Below, piece after piece: positions 1 through 64,000 of a DNA stretch of 64,000 nt. The stretch is from contig JAZSCU010000024.1 in NCBI GenBank assembly GCA_045530815.1, positions 65-64,064 of the forward strand, in the 5' to 3' direction. Origin of the DNA: Candidatus Nanosyncoccus sp. (GTDB lineage: Bacteria; Patescibacteriota; Saccharimonadia; Saccharimonadales; Saccharimonadaceae). The first letter of the stretch is position 1, and each line of letters begins with the position of its first letter. A program made the translations under genes and the position numbers. The notes beneath the pieces were generated by a model, which worked only from the letters and a program-made list of their open reading frames with translations, ran no database searches and had not been told where the DNA came from.

Positions 1-38
1 AAGCCAAAGATGACCTAGATGAGGAAGACGACTTCGCT

Positions 39-1400
39 ATGGATCCATTAAATAATAAAAAATCCAAAAAACCTAAGAAAAAAATCTCTAAAAAACGCAA
101 AATTATTACCATAGTTATTTTATCTATCGTATCTATTTTAATTATTGGTGTTATTTGGTTTATTCTTTGGGGTAATGACATTATTGCAAAAATCACCGGT
201 GGTCAAGGCAACGTTATGGATCTTCTTTTCCAATCCGAAACATATGAACCTCTAAAAACCGACGGAAACGGTCGCACTAATATTTTGGCCATTGGTACTA
301 GCGGCTACAACATGGAAGGAGACGAAGGCAACGGTGTTCACGACGGTGCTCAACTTACAGACTCTATTATGGTTATTAGCTTAAATCAAGAAACTGGCGA
401 CCTTGCCATGCTTTCCCTTCCTCGCGACTTAAAAGTCTCCCGTACTTGTACCGCTACCGGTAAAATAAACGAAATCTACTGGTGTAATAATATGGATGGT
501 AATGATGAAGCTGCTGGTAACCAAGCCATCATGGATGAAGTTGGCGAAATTCTCGGTATAGAATTCCAATACTACGTTCACGTTAACTGGGGATCCCTTA
601 TTAATATTGTCGATACCCTAGGTGGCATTACTATTACCCTAGATGAAGATATCGAAGATTATGGCTATACCGGCGCCGTATATGAAGCTGGCATACCATA
701 TACCTTAAATGGTGAAGATGCTCTCGGTCTTGCTCGTGCCCGCCATGGTACTGCTAGTGGTGATTTTTCCCGCGGTGCTTCTCAACAAAAAATTCTTATT
801 GGTATCAAAGATAAGCTCCTAGAAAAATCCCTTTCTATTCCCGAACTCTTAAGCCTAGCCAGTACTCTTGGTGATAATCTCCGCACTAACTTTTCTATCG
901 ACGAGCTCAAAACTTTTGCTCATCTTCTTAGCGATTTTGACCTTAACAATATGCGCCAAATTTCCCTCATTGAACCAGAAAAACTGATGACTACGGGTAA
1001 TATTGACGGCATCTCATATGTCATACCCTCTGCCGGTGTTGGTAATTATACCAAAATCCAAACCTATATCGAAAAGATGTTTTCTAATGATCCACGCGAT
1101 TATGAAGATGCTACAATTCTCGTCCTAAACGGCACTGACACACCAGGACTTGCCAGCACAGAACAATCAAATCTAGAAGAAGATGGCTATAATAACATAG
1201 ATATAGACGATGCACCTGAGGGTGAATATACTGATAAATACACTCTCTACTCTCTCTCCGATACTGCTCCAGGCACCAAAAAACTCCTAGAAGAAAAATA
1301 TAATATATCAGCAAAAACCCTCGAAGAGCTTCCAGAAAGCATCGACACCACCTATAACTTTGTCATTATTATAGGAAATGACAATAAGTCAGATAATTAA
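39..1400 (+). CDS. LCP (LytR-CpsA-Psr) family cell-wall glycopolymer transferase with LytR C-terminal domain
   Basis: Basic N-terminus plus one TM helix; LCP motifs NILAIG, TDSIMV, LSLPRD, KINE, ARARH..GDFSRGASQQ; C-terminal VLNGT..GLA motif. Confidence 0.9.
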   Translation: MDPLNNKKSKKPKKKISKKRKIITIVILSIVSILIIGVIWFILWGNDIIAKITGGQGNVMDLLFQSETYEPLKTDGNGRTNILAIGTSGYNMEGDEGNGVHDGAQLTDSIMVISLNQETGDLAMLSLPRDLKVSRTCTATGKINEIYWCNNMDGNDEAAGNQAIMDEVGEILGIEFQYYVHVNWGSLINIVDTLGGITITLDEDIEDYGYTGAVYEAGIPYTLNGEDALGLARARHGTASGDFSRGASQQKILIGIKDKLLEKSLSIPELLSLASTLGDNLRTNFSIDELKTFAHLLSDFDLNNMRQISLIEPEKLMTTGNIDGISYVIPSAGVGNYTKIQTYIEKMFSNDPRDYEDATILVLNGTDTPGLASTEQSNLEEDGYNNIDIDDAPEGEYTDKYTLYSLSDTAPGTKKLLEEKYNISAKTLEELPESIDTTYNFVIIIGNDNKSDN

Positions 1401-1420
1401 TAATAAATTTTTGAAACATT

Positions 1421-1527
1421 TAAAACTGCCCGATAAAAATTACAACAGTCACGGGCGAGTAGCCGGTACTGAAATACCGGGACGAGCCCGCCTGAGCTGT
1501 TGTAATTTTTATGCGGCGCAAGTTTTA
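1421..1527. repeat. Rod-shaped imperfect palindrome between convergent genes (probably also a bidirectional terminator)
   Basis: Perfect 14-bp stem AAAAATTACAACAG (1435-1448)/CTGTTGTAATTTTT (1497-1510); inner CCGGTA/TACCGG and CGGGC/GCCCG; outer TAAAACT/AGTTTTA. Confidence 0.8.
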
Positions 1528-1546
1528 GCGTTAAAAAAATTTATTA

Positions 1547-2005
1547 TTAATTAACCTTGCTTATTATCAATTTTCTTTCACGCCCTTCCCCCTCCGAGTG
1601 TGTTTCGATATCTGAATAATCCACCGCCACCTTATGTACGATCCTTCTATCAGCCGCATTAAGATTTATTTCCATTGGTTCTCCGGTGCGTCGCACTTTC
1701 TCAATCCACCCCTCCGCTTTTTCGGTGATTCTATCTGCACGTTGTTTTTTATAGTTTGCTACATCAACATTTACTCGTGTCACCTCTGCCTCTTTTGAGA
1801 CTAGCGCCATTGATACAATATGTTGCAAAGCTCTAAGGTTGTCCGCATTTCGTCCAATCAAAAGTGAATTCAAAGATGTTGATGGTACTGATAATTGAAT
1901 TACCTCGTCGTCAATCGTCGAAGTCACTGCCACATTAATTCCAAAAAAACTCAGCAGGTCTTCCAAATATTTTTCGGCAAACCTAATTGATTCATCTTTA
2001 TTCAT
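1547..2005 (-). CDS. jag: Jag/KhpB RNA-binding protein (KH + R3H), short form
   Basis: LLIGRNADNLRALQH KH motif, RRIVH R3H motif; follows yidC. Confidence 0.88.
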   Translation of the reverse strand: MNKDESIRFAEKYLEDLLSFFGINVAVTSTIDDEVIQLSVPSTSLNSLLIGRNADNLRALQHIVSMALVSKEAEVTRVNVDVANYKKQRADRITEKAEGWIEKVRRTGEPMEINLNAADRRIVHKVAVDYSDIETHSEGEGRERKLIISKVN

Positions 2006-2009
2006 ATTA

Positions 2010-3119
2010 TTATCTCCTTTTCTTTTTATTATCTTTTGCGGAGATACGAGTTATTTTTGTTCCTGTTTTTTTATTTTTTACCACCTCAGCTTCTTGAATC
2101 TTATTAAGTTCCTTCAAAACCGCCTTATCAGTCATCGCATCAATCTCCGAATCAACCTTCTTTAATACAATTCTCTGCTGAATAACTGTGATAATATTAC
2201 TTAAGAAATAATAAAATGCCAATGCCCCGTTAAGGTTAAACATGATAAAGAACATCATGAGTGGCATCATAAACGACATCTGCCCAGTCGCAAACCCTGC
2301 AACCTCGGAATCATCAATCTCTTTACCATCTTTAGCATCCTTAATAAGCTCACGGAATTTCTTTTTCTTCTCGGATTTTCCAGACGGCATCTGCTGCTTG
2401 GTTGCAAAGTACTGTACTACCGAAGCCATAATCGCACACATTAATATAAACAATGCACTCCAAGAAAATCTGCTAGAAAATACTTCACTAGCCTTTACAT
2501 CTAACCTTATCACTCCAAATAACATAGGATAAAAATCATATTTTGTTTTTTCTTCTGCCGGAATATCTTCATTCGTAAGATCAGCTAAATATATTTTTTG
2601 TTTCTCTTCTAAATTTCTAATCTCCGATCCTTCATAAGCAACAATTTCGTATGCTCGGTTTGTTAAATTATCTGTCGGCATCGGTGTAGCAATTACCCTA
2701 ATTGCTGAAAAAATTGCAATAAAGATAGGAAGTTGTATAATTAAAGTAATAATAGAAGCAAATGGTTTTACATTATATCTCTTATAGAGATCCATTGTTT
2801 GTAGAGATTCTAATTGTTTGTTTCCTTTGCAATTTTTCTTAATCTGCGTCAATTCTGGCTGTAATTTTCGCATTAATTTAGTTTGATTTAATTGTCTCTT
2901 AGTAAGAGGCCACATACATAGTTTTACTAGTATTGTAAATATAATAATAGCAAGACCAAAATCATGTACGAGATTAAATATTACAAACAAAATATTTACA
3001 ATCGGGCGCACAATAATCATATCAATAAAATTAAATGGGCTCCCTGTCGCAATTGAACCAGCCACAAAAATAGCTAAAATTCCAAGATATATATATTTTT
3101 TCACACTCTTTTTATCCAT
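2010..3119 (-). CDS. yidC: Membrane protein insertase YidC/Oxa1
   Basis: FGLAIIIFTILVKLCMWPL, LQPEL, QLPIF, LAFYYFLSNII..IQQ; rnpA-yidC-jag order. Confidence 0.93.
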   Translation of the reverse strand: MDKKSVKKYIYLGILAIFVAGSIATGSPFNFIDMIIVRPIVNILFVIFNLVHDFGLAIIIFTILVKLCMWPLTKRQLNQTKLMRKLQPELTQIKKNCKGNKQLESLQTMDLYKRYNVKPFASIITLIIQLPIFIAIFSAIRVIATPMPTDNLTNRAYEIVAYEGSEIRNLEEKQKIYLADLTNEDIPAEEKTKYDFYPMLFGVIRLDVKASEVFSSRFSWSALFILMCAIMASVVQYFATKQQMPSGKSEKKKKFRELIKDAKDGKEIDDSEVAGFATGQMSFMMPLMMFFIMFNLNGALAFYYFLSNIITVIQQRIVLKKVDSEIDAMTDKAVLKELNKIQEAEVVKNKKTGTKITRISAKDNKKKRR

Positions 3120-3168
3120 TCATCTAATTATACCACACCAAATATATAACTCCAAACACCTACTCTTT

Positions 3169-3510
3169 TTAAGATATTTGACTTTCCTTTACTAATTTAC
3201 CTACCATCTTTGTAAGCTCAGTAAAATCCATCTTCATCACGTCCTTAGAATAAATAACAAAAATATAATCTGTTTTTTTAGGGATACTATCAATATTAAG
3301 CCTCAGTATTTCATAAACTCTTCTTCTGATTCGATTTCTCCCTACTGCAGATTTTTCAACTTTTTTTGACACCACCACTGCCATCCGTGTAAAACCTTTA
3401 TTATTCGGTGTAAAAACAAGTGACATCTTCGAAGCCCGAATTGTCTTCCCTTTTTGATACACATATCTCACGCCCCCTCGTGAATGAAACCGATATTTTT
3501 TACTAAGCAC
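3169..3510 (-). CDS. rnpA: Ribonuclease P protein component
   Basis: [22 protein letters not shown] motif; GTG start overlaps the rpmH end. Confidence 0.95.
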
Positions 3511-3640
3511 TGAGTCTTGCCCGCCCCTTAATACGGCGACGTGCTAAAACCTTTCGCCCATTTCTTGTCGCGTTTCTTTTCATGAAACCATGTTCAACTT
3601 TGCGTTGTTTCTTATGTGGCTGATACGTCCTCTTTGGCAT
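3503..3640 (-). CDS. rpmH: 50S ribosomal protein L34 (45 aa, not in the ORF track)
   Basis: Hand translation [45 protein letters not shown]; divergent from dnaA. Confidence 0.96.
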
Positions 3641-3697
3641 AAAATATTATTCCTTAAACTTTATTTTTTTACAAATTCTTTATATAGTATACCTCAT

Positions 3698-3825
3698 TTT
3701 TCCACAATTTTCAAGCAGTTTTCCACAATATTTTTAGGGGTTAGTTATTTTCTGTGGAAAACTCCGCCTCTAATTTCAGATTTACATATTACAACATATT
3801 ATTTCCACAAAAAACCTGTGGAAAA
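3698..3825. promoter_or_regulatory. DnaA-box cluster upstream of dnaA (oriC-like or autoregulatory)
   Basis: TTTTCCACA at 3698 and 3719, TGTGGAAAA at 3753 and 3817, ATTTCCACA at 3801. Confidence 0.8.
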
Positions 3826-3870
3826 CTTTCATCTTCGTGCTATAATTAAGAAAAGGAGGCAACACTAAAA

Positions 3871-5229
3871 ATGTACGACGTATGGCAAAACGCCCTAGCT
3901 GAAATCGAGCAAAAAATTTCCCCAGCCAATTTTTCCACTTGGTTTCAAAACACTTCCCTTGTTTCTGCTGAACAAGACCACATTATTATTAGTGTTAAAA
4001 ATACTTTTTACGTCAAACAACTCAAAAACAGATATTTAGATATAATCAAAACTGCCCTTATCAATAATAATTTAAACCCTAAAGAAATTGAATTTGTCGT
4101 CCAAAGTAACAACAAAACTAAACTCCGCCCCCGCGAAGTCACCATTACTAGCCCCGAAATAAAAAAACACACCAATAAGTTTAGATCTTCCCTAGAATCT
4201 AATCATAACGAGACAGGACTCAACCAAAAGTATACTCTTGATAATTTTATTATCGGCTCCAATAATGATTTAGCAGTTTCCGCAGCTAAAAGCATTATTG
4301 ACAACCCTGGCTCCAAATATAACCCCTTCTTTCTTTATGGTGGACCAGGTCTTGGTAAAACCCACCTTGTTCAAGCTATTGGTAATGAACTGCTCAAAAA
4401 GGATCCTAATCTTAAAGTTTTTTACACTCCAATCTCACACTTTTATTCAGATTTTATTGATTCGGTAAAACTAGGTAAAGGAAAAGAATTTAATCTTAAA
4501 TTTCGTAAGTTGGATGTCCTTATTATTGATGATTTTCAGTTTATAGTTAATAAAGAAAAATCCCAAGAAGAATTTTTTAATATTTTTAATGACCTCTATC
4601 AATTAAATAAACAAATAATTGTTACCTCAGACCGGCTCCCAAGCCAAATTAAAACCGTTGATGAACGTCTAGCTTCACGTCTTACAATGGGTGGCGCTTT
4701 TGACCTCCAACTCCCCAAATTTGAAGACAAATGTGCAATTTTGCGCGCTAAAGCCGAAATCATGGGTGCAGAAATTGAACCAGAGGCTATAGAATATATC
4801 GCCGAAAACGTCACTACTAATATTCGCGACCTCGAAGGTGAATTTTCTACTATTCTCCTCATGTCTGAAGTTCGCGGCCTTACTCCATTAGAACTTATCG
4901 AAAACGGCTCCGTATCGGTTAATAAAACATCCAAACTCCGCCCTGTTTCCCCTAAACAGGTAGTTGAAAAAGTCGCTAAATACTATGATCTTTCAGTTAA
5001 AGAAATGTGTGGTAAATCTCGTGTTTCTCATATTAAAACCGCCCGTCAAATCGCTATGTTTCTCTTATCAAAAGAACTTCATCTAAGTACTAATAAAATA
5101 GCCCTTGAAGTAGGTGTAAAAGATCATACCACTGTAATGCATGGTGTTAAAAAGATCGAAAAAGACCTTAAATTAAATTTCATTCTTCGCGACCAAATCG
5201 AAGAAATCAAGGAGAAAATTTATGGTTAA
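3871..5229 (+). CDS. dnaA: Chromosomal replication initiator DnaA
   Basis: YNPFFLYGGPGLGKTHL Walker A, LIIDDFQ, RLASR, KDHTTVMH; AGGAGG SD. Confidence 0.98.
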   Translation: MYDVWQNALAEIEQKISPANFSTWFQNTSLVSAEQDHIIISVKNTFYVKQLKNRYLDIIKTALINNNLNPKEIEFVVQSNNKTKLRPREVTITSPEIKKHTNKFRSSLESNHNETGLNQKYTLDNFIIGSNNDLAVSAAKSIIDNPGSKYNPFFLYGGPGLGKTHLVQAIGNELLKKDPNLKVFYTPISHFYSDFIDSVKLGKGKEFNLKFRKLDVLIIDDFQFIVNKEKSQEEFFNIFNDLYQLNKQIIVTSDRLPSQIKTVDERLASRLTMGGAFDLQLPKFEDKCAILRAKAEIMGAEIEPEAIEYIAENVTTNIRDLEGEFSTILLMSEVRGLTPLELIENGSVSVNKTSKLRPVSPKQVVEKVAKYYDLSVKEMCGKSRVSHIKTARQIAMFLLSKELHLSTNKIALEVGVKDHTTVMHGVKKIEKDLKLNFILRDQIEEIKEKIYG

Positions 5230-5232
5230 CAA

Positions 5233-5422
5233 TGTGGAAAAAATGCGAAAAACTCAGTTTAAAACATTGCGAAAAATAAGCGCAAAAAATTGTGTAAAAA
5301 TTTTCTTTTTAAATTCTATGTGTAAAAAATCCACTTTTTCACACACTTTTCCAAGCTTTCACACCACATTATCCACCATTTTCTTACCCCTGTTTAAACC
5401 AAAGCTTTTCCACTATTCCACA
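5233..5422. promoter_or_regulatory. DnaA-box cluster in the dnaA-dnaN spacer (second half of a bipartite oriC-like region)
   Basis: TGTGGAAAA 5233, TGTGTAAAA 5291 and 5319, TTTTTCACA 5335, TTATCCACC 5369, TTTTCCACT 5406, TATTCCACA 5414, then an AT-rich tract. Confidence 0.75.
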
Positions 5423-5467
5423 ACCCCTACTATAACAACTACTTAATAAATAATAGAAAGGATTAAA

Positions 5468-6568
5468 ATGAAAATAAAAGTTTCACAAGAAAAGTTAAGT
5501 AAAGCCCTAAATAATGTAAGTAGAATAGCAATTGGTAAAGTAACTCTACCTATATTAAATAATGTATTAATAAGAGTAGATAAGAAAAAAGTTTCCCTCA
5601 CCACTACCAACTTAGATATGGCAGTAGTTGATTTCTTACCAGTCTCTAATTCAGAAGATGGAGTAGTTACCATACCAGCAAAACTTTTAGCTGAATTTGT
5701 CTCTAACCTTCCCAAAGGTGAAACCGTCGAAATAGAATCTAAAGATACAAAAGTAACAATCACTTCCGGTAAATATTCTTCCACGATTAATGGGAGCCTA
5801 GCGGATGATTTCCCAGAACTTCCAGAAATAGATGAAAAATCTGCAGTTATATATAAAATTAATGTGGATGAATTTAAAACCAGCCTAAGCCAAGTGATTA
5901 TTGCAAGTTCTAATGATCTAACTCGTCCTGCTCTAACTGGAGTATATTTTAATACTAATAATAACACTCTTGCTATAGCTGCTACTGATGGTTATCGTCT
6001 CGCAGAGAAAAAACTAATCGAAAAAGTCGAAAGCGAAGTAAAAGCAATTGTTCCAGCAAGCTCACTTCAAGAAGTCCTTCGTTCCCTCTCGGATGATATC
6101 GAAGAAGTAGAAATATCTTTCAATGAAGATTTAGTACGTTTTAGAATGGGTGAAATAGAAGTTATTTCTAAACTTATAGATGCTAGTTTTCCAGATTATC
6201 AAAAACTTATCCCCAAAAACAACGATATAGAAGTCACAATTAATCGTGAAGAGTTAATTAGAGTTACTCGCCTCGCTGCACTCTTTTCTCGCTCGGTAGG
6301 CGGTTCTATTATTTGTGAAACTAAAGAGCCAGACACTTTTCTAGTTAAATCCATTGCTAATGAATTTGGTGAAAATGATTCAAAAATTGAAACTATTGTA
6401 AAAAAATCCGGCAAAGTAAATCTAAACTCCCGCTTTTTAATTGATGCTCTAAATGCATTCGATGAAAAAGAAATTGAATTTAGTTTTTCAAGCCATGTTA
6501 CTCCTATTCTTCTTAAAAATAAGAAAAATAGTAAATATACTCATATCGTAATGCCATTAAACTCATGA
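5468..6568 (+). CDS. dnaN: DNA polymerase III beta clamp
   Basis: PILNNVLI, TNLDMAV, ATDGYRLAE, FPDYQKLIP, HIVMPL; follows dnaA. Confidence 0.97.
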   Translation: MKIKVSQEKLSKALNNVSRIAIGKVTLPILNNVLIRVDKKKVSLTTTNLDMAVVDFLPVSNSEDGVVTIPAKLLAEFVSNLPKGETVEIESKDTKVTITSGKYSSTINGSLADDFPELPEIDEKSAVIYKINVDEFKTSLSQVIIASSNDLTRPALTGVYFNTNNNTLAIAATDGYRLAEKKLIEKVESEVKAIVPASSLQEVLRSLSDDIEEVEISFNEDLVRFRMGEIEVISKLIDASFPDYQKLIPKNNDIEVTINREELIRVTRLAALFSRSVGGSIICETKEPDTFLVKSIANEFGENDSKIETIVKKSGKVNLNSRFLIDALNAFDEKEIEFSFSSHVTPILLKNKKNSKYTHIVMPLNS

Positions 6569-7566
6569 TAATAAAATCCATCAAACTAAAAAACTTTCGT
6601 AACCACTCAGAATATTTTTTGGAATGTAAAGATGAAACTTCACTTATTTTAGGTAAAAATGGCTGCGGTAAAACTTCAGTACTTGAAGCAATTTATATTC
6701 TAACTCGGGGTAAAAGCTTCCGTGCTACCGATATAGAAATATTAAAAAGGGACCAAGAATATTATAGGATTGAACTTGAATTTACTAACGGCGAAAAAAT
6801 TCTTGCAACCTTTGATGGTAAAACTAAAAGTTTTTCTATTTTGGATAAAAAAACCCGCCGTTTACCCAAAAATCATAAATACCCAGTTATATTATTTTTA
6901 CCGTCTGATTTAAATTTAATTAGCCATTCACCAGGACGACGTCGTGAATATTTTGATCGAATATTTAGCCAGTTTAATGAATTATATGCAGTAACCTTAT
7001 CAAAATATGAAAAATCCTTAAAACAACGCAATGAATTACTAAAAAAAGAAAATGTATCTACATTGGATGTTTTTTCTTGGGATATACTACTTGCAAATTA
7101 CGGTGCAAAAATACATCTTTTAAGAAAACAATATATTGATGAAATAAATAAACACCTTACCGATATTTATCGCAGTATCGCCAAAACGAAGGATGAAATA
7201 AATATTATCTATAAAACCGAACTAGACGATATTAGTAGTGATAAATATCTAAAAAAACTCGCCGAAAATTTTCAAAAAGATTTATATTTAGGACACACTT
7301 CTTTCGGTATCCATCGTGATGATTATATTTTTGAGTTTAATCATAAACTGGCCAACGGTTCTGCCTCACGTGGCGAATCGCGCTCAATAATTTTAGCTCT
7401 AAAATTCATCGAGGCAAATCTTATTTCAGAAAAACTTAATAAAAAACCGATTATTTTATTAGACGACGTGTTTTCGGAATTAGATGAAACAAGGAGAAAA
7501 TGTTTGGTTGATAATTTTAAAAATAACCAAGTAATAATTACTAGTGTAGAATATATAGATATTTAG
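6565..7566 (+). CDS. recF: DNA replication/repair protein RecF
   Basis: LKNFRNH, GKNGCGKTSVLEAI, RRREYFDR, GIHRDD, ASRGE, ILLDDVFSELD. Confidence 0.96.
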   Translation: MIIKSIKLKNFRNHSEYFLECKDETSLILGKNGCGKTSVLEAIYILTRGKSFRATDIEILKRDQEYYRIELEFTNGEKILATFDGKTKSFSILDKKTRRLPKNHKYPVILFLPSDLNLISHSPGRRREYFDRIFSQFNELYAVTLSKYEKSLKQRNELLKKENVSTLDVFSWDILLANYGAKIHLLRKQYIDEINKHLTDIYRSIAKTKDEINIIYKTELDDISSDKYLKKLAENFQKDLYLGHTSFGIHRDDYIFEFNHKLANGSASRGESRSIILALKFIEANLISEKLNKKPIILLDDVFSELDETRRKCLVDNFKNNQVIITSVEYIDI

Positions 7567-7617
7567 AAATTATTTTCCCCTATACTGTATCTTATAAAAT
7601 TTGTTATAATAAATAAG

Positions 7618-8778
7618 ATGTTAAAAATAGAGAAAATAATTCCTGGTGGGTTTGGTCTTAGTACCGATAAAGACGGACGTAAAGCTTTTTTATGGAATGC
7701 GCTTCCTGGTGAAAACGTTTTAGATTATGAAATCACCAAAAAGAAATCACACTATTTTGAAGCGGTTGCAAAAACTATTGAAAATAATTCCAAACATCGT
7801 GTAAGTCCTAAGGATAATATTTTTCTTTCTACTTCCCCGTGGCAGATTATGACTTATGAATATGAGTTACAAACAAAACAGGAGTTAGTAGTTGAATTAT
7901 TTAGAGAACATAATATTAGTATAGAAAAACCAGAAATTTTTACCGATCACAAAGACTACTTTTATCGCAACAAAATGGAATATTCCCTCTATTGGGATAT
8001 AGAAGAAGAAAAAATTAAACCCGCCTTTCGCATGCGTGGCTCCCACCGTAAAATACCAATAAATACCTCTTCTATTGAAAGACCAGAAATATTTGCCGCC
8101 GCTCAGAAAATAATTGATGATTTAAACTCTCGTGGCGAAGAAGCCCGCAAATATCAATCACTACTCTTACGCTGTGATAAAGATGGTAAGATTTCTGGTG
8201 GTCTTTATGAAAATCACAAACCCCACCCTATCTTCCCACCACTCACTGATCAAATTTTAGGTCATTCTTACTCTTATTCTCCAAATGGATTTTTCCAGAT
8301 AAATCTTCCAGTGTATGAAATGGCACTAAAAGAAATAAGAAAACAAATAAAAACCGACAAAGTTCTTGACCTCTATGCTGGTGTTGGTACTATTGGTCTA
8401 TCTGTTGCTAGAGATAAAGACCTCATCTTGGTTGAAGTCGATAAATCTGCCTACCAAGAACTACAAAAAAATTGTAAACAAGCCTCCCTAAATTTAGCCG
8501 ACGCAATCCTTGCACGTTCTGAAGATGTTTTAAATTATATTAACCCAGATCAGACCGTGATTATTGATCCTCCTCGTGCTGGCTGTGACCGCAAGCTAAT
8601 TGATCACCTAAACAAAACAAAGCCGAAAGTGGTTATATATTTATCCTGTAACCCAGCCACTCAAGCCCGCGACGTTAAAATGCTTCTTAGCAGCTACAAG
8701 ATTACAAATATTAAAACCTTTAATTTCTTCCCTCGTACACCTCATATCGAAAACCTCGTTATTTTAGAGTTGATATGA
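7618..8778 (+). CDS. RNA m5U methyltransferase, RlmD/TrmA family (TRAM-like N-terminus)
   Basis: [50 protein letters not shown]. Confidence 0.88.
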
Positions 8779-8795
8779 TATAATAAACAATAGAC

Positions 8796-8885
8796 GGAAG
8801 GGTGGCCGAGTGGTTTAAGGCGCACGCTTGGAAAGCGTGTGTGCGGGCAACCGTACCGCAAGTTCGAATCTTGTCCCTTCCGCCA
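8796..8885 (+). tRNA. tRNA-Ser(GGA)
   Basis: GGAAGGG/CCCTTCC acceptor stem, CACGC-TTGGAAA-GCGTG anticodon arm, long variable arm, TTCGAAT loop, encoded CCA. Confidence 0.97.
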
Positions 8886-8901
8886 TATTGATTATTTATT
8901 T

Positions 8902-9810
8902 ATGATTAGAACTGGAAAAAAATTTAGTAAACCCGAAATGTCGCGCGTTATCAACGGCGATTCTATTTTGCCGGAAGCTCCTGCAATAATTCCTAAAAAA
9001 CGCCTAGATTTGATGATGGTAGGCATTTATAAAAGTTATAATCGTTCTACTATTCAAAAATTTATCGAAAATGGTTTTGTTAAAGTAGATGGTGAACTCA
9101 TAACAAAACCTAACCAAAAATTCCCAGATGGTGTCAAAATTGATTTAAATGTTCCAGAAGACTTAAAAAATTCCGATGTTAAACCTAAAATTCTCTATGA
9201 AGATGAAAATTGTCTAGTGGTAGATAAACCAAATGGGCTTCTGAGTGAAGCAAAAGGCGAGTATTGTCCGGAGCGTACCTTGGCGGATTTCGGTTACATC
9301 GCCCACCGTCTAGATCGCGATACTTCGGGTGTGATGATTTTAGCCAAAAACGAAGAAACCCAAAAGTTTTTAAAAAAACAATTTCAAGCTCGCACCGTCC
9401 ACAAAACTTATTATGCTATCGTTGAGGGTACCCCTAAATTAGAAGAGGCACGTATTGATCTTCCACTTCTCCGTGACAAAAAGCGCCCTACCACCTTCCG
9501 AGTGGATCCGGGCGGTAAAGAATCCGAAACTTTTTATAAAGTCTTAAAGAGTAATGGTACTTATTCCCTTTTGGAGCTTCGCCCCACCACGGGACGTACT
9601 CATCAACTAAGAGTTCATATGAAATACCTTGGCCACCCCATTCTAGGTGATCCAGTATATGGTGACGAAAAGAAGACTAAAGAATCATCAGATATTACCG
9701 AACCAAAACGTCTCTATCTTCATGCTGGTAAACTCGAGATAACTCTACCAGGTGGTAAACGAGTTACTTTTGAGTCAAAGATCCCCAAGGATTTTAACGA
9801 TGTTTTTTGA
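8902..9810 (+). CDS. RluA/RluD family 23S rRNA pseudouridine synthase with S4 domain
   Basis: RLD..S4 motif, VVDKPNGL, HRLDRDTSG, TGRTHQLRVH, GHPILGD; start moved to ATG 8902 because the track start lies inside the tRNA. Confidence 0.92.
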   Translation: MIRTGKKFSKPEMSRVINGDSILPEAPAIIPKKRLDLMMVGIYKSYNRSTIQKFIENGFVKVDGELITKPNQKFPDGVKIDLNVPEDLKNSDVKPKILYEDENCLVVDKPNGLLSEAKGEYCPERTLADFGYIAHRLDRDTSGVMILAKNEETQKFLKKQFQARTVHKTYYAIVEGTPKLEEARIDLPLLRDKKRPTTFRVDPGGKESETFYKVLKSNGTYSLLELRPTTGRTHQLRVHMKYLGHPILGDPVYGDEKKTKESSDITEPKRLYLHAGKLEITLPGGKRVTFESKIPKDFNDVF

Positions 9811-10462
9811 TAATATTTCTCAAATTTCTGAAATCGCCAGCCGAACCGGTACCTCCATCTTTGTTTTACCAAACACTTTAACCATTACAATTAAAAATGC
9901 CATAATTTTAGAGCCTCAAGAAAAATCCGTTATTACTATTGATCAAATTCGTGGTGTCCTAGCTAGACTAAATGTAAAACAATCAAAAGATCAATATATT
10001 ATTATCCGCCCAGCCGATAAAATGAATGAGGAAGCGGCAAACGCATTCCTTAAAAATCTTGAAGAACCAGGTAGTCATACTCATTTTATCCTAATCACGG
10101 ATTCTCCATCCAAACTACTTCCTACTATCTTAAGTCGTGCCTCAATCTATTTTTTGCGTGAAAAAAACTCATCAGATAGTGAAATTATTGCTGACCCCAA
10201 AATTAAGGAACTTGCCAAAAAACTTATTACCGCATCCCCCGCTGATTTACCGTCTTTGGCCGAAGAAATAACCAAGAAAAAACAAGGTGTTAGAGAATAT
10301 ACCCTCTTAGTTCTTAGTGTAGCTATCGAAATGCTCTATAAATCTTATTACATCACAAGAAAACCAGCCTTTCTTTTAAAACTCCCCAGGTTTTTTAAAA
10401 CCTACGAGAATATTGAAAAAAATGGCCACATAAAACTACATCTTGTAGCCGATTTATGCTAA
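9800..10462 (+). CDS. holB: DNA polymerase III delta-prime (HolB)-like, N-terminally shortened
   Basis: ITIDQIR, ADKMNEEAANAFLKNLEEP, LLPTILSR; ATG overlaps the upstream stop. Confidence 0.75.
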   Translation: MFFDNISQISEIASRTGTSIFVLPNTLTITIKNAIILEPQEKSVITIDQIRGVLARLNVKQSKDQYIIIRPADKMNEEAANAFLKNLEEPGSHTHFILITDSPSKLLPTILSRASIYFLREKNSSDSEIIADPKIKELAKKLITASPADLPSLAEEITKKKQGVREYTLLVLSVAIEMLYKSYYITRKPAFLLKLPRFFKTYENIEKNGHIKLHLVADLC

Positions 10463-10471
10463 AATAATCAT

Positions 10472-18495: not shown

Positions 18496-20313
18496 ATGAT
18501 ACTTAGGATTCGCTCTAGCGAGCAAAGCTCTGTAAATAAGAAGCTTTTTGCTCTCCCATTAATCGTGGGCGTAGCTGGGATTGCCGCCGTTAGTAGTTCT
18601 GGCGCAGTGAGTGCTGCTAGTCTCACAGATAACCTAGAAATTAGCCCAGCTTACCAAAAATACATGGCAGACAAAAATTCAGGGCTTGGAGATAAGTGGG
18701 TCTTGATCCCAAATAAATATAATTTTAAACCAGGTGTAGCAGAGGGCCGTGGCAACGGAACAGAATTGCCAAGTTCTTATAATTTAATTGAGGCCGGTTA
18801 TAAAACACCACAAAAAAATCAGGGCGGAGATGGAGATTGTTGGGCATATGCAACTACCACAGCAATGGAATCTTACATGAAAAAGAATATGGGTGTTTCG
18901 ATTGAGTTTTCGCCAAAACAACTAGACTATATTGTTACTCCTAGCACCGAATACGGGACATTCTTGTCTCAAAAGTATGGCGCAAATAGAGAAATCGGTA
19001 CTGCCGGTAGCTTTATTTTAGCGAGCATAGGCCTAAGAAGTGATTATGTGTTAGACCGCGAAGATGTCTTTTTTGCCAGAATGAAAGCTAATGATTCAGA
19101 ATTAGCTAATTACCAATCTTTTAAACAATATAATGATGTTCATACAATTTTGGCTCCAGTTTCTAATTTTAAGGCCTATACTAAACCAATGTCTAGGGAC
19201 CAGATTCTTGGCGACAAAGCAGAATATCTGGTTGATGGTTTTGAATGGATAAATAAAAATGATCCAGACGCCGTGGCCAAAATCAAAGAAAAGGTCTACA
19301 CCAAAGGAGCGATGTATGTAGGAACATTTGCCCCAGAAACCGAAAACTGTTGGGACGAAAATTCCGACACGATCATTGATCGCGATGTAAATACCTGCGG
19401 AAGTGAAAACGGCCATGCTATGGCGATTGTTGGTTGGGATGATAATCATTCATATAAGAAACCAGATGGCACAACGGGGACCGGGGCCTTTATAGTACAA
19501 AATTCCTACGGGCAGGATAGTCTCTTTAGTGATTATGGTATTAACTCTGCCGATGATTACATAGAGTTTTTGCGAGAAGGTGGCGCCCTGGATAATATAT
19601 CACAAGGAGTAATCCAGCAAATACACGACGCAATTGCGCCAGTAATTGAAAACTGGGATGCCGACGAAACTATCTACCTAGCCTACGATTTTGAAAAAGG
19701 AAATAACGGAACTATCGAATTTGCGGCTATCACCAGTATGGTCAAAAATGATTTTGATAAAGTATATGATATGACGCAGGCAACAACAGAAGCTAAAGAC
19801 GGAACTTTCCTAAATTTCAAAATGAAAGGCCAAGGTGAGCAAGATTTAACAGCGGTCGGCCTTGATTTACTAGCTGCTCAATCGAGAAGTATTAATTTTA
19901 CCATAGGTGTGGACAGCAATAATGATGGTATCAGCGAATATGATCAGCCACTTACGTTTGGGGCAGCTGAAGCAGGTAGAAGAGTAGCTAAATTAGATAG
20001 ACCAATCCATGTGTCTGGAGATTTCACTCTTATGGTATCTGCAGAAGGATATGGATTAACAGCTGACAATGACGGCACTATATCAGCATTAGCCTATACA
20101 GGGGGTCCAGCGGCATCTCCAGATACTATTCCGGTTCCAAAAACCGGCAGCGATATTACCGTGCCAAATACCGGTCTCTCTACAAATGATGACAATGGTG
20201 TTAAATTTGGCGGTATAGTAGCAACCCTAGTAGGGATCTTAACCATCGTCGCAACAGCGATAGCATTCAAAAACCGCCATCGTTTACACAAAATCAAATT
20301 TGACAAAAATTAA
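18496..20313 (+). CDS. Secreted papain-like (C1) cysteine peptidase with C-terminal sorting-like signal
   Basis: Signal peptide; KNQGGDGDCWAY, GHAMAIVGWDD, VQNSYG (Gln/Cys/His/Asn); VPKTG and VPNTG + TM + basic tail. Confidence 0.88.
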   Translation: MILRIRSSEQSSVNKKLFALPLIVGVAGIAAVSSSGAVSAASLTDNLEISPAYQKYMADKNSGLGDKWVLIPNKYNFKPGVAEGRGNGTELPSSYNLIEAGYKTPQKNQGGDGDCWAYATTTAMESYMKKNMGVSIEFSPKQLDYIVTPSTEYGTFLSQKYGANREIGTAGSFILASIGLRSDYVLDREDVFFARMKANDSELANYQSFKQYNDVHTILAPVSNFKAYTKPMSRDQILGDKAEYLVDGFEWINKNDPDAVAKIKEKVYTKGAMYVGTFAPETENCWDENSDTIIDRDVNTCGSENGHAMAIVGWDDNHSYKKPDGTTGTGAFIVQNSYGQDSLFSDYGINSADDYIEFLREGGALDNISQGVIQQIHDAIAPVIENWDADETIYLAYDFEKGNNGTIEFAAITSMVKNDFDKVYDMTQATTEAKDGTFLNFKMKGQGEQDLTAVGLDLLAAQSRSINFTIGVDSNNDGISEYDQPLTFGAAEAGRRVAKLDRPIHVSGDFTLMVSAEGYGLTADNDGTISALAYTGGPAASPDTIPVPKTGSDITVPNTGLSTNDDNGVKFGGIVATLVGILTIVATAIAFKNRHRLHKIKFDKN

Positions 20314-20327
20314 AGTAAGATAAAACT

Positions 20328-20358
20328 CTAAAAACACCCCATAAAGGGGTGTTTTTAG
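20328..20358. terminator. Intrinsic terminator
   Basis: CTAAAAACACCCC-ATAAA-GGGGTGTTTTTAG. Confidence 0.8.
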
Positions 20359-20430
20359 TTACGCATACAATTCCCTTCTAAAATATATGGTATAATTATT
20401 AAAAATAATAGGGCAAGAGGAAATCCAAAA

Positions 20431-23148
20431 ATGAAATTCGCAAGTAGTTATGAACCGGGGGAATATGAAACTGACATTTATGCCGCTTGGGAAGCAGCTG
20501 GTGTTTTTAACCCTAACATTCCTACTGTCCCTGTTGATGTCGATAGCGACGGCCACGATGATCGAGAAGAAAAATCAAAATGCTTTTCTATTGTTATGCC
20601 GCCGCCAAACGCTAATGGTGATTTACATATCGGCCATGGTTTAACTGTAGCTCTTGAAGATTCCCTTACCCGTTATTACCGTCTAAAAGGCGCCTCCTCC
20701 TGGTATATTCCGGGCGCTGATCATGCCGGGTTTGAAACCTGGGTAGTTTACGAAAGAGAGCTCGAAAAACACGGCCATACTCGCTTCGAGTTTGATCGCA
20801 ATGAACTTTATGCTAGGGTCTGGGATTTTGTTGCAGAGCAACGTGGTAATATGGAACTCCAACTCCGCGCCTTGGGTGCTTCCTGTGCTTGGGACGATCT
20901 TACCTTTACTCTTGACGAAAACGTCATCGACCGCGTTTATACCACCTTTGAAAAAATGTGGAACGATGGCCTTATTTACAGAGGTAAAAAACTCGTGAAC
21001 TTCTGCCCCAAACACCAAACCGCCTTCGCTGATATCGAGGTTGAACATAAAGACGAAAAAGGTACTCTCTGGGAAATCGCATATGATGACATTATCGTAT
21101 CCACTACAAGACCCGAAACTCTTTTTGGCGACACTGCCGTTGCTGTCAATCCCGAAGATGAGAGGTACAAAGATCGCATCGGCAAAACAGTTCATCTTCC
21201 TCTAACCGATCGCGAAATTCCTATTATTGCTGACGAGCATGCTGATCCCGAGTACGGCACCGGCGCAGTCAAAATCACCCCTGCCCACGATTTTGACGAT
21301 TTTGAAGTGGGCGAGCGCCACAATCTAGAACAAATTCAGGTCATTCAAGAAGACGGCAAAATGATCAATGTTCCCGAAAAATATAACGGTCTTTCTACCG
21401 CCGAATGCCGCAAACAGGTTCTAAAGGATTTGAAAGAACAAGGTCTATTAAAAGGTGAGAAAAAAATCGTTCACTCTGTTGCTCATTGTTATAAATGTGA
21501 TACAGTACTAGAACCCATGCTAAAAGAGCAATGGTTTGTAGATGTCGAAAAACTTGCAAAGACAGCAATCGCGCACCTCGAAGCCAACGAAATACAATTT
21601 TATCCAGAAAATAAGCAAAAAGTCCTAATTAACTATCTAAATAACCTAAGAGATTGGAATATCTCTCGCCAAATTCCTTGGGGTATCGCTATCCCAATGT
21701 TTAAAAAAGCAAATGACGATGCGACAGACGAGCCAGATTGGATTTTTGATCGTCGCACCAACCTAAAAGAAATCGAAAAGAATGGTGTTAAGTATATACG
21801 AGACGAAGATACTTTTGACACTTGGTTTTCGAGTAGTCACTGGCCTATCGTCTGTACTGACTGGTCCGAGGATCACCACACCCCATATTATCCATTGAAT
21901 GTCATGGAAACCGGCGCCGACATTCTCTTTGCTTGGGTTGCCCGTATGATTATGATGGGGCTTTATGTTACAGATGAAGTACCGTTTAAGGAAGTATATC
22001 TTCATGGGCTCGTCCTCGATGAACACGGCAAAAAAATGAGCAAAAGCAAAGGCAACGTTATCAACCCTATGGACCTTGTTGCAAAATACGGTTCCGATGC
22101 GTTTCGTCTCGGTATCTTAAGGGGCCGCTCCGCCGGCATGAATCAAGCCTTTTCCGAAAACTCTGTTATTTCTGGTCGCAACCTCTGTAACAAACTCTGG
22201 AACATCTCCCGCCTCATCCAATCCCTCGTCGATGAAGAGGGCAGTAGTAGCGAATTTGAAAATAGTGCTACTCGAGGGCTTCCGGAGGTTACGACCGAGG
22301 ATGAGGGCGCGAGCCCCGTAACGAGGGGCGCGGGCGACCCGTCCCGAGAGAGCACTATTTCAAATTCGCCATATACAACTCTCAACATGGGCGAAGATTG
22401 GATCTGTCGCGAGATCAACAATTGTCTGTCACAGGTTGAAGACGACATCAAAACCTACCGTTTTGCCGAAGCAGTCGAAACATTGTACCAAACTATTTGG
22501 GATAAATATGCCGACTGGTTCCTAGAGAGTCAAAAAATTTTCCAGAATAAGGAGCTACTGGAGCGTACTCTAGAAACACTTTTGATTGCTCTTCACCCCT
22601 TTGCTCCTTTTGTTACTGAAACTATTTGGCAAAACCTCAGCTGGACCGAAGGCTTCATTATTACCGCTAAATGGCCCGAAAAACTAAAATATGACCCTAT
22701 TTCAGCCGAAAACTTTGAAAACATAAGAACTATCGTTTCTGAGGTTAGAGGCACCCTACAGGCCCTTCCAGGCACCAATAACGCGAAAAAATACACCTTG
22801 TTGTACGACAATGACAGCCTCGTAGAGGATAATTTACTACTTATCAAGACTCTGACAAAGGTCCCTACGATAAATCCTCTCAGTGGCGCCCCTAGAGGTC
22901 TCCGCCTCGCCTTGGCAAATCACGAGCTCTATTTAGATGTTCCTGCCGAAGTTGTAGCCGAATATAAGGAAACACTTACCGACAAAATTCTCTCTGTTGG
23001 GCGCGAGCTAGACGCCTTAAATCTCAGAATGCAAAATCCAAATTATGTCGAAAGAGCCCCTGCTCACCTCGTCAAAGAAACCAAAGATCAGATCAAGGAA
23101 AAAGAATCTCTCATCGATCGCCTAAAACAACAACTAGAATTAATTTAA
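20431..23148 (+). CDS. valS: Valine--tRNA ligase carrying a 40-aa palindrome-encoded insertion
   Basis: PPPNANGDLHIGH, TTRPETL.GDTAVAVNPEDERY, WNISRQ, DTWFSS, KMSKSKGN, C-terminal coiled arm. Confidence 0.97.
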   Translation: MKFASSYEPGEYETDIYAAWEAAGVFNPNIPTVPVDVDSDGHDDREEKSKCFSIVMPPPNANGDLHIGHGLTVALEDSLTRYYRLKGASSWYIPGADHAGFETWVVYERELEKHGHTRFEFDRNELYARVWDFVAEQRGNMELQLRALGASCAWDDLTFTLDENVIDRVYTTFEKMWNDGLIYRGKKLVNFCPKHQTAFADIEVEHKDEKGTLWEIAYDDIIVSTTRPETLFGDTAVAVNPEDERYKDRIGKTVHLPLTDREIPIIADEHADPEYGTGAVKITPAHDFDDFEVGERHNLEQIQVIQEDGKMINVPEKYNGLSTAECRKQVLKDLKEQGLLKGEKKIVHSVAHCYKCDTVLEPMLKEQWFVDVEKLAKTAIAHLEANEIQFYPENKQKVLINYLNNLRDWNISRQIPWGIAIPMFKKANDDATDEPDWIFDRRTNLKEIEKNGVKYIRDEDTFDTWFSSSHWPIVCTDWSEDHHTPYYPLNVMETGADILFAWVARMIMMGLYVTDEVPFKEVYLHGLVLDEHGKKMSKSKGNVINPMDLVAKYGSDAFRLGILRGRSAGMNQAFSENSVISGRNLCNKLWNISRLIQSLVDEEGSSSEFENSATRGLPEVTTEDEGASPVTRGAGDPSRESTISNSPYTTLNMGEDWICREINNCLSQVEDDIKTYRFAEAVETLYQTIWDKYADWFLESQKIFQNKELLERTLETLLIALHPFAPFVTETIWQNLSWTEGFIITAKWPEKLKYDPISAENFENIRTIVSEVRGTLQALPGTNNAKKYTLLYDNDSLVEDNLLLIKTLTKVPTINPLSGAPRGLRLALANHELYLDVPAEVVAEYKETLTDKILSVGRELDALNLRMQNPNYVERAPAHLVKETKDQIKEKESLIDRLKQQLELI
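22250..22369. repeat. 120-bp palindromic element inserted in frame in valS
   Basis: Arms GCGAATTTGAAAATAGTGCT / AGCACTATTTCAAATTCGC (19 bp, one bulged A); GC-rich core with GCCCC/GGGGC hairpin. Confidence 0.88.
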
Positions 23149-23161
23149 AAGAAAGGATGCT

Positions 23162-23530
23162 ATGATTGATCCAAATACACTTTTTGGTACAGAATCAGAT
23201 AATTCCGAAGCCAAAAAATGGGGAGTCGTGGAGAACACCCCTTTTGCCGGCGCAGAAGAGCCAGAGCAAACATAGACATCCGAGACAGAAAACGACCCCA
23301 ATAACTCAGAGGATGGCCCAGCTTACCCCTATGGTGCATTGATTAAAAATGAAGAAGATAAAGTTTTAGGCAAAGTCGTCAGTGCTCCCTTTGAGAATGA
23401 GCAGGACACTAAGGAAGCCTTGCAAGCCGATTCAAATAAAGTAAATGGTTACTCAGCGGCTAATCGCGTAGTTATGGCCCCTGATGATAGCAATTATTAC
23501 ATCATCGAACCAGAATATACTTCTATTTAA
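23162..23530 (+). pseudogene. Acidic hypothetical ORF split by one in-frame TAG (23273-23275)
   Basis: GAAAGGA SD + ATG 23162; the frame is continuous with track ORF 23339-23530 across a single TAG. Confidence 0.6.
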
Positions 23531-23690
23531 AAAATTCACGGCCGGTTTGCCATGGATTTTTCCGCAAAAAAAAGGACGCGACTAGTTAGCCGCGGGCCTT
23601 TTATAAGTTGGTAGGGGCTATAAGAATCCCCATTTGTCTACATTTACTACCTTAGAACATTTTTGTGGATTCTTCATTATAACCCTCCTT

Positions 23691-24410
23691 TCAACCTGCT
23701 TCATACTCCTCATCGCTAATATATGTTCCGCGCAAGTCACTGAACTCCCCTGCGTCGATTTGTCTCCAGTCCCCGGGGCCGCCTTCGTAGTAGGCTCGCA
23801 CGATATTAACTTGGATGATTATGCATCCTTGTTTCTCATCGTACTGTGGTATATCAGCAAGAATATATTGCTCTACGAGCTCAATTACCTCCTTAACACC
23901 GGCCCGGAACCAGAACCCGGAACAGTCTGAGTCATCAACCCATCCATCATCCGAATTGACGATAAAGTCGTCCTCTAGTTCGTCGTCCTGGATACCGTCA
24001 AGATACATAGCGATTTCATCCTCCAAAGTTTCCTTGTCGATCTTTGTAAAGATCCTCAGAGTCGACTCGACACCTTCCTGCATAGGAATGCGCCCCTCCG
24101 TAATACCTTTACGGAGCTCAGTCAATTCATCCCACCATTTCTGGATGATCTCGCAGATCGCCTGGACGTCACCGCTACTATAAGCTTCATTTGTTTTTAT
24201 AATAGTTACTTCTCCTTCCTTAACATCGATATTGATCCCTTTGTTTACATTTTCAAATGCGTATTTCATAGTTCCTTTTCCTCCTTCGTTTTTTACTTCA
24301 CTATTATTGTTTACGACTTCCTTATTAATATTGTTATTCATTGCATTCTCTCCTTTTCTGTTGTTCATCGTGATTTCCATGTTACCTTTTGCTTCTGTAT
24401 TAGTGTTCAT
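23691..24410 (-). CDS. Hypothetical acidic protein with repeated in-frame SD-ATG starts
   Basis: 239-aa ORF, AGGAGG SD, consensus promoter upstream, hairpin near 23570-23602 downstream. Confidence 0.7.
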   Translation of the reverse strand: MNTNTEAKGNMEITMNNRKGENAMNNNINKEVVNNNSEVKNEGGKGTMKYAFENVNKGINIDVKEGEVTIIKTNEAYSSGDVQAICEIIQKWWDELTELRKGITEGRIPMQEGVESTLRIFTKIDKETLEDEIAMYLDGIQDDELEDDFIVNSDDGWVDDSDCSGFWFRAGVKEVIELVEQYILADIPQYDEKQGCIIIQVNIVRAYYEGGPGDWRQIDAGEFSDLRGTYISDEEYEAG

Positions 24411-24569
24411 TGTGATTCCTCCTTAATCGTAATTTTCAAAAAACAAATGCTAAACTATATGTGACAAGTAGTAGTACCAACCTATTTTTTAAAGTACAAA
24501 CATTTTGTAACTTTTACAACCCCCGCTTTATTTAGTTACAAAGAGCTTATGCTTAAGCTCATTCTCACT

Positions 24570-24598
24570 ATTATATCACACAGTGCTAAATTTGTCAA
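24570..24598 (-). promoter_or_regulatory. Consensus sigma70 promoter for the 24410 gene
   Basis: Reverse complement TTGACA-17 bp-TATAAT with a TG extension. Confidence 0.75.
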
Positions 24599-24745
24599 TA
24601 TAATTAACACAATTCAAGTATCAAATCAATCAAAATACCGCCCTACGACCCCTGCAACAAACCAAAAGTAACAAAAAAGGCAGAAACTGCCTTTTTTGAT
24701 CATCATTATTTAACTGCTGTAAATATACTACAGATTAAATAATAA

Positions 24746-27700
24746 TTAGAAATTTCCTCCTAGCATTAATCTAAGATAGTCTTCTTCCGCGATTCGTCGG
24801 AGCTCTTCTTGGTAAGCACTTTCCCCACCTCTATTACGCGCCTCTGTTAGGCGTCTTTGAATTCTATCTTGCCTTTCCTGCCATGCTCTATATCCCGCCA
24901 AACTTCCAGGGAAACGTTCTTCTATACTATCTATCCCAATTGCTTCATCAGGGAAGTTTCGTTGCATATAATCACTAAATCCTACCCGACCGCGCTCGCC
25001 TGAACCATAGGTTCTAAGGAGTAACGCCTTCTTGTCGCCATCTCCTAAATACAACATGGCATTTCTAATAGCCTTATCTTTACCCAATTCTTCGTAATCC
25101 TGTATATCAACATGTGGGACTCGGGCAATTCGCTGATCATTATTTCGGATTGCATCGAGTTTGGAATAGAGGAATAGGTCTGTAAAATCTTCGTCTTTAT
25201 CTAGGCGCATCACATACATGGCGCTTTCATTATTGAAGCTCTCCATGATAACGCACTGTTTACCGCGGAAATTAAATTTAAAACCAATATATGAGTTTTG
25301 ATTATCGATATTAATATTGGCGAATGGATCATCTGGGTCATAGTCCTCAACCGATTCGCCGGAGAAGCCATCCATAAACCAATCAACCGAGTCTTCTCCT
25401 TCTGGATTATCAAAAGCCCCAGGTATATTGTTTTTGATCCAAAGATACCACTCATTCAACGCCATCACCTTCCTCAAACCAAAATCTTCAGGGGCTCCTT
25501 CGCCCTCGTATGCAGGAATTTCAGGTTTTGGTCTAGGAGGAGTAACACGAGAAGTGTAAGATTCATCAGAAAACGTACCTTCTACCGGCTCTAGACCATA
25601 CCCCTTAATTTTCTCTACCAGTTCTTTCTTATAACGATTAATCAATCTCTTGACGTCATCGTGTGAAAGTGACCTACGAGTCATGTGTGCTAGACCCTCA
25701 TCCAAAGCTTCAGCTTCCTCAGCTGCCTTTCTAGCTTCCTCTCGTTTCTTCTGTATTACATAATCCTTATAAGCTTCGTTGTTGTTTCTAAAACTGCCTA
25801 TCTTATTCTTTAATCCTCGTGGCGTATCTTCATCCGCCCATACACTATGTAGCATAAAATCAAATTTATCTGGATTAGTGACAAAAACGTTTTCGAAATA
25901 CCATTCAGCAGCCGAGCTTTTTTCACCTTTTGTGGCCTGCAAGACACGCATAAACCCATCAAACGCCTTATTGAAGACCTCAGGATCGCTAAAGTCAAGT
26001 CCTATCTCATCTTTATATTGCTTATAGAAGTCAGTTTCAAATATCTTCAGAAAATTATTATCTGGGTCCGAATAAGATGGATCTGTTATCCCAGTAGCCA
26101 AGCACTCGAGAAGAGCACTGCGGGCTGACTCCATCTTACCAGTAAATTCTACCTCTCTATCTGGATACAACATCTTAAGGACGTCGGCCGGAGGTAAGAA
26201 TTCTTCATAAGCGGCAAGCTCTTCAGGTACTTTTATAAGATCTGTAGAGGACCCAAAGGTCCATTTAACTTTCTCTCTATTCATCATCTCTTCAAGTAAT
26301 TCTTGTCGTCTGTCCTCATTAGCCCTATACCCAATGAGAGTACGTCCCAGATCAAAATTAGCTCCTTCTACTGCAGCTTTCTTGCGTTCCTCTATGGCGG
26401 AGACAAGTTCAGGATTGTCTTTTTCGGCCTCTGCGATAGTAGCTAGCATTTCACGTCGTTTTTCTTCTGCTGCGCTTGACACATCATCTGACAAATATCT
26501 AATTTCACCATTAATGTTTCTAACCCCAAAACGTGAACGCTCCCGGTCGAAGACCAAGCCATTTTCCGATGGAGCATCCATCATTTCAGCGACCAACTCT
26601 TTAAGAGCAAAGACTTCTGGGATGACGTTATTTTCATCTTCTTTATAACCGTTTGCTAGGATTTGCCTTCTTAGGCTTTGGTCATTAACGTCTAATCCTA
26701 GTTCTTGAATTTTTTCGACGATCTGTTCTCGGCTCAAATCACCAGCCTTAAAGAAGAGAGTACCCTCTTTAACACCTTTTGCAACCAAAGATTCTAATAC
26801 GAATTTTTCTTTTTCAGGCGTTAGTTCTTCAACCGTTTCCTGTAGTTCGCCACTTAAAAGTTCGGTCTGAGCACGATTAAGGATTGCTTGAGCTACTATA
26901 GGCGTTTCGTATGTATATTCAAAATTATATCTATGCCTATAAGAGTTCCAGCCACTATGCTTATTTTTAACTCTGAGCTCAGTACTTAGCGAACCAGCTA
27001 AACCTTCAGCTAATTCTTCTTTGCTAGGAGCGTCCATAGAGCCCTGCTCCATTTTGCGTTGGCGAGCTTCCCTGTAAGCGTCCTCCGCTGTAACGTCACC
27101 TTTTCTTAATGCTTCTTGTCTTTTCCCGAGATATTCAACTACTAAGCGCGGTATATCTTCTTTCATCCTTTCCATTCTGTATTTGGTGAACTTAGTATCA
27201 GGGAACATTTCTTGAGTAATTTTTTTAATCTCCTCAGGCGTTACAAACTTTGCTACCGCCTCGACACGTGCCTCATAAGCATCTTTTTCCTTACGCTCTT
27301 CTTCCTCACGTGCTCGTTTTTGTTCTTCTCTTTCTAACCTTGATTGCTTATCTTGCACATCTTCATAGTGCCTTGGCCTTCTCGTTTTTTCTCCGTTCTT
27401 TTGCCAATCTTTATATGCTGGTGTAGGTGCCCATACGTGTACTTTGTCATCATCCGGATCACGCATCAGTTTATAATCTTCCTTTTCGAAAGTTTCTGCG
27501 TCAAGCGGAGCACCCAATTCTTCAGCCTCTTTAAACGTATCTTCATGCTCTTTCCAGAATGGGTCAAGCTCACTCTTTTTTTCATCGTCAGCAGCTATAC
27601 CCACTGACCCCAACTTCCCTGCTAAACGGCTTTCATCTTCCATTTTTGCATCTTCAGCAGCTAAATCCGTTAGCCCTTGCAACTCCGCTAAACGCCTTTC

Positions 27701-27973
27701 ATAATCTTCTTGTGACTCACCATCTAGCTGAGGGTAGGTTTCTTCGCTAATGGTGCTATCATCTGTTGCCCCACGAGGCTCTTCTGCGAGATTGTCGAAC
27801 CCTCTCTCGATAACTTTGGCCTGCTGGTCCTCCGGCAAATCTTGCCCCAAATAAACAGTTTCACCCTTATCATTTGTTGTCGAGTGTGATGCCATTTGTT
27901 CTGCAATTGCTTGCCATTCTTTGCCGTTGCCCTGTTCGTCGCCTTGTGTATTTTTGTGATCTTCAGTGTTCAT
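24746..27973 (-). CDS. Large Glu/Asp/Lys-rich hypothetical protein (1075 aa)
   Basis: Long uninterrupted ORF with AAAGGAG SD; no motif recognised. Confidence 0.8.
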   Translation of the reverse strand: MNTEDHKNTQGDEQGNGKEWQAIAEQMASHSTTNDKGETVYLGQDLPEDQQAKVIERGFDNLAEEPRGATDDSTISEETYPQLDGESQEDYERRLAELQGLTDLAAEDAKMEDESRLAGKLGSVGIAADDEKKSELDPFWKEHEDTFKEAEELGAPLDAETFEKEDYKLMRDPDDDKVHVWAPTPAYKDWQKNGEKTRRPRHYEDVQDKQSRLEREEQKRAREEEERKEKDAYEARVEAVAKFVTPEEIKKITQEMFPDTKFTKYRMERMKEDIPRLVVEYLGKRQEALRKGDVTAEDAYREARQRKMEQGSMDAPSKEELAEGLAGSLSTELRVKNKHSGWNSYRHRYNFEYTYETPIVAQAILNRAQTELLSGELQETVEELTPEKEKFVLESLVAKGVKEGTLFFKAGDLSREQIVEKIQELGLDVNDQSLRRQILANGYKEDENNVIPEVFALKELVAEMMDAPSENGLVFDRERSRFGVRNINGEIRYLSDDVSSAAEEKRREMLATIAEAEKDNPELVSAIEERKKAAVEGANFDLGRTLIGYRANEDRRQELLEEMMNREKVKWTFGSSTDLIKVPEELAAYEEFLPPADVLKMLYPDREVEFTGKMESARSALLECLATGITDPSYSDPDNNFLKIFETDFYKQYKDEIGLDFSDPEVFNKAFDGFMRVLQATKGEKSSAAEWYFENVFVTNPDKFDFMLHSVWADEDTPRGLKNKIGSFRNNNEAYKDYVIQKKREEARKAAEEAEALDEGLAHMTRRSLSHDDVKRLINRYKKELVEKIKGYGLEPVEGTFSDESYTSRVTPPRPKPEIPAYEGEGAPEDFGLRKVMALNEWYLWIKNNIPGAFDNPEGEDSVDWFMDGFSGESVEDYDPDDPFANINIDNQNSYIGFKFNFRGKQCVIMESFNNESAMYVMRLDKDEDFTDLFLYSKLDAIRNNDQRIARVPHVDIQDYEELGKDKAIRNAMLYLGDGDKKALLLRTYGSGERGRVGFSDYMQRNFPDEAIGIDSIEERFPGSLAGYRAWQERQDRIQRRLTEARNRGGESAYQEELRRIAEEDYLRLMLGGNF

Positions 27974-28072
27974 TTTTTCTCCTTTGCGCCCCCCAAAAAA
28001 ATCATAACCTTTTTATAACTACATTTTAAACTAAAAAAAGGTATTAAGTCAAGTATTTTTTGTAATTATATC

Positions 28073-28101
28073 TTGACATAAACATAATACTATGCTATAA
28101 T
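28073..28101 (+). promoter_or_regulatory. Consensus sigma70 promoter followed by a leader of about 185 nt
   Basis: TTGACA(28073)-17 bp-TATAAT(28096) with TG extension. Confidence 0.78.
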
Positions 28102-28293
28102 ATTCAACAATCTAATGAGAGTATTAAATTAGAAGCAAATTAACAGCTGGAAACAGTATAGGATTTGTTTATATAGATTAATTTTTTGTTCCATCTTAGG
28201 CTTCCGCTAGCCAAGATTTTATATAGAGTAACCCGTAAATCAAGTATTTGAATCTGTAAAATATATAATCTTTTAAAGAAAGGGAGTCTAAAA

Positions 28294-28800
28294 ATGGAAA
28301 AATTTTTCAATGATACACTTAACAAGAAAATCGAAAAGATCACCAAGAAACTGAGGAAAAAGGGGTTCTGCACCCTGAAGGGCATCACCGAGTCCAACTT
28401 GTATGTTGAAGATTTTGATCACTTAAAGGAGCTCTTTGATGACCTTGGGATGTGGATCCTGATTATCCCCTGGAAGAAAGGGATCAAATTTATCAAATGG
28501 GAGCTGGCCGAAAAGGAGAATTTAACTCCTGTCGACGACGAGCTCGGCGATAATTGGCGTATGCCTTATCACGATCCGCGCCACAACTGGGGCTACTGGC
28601 GTCGCTCATATCTCGACAACGAAGAGTATAACAACTACCGGGATATGGACGACTACAAGGCGGTCCAGGATGCCATATGGTTATCCGTCAGAAATGGCGA
28701 CTGTGATTATCATTATAAATATGAGGCAGATTACCGCGATTGGTTTTTAGATCTGCTCAATGATTATAATGATGAGCACGGGCTCCCTTATGTCGACTAA
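28294..28800 (+). CDS. Hypothetical protein (168 aa, Trp/Tyr/Asp-rich)
   Basis: GAAAGGGAG SD, open frame, strong promoter upstream. Confidence 0.7.
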   Translation: MEKFFNDTLNKKIEKITKKLRKKGFCTLKGITESNLYVEDFDHLKELFDDLGMWILIIPWKKGIKFIKWELAEKENLTPVDDELGDNWRMPYHDPRHNWGYWRRSYLDNEEYNNYRDMDDYKAVQDAIWLSVRNGDCDYHYKYEADYRDWFLDLLNDYNDEHGLPYVD

Positions 28801-28982
28801 TAAAAAACAAATCCCCAAAAAATAAGTGGGTGCCCTTTATGGGTTTTTACATATCGGGCGATGAGCCCCTCTGATGAGCTTTGCATTAAAGTGCTTCAGG
28901 GGTGCGTCCCCCTGTTCACCCGCAGCCTTCACCGTATTATAGACGTGTCACAAAAATATTCAATAAAAAAAGGAGAAAAACT

Positions 28983-29174
28983 ATGGATAAGAAAAAAATT
29001 GCAATGTTGATATCTGGTGCCGCGTTAATAATGATCGGACTTGGCTTCTTCGTTTTAACAGGAGTATCCATCCTGACGATCGCCCACATAGCAGTAGGCG
29101 ACATATTGTTAGTATGGGGCTTCTTCATAAAGGAGGACCAGGTCGATATTTTAGAAAGGAGGAAAAAACGATGA
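28983..29174 (+). CDS. Small two-TM membrane protein (63 aa)
   Basis: AAGGAG SD before ATG 28983; two hydrophobic helices; hairpin + T tract at 29205-29230. Confidence 0.65.
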   Translation: MDKKKIAMLISGAALIMIGLGFFVLTGVSILTIAHIAVGDILLVWGFFIKEDQVDILERRKKR

Positions 29175-29441
29175 TTAGAAACTGTTACCAGCAACCAAAA
29201 AGGTCTCTGGCATGCCAGAGCCTTTTTTTTGAATAAAAAAAGGCGCCGCTCTCGCGGTCGCCACATCACCCCCTTATAATAAACTAATTATATTCTGCAA
29301 TTACTCCGTATTAAATACCGTTACACTCCCAGAACGCGTCTTCCGACTCGTATCCGTCCCAATAAACACCATCAGCATTTTCACCATAAACTCTAGCACT
29401 AATCTCTTCCCCTCTTCCCCTAAAAATGCTACAATCACCCT

Positions 29442-29927
29442 ATAAGTATCAAAATTAGAAAAGCCACCAAAGATGATATTAAAATAATTCAGCAGTTCGG
29501 TCTTGAGCTCTTGGAGTACGAGCGAAAAGGTTGGGATCCGACCGTAGAAACAGATTGGCCCTTTAGTGAGTCCGGTAGAAAAGCCTACGAAATGGCTATC
29601 GATAAGGGATATGTCACTATCGCTGAAAATGAAGAAAACGGAGAAAAGCAACCAATCGGCTTCCTTATTGGTAGAGTCTCCTATGCCGACAAAAATGCTC
29701 CCCGTGTAATGACTGCCGCCCATATCCATAACATCTTTGTCTACCCCGAGTTTCGCGAGAAAAACGTTGGCAAAAAGCTGTTTGAAAACTTCAAATCACA
29801 CTGCAAAAAAGAAGGTGTCAAAAAACTTAGCATCACTGTCAACAGCAAAAACGACATCGCTATTAAATTTTACGAAAAAACTGATTTTAAACCCTCCTCT
29901 ATTATTTTCTCCCAAAATCTCGAATAA
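29442..29927 (+). CDS. GNAT acetyltransferase, apparent ATA start (or start-codon-mutated pseudogene)
   Basis: Frame extends from the track start to ATA 29442 and matches the N-terminus of paralog 35448-35960; IFVYPEFREKNVGKKLF, AIKFYEK motifs. Confidence 0.8.
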   Translation: MSIKIRKATKDDIKIIQQFGLELLEYERKGWDPTVETDWPFSESGRKAYEMAIDKGYVTIAENEENGEKQPIGFLIGRVSYADKNAPRVMTAAHIHNIFVYPEFREKNVGKKLFENFKSHCKKEGVKKLSITVNSKNDIAIKFYEKTDFKPSSIIFSQNLE

Positions 29928-30019
29928 TTCCCCATTTTAAAACCTTAGTTCCGTACACCAGGGTCACTAAAAAGCCCATTCTCCCTTTAAATATCATCAT
30001 TTTCCTTGCCGCTATCACC

Positions 30020-30238
30020 TTGGCACAATTCACCTTCACTGGCATCGTTAACCTGCCACCGGTACCATATCTTGGCACCTACCTCTCTGCTATCAGCTGT
30101 TTCGCCTTCTTTGGCGCTTATATGACTCTCACCCTGATGCCTCTTCAAAAAATCCCCTTTAAGGATCCTGTTACCGGTCAATACGGCTTTCGCGCTCACC
30201 GGAATTTTTTTAAAGCTCTTAAGAAAAATAAAAAATGA
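30020..30238 (+). CDS. Possible small membrane protein or gene fragment
   Basis: Hydrophobic open frame that extends upstream without an ATG; no SD or promoter seen. Confidence 0.25.
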   Translation: MAQFTFTGIVNLPPVPYLGTYLSAISCFAFFGAYMTLTLMPLQKIPFKDPVTGQYGFRAHRNFFKALKKNKK

Positions 30239-30276
30239 GCATTGACTCCATCTATGATAAATGGTATAATAGTAAA

Positions 30277-30570
30277 ACTAGCTGTCAATTGTAACTTAAA
30301 AACGGTAACTCTTTTTTATCAAAACTAAACCGCCCTAGGCGGAAAACCTTAATTCATCGATGAAATTGAAAAAGTAACAAGAAGTTAAGCACAAAAAAAG
30401 AGATTACTAGCACCGTGGAATTTTCCACAGAGAGAAAGGAAGGAAAAACTGGGAGGAACATTTTAGTTTTTAGACCGTGTAGGTGTTTTATAGGTTTAAC
30501 CTTTCGGAAGTTTATCTAAAATTGTCCCCTTCTTCTCTAGTACATTTATATCCGCTTCGGCGGATTTTTT
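30277..30570 (+). ncRNA. Candidate structured ncRNA (about 290 nt)
   Basis: TGGTATAAT at 30262; long-range stems; ATCCGC-TTCG-GCGGAT terminator + T tract; no ORF. Confidence 0.5.
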
Positions 30571-30776
30571 CATTTTTTATTAAATTTATCCAAATTAAAT
30601 AAGGGCTTTTTGTCGCCGTCAATAATTCCCTGCGCTTTTCGCACCAGCTTTTCGAGCGCCGCCTCAGATGCCGCTGAACCCACGTGCACAGTCTTTACAA
30701 CGTGATTCCCTTCCTTGTAGCACACCTGTACCCCAGTCGCCCCCGAAGTCGTCTTAAATTTCCGAATGTAAGCCAT
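30570..30776 (-). mobile_element. Stand-alone 68-aa ORF resembling the N-terminal domain of IS1634-family transposases
   Basis: MAYIRKFKTTSGATGVQV..VKTVHVGSA.SEAAL resembles the IS1634 N-terminus as recalled (not searched); intact TGATACAAT promoter 6 nt upstream; no DDE domain. Confidence 0.6.
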
Positions 30777-30812
30777 ACCTTAATTGTATCATAACCAAGT
30801 TTGACTTATTCC

Positions 30813-30985
30813 CTAACCCCAAATTTTTATTTGCATTGAGCAAACCCGAGAAAGTTTTTATGGGATTTAGGAAAATTTAACTCGCGAACCGTGAAGACAG
30901 CCGTGAGACGAGCAAATTGTCCGTTAAAAATCCCATAAAAATTTTACCGGCGTGAAGCGAAGCGCAAATAAAAATTAGGGTTTAG
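30813..30985. repeat. Rod-shaped palindromic element (about 173 bp), homolog of 45161-45335
   Basis: Stems AATTTTTATTTGC/GCAAATAAAAATT and TTTTTATGGGATTT/AAATCCCATAAAAA; loop motifs shared with the 45161 copy. Confidence 0.88.
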
Positions 30986-31003
30986 TGATTAACCCAAACA
31001 TGC

Positions 31004-31045
31004 TTATGCACAACAAATCCACAAGCTTTTTCCACAAAAACCACA
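31004..31045 (+). promoter_or_regulatory. Cluster of co-oriented DnaA-box-like 9-mers
   Basis: TTATGCACA 31004, AAATCCACA 31015, TTTTCCACA 31028, AAAACCACA 31037. Confidence 0.4.
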
Positions 31046-31136
31046 AGCAAAATTAGACTAATTCCCTTGTGTCTAGCAACCACCTCGCCTGGCAACCGCA
31101 CTTGACAAACAAAAAAGCTCAAGCTAAAATAAAACC

Positions 31137-31325
31137 AACAACCGAGGCCAAAAACCTCGAGTTGGGAGAAAATTAGCATTCTAAGATTTCTACAAGAAGA
31201 AGTTGCAGGAAATCCTCTAACCCCTGGTAAAGAGCAGGGAAATGCTAAAAAGATTTTGTTAAACCGTCTAAAACATACAGCCGGGAGTTTTTGCATAAGC
31301 AGAAATAAAATAAAATGCTTATGAA
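31137..31325 (+). ncRNA. Candidate structured ncRNA (about 190 nt)
   Basis: TTGACA(31102)-17 bp-TAAAAT(31125); CGAGG/CCTCG, TAGCATT/AATGCTA, CCCTG/CAGGG, CATAAGCA/TGCTTATG stems. Confidence 0.45.
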
Positions 31326-31379
31326 GTCAACTAATTTCACAGCACAACAGGACTAAATACGTATGATATAATTAGTACG

Positions 31380-32378
31380 ATGAATAATCCAATCACACAG
31401 TCCAAATTATGGCAAAAACTCCAGGATGACCTCGGAGAATCTTGCATTTACAGAGAAGGAAAAGACTATCATTTTCTTGCTATAATAATGAAAACACCAG
31501 TGGGGAATTATCTATATTGTCCTTATGGGCCCGTGGCAAAAAGCGAAACTGCATTTAAAGAGGCTCTATCGGAATTAAAAAAACTCGCCAAAGAAAATAG
31601 CGCAATTTTTGTCCGGGTTGAACCAGAGAACCTTGCCTATCAGAATTTACTACCAAAAAATGCCAAAAAATCCAAAGATTTAAACCCTAAAGACACCTGG
31701 GTTTTAGATTTAACACCAGATCGGGCAGAGATTATCACTAATTTTAGCCAGGGAACTAGAACTCGTTTTAATACTTTTAAGAAAAAAGGCCTCGAGGTAG
31801 AAGCAACCAAGGATAAGGACGAGATTAAGCACCTAGTAAAACTCCAAAATCAGCTTTTTAAGGCTAAAAACTTGCATACTTTTAGTGAAAAATACCTCAA
31901 AACAGAGCTAGAGCAACCCTTTGCTACCCTTTATTTAGTAAAATATTACACCCCAGAAGAGACACCGAAAGCATCAGAGAAAAACGCCACAAAAGCTCCG
32001 GCACAATCTCAGCCCACCCCTAATGATGGCCAAATTCTCGCCGCCAGTCTCTTTTTTGATTACGACGACACGCGCTACTATATGCAGTCGGCCGCGGACA
32101 ATACATTTAAAAAACTCCCCGCGACGGTTGCACTTCTGACGACTGCAATTTTTGATGCCAAAGAACAGGGAATCAAAAATTTTGATTTTTGGGGTATCGC
32201 CCCGGATAATGCACCAAAAGATCACCCCTGGGCCGGCTTTACGGAATTTAAAAAATCCTTCGGTGGGGAAGCCAGACACTACCTAGGTACTTATGATTTG
32301 CCTGTCAGCCCGGCCAAATATAAACTCTACCAATCGACTCGTAAATTTGGCAAACTCATCCGCAAAACTCGCGTCTAA
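31380..32378 (+). CDS. FemAB/FemX (MurM)-type peptidoglycan bridge aminoacyltransferase
   Basis: ITQSKLW, YLYCPYGP, FVRVEP, TWVLDL, FSQGTR, FDFWGI, FTEFKKSFGG. Confidence 0.9.
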   Translation: MNNPITQSKLWQKLQDDLGESCIYREGKDYHFLAIIMKTPVGNYLYCPYGPVAKSETAFKEALSELKKLAKENSAIFVRVEPENLAYQNLLPKNAKKSKDLNPKDTWVLDLTPDRAEIITNFSQGTRTRFNTFKKKGLEVEATKDKDEIKHLVKLQNQLFKAKNLHTFSEKYLKTELEQPFATLYLVKYYTPEETPKASEKNATKAPAQSQPTPNDGQILAASLFFDYDDTRYYMQSAADNTFKKLPATVALLTTAIFDAKEQGIKNFDFWGIAPDNAPKDHPWAGFTEFKKSFGGEARHYLGTYDLPVSPAKYKLYQSTRKFGKLIRKTRV

Positions 32379-32428
32379 GCAAAAAAACACACCGCAAAAA
32401 CTCATATCTAAGTAAAAAACCACAAAAA

Positions 32429-32452
32429 AAGACGCTGGAATCCCAGCGTCTT
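32429..32452. terminator. Hairpin between convergent genes
   Basis: AAGACGCTGG..CCAGCGTCTT. Confidence 0.7.
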
Positions 32453-32468
32453 GTGGTGATAGGCTAAA

Positions 32469-33083
32469 CTACCAAATCGCATTAGCGATCTCTCTAGCAT
32501 AGTCCAATTGACTAAGCGGGGTATTACTAATGATCCCCATCCCGCTAAGAAGAATATCTAAATTATCTTCATTAATCAATCGGCTAACCAAATGATTAAC
32601 GTCCTCCATACCTCTAGGGTTCCCCTCATGGTAAAAGGTGGAATATTTGATCTGGAGTGGCTCAAAAATCAGCATAGTCTGAAGCAGCGACGATTTAGTT
32701 AAATTGTCCTTAACTTCAACAGACATTTTTCCTCTTGGAGGTTCAATGGACGCAGCCAAAAATGACCGTGTACAAACTGCACCGTTTTTGCGCAATACCT
32801 CAAGGGTGTTTAAATATGAATGAATATTGTCCATTTCTGCAATGGAAGAAATTTTCAGACTGTATCTTGAAATCAAATCGAGTTTTTGCTCCATCTCGGG
32901 ATCCTCTTCGCCATATTTATGCCAATACATCACAAAATGATCCTTGACCAGCGCGATATTAGTATCTCTGCGCTTTTCTACGGCCCAGGTCTTCCCAAGA
33001 CTGTCTTGAGCCAATACATCCTTAGCCTCCTCGTAGCCTATACCACTAATGTTCAACCTTACTACAAGTTTCTGATCTTTCAT
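32469..33083 (-). CDS. Hypothetical protein (204 aa)
   Basis: AGGGAGGT SD, own promoter-like region, terminator downstream. Confidence 0.7.
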   Translation of the reverse strand: MKDQKLVVRLNISGIGYEEAKDVLAQDSLGKTWAVEKRRDTNIALVKDHFVMYWHKYGEEDPEMEQKLDLISRYSLKISSIAEMDNIHSYLNTLEVLRKNGAVCTRSFLAASIEPPRGKMSVEVKDNLTKSSLLQTMLIFEPLQIKYSTFYHEGNPRGMEDVNHLVSRLINEDNLDILLSGMGIISNTPLSQLDYAREIANAIW

Positions 33084-33184
33084 ATATACCTCCCTATAAG
33101 ATGCAGAACAATAAAGTAACCTCTATAATATTAGCATATTCTCTGGGAATTGCAAGTTAAGGGCCCCTGAGTTATAATCAATCT

Positions 33185-35548
33185 ATGGATTTAAATGGGT
33201 TATCATCAGCTGAGGTTGCCGAAAAAACCCGGCAGGGTAAAGTCAACTACTCTACGGATCAAAAATCAAATTCGATCGGTAAAATCATCCTAAAAAACAC
33301 CTTAACTATTTTTAATTTAGTCAATCTAATTTTGGCGGTGTTAATTCTGATTGTTGGCTCTTATAAAAATCTACTCTTCGTTCTGATCGCTATTGTAAAC
33401 ACACTAATTAGTATTATCAACGAAATTCGCGCCAAGCGCACCATCGACAAAATGCGCCTTATCTCTGAGCAAAAACCCACTGTAATCAGAGGTGGCAAAA
33501 TCCTTCAGATTAACCCAGACCAACTAGTAGAAGGAGATCTGCTGGCTCTTTCTCTGGGCGACCAAATCATCGTGGATTCAAAAATCAAACAGGGGACTAT
33601 AGAGGTCAACGAGTCCTTTATCACTGGTGAGCAAGATAATATTATTAAAAAGCCTGGAGATAATCTAATTTCTGGGAGCTTTATTGTATCGGGTAGTTGC
33701 AAGGCCACTGTTACCGCCGTCGGCAAAGATAACCTCATCAACAAACTAGAATCTTCCGCCCGTACCATCAAAACCGCCGACAGCAAGCTGTTTTCTATCA
33801 TGAACAACATCGTAAAATATATTAGCTTTGCGCTGATTCCTATTGGCGCGCTCCTCCTCTGGGCGCGTTTTCGGGTAGATGGTACCACAACAGAGGTCGC
33901 GGTCACTAGTACTGTTGCCGCCCTTATCAATATGATCCCAGAAGGCCTGATTCTTTTAACTAGTACCGTTCTGGCTCTTGCTACTATCCGTCTTAGCAAA
34001 AAGAAAGTACTTGTACAAGATTTTTATTCAATAGAAACACTCGCTCGTGTTGATACGATATGTCTAGATAAAACCGGCACCTTAACCACGGGCAAAATGT
34101 CTGTCCACGACTTTGTTTTGCCGGACGGTACTGTATTAAACAAACTATCAAAGGCTCCTACCCAGCCAGAAAAATCCTTTCTAAGGACCCTCACGTCCAT
34201 TTTAACAAATCAAACTTCCGAAAATGCAACCATAACCGCTTTGAAACAAAAATTCAAAGAAGGTGCCAAATTTGGCGAAATACAGGATATTACAGAAATA
34301 ATCAGTTTTTCATCCGAACGCAAACATTCCGGCTTCCACACTAAAGATGCCACCTATCTCCTTGGGGCTATAGAGTTTATTACAGAAGATAAAGCATTGA
34401 TAAAAAAGGTAAAATCTGCCTCCGCCGGCTATCGCACCTTAGCGATTGTAAAGAGGAAGGCTATTTCGGCATCATCTGATACATTACTGGGTTTTGTTCG
34501 CCTCGAAGATGAAATTCGCAAAGACGCAAAAGATATTATCAACTATTTTTATGACAACAACATTGACGTCAAAATCATCTCCGGTGATGATTTTGACTCT
34601 GTCACCAAAATTGCCGAGCGAGTCGGTGTAAGAGAATTAAAAGGATTCAATCTTTCCTCCGAAAAATCTCACAATTACGCAAAATTAGCCAAGGAATACA
34701 CTATTTTTACACGGGTTACACCTATAGAAAAGAAATCTATAATTGCTGCACTAAAAAAACAGGGAAAAACTGTTGCCATGACCGGAGATGGAGTCAACGA
34801 TATTCTCGCAATGAAAGAGGCTGACTGCTCTATGGCTATTGGCGAAGGATCTGATGCGGCCCGCCGTGCCTCCAAATTGGTTCTCTTAAATTCCGACTTT
34901 TCCGCCGTCCCGTCAATTATTAATGAAGGCCGCCAATCAATCAATAATCTCGAACGCTCCACTACTCTTTTCCTCTCTAAAACCGTCTATGCCTCTATTC
35001 TCGCCGTTCTCTTTACCATACTCCCATTAGAATATCCTTATGCTCCGATCGAAATGTCATTGCTAAATTTCGCCTGTATTGGCTTCCCCGGGGTCATCTT
35101 AGCCCTTGAGAAGAATACTGCTCGCATTAAGAACCAGTTTGTCAAAAACATCAAAAACTACTCCATCCCCACCGGCATTACCGTTTCTATCGCGATGATT
35201 ATTCTCTCAATTATTGCCGAAATCAACAATTTTACTCGCCCCGAACTTCTCACCGCTTCACTCTTTATCACCTTCGCTATCGACATTGCCTTAATTTATC
35301 AAATCAGCAGACCCCTAAATTTGCTCCGTACCATACTCCTTACTACTATTATCGCAATCGTTATTGGCGCCTTCCTAATTGTTCCAACTCATAATCTTCT
35401 AGATCTCGGCTATCTTCAAGGTAATCCTCTTCTTATTACTCTAATAATTACCGCTTCTGCTCTAGTCCTCTTTGCTCTTCTCCGTCTTTTAATTCACAAG
35501 ACATCATCAAGCGAGAAGGAGAATATCCCATCTTCTCGTAAAATTTAA
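33185..35548 (+). CDS. Cation-transporting P-type ATPase (CtpE-like)
   Basis: NESFITGE, MIPEGL, CLDKTGTLT, FSSERK, KIISGD, MTGDGVND. Confidence 0.93.
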   Translation: MDLNGLSSAEVAEKTRQGKVNYSTDQKSNSIGKIILKNTLTIFNLVNLILAVLILIVGSYKNLLFVLIAIVNTLISIINEIRAKRTIDKMRLISEQKPTVIRGGKILQINPDQLVEGDLLALSLGDQIIVDSKIKQGTIEVNESFITGEQDNIIKKPGDNLISGSFIVSGSCKATVTAVGKDNLINKLESSARTIKTADSKLFSIMNNIVKYISFALIPIGALLLWARFRVDGTTTEVAVTSTVAALINMIPEGLILLTSTVLALATIRLSKKKVLVQDFYSIETLARVDTICLDKTGTLTTGKMSVHDFVLPDGTVLNKLSKAPTQPEKSFLRTLTSILTNQTSENATITALKQKFKEGAKFGEIQDITEIISFSSERKHSGFHTKDATYLLGAIEFITEDKALIKKVKSASAGYRTLAIVKRKAISASSDTLLGFVRLEDEIRKDAKDIINYFYDNNIDVKIISGDDFDSVTKIAERVGVRELKGFNLSSEKSHNYAKLAKEYTIFTRVTPIEKKSIIAALKKQGKTVAMTGDGVNDILAMKEADCSMAIGEGSDAARRASKLVLLNSDFSAVPSIINEGRQSINNLERSTTLFLSKTVYASILAVLFTILPLEYPYAPIEMSLLNFACIGFPGVILALEKNTARIKNQFVKNIKNYSIPTGITVSIAMIILSIIAEINNFTRPELLTASLFITFAIDIALIYQISRPLNLLRTILLTTIIAIVIGAFLIVPTHNLLDLGYLQGNPLLITLIITASALVLFALLRLLIHKTSSSEKENIPSSRKI

Positions 35549-35960
35549 TCGCGGGAATATTTTTGGAATTTACCATTACATCAATTTTTTGGACATTCTC
35601 TTTTTTGCAACGAGCACAAAGCTCCGTAAATAGCTTTTTGCCGATACCACTTCCGCGAAAATCTGGTTTTACATATATATTTTCTAAATATGCCGTCACT
35701 AAATGTCGAGCATCGTTAGGCCCTGGATGCAAAATCTTGCAAATTAAATACCCAATCGGAGTGTCATCTTGCTCGACGATTAGAGAAATTTTTTCGCTAA
35801 TAGCCTTTATGTAGGCTGCTTCACCTTCTTTGCTAAACGACCAGTTGGAATCTAGTGTTTTATCCCAACTCTTTCGTTCATATTCAGAAAGTTCAAAACC
35901 CAACTGTTGTATTGTTTTTAGATCATCAAGTGTAGCTTGTCGGATAGAGATATTGTCCAT
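35448..35960 (-). CDS. GNAT acetyltransferase (paralog of 29442-29927)
   Basis: ISIRQATLDDL, IYVKPDFRGSGIGKKL, NIPAIKFYEKMGY. Confidence 0.88.
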   Translation of the reverse strand: MDNISIRQATLDDLKTIQQLGFELSEYERKSWDKTLDSNWSFSKEGEAAYIKAISEKISLIVEQDDTPIGYLICKILHPGPNDARHLVTAYLENIYVKPDFRGSGIGKKLFTELCARCKKENVQKIDVMVNSKNIPAIKFYEKMGYSPSRLMMSCELKDGEEQRGLEQKR

Positions 35961-36043
35961 AATTGCGAATATTATAACATGGATTTAAATATTTAGGCCA
36001 TCAACCTGGGATCGTATGATATAATTAAAAAAAAGGAGTTTTT

Positions 36044-36559
36044 ATGGCAAAATCACAAGATTTTATTCAAAGAAGTTTAGTAGTATTAAAACCAGACACT
36101 GTCCAGCGAGGTATCATTGGCGAAATAATCCAACGCTTTGAACGTGTTGGCCTTAAAATCGTCGGCATGAAAATGGTTATGCCAGATGAGCATCTTTACC
36201 GCGAACACTACGAGGGTATCGGTCAGATGATTACTCGTCGTGGCGAACAAATTTTCCGCTATAATGTTGAGTACATGATGACTGGTCCGGTGATTGCTAT
36301 GGTACTAGAAGGTGTTGAGGCTGTGCCGCTTGTTCGTAAAATCGTCGGCCCAACCGAACCAAAATCCGCAGAAATGGGTACTATTCGCGGTGACTATTCT
36401 CACATGAGCTTTGGTTACTCCGATGCTAAAGGTACTGGTGTGCCAAACCTTGTCCATGCTTCCTCAAATGCTGAAGAAGCCAAAAAAGAGATCGACCTCT
36501 GGTTTAATGGTAATGAACTTTACGATTACTCCGATCTTAACGAAAAATTCACAAGATAA
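36044..36559 (+). CDS. ndk: Nucleoside diphosphate kinase
   Basis: LVVLKPDTVQRG.IGEII.RFE, GPVIAMV, GTIRGDY, NLVHAS. Confidence 0.96.
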   Translation: MAKSQDFIQRSLVVLKPDTVQRGIIGEIIQRFERVGLKIVGMKMVMPDEHLYREHYEGIGQMITRRGEQIFRYNVEYMMTGPVIAMVLEGVEAVPLVRKIVGPTEPKSAEMGTIRGDYSHMSFGYSDAKGTGVPNLVHASSNAEEAKKEIDLWFNGNELYDYSDLNEKFTR

Positions 36560-36605
36560 AAGCTTTAGTCACAGATTATTCTTGAGTTTATAGTTTATAC
36601 GTAGC

Positions 36606-36634
36606 ATTCAACCCACCCCTAAGGTGGGTTGAAT
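36606..36634 (+). terminator. Intrinsic terminator of ndk
   Basis: ATTCAACCCACC-CCTAA-GGTGGGTTGAAT + T tract. Confidence 0.8.
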
Positions 36635-36705
36635 TTTTATTATTTCTATGCTATAATTTACCGAAATAGGAAGGTGGACTACGCACATTAAAAAGGAGGT
36701 ATTCG

Positions 36706-37797
36706 ATGAAAAGTGTAAAGCAAATCGTAGTCGAACAAACTGACCGTGGTTACGGACATTTACTTGAGGACAAACTCGATGAATGGGCTTGTCATCAGAT
36801 CAAGCTGTCAAGTTCTTATCGCAACGGAAGTTTGGCTCCGGTATCATCTACAACGGATGGCGGCAGCCGAAAACGAGCGATCATGGAACGCGTTAAAATC
36901 ACAATGGCGCATAGCTCCATGTCTGAAAAAGAGGTGGTTTGCCGCCTCATCGAGCTTGAGAGACGCCTGGAAGATCCGGGCCTCTTAGAGAATTTCGAGT
37001 ATTTTGACATTCCGAGCTCGGAATTCATGTTGTCATTCTACTTCACACTGTGGGATGGCAGAATTGCCGAAGTCATGGATTTTCTCCATGATTATGGGAA
37101 AGATCTGAGCGGTGTCGCCCAGCATATTCCCGAAGGAGATGTCTGGCGCAAGATGTCTTACTTCGAGGGCATGAACATCGACAAAAGAAAACAGGCAAGA
37201 GATGTGGTGGAGTTTATGAACTTTCATCATGTCAAAAAAGCCACCTCTTTTGGCGGTGGAAACATTCCCGAAAGATTCTATGGGATGCCCGAGGATCTGG
37301 AGTTGACAGTCTTTGATAATGGCCCTGTGAGCTCACTCCCGGAATTGTTTCCGGACGAGAAGCAGCGGAAAAGGGTGAATTACATTCACGAATTATTATC
37401 CGCGGCTCCCCGTTACCCAGAATTAATTAGTACACAGGAACTGGTATGGATGCACGGCGTCTCTATGTACCTGGATGAAACATCGCTGATTGGCGCAATC
37501 GTCTGCGCTCACGCTCTGCTTCAGCCAGATGGATATATGTGCTATGACTACCTGCTGAACAACCAATCCTTGCAGAGAGCAGTTGTTACACAGGGATGGC
37601 CATATAATCCAGAAAAACCGATGACCATTTTCGAACGGCCTGAGACAGCCATTGAGTATGGCTTAAACATCATTAAAGCCGTCAACAAAAAGCTGGAAGG
37701 AAGATCCTTCATGGATGTAGTTGATGTCAAAGTCAATATTCTGGATCCATGGGGACCAACCAGTGTGTATTTTATACTGCAAAAACACGGAGAATAG
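36706..37797 (+). CDS. Hypothetical protein with a possible degenerate class I SAM-methyltransferase fold
   Basis: ATSFGGG, LTVFD, WMHGVSMYL, LLQPDGYMCYD spaced like class I MTase motifs; AAGGAGGT SD. Confidence 0.45.
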   Translation: MKSVKQIVVEQTDRGYGHLLEDKLDEWACHQIKLSSSYRNGSLAPVSSTTDGGSRKRAIMERVKITMAHSSMSEKEVVCRLIELERRLEDPGLLENFEYFDIPSSEFMLSFYFTLWDGRIAEVMDFLHDYGKDLSGVAQHIPEGDVWRKMSYFEGMNIDKRKQARDVVEFMNFHHVKKATSFGGGNIPERFYGMPEDLELTVFDNGPVSSLPELFPDEKQRKRVNYIHELLSAAPRYPELISTQELVWMHGVSMYLDETSLIGAIVCAHALLQPDGYMCYDYLLNNQSLQRAVVTQGWPYNPEKPMTIFERPETAIEYGLNIIKAVNKKLEGRSFMDVVDVKVNILDPWGPTSVYFILQKHGE

Positions 37798-37809
37798 TCC
37801 GCCTCCTAA

Positions 37810-37841
37810 AAAATCCCGTACCAAACCAGGTACGGGATTTT
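37810..37841. terminator. Bidirectional terminator
   Basis: AAAATCCCGTACC..GGTACGGGATTTT between convergent genes. Confidence 0.82.
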
Positions 37842-37857
37842 ACTGTCAAGAAGAGAA

Positions 37858-39219
37858 TTATAGCAAGTGCTTCTTGATCTGGTGATCGCCAGGGCTCGTT
37901 ACCGCCGGTACTACTTGCATTACTATTTCTACCGGGACCAAATCACGTTCATCCAAACTGAAGTGTCCTCTAGATTTGCCGAATAATACTTTGCCCACTA
38001 TCTTACCTTTACTATCGCGTAGTTCTGCTACTGCTGCGATATCTAGGTTTTTGAGTTTTTTCATTAATTCGTCATCTGGCTCTAGCCAAATCCCGCCACT
38101 GGTTTTCTTTAGCCCTTCAACTTTTTTAATTATCTCAGGTGAGATTTTTAATTTTCTAGAACCATAGACCTCGCCGTTTATTACAAAACCAATATATTGG
38201 AAATGTAAATGATCTCGCAAAAAGTCTGCGAGCTCTAAGAGATTCACGTTGTTGCCTACTAATTTAGTTAATTTTTTTACGATATACGCTACGTCTACCT
38301 CATCAGTTGAAGCTAAAGACCCCACAAAGGTACTTAATTCGTTTAAAGCAGGGAAGAGCAACATCACTGCTGCAATCATTAAGAGATTTAGCAAAATTAC
38401 CTGAGTAGAAGGGGTAGGTACTCTAAATAGTGCCGCAAATATTGCGAAGAATATCACAAGGTATACAATCGCCGCAAGCGACATTATAATTATTTTTGAA
38501 AAACCTCTTAGCCACGGGCTGCATAGGTCAAGCAGTCTATACCTTAGAATTGCGTAATAATGGAAAATCCAAGCAATTGACATGGCAATTACTCCAACCC
38601 AAATGGTGCTATATTTGCCAAAATAAGGTAAAATAAAGTTAAAGACTAATGCTAAAACTCCAGTGATTGAAAAACCAATTAACACCATCCAGTTAGCTCT
38701 TCGTATACTCGCGGTCTTACCCTTGCGAGCAGTATATGCTAAACCTATCATATAGAGAATTACTGCTAAGAAATGATATGCCCCGTATAAAATATAAAAC
38801 ATATCATGACGTACGTGTACGACATTACCGCTGGCTTCATTTAGCTCATAACCGCTATAGAGCAAGTCCGGATTTACTAGAATTAATGTTACGAATATTG
38901 CACAGACTAATCCTAGTATTCCCATACCGATTTTACCTGGTAAATATTTATGACAAGTATATGCCATCAGCCCCCAACACATCACTGGTGCTCCGATATA
39001 GAACATATCGATTGACATGGATGCCCATTTATCTCCAGTGGATTCTGGAAGAGATAAGAAAATTCCCACACCAACTGCCCAGGCCAGCGCCGCTAGGGTT
39101 GTCAAGAAAAACAAAAATGCTTGCAGTCTGTCGCCTTTGTGGGCCCCCGATACCACCGCTACACCTGAAAGCGCGGTTAATATTGCGACAATAATGAGTA
39201 ATAATGTTGTTAGTTGCAC
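37858..39219 (-). CDS. Polytopic membrane protein, HisKA-7TM-like sensor region without a kinase domain
   Basis: About 9 hydrophobic segments, YAILRYRLLD motif, soluble C-terminus with no H-box or G-box; GTG start. Confidence 0.65.
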   Translation of the reverse strand: MQLTTLLLIIVAILTALSGVAVVSGAHKGDRLQAFLFFLTTLAALAWAVGVGIFLSLPESTGDKWASMSIDMFYIGAPVMCWGLMAYTCHKYLPGKIGMGILGLVCAIFVTLILVNPDLLYSGYELNEASGNVVHVRHDMFYILYGAYHFLAVILYMIGLAYTARKGKTASIRRANWMVLIGFSITGVLALVFNFILPYFGKYSTIWVGVIAMSIAWIFHYYAILRYRLLDLCSPWLRGFSKIIIMSLAAIVYLVIFFAIFAALFRVPTPSTQVILLNLLMIAAVMLLFPALNELSTFVGSLASTDEVDVAYIVKKLTKLVGNNVNLLELADFLRDHLHFQYIGFVINGEVYGSRKLKISPEIIKKVEGLKKTSGGIWLEPDDELMKKLKNLDIAAVAELRDSKGKIVGKVLFGKSRGHFSLDERDLVPVEIVMQVVPAVTSPGDHQIKKHLL

Positions 39220-39271
39220 GTTTGCCTCCTTGTTAATTAAAGTTTATCACGTGGTTTACTCAAAATCAATG

Positions 39272-40231
39272 TTAAAAGTTAGAGAAATATTGTGACCAGT
39301 GCGTCTTGTGCTGCGAATCCAGATCAAAATAAAAACCTACTGCTAGTTTTGTGAAATCTGGATTCAAAATATTTTCTCGATGTTTTTCTGAATTCATCCA
39401 TGCCGCCACTGTTGTCTCCGGTGATACTGCAGAATTTCCTACCACCAGATTTTCGCCCTCTAAAGATACCGCATTGCCGTTAGGATTGTCGCAGGCTGTA
39501 CTCCAAGGTGTACCATCTGGACGCGTATGTGAATACAAAGTCACCAGCTCTTCTGCTCGGATTTCTGCCGCATCTGTACAAGTATCTCCCCAGGTCAACT
39601 TTGACAAACCATTACGAACCCTTTCTTGGTTTACTAAAGATAAAATCTCATACTCCCATTTAATTTTTGGCACCTTTTCTACTACTACTTCTATCGAATC
39701 GCGCCTTGTACCATCATAAGTACCTGCCGTAATTGTAGTGGTCCCTACACCTGAAATAATCGGGAACCTACAGGTATCATCTGAATAACCCAACCAAGTA
39801 CGAGCACCAGAGAAAAATCCAGAGATCACATCAGTATTACTGGTCTGCCAATACATTTCACCCAAATTAGATAGCCCACCACCTACACAAATATCGTAAT
39901 CTGCTGATTCGTAAATCGTAACTACATCCTCAGCCCATAATTCACCTGCTGGCACTGGCGCCGAATCTACCCCTGTTGAAGTGTGTACTGATGTCCTATA
40001 CTCTTTTTGTGCATCAGTTAAACTTGCGCTAGAATTACTTTCTGCGCCAATTAGCTCTGGGGTCTCCACTGCGCCACCGTCATCATCACTTCGTTCATCT
40101 ACTACCTTGAATTCCATCCCCCCGTTAAAGAAAATTGCACCAGCTACTAGTACGCCGGCCACTAAAATAGCCACCGCATTTAACGATAATAAAATTGTTA
40201 TTTTTGTTTGTCTAAAAGCCGCCGCCGTCAT
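39272..40231 (-). CDS. Membrane-anchored CAP (SCP/PR-1) domain protein with Ig-like domain
   Basis: LSLVNQER..GLSKL, SHTRPDG, GENLVVG, AWMNSEKHRENIL. Confidence 0.85.
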   Translation of the reverse strand: MTAAAFRQTKITILLSLNAVAILVAGVLVAGAIFFNGGMEFKVVDERSDDDGGAVETPELIGAESNSSASLTDAQKEYRTSVHTSTGVDSAPVPAGELWAEDVVTIYESADYDICVGGGLSNLGEMYWQTSNTDVISGFFSGARTWLGYSDDTCRFPIISGVGTTTITAGTYDGTRRDSIEVVVEKVPKIKWEYEILSLVNQERVRNGLSKLTWGDTCTDAAEIRAEELVTLYSHTRPDGTPWSTACDNPNGNAVSLEGENLVVGNSAVSPETTVAAWMNSEKHRENILNPDFTKLAVGFYFDLDSQHKTHWSQYFSNF

Positions 40232-40283
40232 TAATTACCTTCACTTAATGCTTATTTATATCATTATATGGCAACTTTATGCT

Positions 40284-41453
40284 CTAGTCAATCTCCACCC
40301 TTGGATAGATATTAAGAGAATATGGATCCGTTGGCTCTACCCCAGATTTTATTTCAAAGAAAGCTGCCGCCGCCACCATCGCACCATTGTCTCCAGATAA
40401 TTTTAGCTCAGGAAAGTATACTTTTACATTTTTATTAAATTTTTCTATCATTTTCTTTCGCAACTCTTTGTTAGCGCTTACTCCTCCTGCTACTACAATT
40501 GACTTAGTATCAGGGTATTTTTCTAGTGCTAACTTCATTTTTTCGCACAAAATCTCTATCGCGGTTTTTTGGAATGAAGCCGCAAAATCACAAACTTGCT
40601 TCTTTGATAGTAATTCTTTTAGCTGATGGGAAGGATAAGAAATTGGCACCCCCACCTCTTTTTGCACTGCTCGAAGCACCGCTGTTTTTAGTCCCGAAAA
40701 CGAAAAATCTAGCCCTGGGATTTTTGGGTGCGGGAGCCGATACATATTTGCGTCACCAGAGAGATCATAGTTGCCACTAGCTGCAGCTGCAATCGATGGT
40801 CCTCCCGGATACGGCAATCCTAGAATTTTTGCTACTTTGTCAAAACACTCCCCCACCGCATCATCCCTTGTCGTCCCCACAATCTTAAACTGGTTATGTG
40901 CCGGCATATAAAGTATTTGGGTATGCCCACCCGAAACTACCAGTGCCAAAATCGGAAATTTCGGACTACAATTATTCATGTCCAGCTCGAGGGGATTCGG
41001 AGTCTGGCAAGGCGAGGACGGGCGTCGATCGCCCATGCCGATGGGTCGACCGGACGCGGCTCGAGAGTGAGCATGAATATTGTCTCCGGCTAACCAGTTT
41101 GCATAAACATGTGATTTAAGATGATGCACCGCATAAAGAGGCTTATTGTATAAAATTGCCAAAGTTCTCGCCGTCAAAGTACCAATTAAAAGGGAACCAA
41201 GAAGCCCCGGTGCATGCGTCACCGCAATTGCATCAATATCGTTCCACGAACAGCTAGCATCCTCTAGGGCCTTTTTTACGACGGGCATCATCACCTCTAG
41301 GTGGCTTCTCGCTGCCACCTCTGGTATTACCCCACCATATTCTGCAAAAATATCAATTTGCGACACCACAACATTAGACAAAATTTTTACTCCATCCTCT
41401 ACTACCGAGGCGGCCGTCTCGTCACAACTAGTCTCAATCCCCAATATTTTCAT
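40284..41453 (-). CDS. tsaD: tRNA N6-threonylcarbamoyltransferase TsaD with a palindrome-encoded insertion of about 42 aa
   Basis: ILGIETSCDET, GGVIPEVAARSH, HHLKSH, VSGGHT, DDAVGECFDKVA..LGLPYPGGP, FSFSGLKT, GDNGAMVA. Confidence 0.96.
   Translation of the reverse strand: MKILGIETSCDETAASVVEDGVKILSNVVVSQIDIFAEYGGVIPEVAARSHLEVMMPVVKKALEDASCSWNDIDAIAVTHAPGLLGSLLIGTLTARTLAILYNKPLYAVHHLKSHVYANWLAGDNIHAHSRAASGRPIGMGDRRPSSPCQTPNPLELDMNNCSPKFPILALVVSGGHTQILYMPAHNQFKIVGTTRDDAVGECFDKVAKILGLPYPGGPSIAAAASGNYDLSGDANMYRLPHPKIPGLDFSFSGLKTAVLRAVQKEVGVPISYPSHQLKELLSKKQVCDFAASFQKTAIEILCEKMKLALEKYPDTKSIVVAGGVSANKELRKKMIEKFNKNVKVYFPELKLSGDNGAMVAAAAFFEIKSGVEPTDPYSLNIYPRVEID
40962..41088. repeat. Palindromic element (about 126 bp) inserted in frame in tsaD
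   Basis: Arms CGGACTACAATTATTCATG / CATGAATATTGTCTCCG; inner CTCGAG..CTCGAG and CCCAT/ATGGG; core resembles the valS element. Confidence 0.82.
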
Positions 41454-41500
41454 CTCTTAATTATACCACAAGTAACTAAAAACGTATATTTAAACAGGGG

Positions 41501-41563
41501 AAATATATCACCAGATGAATATTAGAATATAAACATTACTACAAATATATCACCAGGTGAATA
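41501..41563. promoter_or_regulatory. Pair of 21-bp operator-like direct repeats upstream of tsaD
   Basis: AAATATATCACCAG(A/G)TGAATA at 41501 and 41543; core TCACC-A-GGTGA dyad. Confidence 0.55.
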
Positions 41564-41570
41564 AATTTTG

Positions 41571-42002
41571 TTATACGTGATGATATTTTCCACCTCTCGC
41601 TATCTCTTGTGCTCGGTAAGTTTGTTCCATAACTATCATTCTAGCCATCATATGAGGAAATACCAGACGCGAAAAACCCCATATAAAGTTCGCTTTTTCT
41701 CGCACCTCGGCTGGAAATCCATATGCTCCGCCAATTAATATCACTACTTCCAAACCTTGTTCCATTGCCTCAGTAATTTTTGACGAATATTCGTCCGATG
41801 ATATATTATTACCCCGTTCGTCACAACAAATCACATATTCCCGCCCCGTAAATGGCCATTTTTCTAATTTTTGGATTAGTTTATCTTCCTCAACAAATTC
41901 CCACTTCACCTCATATGGTTTCCTTAGTCGCTTTTCATACTCTGCGATAATTTCACTCACCGCCCCCTGATTTTTCTTTCCCCCGGCAATTATTCTAATC
42001 AT
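41571..42002 (-). CDS. rlmH: 23S rRNA (pseudouridine1915-N3)-methyltransferase
   Basis: EYEKRL, DERG, LIGGAYG, LVFPHMMAR..MEQTYRA..I..G.KYH. Confidence 0.95.
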   Translation of the reverse strand: MIRIIAGGKKNQGAVSEIIAEYEKRLRKPYEVKWEFVEEDKLIQKLEKWPFTGREYVICCDERGNNISSDEYSSKITEAMEQGLEVVILIGGAYGFPAEVREKANFIWGFSRLVFPHMMARMIVMEQTYRAQEIARGGKYHHV

Positions 42003-42230
42003 ATATTATCCTTATAAGACATTTGTTCGAACAATATTTTACTTCACTTCAATCTATTTTGCAATTAATTTTAGATAAAACAAAAAAATATGAAAAAAAT
42101 GTGGTATATTACGAGGCTAACCAATTGGATATAAGCTATATTAATATATAAAAACGAGAAACAAAGATATCAAATACTTATCCAAGAAAAGTCATTGGGA
42201 CAGGTTGCGATAAAAAAATAAAGATAGGTC

Positions 42231-42450
42231 ATACATAAAAAAACAAAAAGTTTTTTAAGCAAAACTCTTACAAGTTTTAAAAATATAAGACTTCTGATCT
42301 TTTTGTTGCTAATTGTAGTAGCAACCTCTGTTCTTAATTTTGATTCACCAGTATCCGCAAAAAATAGTACTCCTACCCTTGAACTTAGGAGTAGCAGCAT
42401 GTCGGTAAATATCACCCCAAATCTTTCTTCTGGGGTTTTAATAAATCTAC
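42231..42450 (+). pseudogene. 5' remnant of a secreted or surface protein gene
   Basis: Open frame IHKKTKSF..IRLLIFLLLIVVATSVLNFDSPVSAKNSTPTLEL looks like a signal peptide; no ATG; runs into the tRNA-linked element at 42451. Confidence 0.4.
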
Positions 42451-42686
42451 AAGCAAAAGTCTTCCGTCCTCCTTGCTCGAAATATCATGAGCAAACTCCC
42501 TATATTCTCTCGTTTCGTCGTCCGGTCGAACCTACGGTTCTCATCCTACCAGTTTTTATTATAGAAAATACCCGAACAAATGCTCGGGTATTTTCTATGG
42601 CTAGGCTGGCAGGATGACGGCTTCGCTTCGCTACGCCTAGACCTCGCTTCGCTCGGTGCGAACCTACGGTTCTCATCCTACCAGCT
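42451..42686 (-). repeat. tRNA-Gln-linked repeat array (two structured units + hairpin)
   Basis: 18-bp copy of the tRNA 3' end TGGCTAGGCTGGCAGGAT at 42598; 26-bp direct repeat CGAACCTACGGTTCTCATCCTACCAG at 42527 and 42659. Confidence 0.88.
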
Positions 42687-42691
42687 TAAGT

Positions 42692-42739
42692 ATATGAATT
42701 AAAATAAGACTCCTTCGGAGTCTTCTTCTAATTCATATG
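42692..42739 (-). terminator. Hairpin directly after tRNA-Gln
   Basis: ATATGAATT..AAGACTCC-TTCG-GAGTCTT..AATTCATAT. Confidence 0.7.
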
Positions 42740-42812
42740 GCTAGGCTGGCAGGATTCGAACCTGCGAATGACGGGACCAAAACCCGTTGCCTTACCACTT
42801 GGCGACAGCCTA
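42738..42812 (-). tRNA. tRNA-Gln(TTG)
   Basis: TAGGCTG/CAGCCTA acceptor, ACGGG-TTTTGGT-CCCGT, TTCGAAT, GCCA. Confidence 0.96.
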
Positions 42813-42894
42813 ACGTAATTCTGATTATACCACATAAAACCAAAAATCCAAAATCACTATACCTTGTCTTAAGAGGCTAAACTCTTTTAGCTAA

Positions 42895-45099
42895 TTACAC
42901 TAGACTATCAAATTCTTCCATAGAAGAAATCAAAAGTTCACGCGGTTTATTACCATTTTGTGGTCCAATCACCCCAATTTCCTCAAGCCACACCGCAAGA
43001 CCAGATACAAAACCGTGGCCTTTACCAAGATAAGTCTGAAGCATGGCAGTAGAGAATTTACCCTTATTCAGAGAAATTTCCACAGCTTTTCTTACAACTG
43101 GATCATTTGGATCATAGCGACGTCCAAGATCCCCGATGCTTCCACCACCAGAAGGCCCCATACCCTTGATTGCTACAGCCTGTGCAGTAACCTCATTATT
43201 GTATTCAGGTGGACGTTGTGCTCGCAAGAAATCAGTAACCTTATTGATATCCTCATCAGATGCCCAAGCACCCTGAATTCGACGCGGTTTCCCCATCATC
43301 TCGGTAGTCAGAAGAAGCATATCACCTTTACCAAGCAACTTTTCTGCCCCGCCCTGGTCAAGCATGATTTGCGAATCTATACGAGAGCCCACAGCAAAAG
43401 CGATTCTCCCCGGAATGTTTGCCTTAATCAAACCAGTAATCACCTTTACCTCTGGACGCTGAGTCGCGAGCACCAAGTGAATACCTGCGGCACGACCTTT
43501 TTGCGCAATTCTCACAATCAGCATTTCTAGGTCTTTGCCGGCCATCATCATAAGATCAGCCATCTCATCAATCACAATAACGATATAAGGCATTTTACCT
43601 TCTTTTTCAGGAGCTTTTTCAGCAGATTTGGCCATTTTTGCGTTATAATCAGCGATATTTTTGACCTTTTCTTCTGCCATCAGCGTATAACGTCTTTCCA
43701 TCTCGCCTACCGCCCATTTCATCGCCGAAAGCGCCTTTTCTGTAGAGGTAATAATTGGAGCCAGAAGATGCGGTATATCTTGATATTGCGCCATTTCAAC
43801 CTGCTTAGGATCGACAATAATCAACTTCATATCCGATGGAGCATTGCGATAAAGCAGGGAACTAATCAGGGTATTTGTCATCACTGACTTACCAGAACCA
43901 GTAGTACCAGCAATCAAAAGGTGGGGCATTTTAGCAAGATTAGTTACTACAGATCGGCCGGAAATATCTTTGCCTACTGCAAAAGTTAAAGGATCGGCAG
44001 CTTTCTTCCATTCATTACTCTCAAGTACACCTCTAAGCCTTACGTCGGCAGATTTAGAGTTTGGAATTTCTACCCCGACCGATCTAGTTCCAGGAATTGG
44101 CGCCTCAATCCTAATCTTATCAACAGCAAGATTTAAAGCTAATTCCTTATCCCGGGCCAAAATTTTAGAAAGATTTACCCCGGCCGGTGGACGCATCGTG
44201 TACTGAGTTACGCGTGGCCCCACATTTGCCCCCTCCATCTCTACTTCTATACCAAATTCCGCCAAAGTGGATTTAATAATATAGGCATTCTGTTGGATAT
44301 TACCCGCATCTGCAGGGGACTGTTTTTTCTCCAAAAGGTCAGTACTAGGCATTTTCCAGTCAGGATCGTCCATTGCTACTAATGCAGTTGGCTCCTTAGG
44401 CGCTTCTGGTGCGGGAGCTTTGGTTGGAACTTTATGCAAAAGTCGCCCAGCGGATTTTACAGGGGCAGCCTCAGCTGCTGCTACACCGGCATTGACTTTA
44501 ATCTCGAGCTGTCCAGGTTTTCGCGCTTTTTTGACCCCATCATCTGCTTCATCGGCGGCCTTTTTGCTGGGCTTAACCAGATTTTTAGTGCCTTTAAATA
44601 GGGTAATAGGGGAAATTTGTAGTAAGAATGCTAGAGTAATAAAAATCAAAACAATATAAATAATAATTACAAACCCTTGATCTAGAGCCTTAGTCATAAT
44701 ACTGTTTAGCCAATTACCAACAATCCCACCGTTACCCCAAATTGCACCAACACCAGTAAGCCAAAACAACATAATAAGACTCGCTAGGTAAACAGGAAAT
44801 GCCACTCTGTTGTCTTCTGCGCGAAAGATTTTTATTGCTAAATAGACTAGGAGTGGAGGAATAAAATAAGTTGCTACCCCTAGGCCTTTTGCAATTGTCT
44901 GATGGATAATATTAAGTACGGAACCACCATGTCCAAACCAAGTAATCACAAAAAACAATGCAAGAGCAATCATCAGGACTGCCATAATCTGTCGCCAAAA
45001 CCCACCAGGCAATTCGTGTTCTGGCCTTACCTCCTTACTAGAGCTTCTTGTTGAGCGTTTTTTAGTTTTTTTTGAAGTTTTACGTTTTTTCGTTGCCAT
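42895..45099 (-). CDS. ftsK: DNA translocase FtsK/SpoIIIE
   Basis: N-terminal TMs, GPRVTQY, IRIEAPIPG, PHLLIAGTTGSGKSV, IDEMADLMM, ATQRP, gamma domain; start at ATG 45099 after TGGTACAAT. Confidence 0.96.
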   Translation of the reverse strand: MATKKRKTSKKTKKRSTRSSSKEVRPEHELPGGFWRQIMAVLMIALALFFVITWFGHGGSVLNIIHQTIAKGLGVATYFIPPLLVYLAIKIFRAEDNRVAFPVYLASLIMLFWLTGVGAIWGNGGIVGNWLNSIMTKALDQGFVIIIYIVLIFITLAFLLQISPITLFKGTKNLVKPSKKAADEADDGVKKARKPGQLEIKVNAGVAAAEAAPVKSAGRLLHKVPTKAPAPEAPKEPTALVAMDDPDWKMPSTDLLEKKQSPADAGNIQQNAYIIKSTLAEFGIEVEMEGANVGPRVTQYTMRPPAGVNLSKILARDKELALNLAVDKIRIEAPIPGTRSVGVEIPNSKSADVRLRGVLESNEWKKAADPLTFAVGKDISGRSVVTNLAKMPHLLIAGTTGSGKSVMTNTLISSLLYRNAPSDMKLIIVDPKQVEMAQYQDIPHLLAPIITSTEKALSAMKWAVGEMERRYTLMAEEKVKNIADYNAKMAKSAEKAPEKEGKMPYIVIVIDEMADLMMMAGKDLEMLIVRIAQKGRAAGIHLVLATQRPEVKVITGLIKANIPGRIAFAVGSRIDSQIMLDQGGAEKLLGKGDMLLLTTEMMGKPRRIQGAWASDEDINKVTDFLRAQRPPEYNNEVTAQAVAIKGMGPSGGGSIGDLGRRYDPNDPVVRKAVEISLNKGKFSTAMLQTYLGKGHGFVSGLAVWLEEIGVIGPQNGNKPRELLISSMEEFDSLV

Positions 45100-45160
45100 T
45101 ATATCTTTATTGTACCACATTCTAAAGAGAACCACAAGCACGATGCGAAGTGGCTAATTT

Positions 45161-45335
45161 TCTGAACTCTGCTATTTATTTACATTGAGCGAGCCCGAGA
45201 AGATTTTTCTAAATTTTAGGAAATTAGCTCGTGCGAACCGCATAGGCAGACGTGAGACACGAGTAATTTCCGTTAAAAAATTTAGAAAAATCCTTCTCGG
45301 CGCGAAACGAAGCGCAAATAAATAGTAGAGTTAGA
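45161..45335. repeat. Rod-shaped palindromic element (about 175 bp), homolog of 30813-30985
   Basis: Stems AACTCTGCTATTTATTT/AAATAAATAGTAGAGTT and GATTTTTCTAAATTTT/AAAATTTAGAAAAATC. Confidence 0.88.
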
Positions 45336-45404
45336 GATTTAAACACTATGAGTCATATTGATTATTTCTCTGTTATGTGCTACAATAAAAACATAATATC
45401 AGCT

Positions 45405-45470
45405 CAGCAGGTGTGTCAACCCACTCGCGATGAGAAACGGAGAACAGCACTTGCTTTAACCAAAGGAGTT
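45405..45470 (+). promoter_or_regulatory. Structured rpsF 5' leader (possible S6:S18-type autoregulatory RNA)
   Basis: AGCAGGTG..CACTTGCT stem ending just before the AAGGAG SD; TGCTACAAT promoter upstream; position matches known rpsF leaders. Confidence 0.4.
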
Positions 45471-45473
45471 TCT

Positions 45474-45857
45474 ATGAAAGATTACGAACTCACAGTCGTG
45501 TTTCATCCCGATCTTGAGATGAATATCGACCCTGCCCTTGACAAGGTCAAAAAAGTCCTAGAGTCAAACGGCGGCAAAATCACCAAAGAGGAAAGTGACG
45601 GCAAAAAACGTCTCGCCTACTCTATCAAAGGTCAAGATTTTGGCATCTACTATTATTTAGAAGTCTCACTACCTACCGACTCTCTAGATAAAATTTCATC
45701 AACATTTAATATTACCGACGAAATTTTACGCTACCTCCTCGTTCGAGTAGATGAACGTAAAAGCAAAATGAATGCTCGTCGCCAGGCAAATGAGTCAGAA
45801 GACGAAGGTTCTAAGGAAGAGGTGGAAGATAACACAACTAACGAAAAAGGAGAATAA
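45474..45857 (+). CDS. rpsF: 30S ribosomal protein S6
   Basis: MKDYELTVVFHPD, KKRLAYSI, ILRYLLVR; AAGGAG SD before ATG 45474. Confidence 0.96.
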   Translation: MKDYELTVVFHPDLEMNIDPALDKVKKVLESNGGKITKEESDGKKRLAYSIKGQDFGIYYYLEVSLPTDSLDKISSTFNITDEILRYLLVRVDERKSKMNARRQANESEDEGSKEEVEDNTTNEKGE

Positions 45858-45863
45858 CTTATT

Positions 45864-46322
45864 ATGCGCGGTTTTAGTAAAGCTATCATTACTGGTAATC
45901 TAACTCGTGATCCAGAACTCAGAACCACACCAAATGGTTCCTCGGTTTGTAGTTTCTCGGTTGCCGTTAATCGCACCTACCGTGATACCAGTGGCGAACA
46001 GAAAGAAGACGTTTCTTTCATTGACTGTTCGGCTTGGGGTAAACTCGGCGAAATGATTAATCAGTATGCCAAAAAAGGCACTGGCGTCCTCGTTTCTGGC
46101 CGCCTAGATCAGCGTAGCTGGGAGGACAAAACTAGTGGTCAAAAACGCTCTCGCGTTGAGATTGTAGTTGAAGATTTCAACTTTACCGGTTCTGCTCCTC
46201 GTGATAACGGAGGTTCTAACAACTTTAGTGCCAGCGATGCAGCAGGTTCTGCTGATGCACCGGCTGACATCCCAGACGACATTCCTGATGGCGAAATTGA
46301 CCTCAGCGATGTCCCATTCTAA
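45864..46322 (+). CDS. ssb: Single-stranded DNA-binding protein
   Basis: GNLTRDPELRTT, FSVAVNR, GRLDQRSW, acidic DVPF tail. Confidence 0.97.
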   Translation: MRGFSKAIITGNLTRDPELRTTPNGSSVCSFSVAVNRTYRDTSGEQKEDVSFIDCSAWGKLGEMINQYAKKGTGVLVSGRLDQRSWEDKTSGQKRSRVEIVVEDFNFTGSAPRDNGGSNNFSASDAAGSADAPADIPDDIPDGEIDLSDVPF

Positions 46323-46350
46323 ATAATTAATTGTAGGAGAACACTAAATT

Positions 46351-46545
46351 ATGAAAAGATTGAAAAACGATCCTAATTTATATTTTGACTACCGCGATGT
46401 GAAGACCTTACAGCGCTATATTGACAGCTACGGTCGCATTGAGCCAATGTCAAAAACTGGCCTTTCCGCCAAACAACAGCGTCAACTCGCTGTTGCAATT
46501 AAGCGCGCTCGCCACCTAGCTCTTTTGCCATTCGTATCTAAATAA
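46351..46545 (+). CDS. rpsR: 30S ribosomal protein S18 (short)
   Basis: [36 protein letters not shown]. Confidence 0.96.
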
Positions 46546-46559
46546 ATAAAGGAGAAAAA

Positions 46560-47120
46560 ATGTACGGACCAACAGATCTAAAGAAAAATACCCTTATCAC
46601 TTTAGACGGCCAGCCGTATAAGGTGGTAGATTATTCCCAAAAAGTTATGGGACGCGGGGGTTCCATCGTTAATGTTAAGGTTAAAAACCTCATTACTGGT
46701 GCTTTGCTCCCCAAAACTTTTAAAGGCCAGGAGAAAATCGAGCCTGCCGAAGTTACGAATAGAAAAGTTCAATATCTCTATCGCGACGACGAAAAGTTTT
46801 ATTTCATGGACCCAGAATCCTTTGAGCAATACGAACTTACCGCCGATATGGTTGGCGATTCCAAGGATTTTATGAAAGATGGCGACGAAATGGAGATACA
46901 GTTCTATAATGGTACTCCAATCAATCTCCAGCTTCCCAAAAATCTCTGGCTTACCGTCACTTATACCGAGACGGCCGTCAAAGGTGATACTACTAGCTCT
47001 GTAATGAAAGATGCTACTCTAGAGACTGGCCTTGTCATTAAAGTACCGGCCTTCATTAAAGAAGGTGATGTTGTCTCAGTAGACACGGAGACTTATGCGT
47101 ACCGCGAACGCCGCAAATAG
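46560..47120 (+). CDS. efp: Elongation factor P
   Basis: MGRGGSIV, KGDT, ATLETGL.IKVP.FI..GD...DT. Confidence 0.95.
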   Translation: MYGPTDLKKNTLITLDGQPYKVVDYSQKVMGRGGSIVNVKVKNLITGALLPKTFKGQEKIEPAEVTNRKVQYLYRDDEKFYFMDPESFEQYELTADMVGDSKDFMKDGDEMEIQFYNGTPINLQLPKNLWLTVTYTETAVKGDTTSSVMKDATLETGLVIKVPAFIKEGDVVSVDTETYAYRERRK

Positions 47121-47655
47121 GGGCTATCTCAAAATTGAAGGTGCAGCACATGCCTTCAATTTTGATTTTCGCGATAAAACAGTACTTGATATTGGTTCTT
47201 CCACTGGTGGTTTTACTGAATATGCCTTAAAGCATGGCGCCAAAAAGGTCATTGCCGTCGAAAAGGGAACCAATCAAATGAAATCACCCCTCCGTTATGA
47301 TCCACGTATTGAACTGCACGAAAAAACCGATATTTTTGACGTAAAGATTAATCCCCCAGATATTATCGTGGCAGATGTATCATTTTTAAGCCTTACCAAA
47401 ATTTTAGATTATGCCAAACTAAACCTGGCGGATAAACACACCAATTTTTTGGTTATGCTAAAACCTCAATTCGAGGCTGAACCTCATCAGCTCAATAAAG
47501 GAATTATCAAAAACGATAAAATCCGACGCGAAATCATTAAAAAATTTGAACAGTGGCTTAAAAATAATAATTTTGCCACTATCAAAAAACAAGACAATCA
47601 ACTTCATGGCAAACATGGTAATCTCGAACGTTTTTATTGGCTAAGAATAATCTAA
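47095..47655 (+). CDS. tlyA: TlyA-like RNA 2'-O-methyltransferase lacking the S4 domain
   Basis: NRGYLKI, VLDIGSSTGGFT, ADVSFLSL, LKPQFEA, GKHGNLE. Confidence 0.78.
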   Translation: MRTANAANRGYLKIEGAAHAFNFDFRDKTVLDIGSSTGGFTEYALKHGAKKVIAVEKGTNQMKSPLRYDPRIELHEKTDIFDVKINPPDIIVADVSFLSLTKILDYAKLNLADKHTNFLVMLKPQFEAEPHQLNKGIIKNDKIRREIIKKFEQWLKNNNFATIKKQDNQLHGKHGNLERFYWLRII

Positions 47656-47701
47656 TTTTTGGCTTGATTTTTCAAAAACATAAGCATATAATATATACAT
47701 A

Positions 47702-48748
47702 ATGAATTTATTGCATGGCGTGGGCGACTTCTTTTCGCTAGATATCGGAACAAACTCAATGCGTATAGTACAGCTTTCTGGTGGCAGCCAGCATGGCTGG
47801 ACTTTGCAGAAATTTGCTTATGTTCCAGTTGAGCAAAAGCTTATACAGGATTCCTCAGAACTAGGCAAAAAACGTCTCGGCGAGGCAATTCTTGGTGCTG
47901 TCAACCAAGCTGGTATCAAAACTAAAAATTTGGCTCTTGGTCTTCCTGCTAACAAGACATTTACCGCCATTGTCGAAACCGAAACTATGCCAGAAAAAGA
48001 GCTAAGAAAAGCCTTTAAGTATGAACTAGAAAAATATGTCCCAATGTCCATCAATGATGCTAAGGCTGATTTTGTTATTTTAGGCCCAAGCCCTAACGAT
48101 CCAGCTAAAACCGAAGTTCTAGTTTCTTCCGTAGCCAAAGACTATGCAGAATCTACCATGGAAATGATTGAAAAAACCGGTCTAAATATTATTGCTATGG
48201 AGCCAGAACCACTTGCGATGGCTCGCTCTCTCGCTGTACCTGGCGCAATAGATGCCACAATGATTATCGATTTTGGCGAAAAATCCACTGATCTAGTCGT
48301 TGTATATAAAGACAAACCTAGACTAGTCCGCTCCATTCCAGGTGGGTTTGAAGTATTAATCAAAGCTGTTTCTGGCGGCCTCAGTGTTCGTGAAGATCAG
48401 GCACGCCAATTTATTCTTAAATTTGGTTTAGACGAGCATCAAATTGAAGGTCAGGTATTTAAAATTCTAAACACTCACCTTGATAATTACGCATCTGAGC
48501 TTACTAAATCGGTCCGTTTCTTCCAGACTAAATACATCAACGGCAAAGTCGGTGGTATTGTTCTTTCTGGTTACGCCAGCATTATTCCATTATTCCCTGA
48601 GTATATTGAGGCAAAAACCAACATCCCAACCATGAAAGGTAATCCATGGCAGCTAGTTCGCACCACGAATGCCCAGCAACAAGCTCTTTCTAGTGTCGCC
48701 AGCGAATTTGCAGTAGCGATTGGACTATCGGAAAGGAGCAATGACTAA
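47702..48748 (+). CDS. pilM: Type IV pilus assembly protein PilM
   Basis: SLDIGTNSMRIVQL, IIDFGEKSTDL, RSIPGG, IVLSGYAS, AVAIGLS. Confidence 0.93.
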   Translation: MNLLHGVGDFFSLDIGTNSMRIVQLSGGSQHGWTLQKFAYVPVEQKLIQDSSELGKKRLGEAILGAVNQAGIKTKNLALGLPANKTFTAIVETETMPEKELRKAFKYELEKYVPMSINDAKADFVILGPSPNDPAKTEVLVSSVAKDYAESTMEMIEKTGLNIIAMEPEPLAMARSLAVPGAIDATMIIDFGEKSTDLVVVYKDKPRLVRSIPGGFEVLIKAVSGGLSVREDQARQFILKFGLDEHQIEGQVFKILNTHLDNYASELTKSVRFFQTKYINGKVGGIVLSGYASIIPLFPEYIEAKTNIPTMKGNPWQLVRTTNAQQQALSSVASEFAVAIGLSERSND

Positions 48749-50202
48749 TGGCTCGCGAAATTAACCTCGTACCAGATATCAAAGGAGAGATGATTAAAAC
48801 TCTCAAACTTCGCAATTTTATTTTCTTCCTCTGTATTGTTGTGTCTGCCGGCAGTATTGGCTTTGCGGCCATTCTTGGTATCATCGCCGGTGGTCAGCAA
48901 ACTGTCATTAATGGCAAACAGTCCACCATCGACAATCTCTCTAGCAGGATGAATTCGTACAACGATCTCAGTGAATTTCTTACAATTAAGAACCAAGTAG
49001 AGGACGTTAATATTTTATCTAATAACAAAAAAGTTCTTTCGCGTACCTTCAGTATTCTTTCGGCTATTATTCCTACTGGTGCCGACTCTGTTAAAATCTC
49101 TAAATTGTCCGTAAATCTCGAAGAAGAAATTCCTACCTTTGGTTTTGATGCTCAGGCCGATGCCGGACAAGAGCCATTCATCGACTACAACGTACTAGAC
49201 TCTTTCAAAAAGAGCATGAAATATATGCGCTATGACTATGGAAAATACGTCGATAAAGAAGGGAATAACATTCCTTCCTACTGTATTATCGAAAATGGCA
49301 CGGATGGCGCAACTCTAAAAGATTCAGAAAAAGGCTACTATGGTCTCTGGACTATTGAGGCTGAAGGTTGTAATCCAAATAAAGAAGATAACGAACAAAG
49401 CAGCAACCAAAGTAGTAGTCAAAGTAGCAGCCAAAACAGCAGCCAAAACAACGGACAAAGTAGCAGCCAAAACAACAACCTAGACTACAGTACAGAAGAA
49501 TACGAAGGTCAAAATGTCGTTCGTATCTGGCGTACTCCACAGTTTGGTGAGTGGTATGGTAGTGGAAACACGGGTTCTCTAGACACACCTACTATAGATC
49601 TAAAAGGCGAGATTAGTAATACTCCTCACTTTGTCAGTTCCTGTATTACCTACACTGGCCACGAAAGCGCCGATTACGCAGCAAAGCCGGAAGAAACCGT
49701 TATAGCTAGACTAAATGGTATCACCTGGACTAGCCAAAACGAAGAATGTAAACTTGTGCCAGATGCTAACGATGAAGGTACTGGTGGTATTACTATTTCA
49801 GATTCTTCAAACGGTCGCGGCAACTCAGATGAATTGGTCCTACGTTTTACCGCTGCTATTGAATTCAATCCTGCCGTGTTTATCTTTGCCAACGAGCATT
49901 TTATGGCTATTCCTCCTTCTGGTCGTCACAACGTAACAGATTCCTACGTCCAAATACAAGCAATGTTTGGTGAACGCGCAGCAGACTGCGAAGAAGGCGA
50001 TACTGCCTGCGCCAATGCTAATAATACCAACAATAACAGTAATAACAGTAATAACAGTAATAACAGTAATAATAGTAATAACAATAACAATAGTAATAGC
50101 AATAGCAATAGCAATAGCAATAGCAACAATAACACTAATACCAACTCAGATTCTAAGACCAACAGCACTAGTGGCAACACCACAAAGAATGGAGGCAAAT
50201 AA
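48748..50202 (+). CDS. PilN-like protein with large Cys-containing insertion and low-complexity repeats
   Basis: EINLVP start + TM helix directly after pilM; QSS and NNS/NS repeats. Confidence 0.6.
   Translation: MAREINLVPDIKGEMIKTLKLRNFIFFLCIVVSAGSIGFAAILGIIAGGQQTVINGKQSTIDNLSSRMNSYNDLSEFLTIKNQVEDVNILSNNKKVLSRTFSILSAIIPTGADSVKISKLSVNLEEEIPTFGFDAQADAGQEPFIDYNVLDSFKKSMKYMRYDYGKYVDKEGNNIPSYCIIENGTDGATLKDSEKGYYGLWTIEAEGCNPNKEDNEQSSNQSSSQSSSQNSSQNNGQSSSQNNNLDYSTEEYEGQNVVRIWRTPQFGEWYGSGNTGSLDTPTIDLKGEISNTPHFVSSCITYTGHESADYAAKPEETVIARLNGITWTSQNEECKLVPDANDEGTGGITISDSSNGRGNSDELVLRFTAAIEFNPAVFIFANEHFMAIPPSGRHNVTDSYVQIQAMFGERAADCEEGDTACANANNTNNNSNNSNNSNNSNNSNNNNNSNSNSNSNSNSNNNTNTNSDSKTNSTSGNTTKNGGK
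50032..50124 (+). repeat. Coding microsatellites (AATAACAGT)x4 and (AATAGC)x5
   Basis: Exact copies at 50032-50067 and 50095-50124. Confidence 0.9.
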
Positions 50203-51090
50203 ATGGCAATTAATAAAATGATCAAAGAAGTTGCAATCGGGAAACGCGCCAAAATCTCTCAGGCGCAACAGTATATGCTTCTAGCTGTTCTTGGTGCCTC
50301 AATTTGTCTTGGTGTCGGCGCATCGCTAATCGTGCATTTCTTCAAACAAATTACCTTTAGTGCTAGTGTAATTTCTGCGGAAGACGGTTCCATTGTCAAT
50401 TATTCAAATATTATTAGAGATACTGGTATCTGCGAAGCTCCAAAAGGTAGTACCTATTCTGATGAGGAATTGGCAAAATGTAACCCAGATAGCATTAGTG
50501 TCTCCAAAATCCCAAATACTCTGCGTTACAATATTTTAAATAAACTTGCATCGAATGAGGCCTTAAACTCAGTACCAAAAGAAGATAGCTCTAGCTGTAT
50601 TGATCCTGCCACAAAGAAAAATTTTACCTATGAAGATCTTCGCAAAATGTATGATGACGCGTCAAATAGTTCGGAATTAGTCACGGCTAGCCAACGCATC
50701 AAGCGCTGTTCGGCTCTCCGTGTTATTCCAGATGCTCTCCCATCATACAAAAATGAAGAGGCTCTGCTTGCTAGCTTGAACAAACTTTTTAAAGAATCCG
50801 ACTGGGAACCTGAGTCCCTCAGCCCTACTGGTGAAATTTCAGTATCTCCACTTGGTAATGGTAACCTCAATACTATTTCTGTTAAATTATCCGTCGAAGC
50901 TAATACTCGTACCACTATGAGTGTTCTTAATAACATTGAACGTTCTATTCGCGAATTTGATATCAATAATGCTACTATCGAATGGGATGGCACTGATACA
51001 CTTCTCCTAAATGCTCAAGCTACAGCCTACTTCACTGACCAGGCAACTCTAAGAGAAACCACTAAAACTATGAAAGCGGAGGGCAACTAA
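50203..51090 (+). CDS. PilO-like protein
   Basis: TM helix, position after pilN, C-terminal LNNIERSIREFDI..ATI. Confidence 0.6.
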   Translation: MAINKMIKEVAIGKRAKISQAQQYMLLAVLGASICLGVGASLIVHFFKQITFSASVISAEDGSIVNYSNIIRDTGICEAPKGSTYSDEELAKCNPDSISVSKIPNTLRYNILNKLASNEALNSVPKEDSSSCIDPATKKNFTYEDLRKMYDDASNSSELVTASQRIKRCSALRVIPDALPSYKNEEALLASLNKLFKESDWEPESLSPTGEISVSPLGNGNLNTISVKLSVEANTRTTMSVLNNIERSIREFDINNATIEWDGTDTLLLNAQATAYFTDQATLRETTKTMKAEGN

Positions 51091-51398
51091 TGAAAACTGA
51101 CTTATTAACTTCATCTATTATCGCTATCGTTGGCGCCTTAATTGCTTTCTTTGTCTGCAATTATCTTTTTGGCGAAATTGGCGATGTTTCATTTAAAGTA
51201 GTAGAAGGTTCTGTTAGCGCCGATGTGGCCGATCCTAACCCTGAGATTTTTAATTACAAAGCACTCAACCCAACCGTCGAGGTGTACGTTGGTGATTGTA
51301 CTCAGTATAGTGATTCAGGCGAATGTATGGATAATAACTCTGGTATTGTTAATATTGAAGAGTCTTCGAATTCTGATGCGGACCAGGAGAATAATTAA
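51090..51398 (+). CDS. Small membrane-anchored pilus-locus protein
   Basis: Coupled ORF (overlapping stop/start), N-terminal TM, ALNPT motif. Confidence 0.65.
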   Translation: MKTDLLTSSIIAIVGALIAFFVCNYLFGEIGDVSFKVVEGSVSADVADPNPEIFNYKALNPTVEVYVGDCTQYSDSGECMDNNSGIVNIEESSNSDADQENN

Positions 51399-53161
51399 TG
51401 GCTCTGCTCACCAAAGATGCTGAGGAGAAAATTGCCAGCCTCGTCGTAAGTGAAGGTTTGGCTGATGCTGATTTGGTTTACCGCATTAAACAAGAAGCCG
51501 AAAATGAAGGCAAACCAGTTCTTGCGGAACTCATAAACCGCAAAATTATTAGCAACGACATAGTTGCGCGTGCCACGGCCGCTATTATTGGTGTACCATA
51601 TGTTGAACTAAAAAATATCACCATAGACCAAGATGTCCTGGCTCTTATACCAGGGGATGCTTCTTCTCGCGTTCTCGCTATCGCTCTTGGTGAAAAAGAC
51701 GGCATATTAAATGTCGCCATGGTTGATGTTACCAACGTCCAAGCCACCGACTACCTTTCAAATTTAGTTAATCGCCCTATTAGGGTTTGGATGTCGTCTG
51801 AGCGCGGTATTCGCGAGATGCTTGACAAATATCACGGCGATTTTTCCGGAGTCAAAGAAGCGGTTGAGGAAACCGACACCGAAGCAAGAGAGGAAGAAAA
51901 AAAGGACGTCAAAACTATTGTCCAAGATTCTCCTATCTCAAAAGCTTTGACTACTATATTAAGTTATGCCGCCAAAACCAAAGCCTCTGATATCCATATT
52001 GAGCCACTAGAAAATTCGCTTATTATTCGTTGTCGCATTGATGGTGTGCTTCGCAAAATCATGGATTTGCCCAGAACTGTCGCTCCCGCCCTTGTCTCGC
52101 GTGTCAAAATTCTCAGTAATCTCAAAATCGATGAACATCGTATCCCTCAAGACGGTCAATTTACTGTACTAGTAGACGATCAAGAAATCGATTTGCGTAT
52201 TGCAATTTCTCCAGTTACATGGGGCGAACAAGTGGTTATTCGTCTTCTTGATAAAACTGGTGTTACTATGGAAATTGAAAAAATGGGAATGAGTGGCCGC
52301 GCTCTCCGTATGGTTCTTGACGGCATCAAAAAACCAAATGGCATGATCCTAACGTCTGGTCCAACTGGTTCTGGTAAATCCACCACTCTTTATGCATTGA
52401 TTCAAAAAATTAAATCCGAAGAAATTAACATTGTGACCCTGGAAGATCCGGTTGAGTATAAGATGAACGGTATTAACCAAATTCAGGTCAATGTCGATGC
52501 TGGGCTTACCTTTGCCAGTGGTCTTCGTAGTATTCTTCGTCAGGACCCAGACGTAGTGATGGTGGGTGAGATTCGTGACTCCGAAACCGCCGCACTTGCC
52601 GTCCAGGCTGCCCTTACCGGCCACCTCGTCTTTAGTACTCTCCATACAAATTCAGCTGCCGGTATCTTGCCGCGTCTTCTAGATATGGGCATCGAACCAT
52701 TCCTCCTTGCCTCAACTCTCAACGTTGTCATTGGTCAGCGTCTAGTTCGTCGCATTACCGAAAAAAGGGAAACATATAAATCAAATGAGATTGAAACCAA
52801 AAGTATCAACGAAATTGTAGGGAATATTTTGCCACAGACTCAAGAAGAAGTTGCTAAAGTTAGCGAAGATTTAGGTTATCCTGGCCTACCATACAAGAAT
52901 GATAATTCATATATACTTGCAAGGGGTGTAAACTCCAAAGAAACTCCAGGTGGCTACAAAGGTCGTACCGGACTTTACGAAACAATTAGTGTAGATGAAG
53001 ATTTCCAAAAAATGATTATTTCCCATGCAACTGCCAACGAAATTATGCGTCTAGCCAAAGCTAAGGGCACCGTTACAATGCGCCAAGACGGTATTTTAAA
53101 AGCTCTGTCTGGTATTACGTCAATTGAGGAGGTGAATCGTGTCGCAAGTGATTTATCTTAA
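51398..53161 (+). CDS. pilB: Type IV pilus extension ATPase (PilB/GspE)
   Basis: ASDIHIEP, RIPQDG, GPTGSGKSTTLY, TLEDPVE, LRQDPD, TGHLVFSTLHTN. Confidence 0.95.
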   Translation: MALLTKDAEEKIASLVVSEGLADADLVYRIKQEAENEGKPVLAELINRKIISNDIVARATAAIIGVPYVELKNITIDQDVLALIPGDASSRVLAIALGEKDGILNVAMVDVTNVQATDYLSNLVNRPIRVWMSSERGIREMLDKYHGDFSGVKEAVEETDTEAREEEKKDVKTIVQDSPISKALTTILSYAAKTKASDIHIEPLENSLIIRCRIDGVLRKIMDLPRTVAPALVSRVKILSNLKIDEHRIPQDGQFTVLVDDQEIDLRIAISPVTWGEQVVIRLLDKTGVTMEIEKMGMSGRALRMVLDGIKKPNGMILTSGPTGSGKSTTLYALIQKIKSEEINIVTLEDPVEYKMNGINQIQVNVDAGLTFASGLRSILRQDPDVVMVGEIRDSETAALAVQAALTGHLVFSTLHTNSAAGILPRLLDMGIEPFLLASTLNVVIGQRLVRRITEKRETYKSNEIETKSINEIVGNILPQTQEEVAKVSEDLGYPGLPYKNDNSYILARGVNSKETPGGYKGRTGLYETISVDEDFQKMIISHATANEIMRLAKAKGTVTMRQDGILKALSGITSIEEVNRVASDLS

Positions 53162-53190
53162 TAATATTAAACTTATGGTATAATTACATT

Positions 53191-54285
53191 ATGGAAAATA
53201 GTGGGCAATCAAACAACACAACAAGTACAACAAGAATTGAAAATCTTCTTGAGGAATGTATCAAACGAAATGCCTCAGATCTGCATATTCAATATGGGCT
53301 TCCACCAATTTTGCGTATTGATGGCGCCCTGACCCCTATCAGTGGCTATTCTAACCTCAACGAAGAAACCGTGCATAACCTCATTTTTTCCACTTTAGAT
53401 GAAGAACAACAAAAGATTCTTATGAAGGACAAAGAGTTTGATTTCTCCTTTGCTTTTGGCGATATAGCGCGTTTTCGTGTTAACGCATTTCATGAACGCG
53501 GTAAACTTGCGGCTGCTTTTCGTTTGATCCCCAACCAAATCAGAAGTGTCAATGATCTTGGCATGCCGCCAATCATTGAGACCTTCGCCGATTTTCCTCG
53601 TGGCTTAGTTCTGGTTACTGGTCCAACTGGTTCTGGCAAATCTACTACTCTTGCCGCTCTTGTTGATAAAATTAACCGTGAAAAATCTGTCCATATTATT
53701 ACGATTGAAGACCCGATCGAATTCACTCACAAATCTATTCGCTCCGTCATTGCTCAGCGCGAAGTTCATTACGACACTTTTAGCTTTGCTGCGGCTTTGC
53801 GTTCTGCGCTTCGTGAAGATCCAGATGTAGTTTTGATTGGTGAGATGCGCGACCTAGAAACCATCCAGGCTGCGATTACTATTGCCGAAACCGGCCACCT
53901 TGTTTTTGCCACACTACACACCAACTCCGCCGCTCAATCTATTGACCGTATGGTAGATGTTTTCCCAGCTCACCAGCAACCTCAGGTTAGAACTCAGCTC
54001 TCAAATATGTTAATGGCCATCTGTGCTCAACGTCTCGTTCCGGCTATTGGTGGTGGACGTATTGTTGCGGCCGAAATCATGGTAGCTAATTCTGCCATTC
54101 GCGCATTAATTCGTGATGGCAAAACCCATCAACTAGATACCGCAATCCAGACTGGCGCCGACCAAGGCATGCAGACTATGGATCGTAATCTCGCCAAACT
54201 TGTTCAGACTGGTGTCATCACCTATGATGCTGCTCGTGAATTTGCTGTTGATATTAACGAACTAAATAGACTAGTTAAAGGCTAA
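53191..54285 (+). CDS. pilT: Type IV pilus retraction ATPase
   Basis: ASDLH, GPTGSGKSTTLAA, TIEDPIE, ALREDPD, AIRALIRDGK, GMQTMD. Confidence 0.95.
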   Translation: MENSGQSNNTTSTTRIENLLEECIKRNASDLHIQYGLPPILRIDGALTPISGYSNLNEETVHNLIFSTLDEEQQKILMKDKEFDFSFAFGDIARFRVNAFHERGKLAAAFRLIPNQIRSVNDLGMPPIIETFADFPRGLVLVTGPTGSGKSTTLAALVDKINREKSVHIITIEDPIEFTHKSIRSVIAQREVHYDTFSFAAALRSALREDPDVVLIGEMRDLETIQAAITIAETGHLVFATLHTNSAAQSIDRMVDVFPAHQQPQVRTQLSNMLMAICAQRLVPAIGGGRIVAAEIMVANSAIRALIRDGKTHQLDTAIQTGADQGMQTMDRNLAKLVQTGVITYDAAREFAVDINELNRLVKG

Positions 54286-54287
54286 AC

Positions 54288-55487
54288 ATGAAACGGTTTA
54301 ATTATAAAGCAAAAGAAAAGGGAACCGGCAAAGTCGTTAAAGGCAATATCCAGGCCGAAAACGAACAAACCGCCGGCCGACTTTTGCTTGAACAGGGCTA
54401 TGTTCCTGAATCCATTATTGAAGAAGGCACCGGGATTTTGGGAAAGGGTCACGTTACTACTAAGGACCGCATTACTTTTACTCGCCAACTTGCTACTCTA
54501 ATTGGTGCTGGGCTCCCTCTAGCCACTAGCCTTCGCACCGTTGCTGCCCAAACCCAGTCCAAAGCCATGAAGGGTGTGGTTGAAGAAATTCTCGTCAGTG
54601 TAGAATCTGGTAAAACTCTCCACGAATCTTTTGCTTCTCATTCCGACATCTTTAATGGTGTTTATCTTGCTTTGATTCAAGCTGGTGAAACTTCTGGTAC
54701 TTTGGATTTAGCTCTTCGTCGTCTTGCTGATCAAGAAGAAAAAGATGCCGCTCTCATGTCCAAAATTCGTGGCGCCTTAGTTTATCCTGCTATTATTCTC
54801 TTTGTGATTATCGGTGTACTTGTTTTTATGATGGTCGCCGTTGTCCCTCAGGTAGAAAACCTTTACGAAGACATGAACCAAACTCTCCCTACTCTTACCC
54901 AATTTCTCGTTAATATGACTAATTTCTTTGCCGATTTTTGGTGGCTTGTTGCGTTGCTCGTTATAGGTGCAATTTTTGGAGCCTTCTTCTTTGTTAAACG
55001 TACTCCTACTGGTCGTCAGATGATGGATAACCTAAAAATCCACGTTCCTATCTTTGGTGGACTTTTTCGCAAACTCTATGTATCTCGTTTTGCTCGCACC
55101 GCCGAGATGATGTTAGCCACTGGTGTACCGATGCTAGACTCTGTCAAAATTTCTATCGGCGCAGTTAATAATACCATCGTAGAAAAAGAATACAGTAAAT
55201 CTGTAGAAGTTATCAAAGGAGGTAAACCTCTTTCTACTTCTCTAGAAGGCCTAAATTATATGCTGCCACTTGTTCCACAAATGGCTAGTATCGGTGAGGA
55301 ATCCGGTAAGATCGACGAAATGCTCGGCAAAGCCGCCCAAGTTTACGAAAGTGAGCTCGAAGAGCAAGTCAACAATATCTCAACCATGATTGAGCCTATT
55401 CTCATGGTTATCATGGCCGCCCTAATTGGTGTAGTTATTGGCGGTACTCTTCTCCCGATCTACTCCCTCGTTAGCAACGTTGCCTAA
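54288..55487 (+). CDS. pilC: Type IV pilus platform protein (PilC/GspF)
   Basis: FTRQLATLIGAGLPL, AGETSGTL, ALVYPAII, GEESGKIDEML, IEPIL. Confidence 0.95.
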   Translation: MKRFNYKAKEKGTGKVVKGNIQAENEQTAGRLLLEQGYVPESIIEEGTGILGKGHVTTKDRITFTRQLATLIGAGLPLATSLRTVAAQTQSKAMKGVVEEILVSVESGKTLHESFASHSDIFNGVYLALIQAGETSGTLDLALRRLADQEEKDAALMSKIRGALVYPAIILFVIIGVLVFMMVAVVPQVENLYEDMNQTLPTLTQFLVNMTNFFADFWWLVALLVIGAIFGAFFFVKRTPTGRQMMDNLKIHVPIFGGLFRKLYVSRFARTAEMMLATGVPMLDSVKISIGAVNNTIVEKEYSKSVEVIKGGKPLSTSLEGLNYMLPLVPQMASIGEESGKIDEMLGKAAQVYESELEEQVNNISTMIEPILMVIMAALIGVVIGGTLLPIYSLVSNVA

Positions 55488-55620
55488 AGCTAGTTAATAT
55501 AATTACAAAACTAGTAGGTCTAAGTACTTTGTCTTCTTTATTACTAAACTAAGGTACCAGCCATACGTGTACCTAATCTATTTGACCTGTGATTATTAAT
55601 CATACTGATCTATCAATAAA

Positions 55621-55650
55621 AAAATAAACCGGACTTCTCCGGTTTATTTT
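55621..55650. terminator. Bidirectional terminator
   Basis: AAAATAAACCGGA-CTTC-TCCGGTTTATTTT. Confidence 0.85.
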
Positions 55651-55662
55651 CTAACTCTCATT

Positions 55663-56163
55663 TTAGTTATTAGCGCAGTAGTAAGATGCCCCTTCAAGCT
55701 TGATCACAAAAGCGAGTTTACCGTTGCCCTGTGAATATTTAGCATGGTCACCATCACAAGTAGCATTGGTATAAACAGTAATATCCCCCATTATCTCAGA
55801 CGGGTTTTGGGTACACTTATCTGAATCAGCAGCCTTAGCACATGTATAAACATTTTTAAACACATAGTCGCTGTTAGAAGAAGGATCTGAGAAAGAATCA
55901 CCGTTTGTCTTTAGATAATTAGTGTAGAAAGTACTGTCTGATTTATATTCAGCTGCAGTATTAGGCACCTTGTTCTTATTATTTGATTGATAATTCTGTA
56001 TGGCGGTAATTAAGCGCCCCATATCATTCCTTCTTTGCGTATCTCTTTGTGATCGCTGCAAAGCCGGCAAAGCTACGAACACCATGAGGAAGATTAAGCC
56101 TGCAATGGCAAGAACCAAGACTACCTCAATGATCGTAAACCCTTGTTTGTTTGTTCTCTTCAT
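55663..56163 (-). CDS. Type IV pilin (probable major pilin)
   Basis: KQG|FTIIEVVLVLAIAGLIF class III signal, LPALQRSQRD, Cys pairs; AAGGA SD. Confidence 0.92.
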   Translation of the reverse strand: MKRTNKQGFTIIEVVLVLAIAGLIFLMVFVALPALQRSQRDTQRRNDMGRLITAIQNYQSNNKNKVPNTAAEYKSDSTFYTNYLKTNGDSFSDPSSNSDYVFKNVYTCAKAADSDKCTQNPSEIMGDITVYTNATCDGDHAKYSQGNGKLAFVIKLEGASYYCANN

Positions 56164-56282
56164 AGATTTTATCCTTTCTTATAGATTCTTAATAAAATAA
56201 TAACAAATTTCCCAAAAAAAGCAATAACATTTTAGAGAAGACGCGCCAGGATAAATCGGGAACATAAAGAACGTAATATTTT

Positions 56283-56822
56283 CTACGTATTCCCGCAATA
56301 AACTCCAACTTCTAGATGGTACAGTACTGCAATTTTTCTTGGGTTGGATGTCTTTAGCGCCTTCTCACCATCGCAAGTTGCACTTAATACTATTGCAATT
56401 TGGTTATATACATCATCAAAACTTTTATCACTGTATTGCACTGAACACTCTTCTCCTGAGTCTAAATCTTTTCCGCAATCATACACATCTAGTACATACC
56501 CACTAACATCACTCGGATCAGCAAAATCACTTCCTAAATAGTTTTTATAAAAACCACTCCAAGATGTTTTATCGGCGGTGTCACTAATAGTTACATTCTC
56601 AGGTAAACCGGTCGGTAGAGCTCCCCGGTTATTCTGCTGATATCTTTTTATATTGCTAATTAGCTCCATCATATCATCTCGCCTTTCTGTATCGCGCTGT
56701 GACCTCTGTAGCGCCGGGAGTGCGAGAAAAATTACCATAAAAATCAACCCAGCCACTGCTAGCACTAGAGATACCTCTATGATTGTGAACCCATTTTTAT
56801 GTCTAATATCACCCTTTTTCAT
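56283..56822 (-). CDS. Type IV pilin paralog
   Basis: KNG|FTIIEVSLVLAVAGLIF, LPALQRSQRD; start placed at ATG 56822 after an AGGAG SD. Confidence 0.9.
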   Translation of the reverse strand: MKKGDIRHKNGFTIIEVSLVLAVAGLIFMVIFLALPALQRSQRDTERRDDMMELISNIKRYQQNNRGALPTGLPENVTISDTADKTSWSGFYKNYLGSDFADPSDVSGYVLDVYDCGKDLDSGEECSVQYSDKSFDDVYNQIAIVLSATCDGEKALKTSNPRKIAVLYHLEVGVYCGNT

Positions 56823-56889
56823 AATTCTCCTTACGTTTATTATAAGATTAATCTCACTAAAAAACAAGAGTGTATGCTAAAATAATTTT

Positions 56890-57729
56890 ATGCAGACGGC
56901 TTTATTCTTGATAACACTCTTTATTCTAGGTGCCTGCTTTGGCTCCTTTTTGTGCTGCCAAGCTCGTCGCCTTCATTACCGTCTAAAAAATACTTCTTCC
57001 ACCAAAAAATCTGCTAAAAAATCCAGAAGCACTACAAACCTTGGCTCTCGTTCAGTTTGTTTAAGTTGCCATCGCCAACTAAAATGGTATGAAAACATTC
57101 CAATTTTTTCCTGGCTTTTTCTAAAAGGGAAGTGTAGAAGTTGCGGCAAAAAAATCGGTATTGCCGAACTACTATCCGAGGTAGGTGTTGCTACCGCTTT
57201 TGCACTTATAGGCACTACCATTAATCTAGAATTTACCACTCCTCTTGATTGGTTAATTTTTGGCTTTGCACTTCTGCTTATTCTTGTCTTAAGCTTTTTG
57301 GCAATCTATGACGGCATTTATGGTGAACTTCCCGTTTTTGCTTTAATCCTCACTATTATTTTTGCAACATTCCTGCTTCTATTAAAAATCACTTCCACAC
57401 TTATCATTACACAGTTTACACCCGAACTGATTTATAAACCTCTAGTTTCGGTACTTATTCTTGGCGGACTTTACCTTGCCCTCTACTGCATCTCCAAAGG
57501 CAAATGGGTCGGCGATGGCGATTGGCTGCTTGGCCTGGCACTTGGTCTAGCACTTGGAGAGCCGTGGCTTGCTCTTCTTGTCCTTTTCCTTTCTAATACC
57601 ATCGCCTGCTTAGTTATGTTCCCGGTTGCAAAAAAGCAAAAACAGCACCAAATTCACTTTGGCCCATTTTTGGTTATTGCTTTTGTGATAGTCTACACTC
57701 TCTCCACCCCTCTTATATCTTTGATTTAG
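56890..57729 (+). CDS. pilD: Prepilin peptidase
   Basis: LGACFGSFL, RSVCLSC..L.WYENIPIFSWLFLKGKCRSC, AIYD, GDGD, FGPFL. Confidence 0.93.
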   Translation: MQTALFLITLFILGACFGSFLCCQARRLHYRLKNTSSTKKSAKKSRSTTNLGSRSVCLSCHRQLKWYENIPIFSWLFLKGKCRSCGKKIGIAELLSEVGVATAFALIGTTINLEFTTPLDWLIFGFALLLILVLSFLAIYDGIYGELPVFALILTIIFATFLLLLKITSTLIITQFTPELIYKPLVSVLILGGLYLALYCISKGKWVGDGDWLLGLALGLALGEPWLALLVLFLSNTIACLVMFPVAKKQKQHQIHFGPFLVIAFVIVYTLSTPLISLI

Positions 57730-57767
57730 CCATTTTAAATAAGAAATGCTTATGATATAATAAATTT

Positions 57768-58526
57768 ATGGTGAGAAAAGGCGATACTTTGATCGAAGTT
57801 ACCTTAGCCGTAGGCATTTTTTCTATGGTTGCCGTTTCTGTTGTTACAGTCCTTGGCAATGACACTTCAGATGCCCAAACCGCACTCGAAACCACTCTTG
57901 CTCGTGAAGAAATCAACACTCAAGCTGAAGCGCTTCGTTTTATTCAATCTTCCTATATCTCCGGTAAGGATAATGTCGATGAAATTTCCCAAAATTACAG
58001 CGATTTATGGAAGGAAATTACCGGAAAAGCTGTCAATGCTGAAGATGATCTTGATGACAAGGCTATTGCAAGGTATGTTAATTTCTCTCCTTCAAGCTGC
58101 GCAGAATTATACAGTGGAGATAACGAACAAATTTCCAAAGGTTTCGTGATAAATCCTCGCGCTTTATCAAATGGTATCGAAACTTACGAAAACATCAAAG
58201 AATCCGTAGTGTCTAATAGTGAAGCAAGCAAACCACTTTCTCAAACTATTACATACCCTAGGTTACTATTTAATAGTGACACTTCGAGCACTCTTATTAA
58301 TAGTGACATTGGTAGGCAAGTACAAAAGGCTGAGGGCATTTATGTTATTGCTGTCAAAGACGCAAACACTACCACTATCAATGGTGAAGACAAATCCGCC
58401 TTCTACGATTTTTATATTCGCACCTGCTGGTATGCCACAAACGGCGACCAACCTCTTACTGTTTCCACCGTTGTGCGCCTCTACGACCCAGAAGCTCTCC
58501 CGACTATAATAAAGCCTAAGATATAA
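57768..58526 (+). CDS. Minor pilin / pseudopilin
   Basis: RKG|DTLIEVTLAVGIF class III-like signal. Confidence 0.8.
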   Translation: MVRKGDTLIEVTLAVGIFSMVAVSVVTVLGNDTSDAQTALETTLAREEINTQAEALRFIQSSYISGKDNVDEISQNYSDLWKEITGKAVNAEDDLDDKAIARYVNFSPSSCAELYSGDNEQISKGFVINPRALSNGIETYENIKESVVSNSEASKPLSQTITYPRLLFNSDTSSTLINSDIGRQVQKAEGIYVIAVKDANTTTINGEDKSAFYDFYIRTCWYATNGDQPLTVSTVVRLYDPEALPTIIKPKI

Positions 58527-58628
58527 TTGTGAATACACCTATCGAAAATCAAAATTATTACTATCACGACTTACACAAGAATTACGGTCATTCCATCCGT
58601 TACGTAAAGATCGAGGAATAACTAAATA

Positions 58629-59567
58629 TTATTTTGTCTCTGAATGAAATTTATCATGTATCTCTTTGAGGTGCGCATCCGTCACGTGGGTATATATTTG
58701 TGTTGTAGAAATATCTGCGTGTCCAAGCATCGATTGCACCGACCTAAGATCCGCGCCGTTCATCAAAAGATCTGTCGCAAATGAGTGTCTTAAGGTATGT
58801 GGCGATACGTGCTTGGTAATTCCAGCCAGCCTGGCATACTTTTCTACAATTCTTTCCACACTTCTTGCTGTAATTCGGCGGTAATTTCCCGAAGTGTCCA
58901 CTGTTTGTGTATGCCTTGAATTATTTAAAAATAGCGCTGGCAGGGAATCAGTCCTTGCGTCCAAATAATCAGCTACCCTGTCTGCACAAGTTTCCGAAAT
59001 AAAAATCGGCCGGTCTTTGGATCCTTTTCCTCTCACCATAAATTCTCGTCGCTCTAGGTTGATCGAGTCTCTGTTAAGTCCCACCAATTCAGACACCCGT
59101 AGTCCACCGGAGTACAACAGTTCAATAATCGCCCGATCGCGCAGTCCAGATTCATTTGAAGTATCTATCTGGTCAAGCATATCCTCTACTTCGTCAAAAT
59201 GAAGGAATGTTACCTGTTTTCGTACTACTCTAGGTAATTCCACTAGCGACGGGTCCAAAGATTTAATATCCCGCTTCGCTAAGTATTTCAAAAACCCCCT
59301 TAGTGCAATTAAATGATAAGCTTGTGTAATCACCTTTAAATCGTCTTCGCCATTTTCCGAACCGTATCGATTTAGTTTTAATCTATATTTTCTTAACAAC
59401 TCTTTTGTGATTTCGTTAGCATTCAAAGATTCCTTTTTCATGATATCAAGAGCGATTTCATAAAATCTTTCAAGGTATAGCCGATAATTATCTATTGTCT
59501 TTTTGCTTCTGCCACTTTCCACCTCTAAGTGTTCTAGAAAATCATTGATCAAATCATTTATTTCCAT
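58629..59567 (-). CDS. XerC/XerD-type tyrosine recombinase
   Basis: TIDNYR, LRDRAIIELLYSGGLRVSEL, GKGSKDR, SPHTLRHSFATDLL.NGADLR.VQ.MLGH, TTQIYTHV. Confidence 0.93.
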   Translation of the reverse strand: MEINDLINDFLEHLEVESGRSKKTIDNYRLYLERFYEIALDIMKKESLNANEITKELLRKYRLKLNRYGSENGEDDLKVITQAYHLIALRGFLKYLAKRDIKSLDPSLVELPRVVRKQVTFLHFDEVEDMLDQIDTSNESGLRDRAIIELLYSGGLRVSELVGLNRDSINLERREFMVRGKGSKDRPIFISETCADRVADYLDARTDSLPALFLNNSRHTQTVDTSGNYRRITARSVERIVEKYARLAGITKHVSPHTLRHSFATDLLMNGADLRSVQSMLGHADISTTQIYTHVTDAHLKEIHDKFHSETK

Positions 59568-59570
59568 AAA

Positions 59571-60299
59571 TTATAGTACTTTCTCCAAAAATTCTTTTAC
59601 CCGAGGAGTCTTTGGGTTCTCAAAAAATTCTTTTGGGGTTCCTTCTTCGATTATCTGCCCCTTGTCGATAAAGACAATTCTCGAAGCGATCTCTCGTGCA
59701 AAACCCATCTCATGAGTCACTATCATAATTGTCATTCCAGCATCGGCTACTTCACGAATTAAGGACAAAACATCTCCGATAGACTCTGGGTCCAGGGCCG
59801 AGGTTGGTTCGTCAAACAATAATACTTTAGGATCCATCATCATCGCTCTAACTATCGCAATCCTTTGTTTCTGGCCACCAGAAAGACTCGCCGGATACGC
59901 CTCTGCCTTAGAGGCCAAATTAATATGTTCAAGCAATTTTTTGGCCTTTTTCTCGGCCTCACTTTCTGTCATTAATTTCAAAACAGTAGGCGCCAAAGTT
60001 AGATTTTTCATCACCGTTAAATTATTTATTAAGTTAAAGTGCTGAAACACCATACCAATTTCTTGGCGCATTTTTTGGATATTTTTATCCGTAATCAAAG
60101 TACCATTAAAATATATTTCGCCACATGTCGGCTCTTCCATCTTATTGATACACCTTAAAAACGTAGATTTACCAGACCCACTAGGCCCCAGCACCACCAC
60201 TTTTTCTCCTGCCGTAAGTTCAAAATTAATACCTTTTAATACTTTATTTTTTCCATATTCCTTTTTTAAGTCATGAATCTTCAATATTTTTTGTTCCAT
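59571..60299 (-). CDS. Polar amino-acid ABC transporter ATPase (GlnQ-like)
   Basis: GPSGSGKST, MVFQHFNL, LSGGQKQRIAI, FDEPTSALDPE, VTHEMGFA. Confidence 0.93.
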   Translation of the reverse strand: MEQKILKIHDLKKEYGKNKVLKGINFELTAGEKVVVLGPSGSGKSTFLRCINKMEEPTCGEIYFNGTLITDKNIQKMRQEIGMVFQHFNLINNLTVMKNLTLAPTVLKLMTESEAEKKAKKLLEHINLASKAEAYPASLSGGQKQRIAIVRAMMMDPKVLLFDEPTSALDPESIGDVLSLIREVADAGMTIMIVTHEMGFAREIASRIVFIDKGQIIEEGTPKEFFENPKTPRVKEFLEKVL

Positions 60300-60306
60300 C
60301 TTCCTC

Positions 60307-61005
60307 CTATGCCCTTAACTCGCTTCTGCGCAGTCGTTTTTCAATTCGCTTAATAATAAATGTGATCAAATATACTACGGCTAGGTAGAACAATGCCGCC
60401 ACAAACATTGGCACAATATAGCTCGCCATATTTTGCCCAGAGCCGATATCTTTAGCCGCCATGTTAAGATCATATAAACCTACCATGCTGACGATTGCTG
60501 TCTCTTTAATTACAGTGATAATCTCATTCCCAAGCGCCGGAATAATATTTTTTATAGCTTGGGGTGCAATTATTTTTCTAAAAATCGTGAATTGCGACAA
60601 TCCTAATGCCATCCCAGCCTCTTTTTGCCCAGGATCCACCGACTGTATCCCGCTCCTAATTACTTCTGCCGTGTAAGCTGCTGAATTAAAACCGAAAGCC
60701 AAAATTGCGATAATTATTTGCGGGAATCCCCTGATTGCAAAAATCACAAAGAACATAATAAAAAGTTGTAATGCCATCGGTGTCCCACGGATGATCGTCG
60801 TATAAACTCTAGTTATCGCTTTTGGGATGATTGTCCATTTTGTTCTTTTTGCGGTATCGATTAACGCAATTATCGTCCCTAGTATTAGCCCAATAATAAT
60901 TGCAAAAAACGATATTTGCATTGTTAATAAAAATCCGTGCAACAGTGACTCTATATATTGTGGTGTTGTAAATAGCTCAACTGTTTTATCGAAAAAATTA
61001 TTCAT
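60307..61005 (-). CDS. Polar amino-acid ABC transporter permease
   Basis: IRGTPMALQ, AYTAEVIRSGI.SVDPGQ.EA..ALGL, KETAIV. Confidence 0.92.
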   Translation of the reverse strand: MNNFFDKTVELFTTPQYIESLLHGFLLTMQISFFAIIIGLILGTIIALIDTAKRTKWTIIPKAITRVYTTIIRGTPMALQLFIMFFVIFAIRGFPQIIIAILAFGFNSAAYTAEVIRSGIQSVDPGQKEAGMALGLSQFTIFRKIIAPQAIKNIIPALGNEIITVIKETAIVSMVGLYDLNMAAKDIGSGQNMASYIVPMFVAALFYLAVVYLITFIIKRIEKRLRRSELRA

Positions 61006-61870
61006 TTGTTAGTCCCATATATTTTAATATTAACTTATTCATTTCAGTTTCGCCAGCCTCATTTGGTTTTAACATCTCTTCTAACACTTCATTAAATGCA
61101 TTTAAAAGTTCCGTACGCTCTTTATTTACCGCTATAGCATATGACTCCTCTACTGGATAATCCTCGTTTGCCTCGTCCCCCTGGTAGTATAACGGCAAAG
61201 CCTTAAGTTCGGGATTTTTTTCTATAATAAATTTAGCTGCCAATTCATCTGCAATTGCATAGTCAATAATATGTGCACCAATCGCATCTGCTGCCAGCTG
61301 ATAAGAGTCTAGCCCTTTTATACTTGTATTAGTATCTTTTAATACACCATCTTTTATTTCGTTTGAGGTGAAAATATACCCAGTACTACCCGTTTGCGTA
61401 CCTAAAATTTTTCCGTTTAGCGCTTCCCACACTATGTGACCGTCGCGTTCCTCCGGCGCATTGTCATCCTTAAAAATTACATACTGCACGGACGTATAAT
61501 AGGGAATACTAAAATCAACTTTCTCCGCCCTTGCCGGTGTAATGGTTAAACCCGCTGCCCCCGCATCCGCAATTACTCCATTAGCGACATTGTCGATGAT
61601 CATATCAAATTCTACATTTTTTATATCAATTTTTGCATTTAATTTTTCTGCTACCTTATTAATAATCTCTACGTCTACCCCCACAATTTTCCGGTTATCA
61701 TAGTATTCAAATGGTGCGAAAAAAGCATTTGTCTCCACTATATAGTCATAAGTTTCAATACTTCTCGCAAAGAAAAAAGTGCTCACCGCCACAACTAGAA
61801 TCATCAGCCCCACTATCACTCTCTCGGCTGTAAACAGTCTCGCCAGCTTGTTCTGTGACCTTTTAACCAT
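60998..61870 (-). CDS. Polar amino-acid ABC substrate-binding protein
   Basis: FFAPFEY, GVDVEI, AGLTITPARAEKVDFSIPYY, GTQTGSTG. Confidence 0.92.
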   Translation of the reverse strand: MVKRSQNKLARLFTAERVIVGLMILVVAVSTFFFARSIETYDYIVETNAFFAPFEYYDNRKIVGVDVEIINKVAEKLNAKIDIKNVEFDMIIDNVANGVIADAGAAGLTITPARAEKVDFSIPYYTSVQYVIFKDDNAPEERDGHIVWEALNGKILGTQTGSTGYIFTSNEIKDGVLKDTNTSIKGLDSYQLAADAIGAHIIDYAIADELAAKFIIEKNPELKALPLYYQGDEANEDYPVEESYAIAVNKERTELLNAFNEVLEEMLKPNEAGETEMNKLILKYMGLTNE

Positions 61871-61919
61871 AAGTTAATTATAGCACAAATAAGACCCTAA
61901 AGGGTCTTCTTCGTTTCAG

Positions 61920-61954
61920 TGGTGACCTTTGGTAGCGAGTCGCACCGAAGGTCC
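61920..61954 (-). repeat. Degenerate copy of the tRNA-Arg(CCT) 3' half forming a CCA-ended hairpin
   Basis: Minus strand GACCTTCGGTGCGACTCGCTACCAAAGGTC-ACCA versus tRNA GTGCGTTCGACTCGCACCGGGGTCACCA. Confidence 0.7.
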
Positions 61955-61996
61955 GACTCTGGGCTAAAAAAAGCCTACTGGAGGCATTGAATAGTA

Positions 61997-62072
61997 TGGT
62001 GACCCCGGTGCGAGTCGAACGCACAACCTTCTCCTTAGGACGGAGCCGCTCTATCCATTGAGCTACGGAGCC
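61997..62072 (-). tRNA. tRNA-Arg(CCT)
   Basis: GGCTCCG/CGGGGTC acceptor, GCTCC-GTCCTAA-GGAGA, GTGCG-TTCGACT-CGCAC, ACCA. Confidence 0.9.
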
Positions 62073-62096
62073 AAAATATGTTATAATTATTATATC

Positions 62097-63122
62097 ATGA
62101 GTCTGCTAAAGAAGAAAGACACCAAAAAAACCGAACAAGAAAAGGTTGAAGAGCGTCGCGAAGAGGTTCTAAGCCAAGGTAGAAAATTTAAATACCCCTT
62201 ACAGTGGACTCGACATCGCATTGTTATTAACACTGTCCTTATTACAATCATTGTTTTTGCGATGATTATCGTTGGTGGTTGGCTTGCACTCTATCGTCTA
62301 GGTAGAACTGATGACCTTTTATTTAAAATCACCGAAATTTTCCCGATTTCAGTCGCCAGTGTAGACGATGAAAACGTTCGTTTTTCCGATTATTTAATGT
62401 TTTATCGTAGCAGTATTACTTCTATTGAGCGACAATCTGGCAGCCAGTTTGAAGACGGCGCTATTGAGGGGCTCCGGGCTGACTATAAGCGTTCCGCTCT
62501 AAACGAGGCCGAAGATTACACCTATGCATTAAAGCTCGCCAAAGAGCAAAACATTGAAGTAAGCAGTGAAGAAGTTTCTAACGAGTTTAATCGTCACCTC
62601 AAAATAGGTGGTGTCGAACGCAGCGAGGAAGGTTTTATTAAAATAATTGGGGACAATTTTGGGCTTAACAAAAGTGAATATGAAAGAATGCTTTATCTTA
62701 CTCTAATGAAAGCCAAGGTTGAAACAGCTATCGACAAAACAGCTAGTAAAATCGCAAACGAGGTGGAGTCTCTTCTAAAAGATAACGACAATGATTATCA
62801 GGATGTTGCCGAGAAATTAGGTGACAAAATCATCTATCAAGAAACCGACGGGCTCGTTAATAACCAAAACATCGATGGTGGTCGTGCCACCGAGGCCATG
62901 AAATTAGAGCCAGGCCAAAGCAGTGGCAAGTTTATTTCTATGAACGGTGACGGTTATTACTTTGTAAAGCTTATTAGCAAAACCGAAACTGGAGTTAATT
63001 TCGTTTCGATCAGAGTACCGTTTACAGAATTCGACAAGCAAATGTCCGATCTAAGGGCCTCTGACAAAGTTAAAGAGTTTATCGAAATCAAAAACCCTAA
63101 CGACGAACCCGAAGGTATATAA
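62097..63122 (+). CDS. Membrane-anchored SurA/PrsA-like foldase
   Basis: TM helix, VASVDDENV, LKLAKEQNIEVS.EEV, degenerate parvulin-like C-terminus; start moved to ATG 62097 because the track start lies inside the tRNA. Confidence 0.7.
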   Translation: MSLLKKKDTKKTEQEKVEERREEVLSQGRKFKYPLQWTRHRIVINTVLITIIVFAMIIVGGWLALYRLGRTDDLLFKITEIFPISVASVDDENVRFSDYLMFYRSSITSIERQSGSQFEDGAIEGLRADYKRSALNEAEDYTYALKLAKEQNIEVSSEEVSNEFNRHLKIGGVERSEEGFIKIIGDNFGLNKSEYERMLYLTLMKAKVETAIDKTASKIANEVESLLKDNDNDYQDVAEKLGDKIIYQETDGLVNNQNIDGGRATEAMKLEPGQSSGKFISMNGDGYYFVKLISKTETGVNFVSIRVPFTEFDKQMSDLRASDKVKEFIEIKNPNDEPEGI

Positions 63123-63176
63123 TACTATTTATGGATATAAAAAAAGACGCTCTATTAAGAGCATCTTTTTTGTAAC

Positions 63177-63515
63177 TTATATTAACTTTAGTCTGATACC
63201 AAGCACTCCAAATTCTGCTTGTTTTTCTGGAGTATAAAACTCAGACAACGCGTCAAGCAATTCTTGTCTTGTCATAGATTTATCAGCTAGGACAGAAATA
63301 TCAAAATCTTCAAATAAATCATTGAACGAATTATATCTGAGAAGTCCGATAACCTCTGCTTTAAATTTTTCGTTTTCTGATTTAGCGAATTCGATGATGT
63401 CGCCAAGTTCTATCTGTTGGCGCTTTTCGTCAAATAGGCGGAGCTCAATTCGTTTCGTGCCATCCTTAATGAAATTAAAATACTTTGGCTGCAAATTCAT
63501 TTTATGCGTTTTCAT
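63177..63515 (-). CDS. ASCH domain protein
   Basis: HKMNL..YF..I..GTKRIELRL.DEKR..I..GD.I.F; ATG 63515 is 6 nt after TGCTATAAT. Confidence 0.88.
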   Translation of the reverse strand: MKTHKMNLQPKYFNFIKDGTKRIELRLFDEKRQQIELGDIIEFAKSENEKFKAEVIGLLRYNSFNDLFEDFDISVLADKSMTRQELLDALSEFYTPEKQAEFGVLGIRLKLI

Positions 63516-63629
63516 ACCAACATTATAGCATAGAGATAGTAGAAACGACTCCCGCTTAGCTAACACCAGCAAGTTCGGACCAACAAAAACAGATGAAAAA
63601 CGCCTCTAAAAGAGGCTATTTATCAACAC

Positions 63630-63704
63630 TGGTGCGGGTACGGCGAGTCGGACGCCGATCTCATCCTTGGGAAGGATACATAATAGCCGTTATACGATAC
63701 CCGC
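63630..63704 (-). tRNA. tRNA-Gly(CCC)
   Basis: GCGGGTA/TACCCGC acceptor, TATCC-TTCCCAA-GGATG, CGGCG-TCCGACT-CGCCG, ACCA. Confidence 0.92.
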
Positions 63705-63755
63705 TAAGACCCTCTCATTATATCATATCTCTGTAAAATATGCTATAATTATTTT

Positions 63756-64000
63756 ATGCAAGATTTGCGGGATCAACTTAAAAAAGTTATTCAAGACCTT
63801 TACGGTCTAAATTTTGACCCCGACATTACTCCTTCTCCAGATAATATCGATGCTGATTATTCTTCAAATGCTCCGTTAAAATTAGCTAGAGATCTTCATA
63901 AGCCCCCAATGGAAATCGCAAACGAACTATTAAAAGAGCTAAAAAAGAGTACATTTAACGGGGAATATCAAGAAAATATTTTTTTAAGCCCCCCGGGTTT
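63756..64000 (+). CDS. argS: Arginine--tRNA ligase N-terminal domain (runs off the window edge; not in the ORF track)
   Basis: Hand translation MQDLRDQLKKVIQDLYG..ADYSSNAPLKLARDLHKPPMEIANEL..SPPG. Confidence 0.8.
   Translation, partial: MQDLRDQLKKVIQDLYGLNFDPDITPSPDNIDADYSSNAPLKLARDLHKPPMEIANELLKELKKSTFNGEYQENIFLSPPG

Follow-up and report, generated by a model that had tools for sequence, protein, structure and literature searches.

The locus studied lies on the minus strand of the window (the whole stretch of DNA analyzed, 64,000 nucleotides long), directly behind a tRNA-Gln gene and in a neighborhood formed by ftsK, rlmH and tsaD. The sequence of the window is present in sheep and cattle gut metagenomes, and its FtsK protein is 77-79% identical to those encoded at loci L023 and L019, which assigns the window to a ruminant-gut Saccharibacterium. 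Eight true tRNAs were identified in the window with ARAGORN, seven of which were also found with the Rfam tRNA model. As listed in Table 1, the tail behind tRNA-Gln is composed of a terminator-like hairpin (T1), a complete unit (unit 1), a second terminator-like hairpin (T2), a 3'-truncated unit (unit 2) and a weak final hairpin, while a sister element is found behind tRNA-Tyr.

Table 1. Features of the tRNA-Gln tail and of its sister element behind tRNA-Tyr, and occurrence of the three payload types.
Feature	Position	Strand	Description and basis
tRNA-Gln(UUG) gene, CCA encoded	42738..42812	-	Source of the sequence copied in the tail; ARAGORN; Rfam tRNA, 63.5 bits
Hairpin T1, intrinsic-terminator-like	42693..42737	-	Stem AAGACTCC/GGAGTCTT plus T run; A/T-rich outer arms TATGAATTA/TAATTCATA; sequence, terminator scan, fold
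Unit 1, complete	42688-42598	-	91 nt
Unit 1, 5' arm TAAGCTG-GTAGG-ATGA	42673..42688	-	Pairs with 42617-42602; sequence, fold, covariation across 51 units
Unit 1, invariant core hairpin P2, GAACC-GTA-GGTTC plus G	42659..42672	-	Sequence; 20-nt core in at least 120 genomes
Unit 1, payload CACCGAGCGAAGCGAGG TCTA GGCGTAGCGAAGCGAAGCCG	42618..42658	-	RtT type proper; Rfam RtT alignment
Unit 1, 3' arm TC-ATCCTGCCAGCCTAGCCA	42598..42617	-	Also one of the two direct repeats bounding the unit 1 deletion in other strains
Hairpin T2, second terminator-like hairpin, ATAGAAAATACCCG AGCATTTGTT CGGGTATTTTCTAT	~42598-42561	-	Sequence, fold
Unit 2, type A payload, 3'-truncated	~42450..42552	-	Same arm and core at 42552-42527; covariance model R1, 94.5 bits
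Hairpin ACCCCAGAAGAAAGATTTGGGGT, 3' of truncated unit 2	42414..42436	-	Weak terminator-like end of the tail region; sequence, fold
Type A unit behind tRNA-Tyr	11402..11530	+	Variant core GGTCGCGAACCGCAGGTTCG; R1, 151 bits
Payload, RtT type proper			Window unit 1, L023, L099 (Gln); L055 (Arg)
Payload, type A			Window unit 2, Tyr unit; L014, L024 (Ser GGA); L086 (Ser CGA); L045, L091 (Gln); L108 (Asn)
Payload, type B			L019, L072 (Gln); L042, L115, L116 (Val); L113, L117 (Ser); L064 (Ile)

The center of T1, as detected by the terminator scan, is AAGACTCCGAAGGAGTCTT followed by ATTTT, and the same hairpin is found 3' of tRNA-Gln in L019, L023 and L099. Unit 1 begins 49 nt past tRNA-Gln, with its GGATGAG core 59 nt past it, and is organized in the order CTGGTAGGATGA, GAACC GTA GGTTC, G, a payload rich in GA and CG, TCATCCTGCCAG and CCTAGCCA. 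Its 5' arm corresponds to the acceptor 5' strand of the tRNA with one G>A change, the 5' strand of the T stem with one C>T change, and a 4-nt extension. An exact repeat of the last 18 nt of tRNA-Gln (ATCCTGCCAGCCTAGCCA) is located at 42615-42598, a copy that spans from the middle of the T loop through the 3' strands of the T stem and the acceptor to the discriminator G and the CCA. Both arms close the unit with a stem of 12 bp, including one G.U; in its extended form it reaches 16 positions (14 Watson-Crick, 1 G.U and 1 A.C), because the upstream TAAGCTG nearly matches the 5' acceptor strand of tRNA-Gln, TAGGCTG, with a single change. When unit 1 was folded alone, this closing stem was formed, with an energy of -40.2 kcal/mol (z = -3.8). 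Hairpin P2, taken together with the upstream GGATGA, corresponds to the universal T-arm sequence GGTTCGAATCC in reverse complement, with TC changed to GA. Hairpin T2 is found directly 3' of tRNA-Gln in strains without unit 1. Unit 1 is, in summary, intact.

Unit 2 starts with the same 26-nt handle as unit 1 (CTGGTAGGATGAGAACCGTAGGTTCG), which shows exactly two occurrences (42684-42659 and 42552-42527) and no matches in 100 shuffles. Its payload consists of ACCGGACGACGAAACGAGAG, a hairpin, CGAGCAAGGAGGACGGAAG and half of the last hairpin, and this module aligns base for base with the tRNA-Tyr tail at 11402-11530. The similarity to complete units stops after ..GGAAGACTTTTGCTTG, around position 42450, in such a way that the 3' strand of the last hairpin, the 3' arm with the tRNA 3' copy and the CCA are all absent, and a poor fold was obtained with the unit alone (z = -1.7). 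Unit 2 is a truncated remnant, a decaying copy. The same holds for the unit behind tRNA-Tyr (gene at 11276-11360, its terminator hairpin at 11358-11400), which begins 42 nt past the gene and has a mutated core (GGTCGCG) and a 3' arm reduced to CCTACT, corresponding to the T-stem 3' strand only, with no CCA. The sequence-only reading had described the parts of unit 1, its 12-bp stem, the 18-nt copy of tRNA-Gln and the hairpin that follows, and had pointed out that unit 2 shares 26 nt with unit 1 and carries the module of the tRNA-Tyr tail; all of this was confirmed in the sequence, and the proposal of modular units with a constant 5' core and differing payloads is supported. One correction concerns unit 2, which cannot be counted as complete, given the 3' truncation and the lack of a tRNA 3' copy.

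A covariance model derived from type A units (R1) matched exactly three places in the window, namely the Tyr unit and unit 2, with the scores given in Table 1, and unit 1 with 39.3 bits (E 3e-9). This model matches also the units of most other loci at lower scores, linking them with those of the window, and therefore they form one superfamily. No unit of the window was called as a tRNA by ARAGORN or by the Rfam tRNA model, and no cloverleaf was found in them. Elsewhere in the window, short repeats or mini-units were observed behind tRNA-Ser(CGA), the Ser-Pro-Arg tRNA operon includes units, and a RhuM/Fic gene adjoins tRNA-Arg(GCG).

RtT is an RNA derived from 178-bp repeats located behind tyrT/tyrV in E. 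coli, which have been known since tyrT was sequenced; in a 1991 study of E. coli rtT, the ends of the RNA were reportedly found to be set by the tRNA end-processing enzymes. In a permissive Rfam scan, unit 1 aligned with the RtT RNA model (RF00391) over its full length (1-130) with 37.4 bits (E 2e-6), a score under the gathering score of 45 bits of this family. The near-identical counterpart of unit 1 in the Saccharibacteria locus L023 reached 48.5 bits and passes the cut-off, and therefore the shortfall of unit 1 is one of degree. Scores above the Rfam threshold were also found in Rahnella (72-75 bits) and in several gammaproteobacterial genomes (48-50 bits). The agreement between unit 1 and RtT goes beyond shape and concerns the sequence itself (GGAUGAGAACC..AGGUUCG..CGAGCGAAGCGAG and the tRNA 3' end): the RtT core GGAUGAGAA(C/G)C..GGUUCGA and the motif GAGCG.AGCGAG, as defined by the family consensus and the E. 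coli K-12 units, are found in unit 1, and GAGCGAAGCGAG is common to its payload and the E. coli rtT consensus in the Rfam RtT alignment. The E. coli unit is ordered as a 5' arm complementary to the 3' end of tRNA-Tyr, GGATGAGAAGC..AAGGTTCGA, GAGCG..AGCGAGAG, hairpins and AATCCTTCCCCCACCACCA, and rttR is a small RNA in the RefSeq annotation of E. coli.

Regarding position, unit 1 and the Tyr unit are both located directly 3' of a tRNA gene and on its strand, and the combination of a tRNA 3' copy with a complementary 5' arm was found in unit 1, partly in the Tyr unit, and not in unit 2. A blastn search of the tail against E. coli genomes gave no match, because the sequences are too diverged for BLAST. 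Judged by homology, unit 1 belongs to RtT RNA, though with a score slightly below the Rfam cut-off. The Rfam RtT model did not detect unit 2 or the Tyr unit, nor the type A unit of L045; the type A units are a divergent RtT variant that goes undetected by Rfam.

The distribution of the 20-nt core GGATGAGAACCNNAGGTTCG was studied by a genome scan, which located it in at least 120 genomes of many phyla; the figures given here refer to at least 120 loci and around 132 core instances among the matches listed. The bacterial phyla among these loci include Pseudomonadota, Gemmatimonadota, Verrucomicrobiota, Bacteroidota, Saccharibacteria, Peribacteria and Uhrbacteria, and further loci listed come from Paenibacillus, Clostridia and Thermoplasmata archaea. 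Almost all of the loci listed share one arrangement. A tRNA on the same strand was found upstream in 85 of the approximately 132 instances listed, with a median distance of 53 nt from the tRNA end to the core. These neighboring tRNAs belong to 14 amino-acid identities, and the spacer between tRNA and core contains a T run in 72 of the 85. The T-stem/acceptor 3' strand of the tRNA was found again downstream (with at most one mismatch and within about 400 nt) in 62 instances listed, at a typical distance of around 65-135 nt from the core, and the orientation of the units relative to the tRNA is constant among the instances listed. Around eight of the core instances listed look like chance matches inside genes. 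Clustering of neighbor genes in the 120 loci listed did not reveal any recurrent protein gene near the units. Among 50,697 phage records, nothing similar was detected except a Salmonella chromosomal contig annotated as RtT RNA, and of two scans of viral contigs one was empty and the other produced one true match at a prophage end and one chance match inside a gene.

The relationship between the arms and the neighboring tRNA was analyzed in 51 non-redundant units. An arm/tRNA covariation score of 0.248 was obtained, compared with 0.109 after shuffling (none of 500 shuffles reached the observed value) and with 0.112 at most when the partner was slid; 76.5% of the 5' arm/3' arm cells were paired, compared with 68.0% after shuffling and 29-50% with slid partners. 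Each of the three pairs adjoining the core is represented by 4-6 pair types, and pairing is mostly missing at the two outermost positions of the acceptor. In the variable part of the closing helix, G.U was not favored over A.C (43 and 61 cases, respectively), and therefore this count gives no proof of strand-specific selection at the RNA level. Pairing is often absent from the outer part of this helix, and truncated units are numerous; both properties are as compatible with neutral or selfish DNA as with a functional RNA.

The 5' arm is the acceptor 5' strand of the tRNA joined directly to the 5' strand of its T stem, and therefore the closing helix mimics the minihelix of coaxially stacked acceptor and T stems, with the discriminator and the CCA after it. 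Arm and core together are the reverse complement of tRNA positions 52-72; in the window, the reverse complement of GGTTCGAATCCTGCCAGCCTA is TAGGCTGGCAGGATTCGAACC, to be compared with TAAGCTGGTAGGATGAGAACC in unit 1. The strong conservation of the core is thereby explained, since its sequence is complementary to that of the universal T loop apart from a change of UC to GA. We also considered whether P2 and the 3' arm could form a second T arm, and rejected this because the NN in the loop of P2 does not follow the T stem of the tRNA (e.g., in L012 and L006).

The payload constitutes a branch within the sense copy, between GGUUCG(A) and (A)AUCC. Three payload types were distinguished in Saccharibacteria (RtT proper, type A and type B; Table 1), and all three are found behind tRNA-Gln in related species; the payloads of L023, L099 and L055 are nearly identical to that of unit 1. 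One payload type can be found behind several tRNA species, each time with matching arms, and thus payloads and arm pairs combine freely. Type A is predicted by RNAalifold as a four-way junction made of the closing helix, the core hairpin, a long arm and the last hairpin, in which the long arm ends in a variable tip and contains GA-rich internal loops (GACGACGAAGCGAG / GAGCGAGGAGGAAC) that are invariant. Compensatory changes were detected in 17 of its 42 predicted pairs, and the tips of the hairpins vary in sequence yet still pair. A protein-coding module or gene fragment (PDDEAREYRELAHDI.. in the Tyr unit and in unit 2 of the Gln tail) was considered as well and rejected, since the 17 compensatory pairs rule it out, the relatives keep the hairpins with other sequences and lengths, and no Pfam match was found.

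Close strains differ by the loss, duplication or replacement of units, and these events take place at the direct repeats that the tRNA 3' copies create. In contigs of three gut metagenomes a deletion joint (42595>42736) was detected, in such a way that 140 nt comprising T1 and unit 1 are absent and 20 nt fit both sides; this deletion is a recombination between two tRNA 3' copies. In two of the metagenome runs the tRNA-Tyr tail (11361-11568) was replaced by other sequence: the replacement contig (L124) has the tRNA-Tyr end, a different terminator and around 150 AT-rich nt with no unit, and over the following 5 kb its divergence from the window is only about 1%. The repeats behind tRNA-Ser(CGA) vary in copy number between strains, through 26-nt repeats. 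A contig present in two other runs is 100% identical to 11341-11528 (188 nt that include the tRNA-Tyr end, the terminator and the type A unit) and then diverges, and no contig of those two runs matches the flanking genes of the window at 92% identity or more. The order is different in L045, where the terminator usually found after tRNA-Gln is located after the unit instead, as if a 3' copy with a new terminator and a unit had been inserted into the gene.

The origin of the 3' arm was deduced from its end. Where the tRNA gene encodes CCA, this triplet was found in 44 of 50 of the tRNA 3' copies, and it was lacking in 11 of 12 where the gene does not; some copies from CCA-less genes also share the trailer of the gene. 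The 3' arm copies the gene and not the mature tRNA, which excludes retro-copying of mature tRNA, so the array was made and reshuffled at the DNA level and its CCA end was simply inherited from the gene.

With these comparisons in hand, the remaining claims of the sequence-only reading can be assessed. Its view of unit 1 as a tRNA mimic agrees with a closing helix equivalent to the acceptor and T stem of tRNA-Gln followed by discriminator and CCA, and the comparison of strains that it had proposed revealed payload variation, as well as close strains in which unit 1 is absent or the tRNA-Tyr tail is different. The notion of exchangeable payloads was right in that payloads vary, but too narrow, as the arms are exchangeable too, with one payload type found behind Ser, Gln, Asn and Tyr tRNAs. 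The handle is not specific to the array but is the conserved core of the RtT family (RF00391) across many phyla; the CCA end cannot be maintained as a designed feature, since the 3' arm copies the gene and the CCA is missing where the gene lacks it; and against a dedicated cassette machinery, no integrase was found at the Gln locus or near the units in the 120 loci listed.

Regarding expression, the RNA runs that contain the window sequence showed coverage on the tRNA only. Two contigs, one from a metatranscriptome and the other from a cDNA library (over the Tyr unit), overlap units, and either of them could be DNA. A locus labelled as Akkermansia in the expression search gave only matches to tRNA words. 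Units located inside tRNA operons (L013 and the Ser-Pro-Arg operon of the window) must be co-transcribed. Each unit is separated from its tRNA by a terminator-like hairpin, and the level of transcription may thus be low.

The interpretation that we favor, and that we hold to be reasonably probable, is that a ruminant-gut Saccharibacterium carries here a short array of RtT-type tRNA-tail elements, whose read-through RNA would act as a mimic of the top half of tRNA. A complete unit has four parts: a 5' arm corresponding to the reverse complement of the T stem and acceptor 3' strand of the neighboring tRNA; a nearly invariant core (GGAUGA-GAACC-NNA-GGUUC-G), complementary to the universal T-loop sequence with two bases changed; a structured payload specific to the lineage; and a direct copy of the tRNA gene from the middle of the T loop to its end. 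In the transcript, the arms would close the unit as a tRNA minihelix ending in discriminator and CCA, from which the payload would branch off. To build, trim and swap units, ordinary recombination would suffice, acting on the repeated tRNA 3' ends and on the 20-nt cores with no dedicated enzyme. The units would be transcribed by read-through from the tRNA promoter and, by analogy with E. coli rtT, the enzymes that mature the tRNA ends could release them as stable small RNAs. Such an RNA might then present itself as the top half of the cognate tRNA to some factor that recognizes tRNA ends, for which RNase P, the 3' trimming and CCA-adding enzymes, EF-Tu or RelA on the ribosome could be conjectured as candidates. 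The mode of action of rtT is still called unknown, even in E. coli, in a 2024 preprint (10.1101/2024.07.17.603846). A broader version, in which RtT-like units would be pan-prokaryotic, protein-less modular cassettes, each combining tRNA-specific arms, the T-loop-antisense core and an interchangeable payload, that spread between genomes via the conserved tRNA 3' ends and make mimics of the top half of the cognate tRNA, is offered as a tentative possibility.

In the main rival explanation, which we consider rather unlikely, the units would be selfish DNA cassettes that lack proteins and have no function as RNA for the host, their hairpins acting at the DNA level or not at all. Such a cassette would owe its persistence to restoring the tRNA gene and to supplying a terminator of its own and, as each one carries a tRNA 3' copy, it could therefore insert by homologous recombination beside the same tRNA elsewhere. 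The conservation of the core across phyla, including archaea, is difficult to reconcile with this, and so is the constant orientation relative to the tRNA; furthermore, the compensatory changes in the payload and a 5' arm that tracks the tRNA need selection on the fold, which homology-driven insertion does not, and E. coli rtT accumulates as an RNA according to its annotation. Presence, absence and replacement of units between close strains would nevertheless be well explained by selfish cassettes, as would the frequency of truncated or decayed copies and the identical cassette found in runs whose contigs do not match the window flanks at 92% or more. The order of terminators in L045 is also that expected from the insertion of a 3' copy, a terminator and a unit, and both the lack of preference for G.U over A.C and the copying from the gene instead of the mature tRNA point in the same direction. 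A different proposal at the DNA level takes the tRNA 3' repeats as attL/attR scars of integrase islands or prophages that had been inserted in the T loop and were later deleted. We regard it as improbable: only about 140 nt separate the repeats, and this interval is occupied by a conserved structured module; neither an integrase nor a recurrent protein was found near the units in the 120 loci listed, nor at the Gln locus; the 50,697 phage records gave no relevant match; and the complementary 5' arm and the invariant core would be left unexplained. What it does explain is the extent of the repeats, which run from the T loop to the gene end as at integrase sites of that kind, and it would also agree with the tRNA fragment followed by a core at a prophage end (L002) and with the RhuM/Fic gene beside the tRNA-Arg(GCG) of the window. 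Fragments of tRNA genes generated by the integration of elements are common, and partial tRNA copies have been treated as integration products (PMC9897764).

Two further proposals assign a specific activity to the core, and both seem to us very improbable. In one of them the units encode a small basic peptide from the ATG within GGATGAG, similar to the 29-aa "protamine-like" Tpr of E. coli, whose tpr gene begins at the same core ATG. A 58-aa ORF does exist at 42676..42500, but it crosses the terminator hairpin T2 into unit 2 and has no Pfam match; the Tyr unit lacks the ATG (GGTCGCG), the length and frame of the payload differ among relatives that keep its pairing, and there is no ribosome-binding site because the bases preceding the ATG are those of the tRNA-specific arm. 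In the other, the core would be a self-cleaving ribozyme of the hammerhead type, with its cleavage site immediately upstream of the tRNA 3' copy. In topology the unit agrees with a type I hammerhead (closing stem, xGGAUGA, a hairpin, GA, further stems and return to the closing stem), the GAUGA-stem-GA resembles the stem II junction, and U followed by C or A is often found before AUCC. The catalytic core of hammerhead ribozymes is CUGANGA ... GAAA with a NUH cleavage site, whereas here the core is xGGAUGA ... G(A/U/G)N, in such a way that conservation is lacking at the equivalents of C3, U4 and A14 (position 4 is G and position 14 is any base). The U(C/A) before AUCC is explained by its pairing with the GA of AUGA, and no Rfam ribozyme family matched at E values up to 10. 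A hammerhead or K-turn interpretation of the AUGA-hairpin-GA was likewise rejected, as the core positions are not conserved and no Rfam ribozyme matched.

Returning to the RtT-type array, its presence shows that the RtT design also exists in a minimal-genome episymbiont (Saccharibacteria), behind other tRNAs, with at least three payload types and with arms re-tailored to them. Beyond the case of E. coli, this yields a minimal definition of the element as a minihelix mimic with a T-loop-antisense core and a payload, natural variants that separate its conserved parts from the dispensable ones, and evidence that units are rapidly gained, lost and exchanged at the tRNA 3' repeats. If the RNA is functional, it would be a widespread mimic of tRNA ends; if it is not, we would be facing DNA that spreads with tRNA genes as landing pads. 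Should the tentative pan-prokaryotic extension be true, it would represent a general and overlooked layer of tRNA-linked RNA biology beyond enterobacteria. For annotation, the partial tRNA copies within the units can be mistaken for attachment sites or pseudogenes.

In comparison with known systems, attL/attR tRNA fragments share with the units a DNA-derived direct repeat of the 3' part of a tRNA gene starting at the T loop. They differ in that no integrase or island is present here and the interval between the repeats is a conserved structured module of around 90-130 nt with a complementary arm. Structures that imitate the acceptor/T-arm half of tRNA are known from the tRNA-like domain of tmRNA, the bacterial YrlA Y RNAs and the 3' structures of plant viruses. 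The window units resemble them in the terminal acceptor/T-stem helix, the single-stranded NCCA end and an unrelated structured body, but have core and payload instead of a T loop and copy a specific neighboring tRNA; the tRNA and tmRNA models did not match any unit of the window. With integron cassette arrays the likeness is one of analogy only, through a conserved recombination-prone end, a variable content and differences between strains, whereas the units have no integrase, attI/attC or cassette genes, and their recombination appears to use plain repeats. The closest system is RtT RNA, with which the window shares the same-strand position behind a tRNA, a unit that ends in the last ~19 nt of that tRNA, the complementary 5' arm, the core GGAUGAGAAC..GGUUCGA, the motif GAGCG.AGCGAG, the arrangement in tandem arrays and, for unit 1, the end-to-end Rfam alignment. 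In contrast to the E. coli repeats, the window units are found in a Saccharibacterium, behind tRNA-Gln and tRNA-Tyr, to which their arms are fitted; unit 1 has a shorter length (91 nt) and a score under the cut-off, and unit 2 and the Tyr unit have a different payload (type A). Furthermore, the window array is heterogeneous, whereas the E. coli repeats are near-identical, and each window unit is preceded by a terminator hairpin.

When folded as a whole, the tail behind tRNA-Gln adopts a predicted minimum-energy structure in which the 3' arm (42598-42617, minus strand) of unit 1, the complete unit, is bound not to the 5' arm of its own unit but to the arm at 42541-42552, the 5' arm of the 3'-truncated unit 2; the predicted pairing spans the hairpin T2 lying between both units. 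In strains lacking unit 1, the 3' strand of tRNA-Gln itself would be the sole partner left for the unit 2 arm.

Further features of the window are listed in the table below. The Ser-Pro-Arg tRNA operon contains two short tail units. At the end of each, at 17103-17084 and 17028-17009, the final 22 nt of tRNA-Ser are repeated without a mismatch, and a small hairpin comes next. In place of the GGATGAGAACC core, which both units lack, their first segment is GGACTCGTT / AAGGTTCGTT, with complementarity to the T-loop region; the GGACTCGTT type of start is also present in two loci of the genome scan, L064 (Ile), from Saccharibacteria, and L066. The copy number of the short units varies among strains, as seen in the joints 17005>17081 and 17051>17131. 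Behind tRNA-Arg(CCT), a terminator-like hairpin stands between the tRNA gene and the GGACCTTCGGTGCGACTCGCTACCAAAGGTCACCA stretch, which is a further decayed tRNA-tail copy.

Features of the window related to or neighboring tRNA genes and their tails
Feature	Position	Strand	Location
Two short tail units	17009-17162	-	Between tRNA-Ser(CGA) 17253..17163 and tRNA-Pro 16970..16895
Degenerate copy of the tRNA-Arg(CCT) T arm and 3' end (GGACCTTCGGTGCGACTCGCTACCAAAGGTCACCA)	~61920-61955	-	Behind tRNA 62072..61997
Hydrophobic 81-aa ORF	42170-42415	-	Between the tRNA-Gln tail and rlmH
348-aa gene, RhuM and Fic/DOC domains	15718-16764	-	Directly behind tRNA-Arg(GCG) 16867..16791

The 81-aa ORF gave no match in a Pfam search, and it is probably not a gene, because the strains in X1-X3 carry a 7-nt deletion at 42238, inside the reading frame. 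The 348-aa gene matched RhuM (3e-23) and Fic/DOC (5.5e-11) in Pfam, a kind of cargo often carried by integrated elements; within the window, no repeat of the tRNA-Arg(GCG) 3' end was found.

A layout like that of the window was detected at L071 (5798-6030), on a Verrucomicrobiota contig labelled Akkermansia muciniphila, where tRNA-Ser(CGA) is followed by one complete unit ending in a copy of the tRNA 3' part, and then by a truncated second unit whose arm and core are identical to those of the complete one. The succession of a complete and a truncated unit may be a recurrent pattern. Three loci of Thermoplasmata archaea (L065, L067 and L078) have a core of the bacterial type 29-35 nt downstream of tRNA-Arg(GCG), and in L067 a copy of the 3' part of this tRNA comes after the core. 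These archaeal cores suggest either that the core was transferred between domains or that its origin is very ancient.

What the first reader, a model, noticed from the sequence alone, without database searches (positions are those of the whole stretch)
61891..61996. tRNA-Arg(CCT) tail: CCA-ended minihelix plus the hairpin motif shared with the Tyr and Gln loci
Seen: after a first terminator (GCCT/AGGC + T7), a refolded copy of the tRNA 3' half (GACCTT..AAGGTC-ACCA) is followed by AAGACCC-TTTA-GGGTCTTATTT. This matches AGACCC-GCA-GGGTCTTATTT (Tyr) and AAGACTCC-GAAG-GAGTCTTATTT (Gln). With the Ser array, four of eight tRNA genes here carry 3'-linked modules. Inference: a common mechanism acting at tRNA 3' ends.
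Basis: partly seen in the sequence, partly recalled or inferred. Interest (0 to 1): 0.55.

Follow-up and report, generated by a model that had tools for sequence, protein, structure and literature searches.

The report
tRNA-linked repeat behind tRNA-Arg
The odd tail behind this arginine tRNA gene is one worn copy of a small hairpin repeat that ends in a copy of the tRNA's own last bases, the same design as the "tRNA-linked repeats" known in E. coli since 1978, whose function is still unknown.

Summary
Behind tRNA-Arg(CCT) (61997-62072, minus strand) lie a weak hairpin with a T7 run, a 23-nt palindromic hairpin, a worn copy of the tRNA's last 26 bases ending in CCA (61920), and a strong terminator 11 nt further on.

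It is a tRNA-linked repeat (TLR). Nine of the 42 tRNA genes of this 0.74-Mb Candidatus Nanosyncoccus (Saccharibacteria) genome carry exact or near-exact downstream copies of their 3' ends. The 15-nt core of this unit occurs in 43 of 151 genomes of the genus, behind at least 14 different tRNAs, each time joined in the T-loop to the local tRNA's own end. It is at background level in 200 other genomes of the order.

The left arm of the hairpin and its apex stem covary with their partners.

The shared GACCC hairpin is the genus's usual tRNA terminator: 27 of 32 sampled copies follow a tRNA, or a TLR copy behind one. So it is not a generic terminator.

The Rfam RtT model does not match this unit; it matches only the Gln unit, below threshold. 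How these units arise and what they do remain inferred.

This scan has already met TLR-like units in at least 64 other genomes.

The parts
61997..62072 (-). tRNA-Arg(CCT) gene with encoded CCA
   Evidence: ARAGORN; Rfam tRNA model, 55.1 bits
61966..61985 (-). T1: weak 4-bp hairpin (61985-61973) with a CCAG-containing loop, then a T7 run (61972-61966). This is the first part of the repeat unit.
   Evidence: Folds at -4.8 kcal/mol and is not called by the terminator scan. The same hairpin type starts units behind Gln, Lys, Gly and Arg tRNAs in relatives.
61937..61959 (-). Palindromic hairpin. Left arm 61959-61954; apex 61953-61943 (x, 3 bp, TTC loop, 3 bp, x); right arm 61942-61937, which is T-loop positions 56-60 plus the first T-stem base of the tRNA copy.
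   Evidence: Present in every fold that spans it. Covariation across 33 units: 92% of cells paired, 30 double-change cells against 8.7 in shuffles, 0 of 500 shuffles as high. The apex stem covaries in 17 Arg-CCT units.
61920..61946 (-). Worn copy of the last 26 nt of tRNA-Arg(CCT), from position 52/53 to CCA. T55 is replaced by G, as in the whole family. T is inserted at 61934, and AAAG (61930-61927) stands in place of GGG.
   Evidence: Alignment with the tRNA end gives 21 matches. Units at the same locus in relatives carry exact copies.
61920..61996 (-). The whole 77-nt tRNA-linked repeat unit
   Evidence: Unit lengths at this locus in 25 species are 59-95 nt.
61887..61908 (-). T2: 7-bp GACCC hairpin plus ATTT, 11 nt after the CCA of the copy. 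This is the real end of the tRNA transcription unit.
   Evidence: Called as a terminator on both strands. Folds at -13.3 kcal/mol, z -3.4. The same hairpin lies 5-19 nt (mostly 10-15) after the CCA of many tRNAs in the genus.
61868..61885 (-). Extended -10 box (61885-61877) and ATG (61870-61868) of the next gene, a family-3 solute-binding protein (60998-61870)
   Evidence: In relatives without a repeat unit, the same promoter follows the tRNA's CCA and a T run directly.

Best explanation
The tail is a single, partly decayed unit of a tRNA-linked repeat (TLR) family specific to the genus Candidatus Nanosyncoccus. It sits between a weak first terminator (T1) and the tRNA's real terminator (T2).

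Shown:
- The unit has a conserved core.
- That core is joined, inside the universally conserved T-loop, to a copy of the 3' end of whichever tRNA lies upstream.
- The stretch just before the core is the reverse complement of the first bases of that copy, so core and copy form a palindromic hairpin.
- The acceptor 3' strand and CCA are left unpaired.

Inferred, origin:
- The unit arose at the DNA level by a duplicative insertion at the T-loop of the tRNA gene.
- That event supplied a fresh 3' end, T1 and the core.
- It pushed the old 3' end, with its own GACCC terminator, about 77 nt downstream.
- The old copy is now decaying there.
- The hairpin is kept paired either by palindrome correction (template switching) or by selection.

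Inferred, transcription:
- When T1 is read through, the unit is transcribed with the tRNA and trimmed at its tRNA-like 3' end, as reported for E. coli TLRs.
- No function beyond that is needed to explain it.
For: Anatomy and coordinates.

Genome-wide:
- Nine of the 42 tRNA genes carry such copies. Identity starts in the T-loop in most of them, and units are 62-87 nt in most.

The same core behind other tRNAs:
- G012 Gln(CTG), G001 Gln(TTG) and G004 Glu(CTC) carry it.
- It occurs in 43 of 151 genus genomes, about 115 hits against 3 control hits, often in tandem arrays with a 62-85-nt period.
- In 30 sampled loci, 28 lie 19-160 nt behind a same-strand tRNA, covering at least 14 tRNA species.
- It is at background level in 200 other genomes of the order.

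Covariation:
- The left arm covaries with the local T-loop base 59: UA 15, CG 10, GC 5, UG 2, none unpaired.
- The apex stem covaries: CG 10, UA 7.

Turnover:
- Of 75 species with this tRNA at the same locus, 25 have 1-2 units of differing apex types and 50 have none.

Displacement:
- T2 lies 11 nt after the copy's CCA. That matches the 5-19-nt spacing (mostly 10-15) seen after genuine tRNA ends in the genus, including tRNA-Arg(CCT) of G090 at 12 nt.
- Relatives without a unit have CCA, a T run and the same promoter directly.

Literature (PMC8144298):
- E. coli TLRs number 22 at 10 loci, with 1-5 per locus.
- Their last 18-19 bp are identical to the 3' end of the upstream tRNA or rRNA gene.
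- No function is known for most of them.
Against: - No transcript data exist, and no insertion intermediate was seen.
- How a new left arm is made for each new tRNA is unexplained.
- In 10 of 14 arrays every copy is still identical to the tRNA over 18 nt, even where the cores differ. That fits selection or gene conversion better than plain decay.
- Array polarity (proximal copy closer to the tRNA in 3, distal in 1) does not establish insertion at the tRNA-proximal end.
- No mobilising enzyme tracks copy number.
- The Rfam RtT model does not recognise this unit.
Confidence: 0.6

Rival explanations
1. The unit is a selected small RNA or cis-acting RNA element. It is a hairpin with a free tRNA-like 3' tail, made by read-through of T1. 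It could serve in tRNA 3'-end processing, or as a decoy or competitor for factors that bind tRNA 3' ends.
For: The hairpin covaries in both arm and apex. The 3' copies stay identical to the tRNA in most arrays despite diverged cores. T1 is weak. E. coli rrA/rrB/rrF TLRs are processed RNAs that bind Hfq and CsrA (PMC8144298).
Against: The family is patchy: 43 of 151 genomes, and 25 of 75 species at this locus. It is restricted to the genus. About half of the sampled copies, this one included, have decayed 3' ends. G.T pairs show no clear excess over A.C pairs in the hairpin (13 against 9), as would be expected if pairing mattered only in the transcribed strand.
Confidence: 0.2
2. It is the scar of an integrase-mediated event. 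A mobile element integrated into the T-loop region of the tRNA gene, and its body was later deleted, leaving attL and attR 77 nt apart.
For: There is a direct repeat of the tRNA 3' end that starts in the T-loop. The genome does hold a classical case: on contig C11 an integrase and an excisionase-like gene sit next to tRNA-Lys, with a 51-nt copy of the tRNA's 3' half beginning in the anticodon loop. In G140, two units flank 2.1 kb of cargo.
Against: The whole 59-95-nt unit, including the junction between its two halves, is shared between different tRNAs and species. Independent deletions cannot produce that. No integrase lies in or beside the units. Tyrosine-recombinase content is the same in five high-copy and five zero-copy genomes. 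The G140 cargo has no recombinase, and its repeats include the core, not only the tRNA block.
Confidence: 0.12
3. One reading: a CCA-ended acceptor/T-arm minihelix that mimics a tRNA.
For: GACCTT (61953-61948) and AAGGTC (61929-61924) can pair, and ACCA follows. This is the best fold of the isolated 47 nt.
Against: GACCTT is part of the constant core. The acceptor strands it would need to pair with differ between tRNAs. AAGGTC exists only in this mutated copy; exact copies in relatives lack it. Longer folds prefer the family hairpin.
Confidence: 0.05
4. Chance resemblance plus two ordinary terminators.
For: The copy is imperfect and T2 is a normal-looking intrinsic terminator.
Against: The 15-nt core recurs about 115 times in the genus against 3 control hits, almost always behind a tRNA. 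The GACCC hairpin is tRNA-linked in 27 of 32 sampled cases.
Confidence: 0.02

Closest known systems
tRNA-linked repeats (TLRs) of Escherichia coli (Egan & Landy 1978; Rudd 1999; as summarised in PMC8144298), including the tyrT/tyrV 178-bp repeats (rttR) and rrA/rrB/rrF
   Same: Both lie directly behind a tRNA gene on the same strand. Both end in a copy of about 18-26 nt of that gene's own 3' end. Both belong to a family spread over many tRNA loci, with one to several units per locus. The layout with the unit between a first and a second terminator matches rrnA/B/D. An outer helix forms between a 5' arm and the copied tRNA end.
   Different: This unit is much shorter: 59-95 nt against about 100-180. 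The core is a near-perfect palindrome centred just 5' of T-loop position 56, not a long GC-rich rod. Neither this unit nor its core is detectably similar in sequence to E. coli units or to the Rfam RtT model. It is found only behind tRNAs here; the 5S rRNA gene has none. It is restricted to one Saccharibacteria genus.
RtT RNA family, Rfam RF00391
   Same: A sister unit in the same window, behind tRNA-Gln(TTG) at 42598-42697, matches the model over its full length and shares several conserved words with it.
   Different: That match scores 37.4 bits, below the gathering score of 45. The Arg(CCT) unit gives no match even at E up to 10. Only 4 of 101 genus genomes give any match at E up to 0.001.
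attL/attR repeats left by tyrosine-integrase elements in tRNA genes
   Same: There is a direct repeat of the tRNA 3' end whose inner boundary lies in a tRNA loop.
   Different: No element body and no recombinase is present. The whole short unit is the conserved entity. The inverted copy of the T-loop segment is not a feature of such scars.
Small palindromic repeat families such as REP/BIME or Rickettsia palindromic elements
   Same: These are short hairpin-forming repeats with many copies and fast turnover.
   Different: Those families have fixed sequences and do not re-tailor an arm to their neighbour. They are also not tied to tRNA 3' ends.

Membership tests
tRNA-linked repeats (TLR), as defined in PMC8144298 | Lies immediately downstream of a tRNA or rRNA gene, on the same strand | tested here: met
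   The unit spans 61996-61920 directly behind tRNA-Arg(CCT).
tRNA-linked repeats (TLR), as defined in PMC8144298 | The last 18-19 bp or so of the unit are identical to the 3' end of the upstream gene | tested here: inconclusive
   This copy is worn: 21 of 26 positions match, with two single-base insertions. Units with the same core at the same locus in relatives carry exact copies of 19-22 nt or more.
tRNA-linked repeats (TLR), as defined in PMC8144298 | Member of a family of similar units at several tRNA loci, one to several per locus | tested here: met
   The core occurs in 43 of 151 genus genomes, behind at least 14 tRNA species, in arrays of up to 4 units.
tRNA-linked repeats (TLR), as defined in PMC8144298 | Transcribed with the upstream gene and processed | not testable with these tools
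   No RNA data are available. T1 is weak, which would allow read-through.
RtT RNA (Rfam RF00391) | Covariance-model score at or above the gathering score of 45 bits | tested here: not met
   There is no match to the Arg(CCT) tail at E up to 10. The only match in the genome is the Gln(TTG) unit at 37.4 bits.
Integrase att-site scar | Direct repeat of the tRNA 3' part starting in the T-loop or anticodon loop | tested here: met
Integrase att-site scar | Element DNA with a site-specific recombinase between or beside the repeats, in this or in related genomes | tested here: not met
   Only 77 nt lie between the repeats. The 30 sampled units lie 19-160 nt from their tRNA. The G140 cargo has no recombinase. 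Recombinase content does not track copy number.
tRNA-like minihelix | Continuous acceptor/T-arm helix followed by a discriminator base and CCA, conserved among relatives | tested here: not met
   The helix is possible only in this mutated copy and is absent from the family alignment.
Intrinsic terminator (T2 only) | GC-rich hairpin followed by a T-rich run at the end of a transcription unit | tested here: met

The most novel reading that the evidence does not exclude
The palindromic unit is the working site of a still unidentified recombination or template-switching process. That process inserts DNA at the T-loop of tRNA genes while regenerating the tRNA 3' end. tRNA genes of these tiny genomes would then act as small cassette-capture sites, as in the 2.1-kb cargo flanked by two units in G140, and arrays would be records of successive insertions.
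Probability: 0.12. Interest if true: 0.8.

Novelty: new variant of a known kind. Interest (0 to 1): 0.5.

Why it matters
TLRs have been an unexplained feature of E. coli tRNA and rRNA operons since 1978. According to the one paper I read on them (PMC8144298), they are described for E. coli, and the rRNA-linked ones are conserved in Enterobacteriales.

A compact version of 59-95 nt in a 0.74-Mb Saccharibacteria genome offers a much simpler system for asking how these repeats arise. It has a clear rule: a constant core, an inverted copy and a direct copy of the local tRNA end, with the junction in the T-loop. It also has hundreds of natural gain, loss and re-tailoring events across one genus.

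For annotation, it explains why tRNA genes here are followed by "second CCA ends" and double terminators. These should not be read as pseudo-tRNAs, CRISPR-like arrays or integration scars.

Tried and rejected
- **Rfam at E up to 10 on 14 tRNA tails.** No RtT match to this unit. Only the Gln(TTG) unit matches, at 37.4 bits. Across the genus, 4 of 101 genomes match, none above threshold.
- **Search for a mobilising enzyme.** No Y1 transposase was found. One reverse transcriptase lies on C33, unlinked to tRNAs. There are two tyrosine recombinases, one Xer-like. Recombinase counts are alike in five high-copy and five zero-copy genomes.
- **BLAST of each unit's non-tRNA part against the genome.** No dispersed copies away from tRNAs.
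- **Strand asymmetry of G.T against A.C pairs, to separate RNA-level from DNA-level pairing.** The counts were 13 against 9, which is uninformative.
- **Array polarity, testing whether distal copies are older.** Three proximal, one distal and ten ties; uninformative.
- **A TLR behind 5S rRNA, as in E. coli.** None here.
- **A conserved CCAG word in the first half of the unit.** Present in 6 of 25 loci with a unit against 3 of 50 without, so enriched but not universal.
- **Copying of mature tRNA by a reverse transcriptase that stops at a modified T-loop base.** Considered because of the 18-22-nt block. Dropped because identity blocks range from 18 to 30 nt and because E. coli TLRs also follow 5S rRNA (PMC8144298).
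- **Simple tandem duplication.** Rejected for this locus because the flank after the tRNA and the flank after the copy are unrelated. It does fit the Ser(CGA) and His arrays.

Full report
**What is there.** All coordinates are on the minus strand. tRNA-Arg(CCT) occupies 62072-61997 and ends in an encoded CCA. After it come, in order:

- an 11-nt spacer;
- T1, a 4-bp hairpin with a CCAG-containing loop (61985-61973), followed by seven T (61972-61966);
- a 6-nt linker;
- a 23-nt palindromic hairpin (61959-61937): a 6-nt left arm, an 11-nt apex made of an unpaired base, 3 bp, a TTC loop, 3 bp and an unpaired base, then a 6-nt right arm;
- the remainder of a copy of the tRNA's last 26 nt, ending in CCA at 61922-61920;
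- an 11-nt spacer;
- T2, a 7-bp hairpin at 61908-61891, followed by ATTT;
- an extended -10 box (61885-61877) and the ATG (61870) of a family-3 solute-binding protein gene.

The copy matches the tRNA end at 21 positions. It carries an inserted T (61934) and AAAG in place of GGG. Every fold that spans the palindromic hairpin contains it. T2 is called as a terminator on both strands; T1 is too weak to be called.

**The same theme across this genome.** The genome has 742,777 bp in 34 contigs, 40% G+C and 42 tRNA genes, all with encoded CCA.

- Same-strand copies of the last 16 nt (up to 2 mismatches) lie 62-213 nt behind nine tRNA genes: Ser(CGA) twice, Gln(TTG), Asn, Lys(TTT), Met, Val(TAC), Gly(TCC), His twice and Ser(GCT). 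The Arg(CCT) copy is a tenth, more decayed case.
- In most cases identity starts inside or at the edge of the T-loop. The exception is Lys(TTT), where it starts in the anticodon loop.
- In each case examined, the sequence just upstream is complementary to the start of the copy.

**The same unit behind other tRNAs in relatives.** Relatives are Candidatus Nanosyncoccus and other Saccharibacteria MAGs from ruminant guts.

- Short matches to the tail led to loci where the same T1 type, linker and core precede the 3' end of tRNA-Gln(CTG) in G012, tRNA-Gln(TTG) in G001 and tRNA-Glu(CTC) in G004.
- The 15-nt core GGACCTTCGGTGCGA (up to 1 mismatch) occurs in 43 of 151 genomes of the genus. That is about 115 hits against 3 for the reversed control, often in tandem arrays with a 62-85-nt period.
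- In 30 sampled loci, 28 lie 19-160 nt behind a same-strand tRNA and run into that tRNA's own end. The tRNAs are Glu, Gln (two kinds), Gly (two), Ser (two), Arg, Lys, Asn, Leu (two), Tyr and Asp.
- In 200 genomes from 152 other genera of the order, the core is at background level: 7 one-mismatch hits against about 22 control hits.

**The hairpin covaries.**

- In 33 units the hairpin is 92% paired. It has 30 cells changed on both sides, against 8.7 in shuffles (0 of 500 as high).
- The pair that involves T-loop base 59 reads UA 15, CG 10, GC 5, UG 2, with none unpaired.
- The last 7 nt of the core, GGTGCGA, read as the T-arm sequence GGTTCGA with T55 replaced by G. So the copy really starts at position 52/53.

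**The Arg(CCT) locus across 75 species.**

- Twenty-five species carry one or two units of 59-95 nt, and 50 carry none.
- The units show at least a dozen apex variants. The 3-bp apex stem covaries (CG 10 against UA 7 at the middle pair, none unpaired; 12 double-change cells against 3.9 in shuffles, 0 of 500).
- The form with the TTCTTCGAA apex, which also follows Asn, Val and Ser in this genome, is the same design with another apex.
- The closest relative found (81% identity in the neighbouring protein) has the same T1 / unit / T2 layout, with different T1, apex and T2 sequences.

**The shared hairpin, T2.**

- Within this genome, GTC+TTATTT tails occur at 3 of 22 tRNA-linked hairpins and at 0 of 256 others. 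Five of the ten GACCC-type hairpins follow tRNAs.
- In the genus, the pattern AGACCC-N3-4-GGGTCTT occurs in 56 of 151 genomes.
- In 30 sampled loci, 27 of 32 hairpins lie behind a same-strand tRNA. Of those, 22 lie 5-19 nt (mostly 10-15) after the tRNA's own CCA, and five lie further out, where they follow the CCA of a repeat copy.
- The GC top of the stem is constant, the loop varies, and an AU-rich lower stem covaries.
- It is therefore the genus's usual tRNA terminator, not part of the repeat.
- Here it sits 11 nt after the CCA of the copy. In G090 it sits 12 nt after the CCA of tRNA-Arg(CCT) itself. Relatives without a unit have CCA, a T run and the same promoter.
- I read this as follows: copy plus T2 are the former end of the tRNA gene, displaced by insertion of a new end, T1 and the core. 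This step is an inference.

**Comparison with what is known.** PMC8144298 describes the E. coli tRNA-linked repeats:

- 22 units at ten loci, with one to five per locus;
[quoted passage not shown] A 2024 preprint (10.1101/2024.07.17.603846) still calls the mode of action of rttR unknown. The layout here matches the published definition.

The tyrV repeat of E. coli K-12 and the Rfam RtT model share a full-length sub-threshold match (37.4 bits against 45, E about 2e-6) with the Gln(TTG) unit of this window. They share nothing detectable with the Arg(CCT) unit. Only 4 of 101 genus genomes give any RtT match. I therefore file the Arg(CCT) tail as a TLR by design, and not as a member of the RtT family.

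**Mechanism: what is shown and what is inferred.**

Shown:
- the modular build of the unit;
- the junction in the T-loop;
- the tailored inverted arm;
- the fast turnover;
- the restriction to one genus;
- the tRNA-specific terminator.

Inferred:
- origin by duplicative insertion;
- read-through transcription.

The left-arm covariation could come from correction of imperfect palindromes by template switching. That process is known from my own knowledge of E. coli genetics; I did not read a source for it here. It could also come from selection on a hairpin. G.T against A.C counts do not decide between these.

Evidence bearing on the rival readings:
- Most array copies are still exact, which leaves room for selection or gene conversion.
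- A plain integrase scar is unlikely because the whole short unit is the conserved entity and no recombinase tracks it.
- One locus, G140 tRNA-Val(CAC), has two units flanking 2.1 kb that encode a 2-hydroxyacid dehydrogenase and a small ORF. This shows that units can bracket cargo.

**Earlier notes of this scan.** The scan's notebook shows TLR-like units reported in at least 64 other genomes, including the Ser(CGA) array of this window. I reached the TLR reading from the sequence comparison and the literature. I tested the RtT claim myself, with the mixed result given above.

**Verdict.** The feature is real. It is a new compact variant of a known but unexplained class, and this particular copy is decaying.

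Noticed in passing
G000 contig C11, about 17205-24557 (minus strand); loci L028, L032: A host tRNA-Lys(TTT) appears to be split at the anticodon loop by a 7.3-kb element. Its 5' half lies just 3' of tRNA-Ile, and its 3' half lies at 17205-17255. Between them are an HTH_17 (excisionase-like) gene, a 378-aa integrase and a complete replacement tRNA-Lys (17418-17494). The stems of the two halves match each other, not the complete gene. A short word is repeated twice in the 162-nt spacer.
   Followed up: partly
G000 contig C33, 147-2147 (locus L031): A 321-aa reverse transcriptase (RVT_1 domain only) lies next to a 129-aa ORF with a CdiA C-terminal toxin-like domain. Its type (retron, diversity-generating or defence-associated) was not determined.
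   Followed up: no
Loci L120-L199: tRNA-Arg(CCT) keeps its place next to the SurA-like gene but is inverted relative to it in 18 of 75 species, with or without repeat units.
   Followed up: no
L106 (G140:C2) 6289-8650: Two repeat units with the same core behind tRNA-Val(CAC) flank 2.1 kb. The segment carries a 2-hydroxyacid dehydrogenase gene and a 92-aa ORF, and no recombinase.
   Followed up: partly
G000 contig C16, 11379-11544 (locus L026): Two 83-nt tandem units behind tRNA-His differ at one position. Each ends in a 26-nt copy of the tRNA end. They share the opening word TTGTTCCAGA with the unit behind tRNA-Met on C14.
   Followed up: partly
window 42598-42697 (minus strand): The unit behind tRNA-Gln(TTG) is the only match to Rfam RtT in the genome (37.4 bits). 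Its 5' arm reads as acceptor positions 4-7 joined directly to the T-stem 5' strand, the same arrangement as in the E. coli tyrV repeat.
   Followed up: partly
window 58674-59207 (minus strand): A Xer-like tyrosine recombinase (313-aa frame) lies about 2.7 kb from the Arg(CCT) unit. A similar gene is present in all ten relatives checked, so no link is implied.
   Followed up: partly
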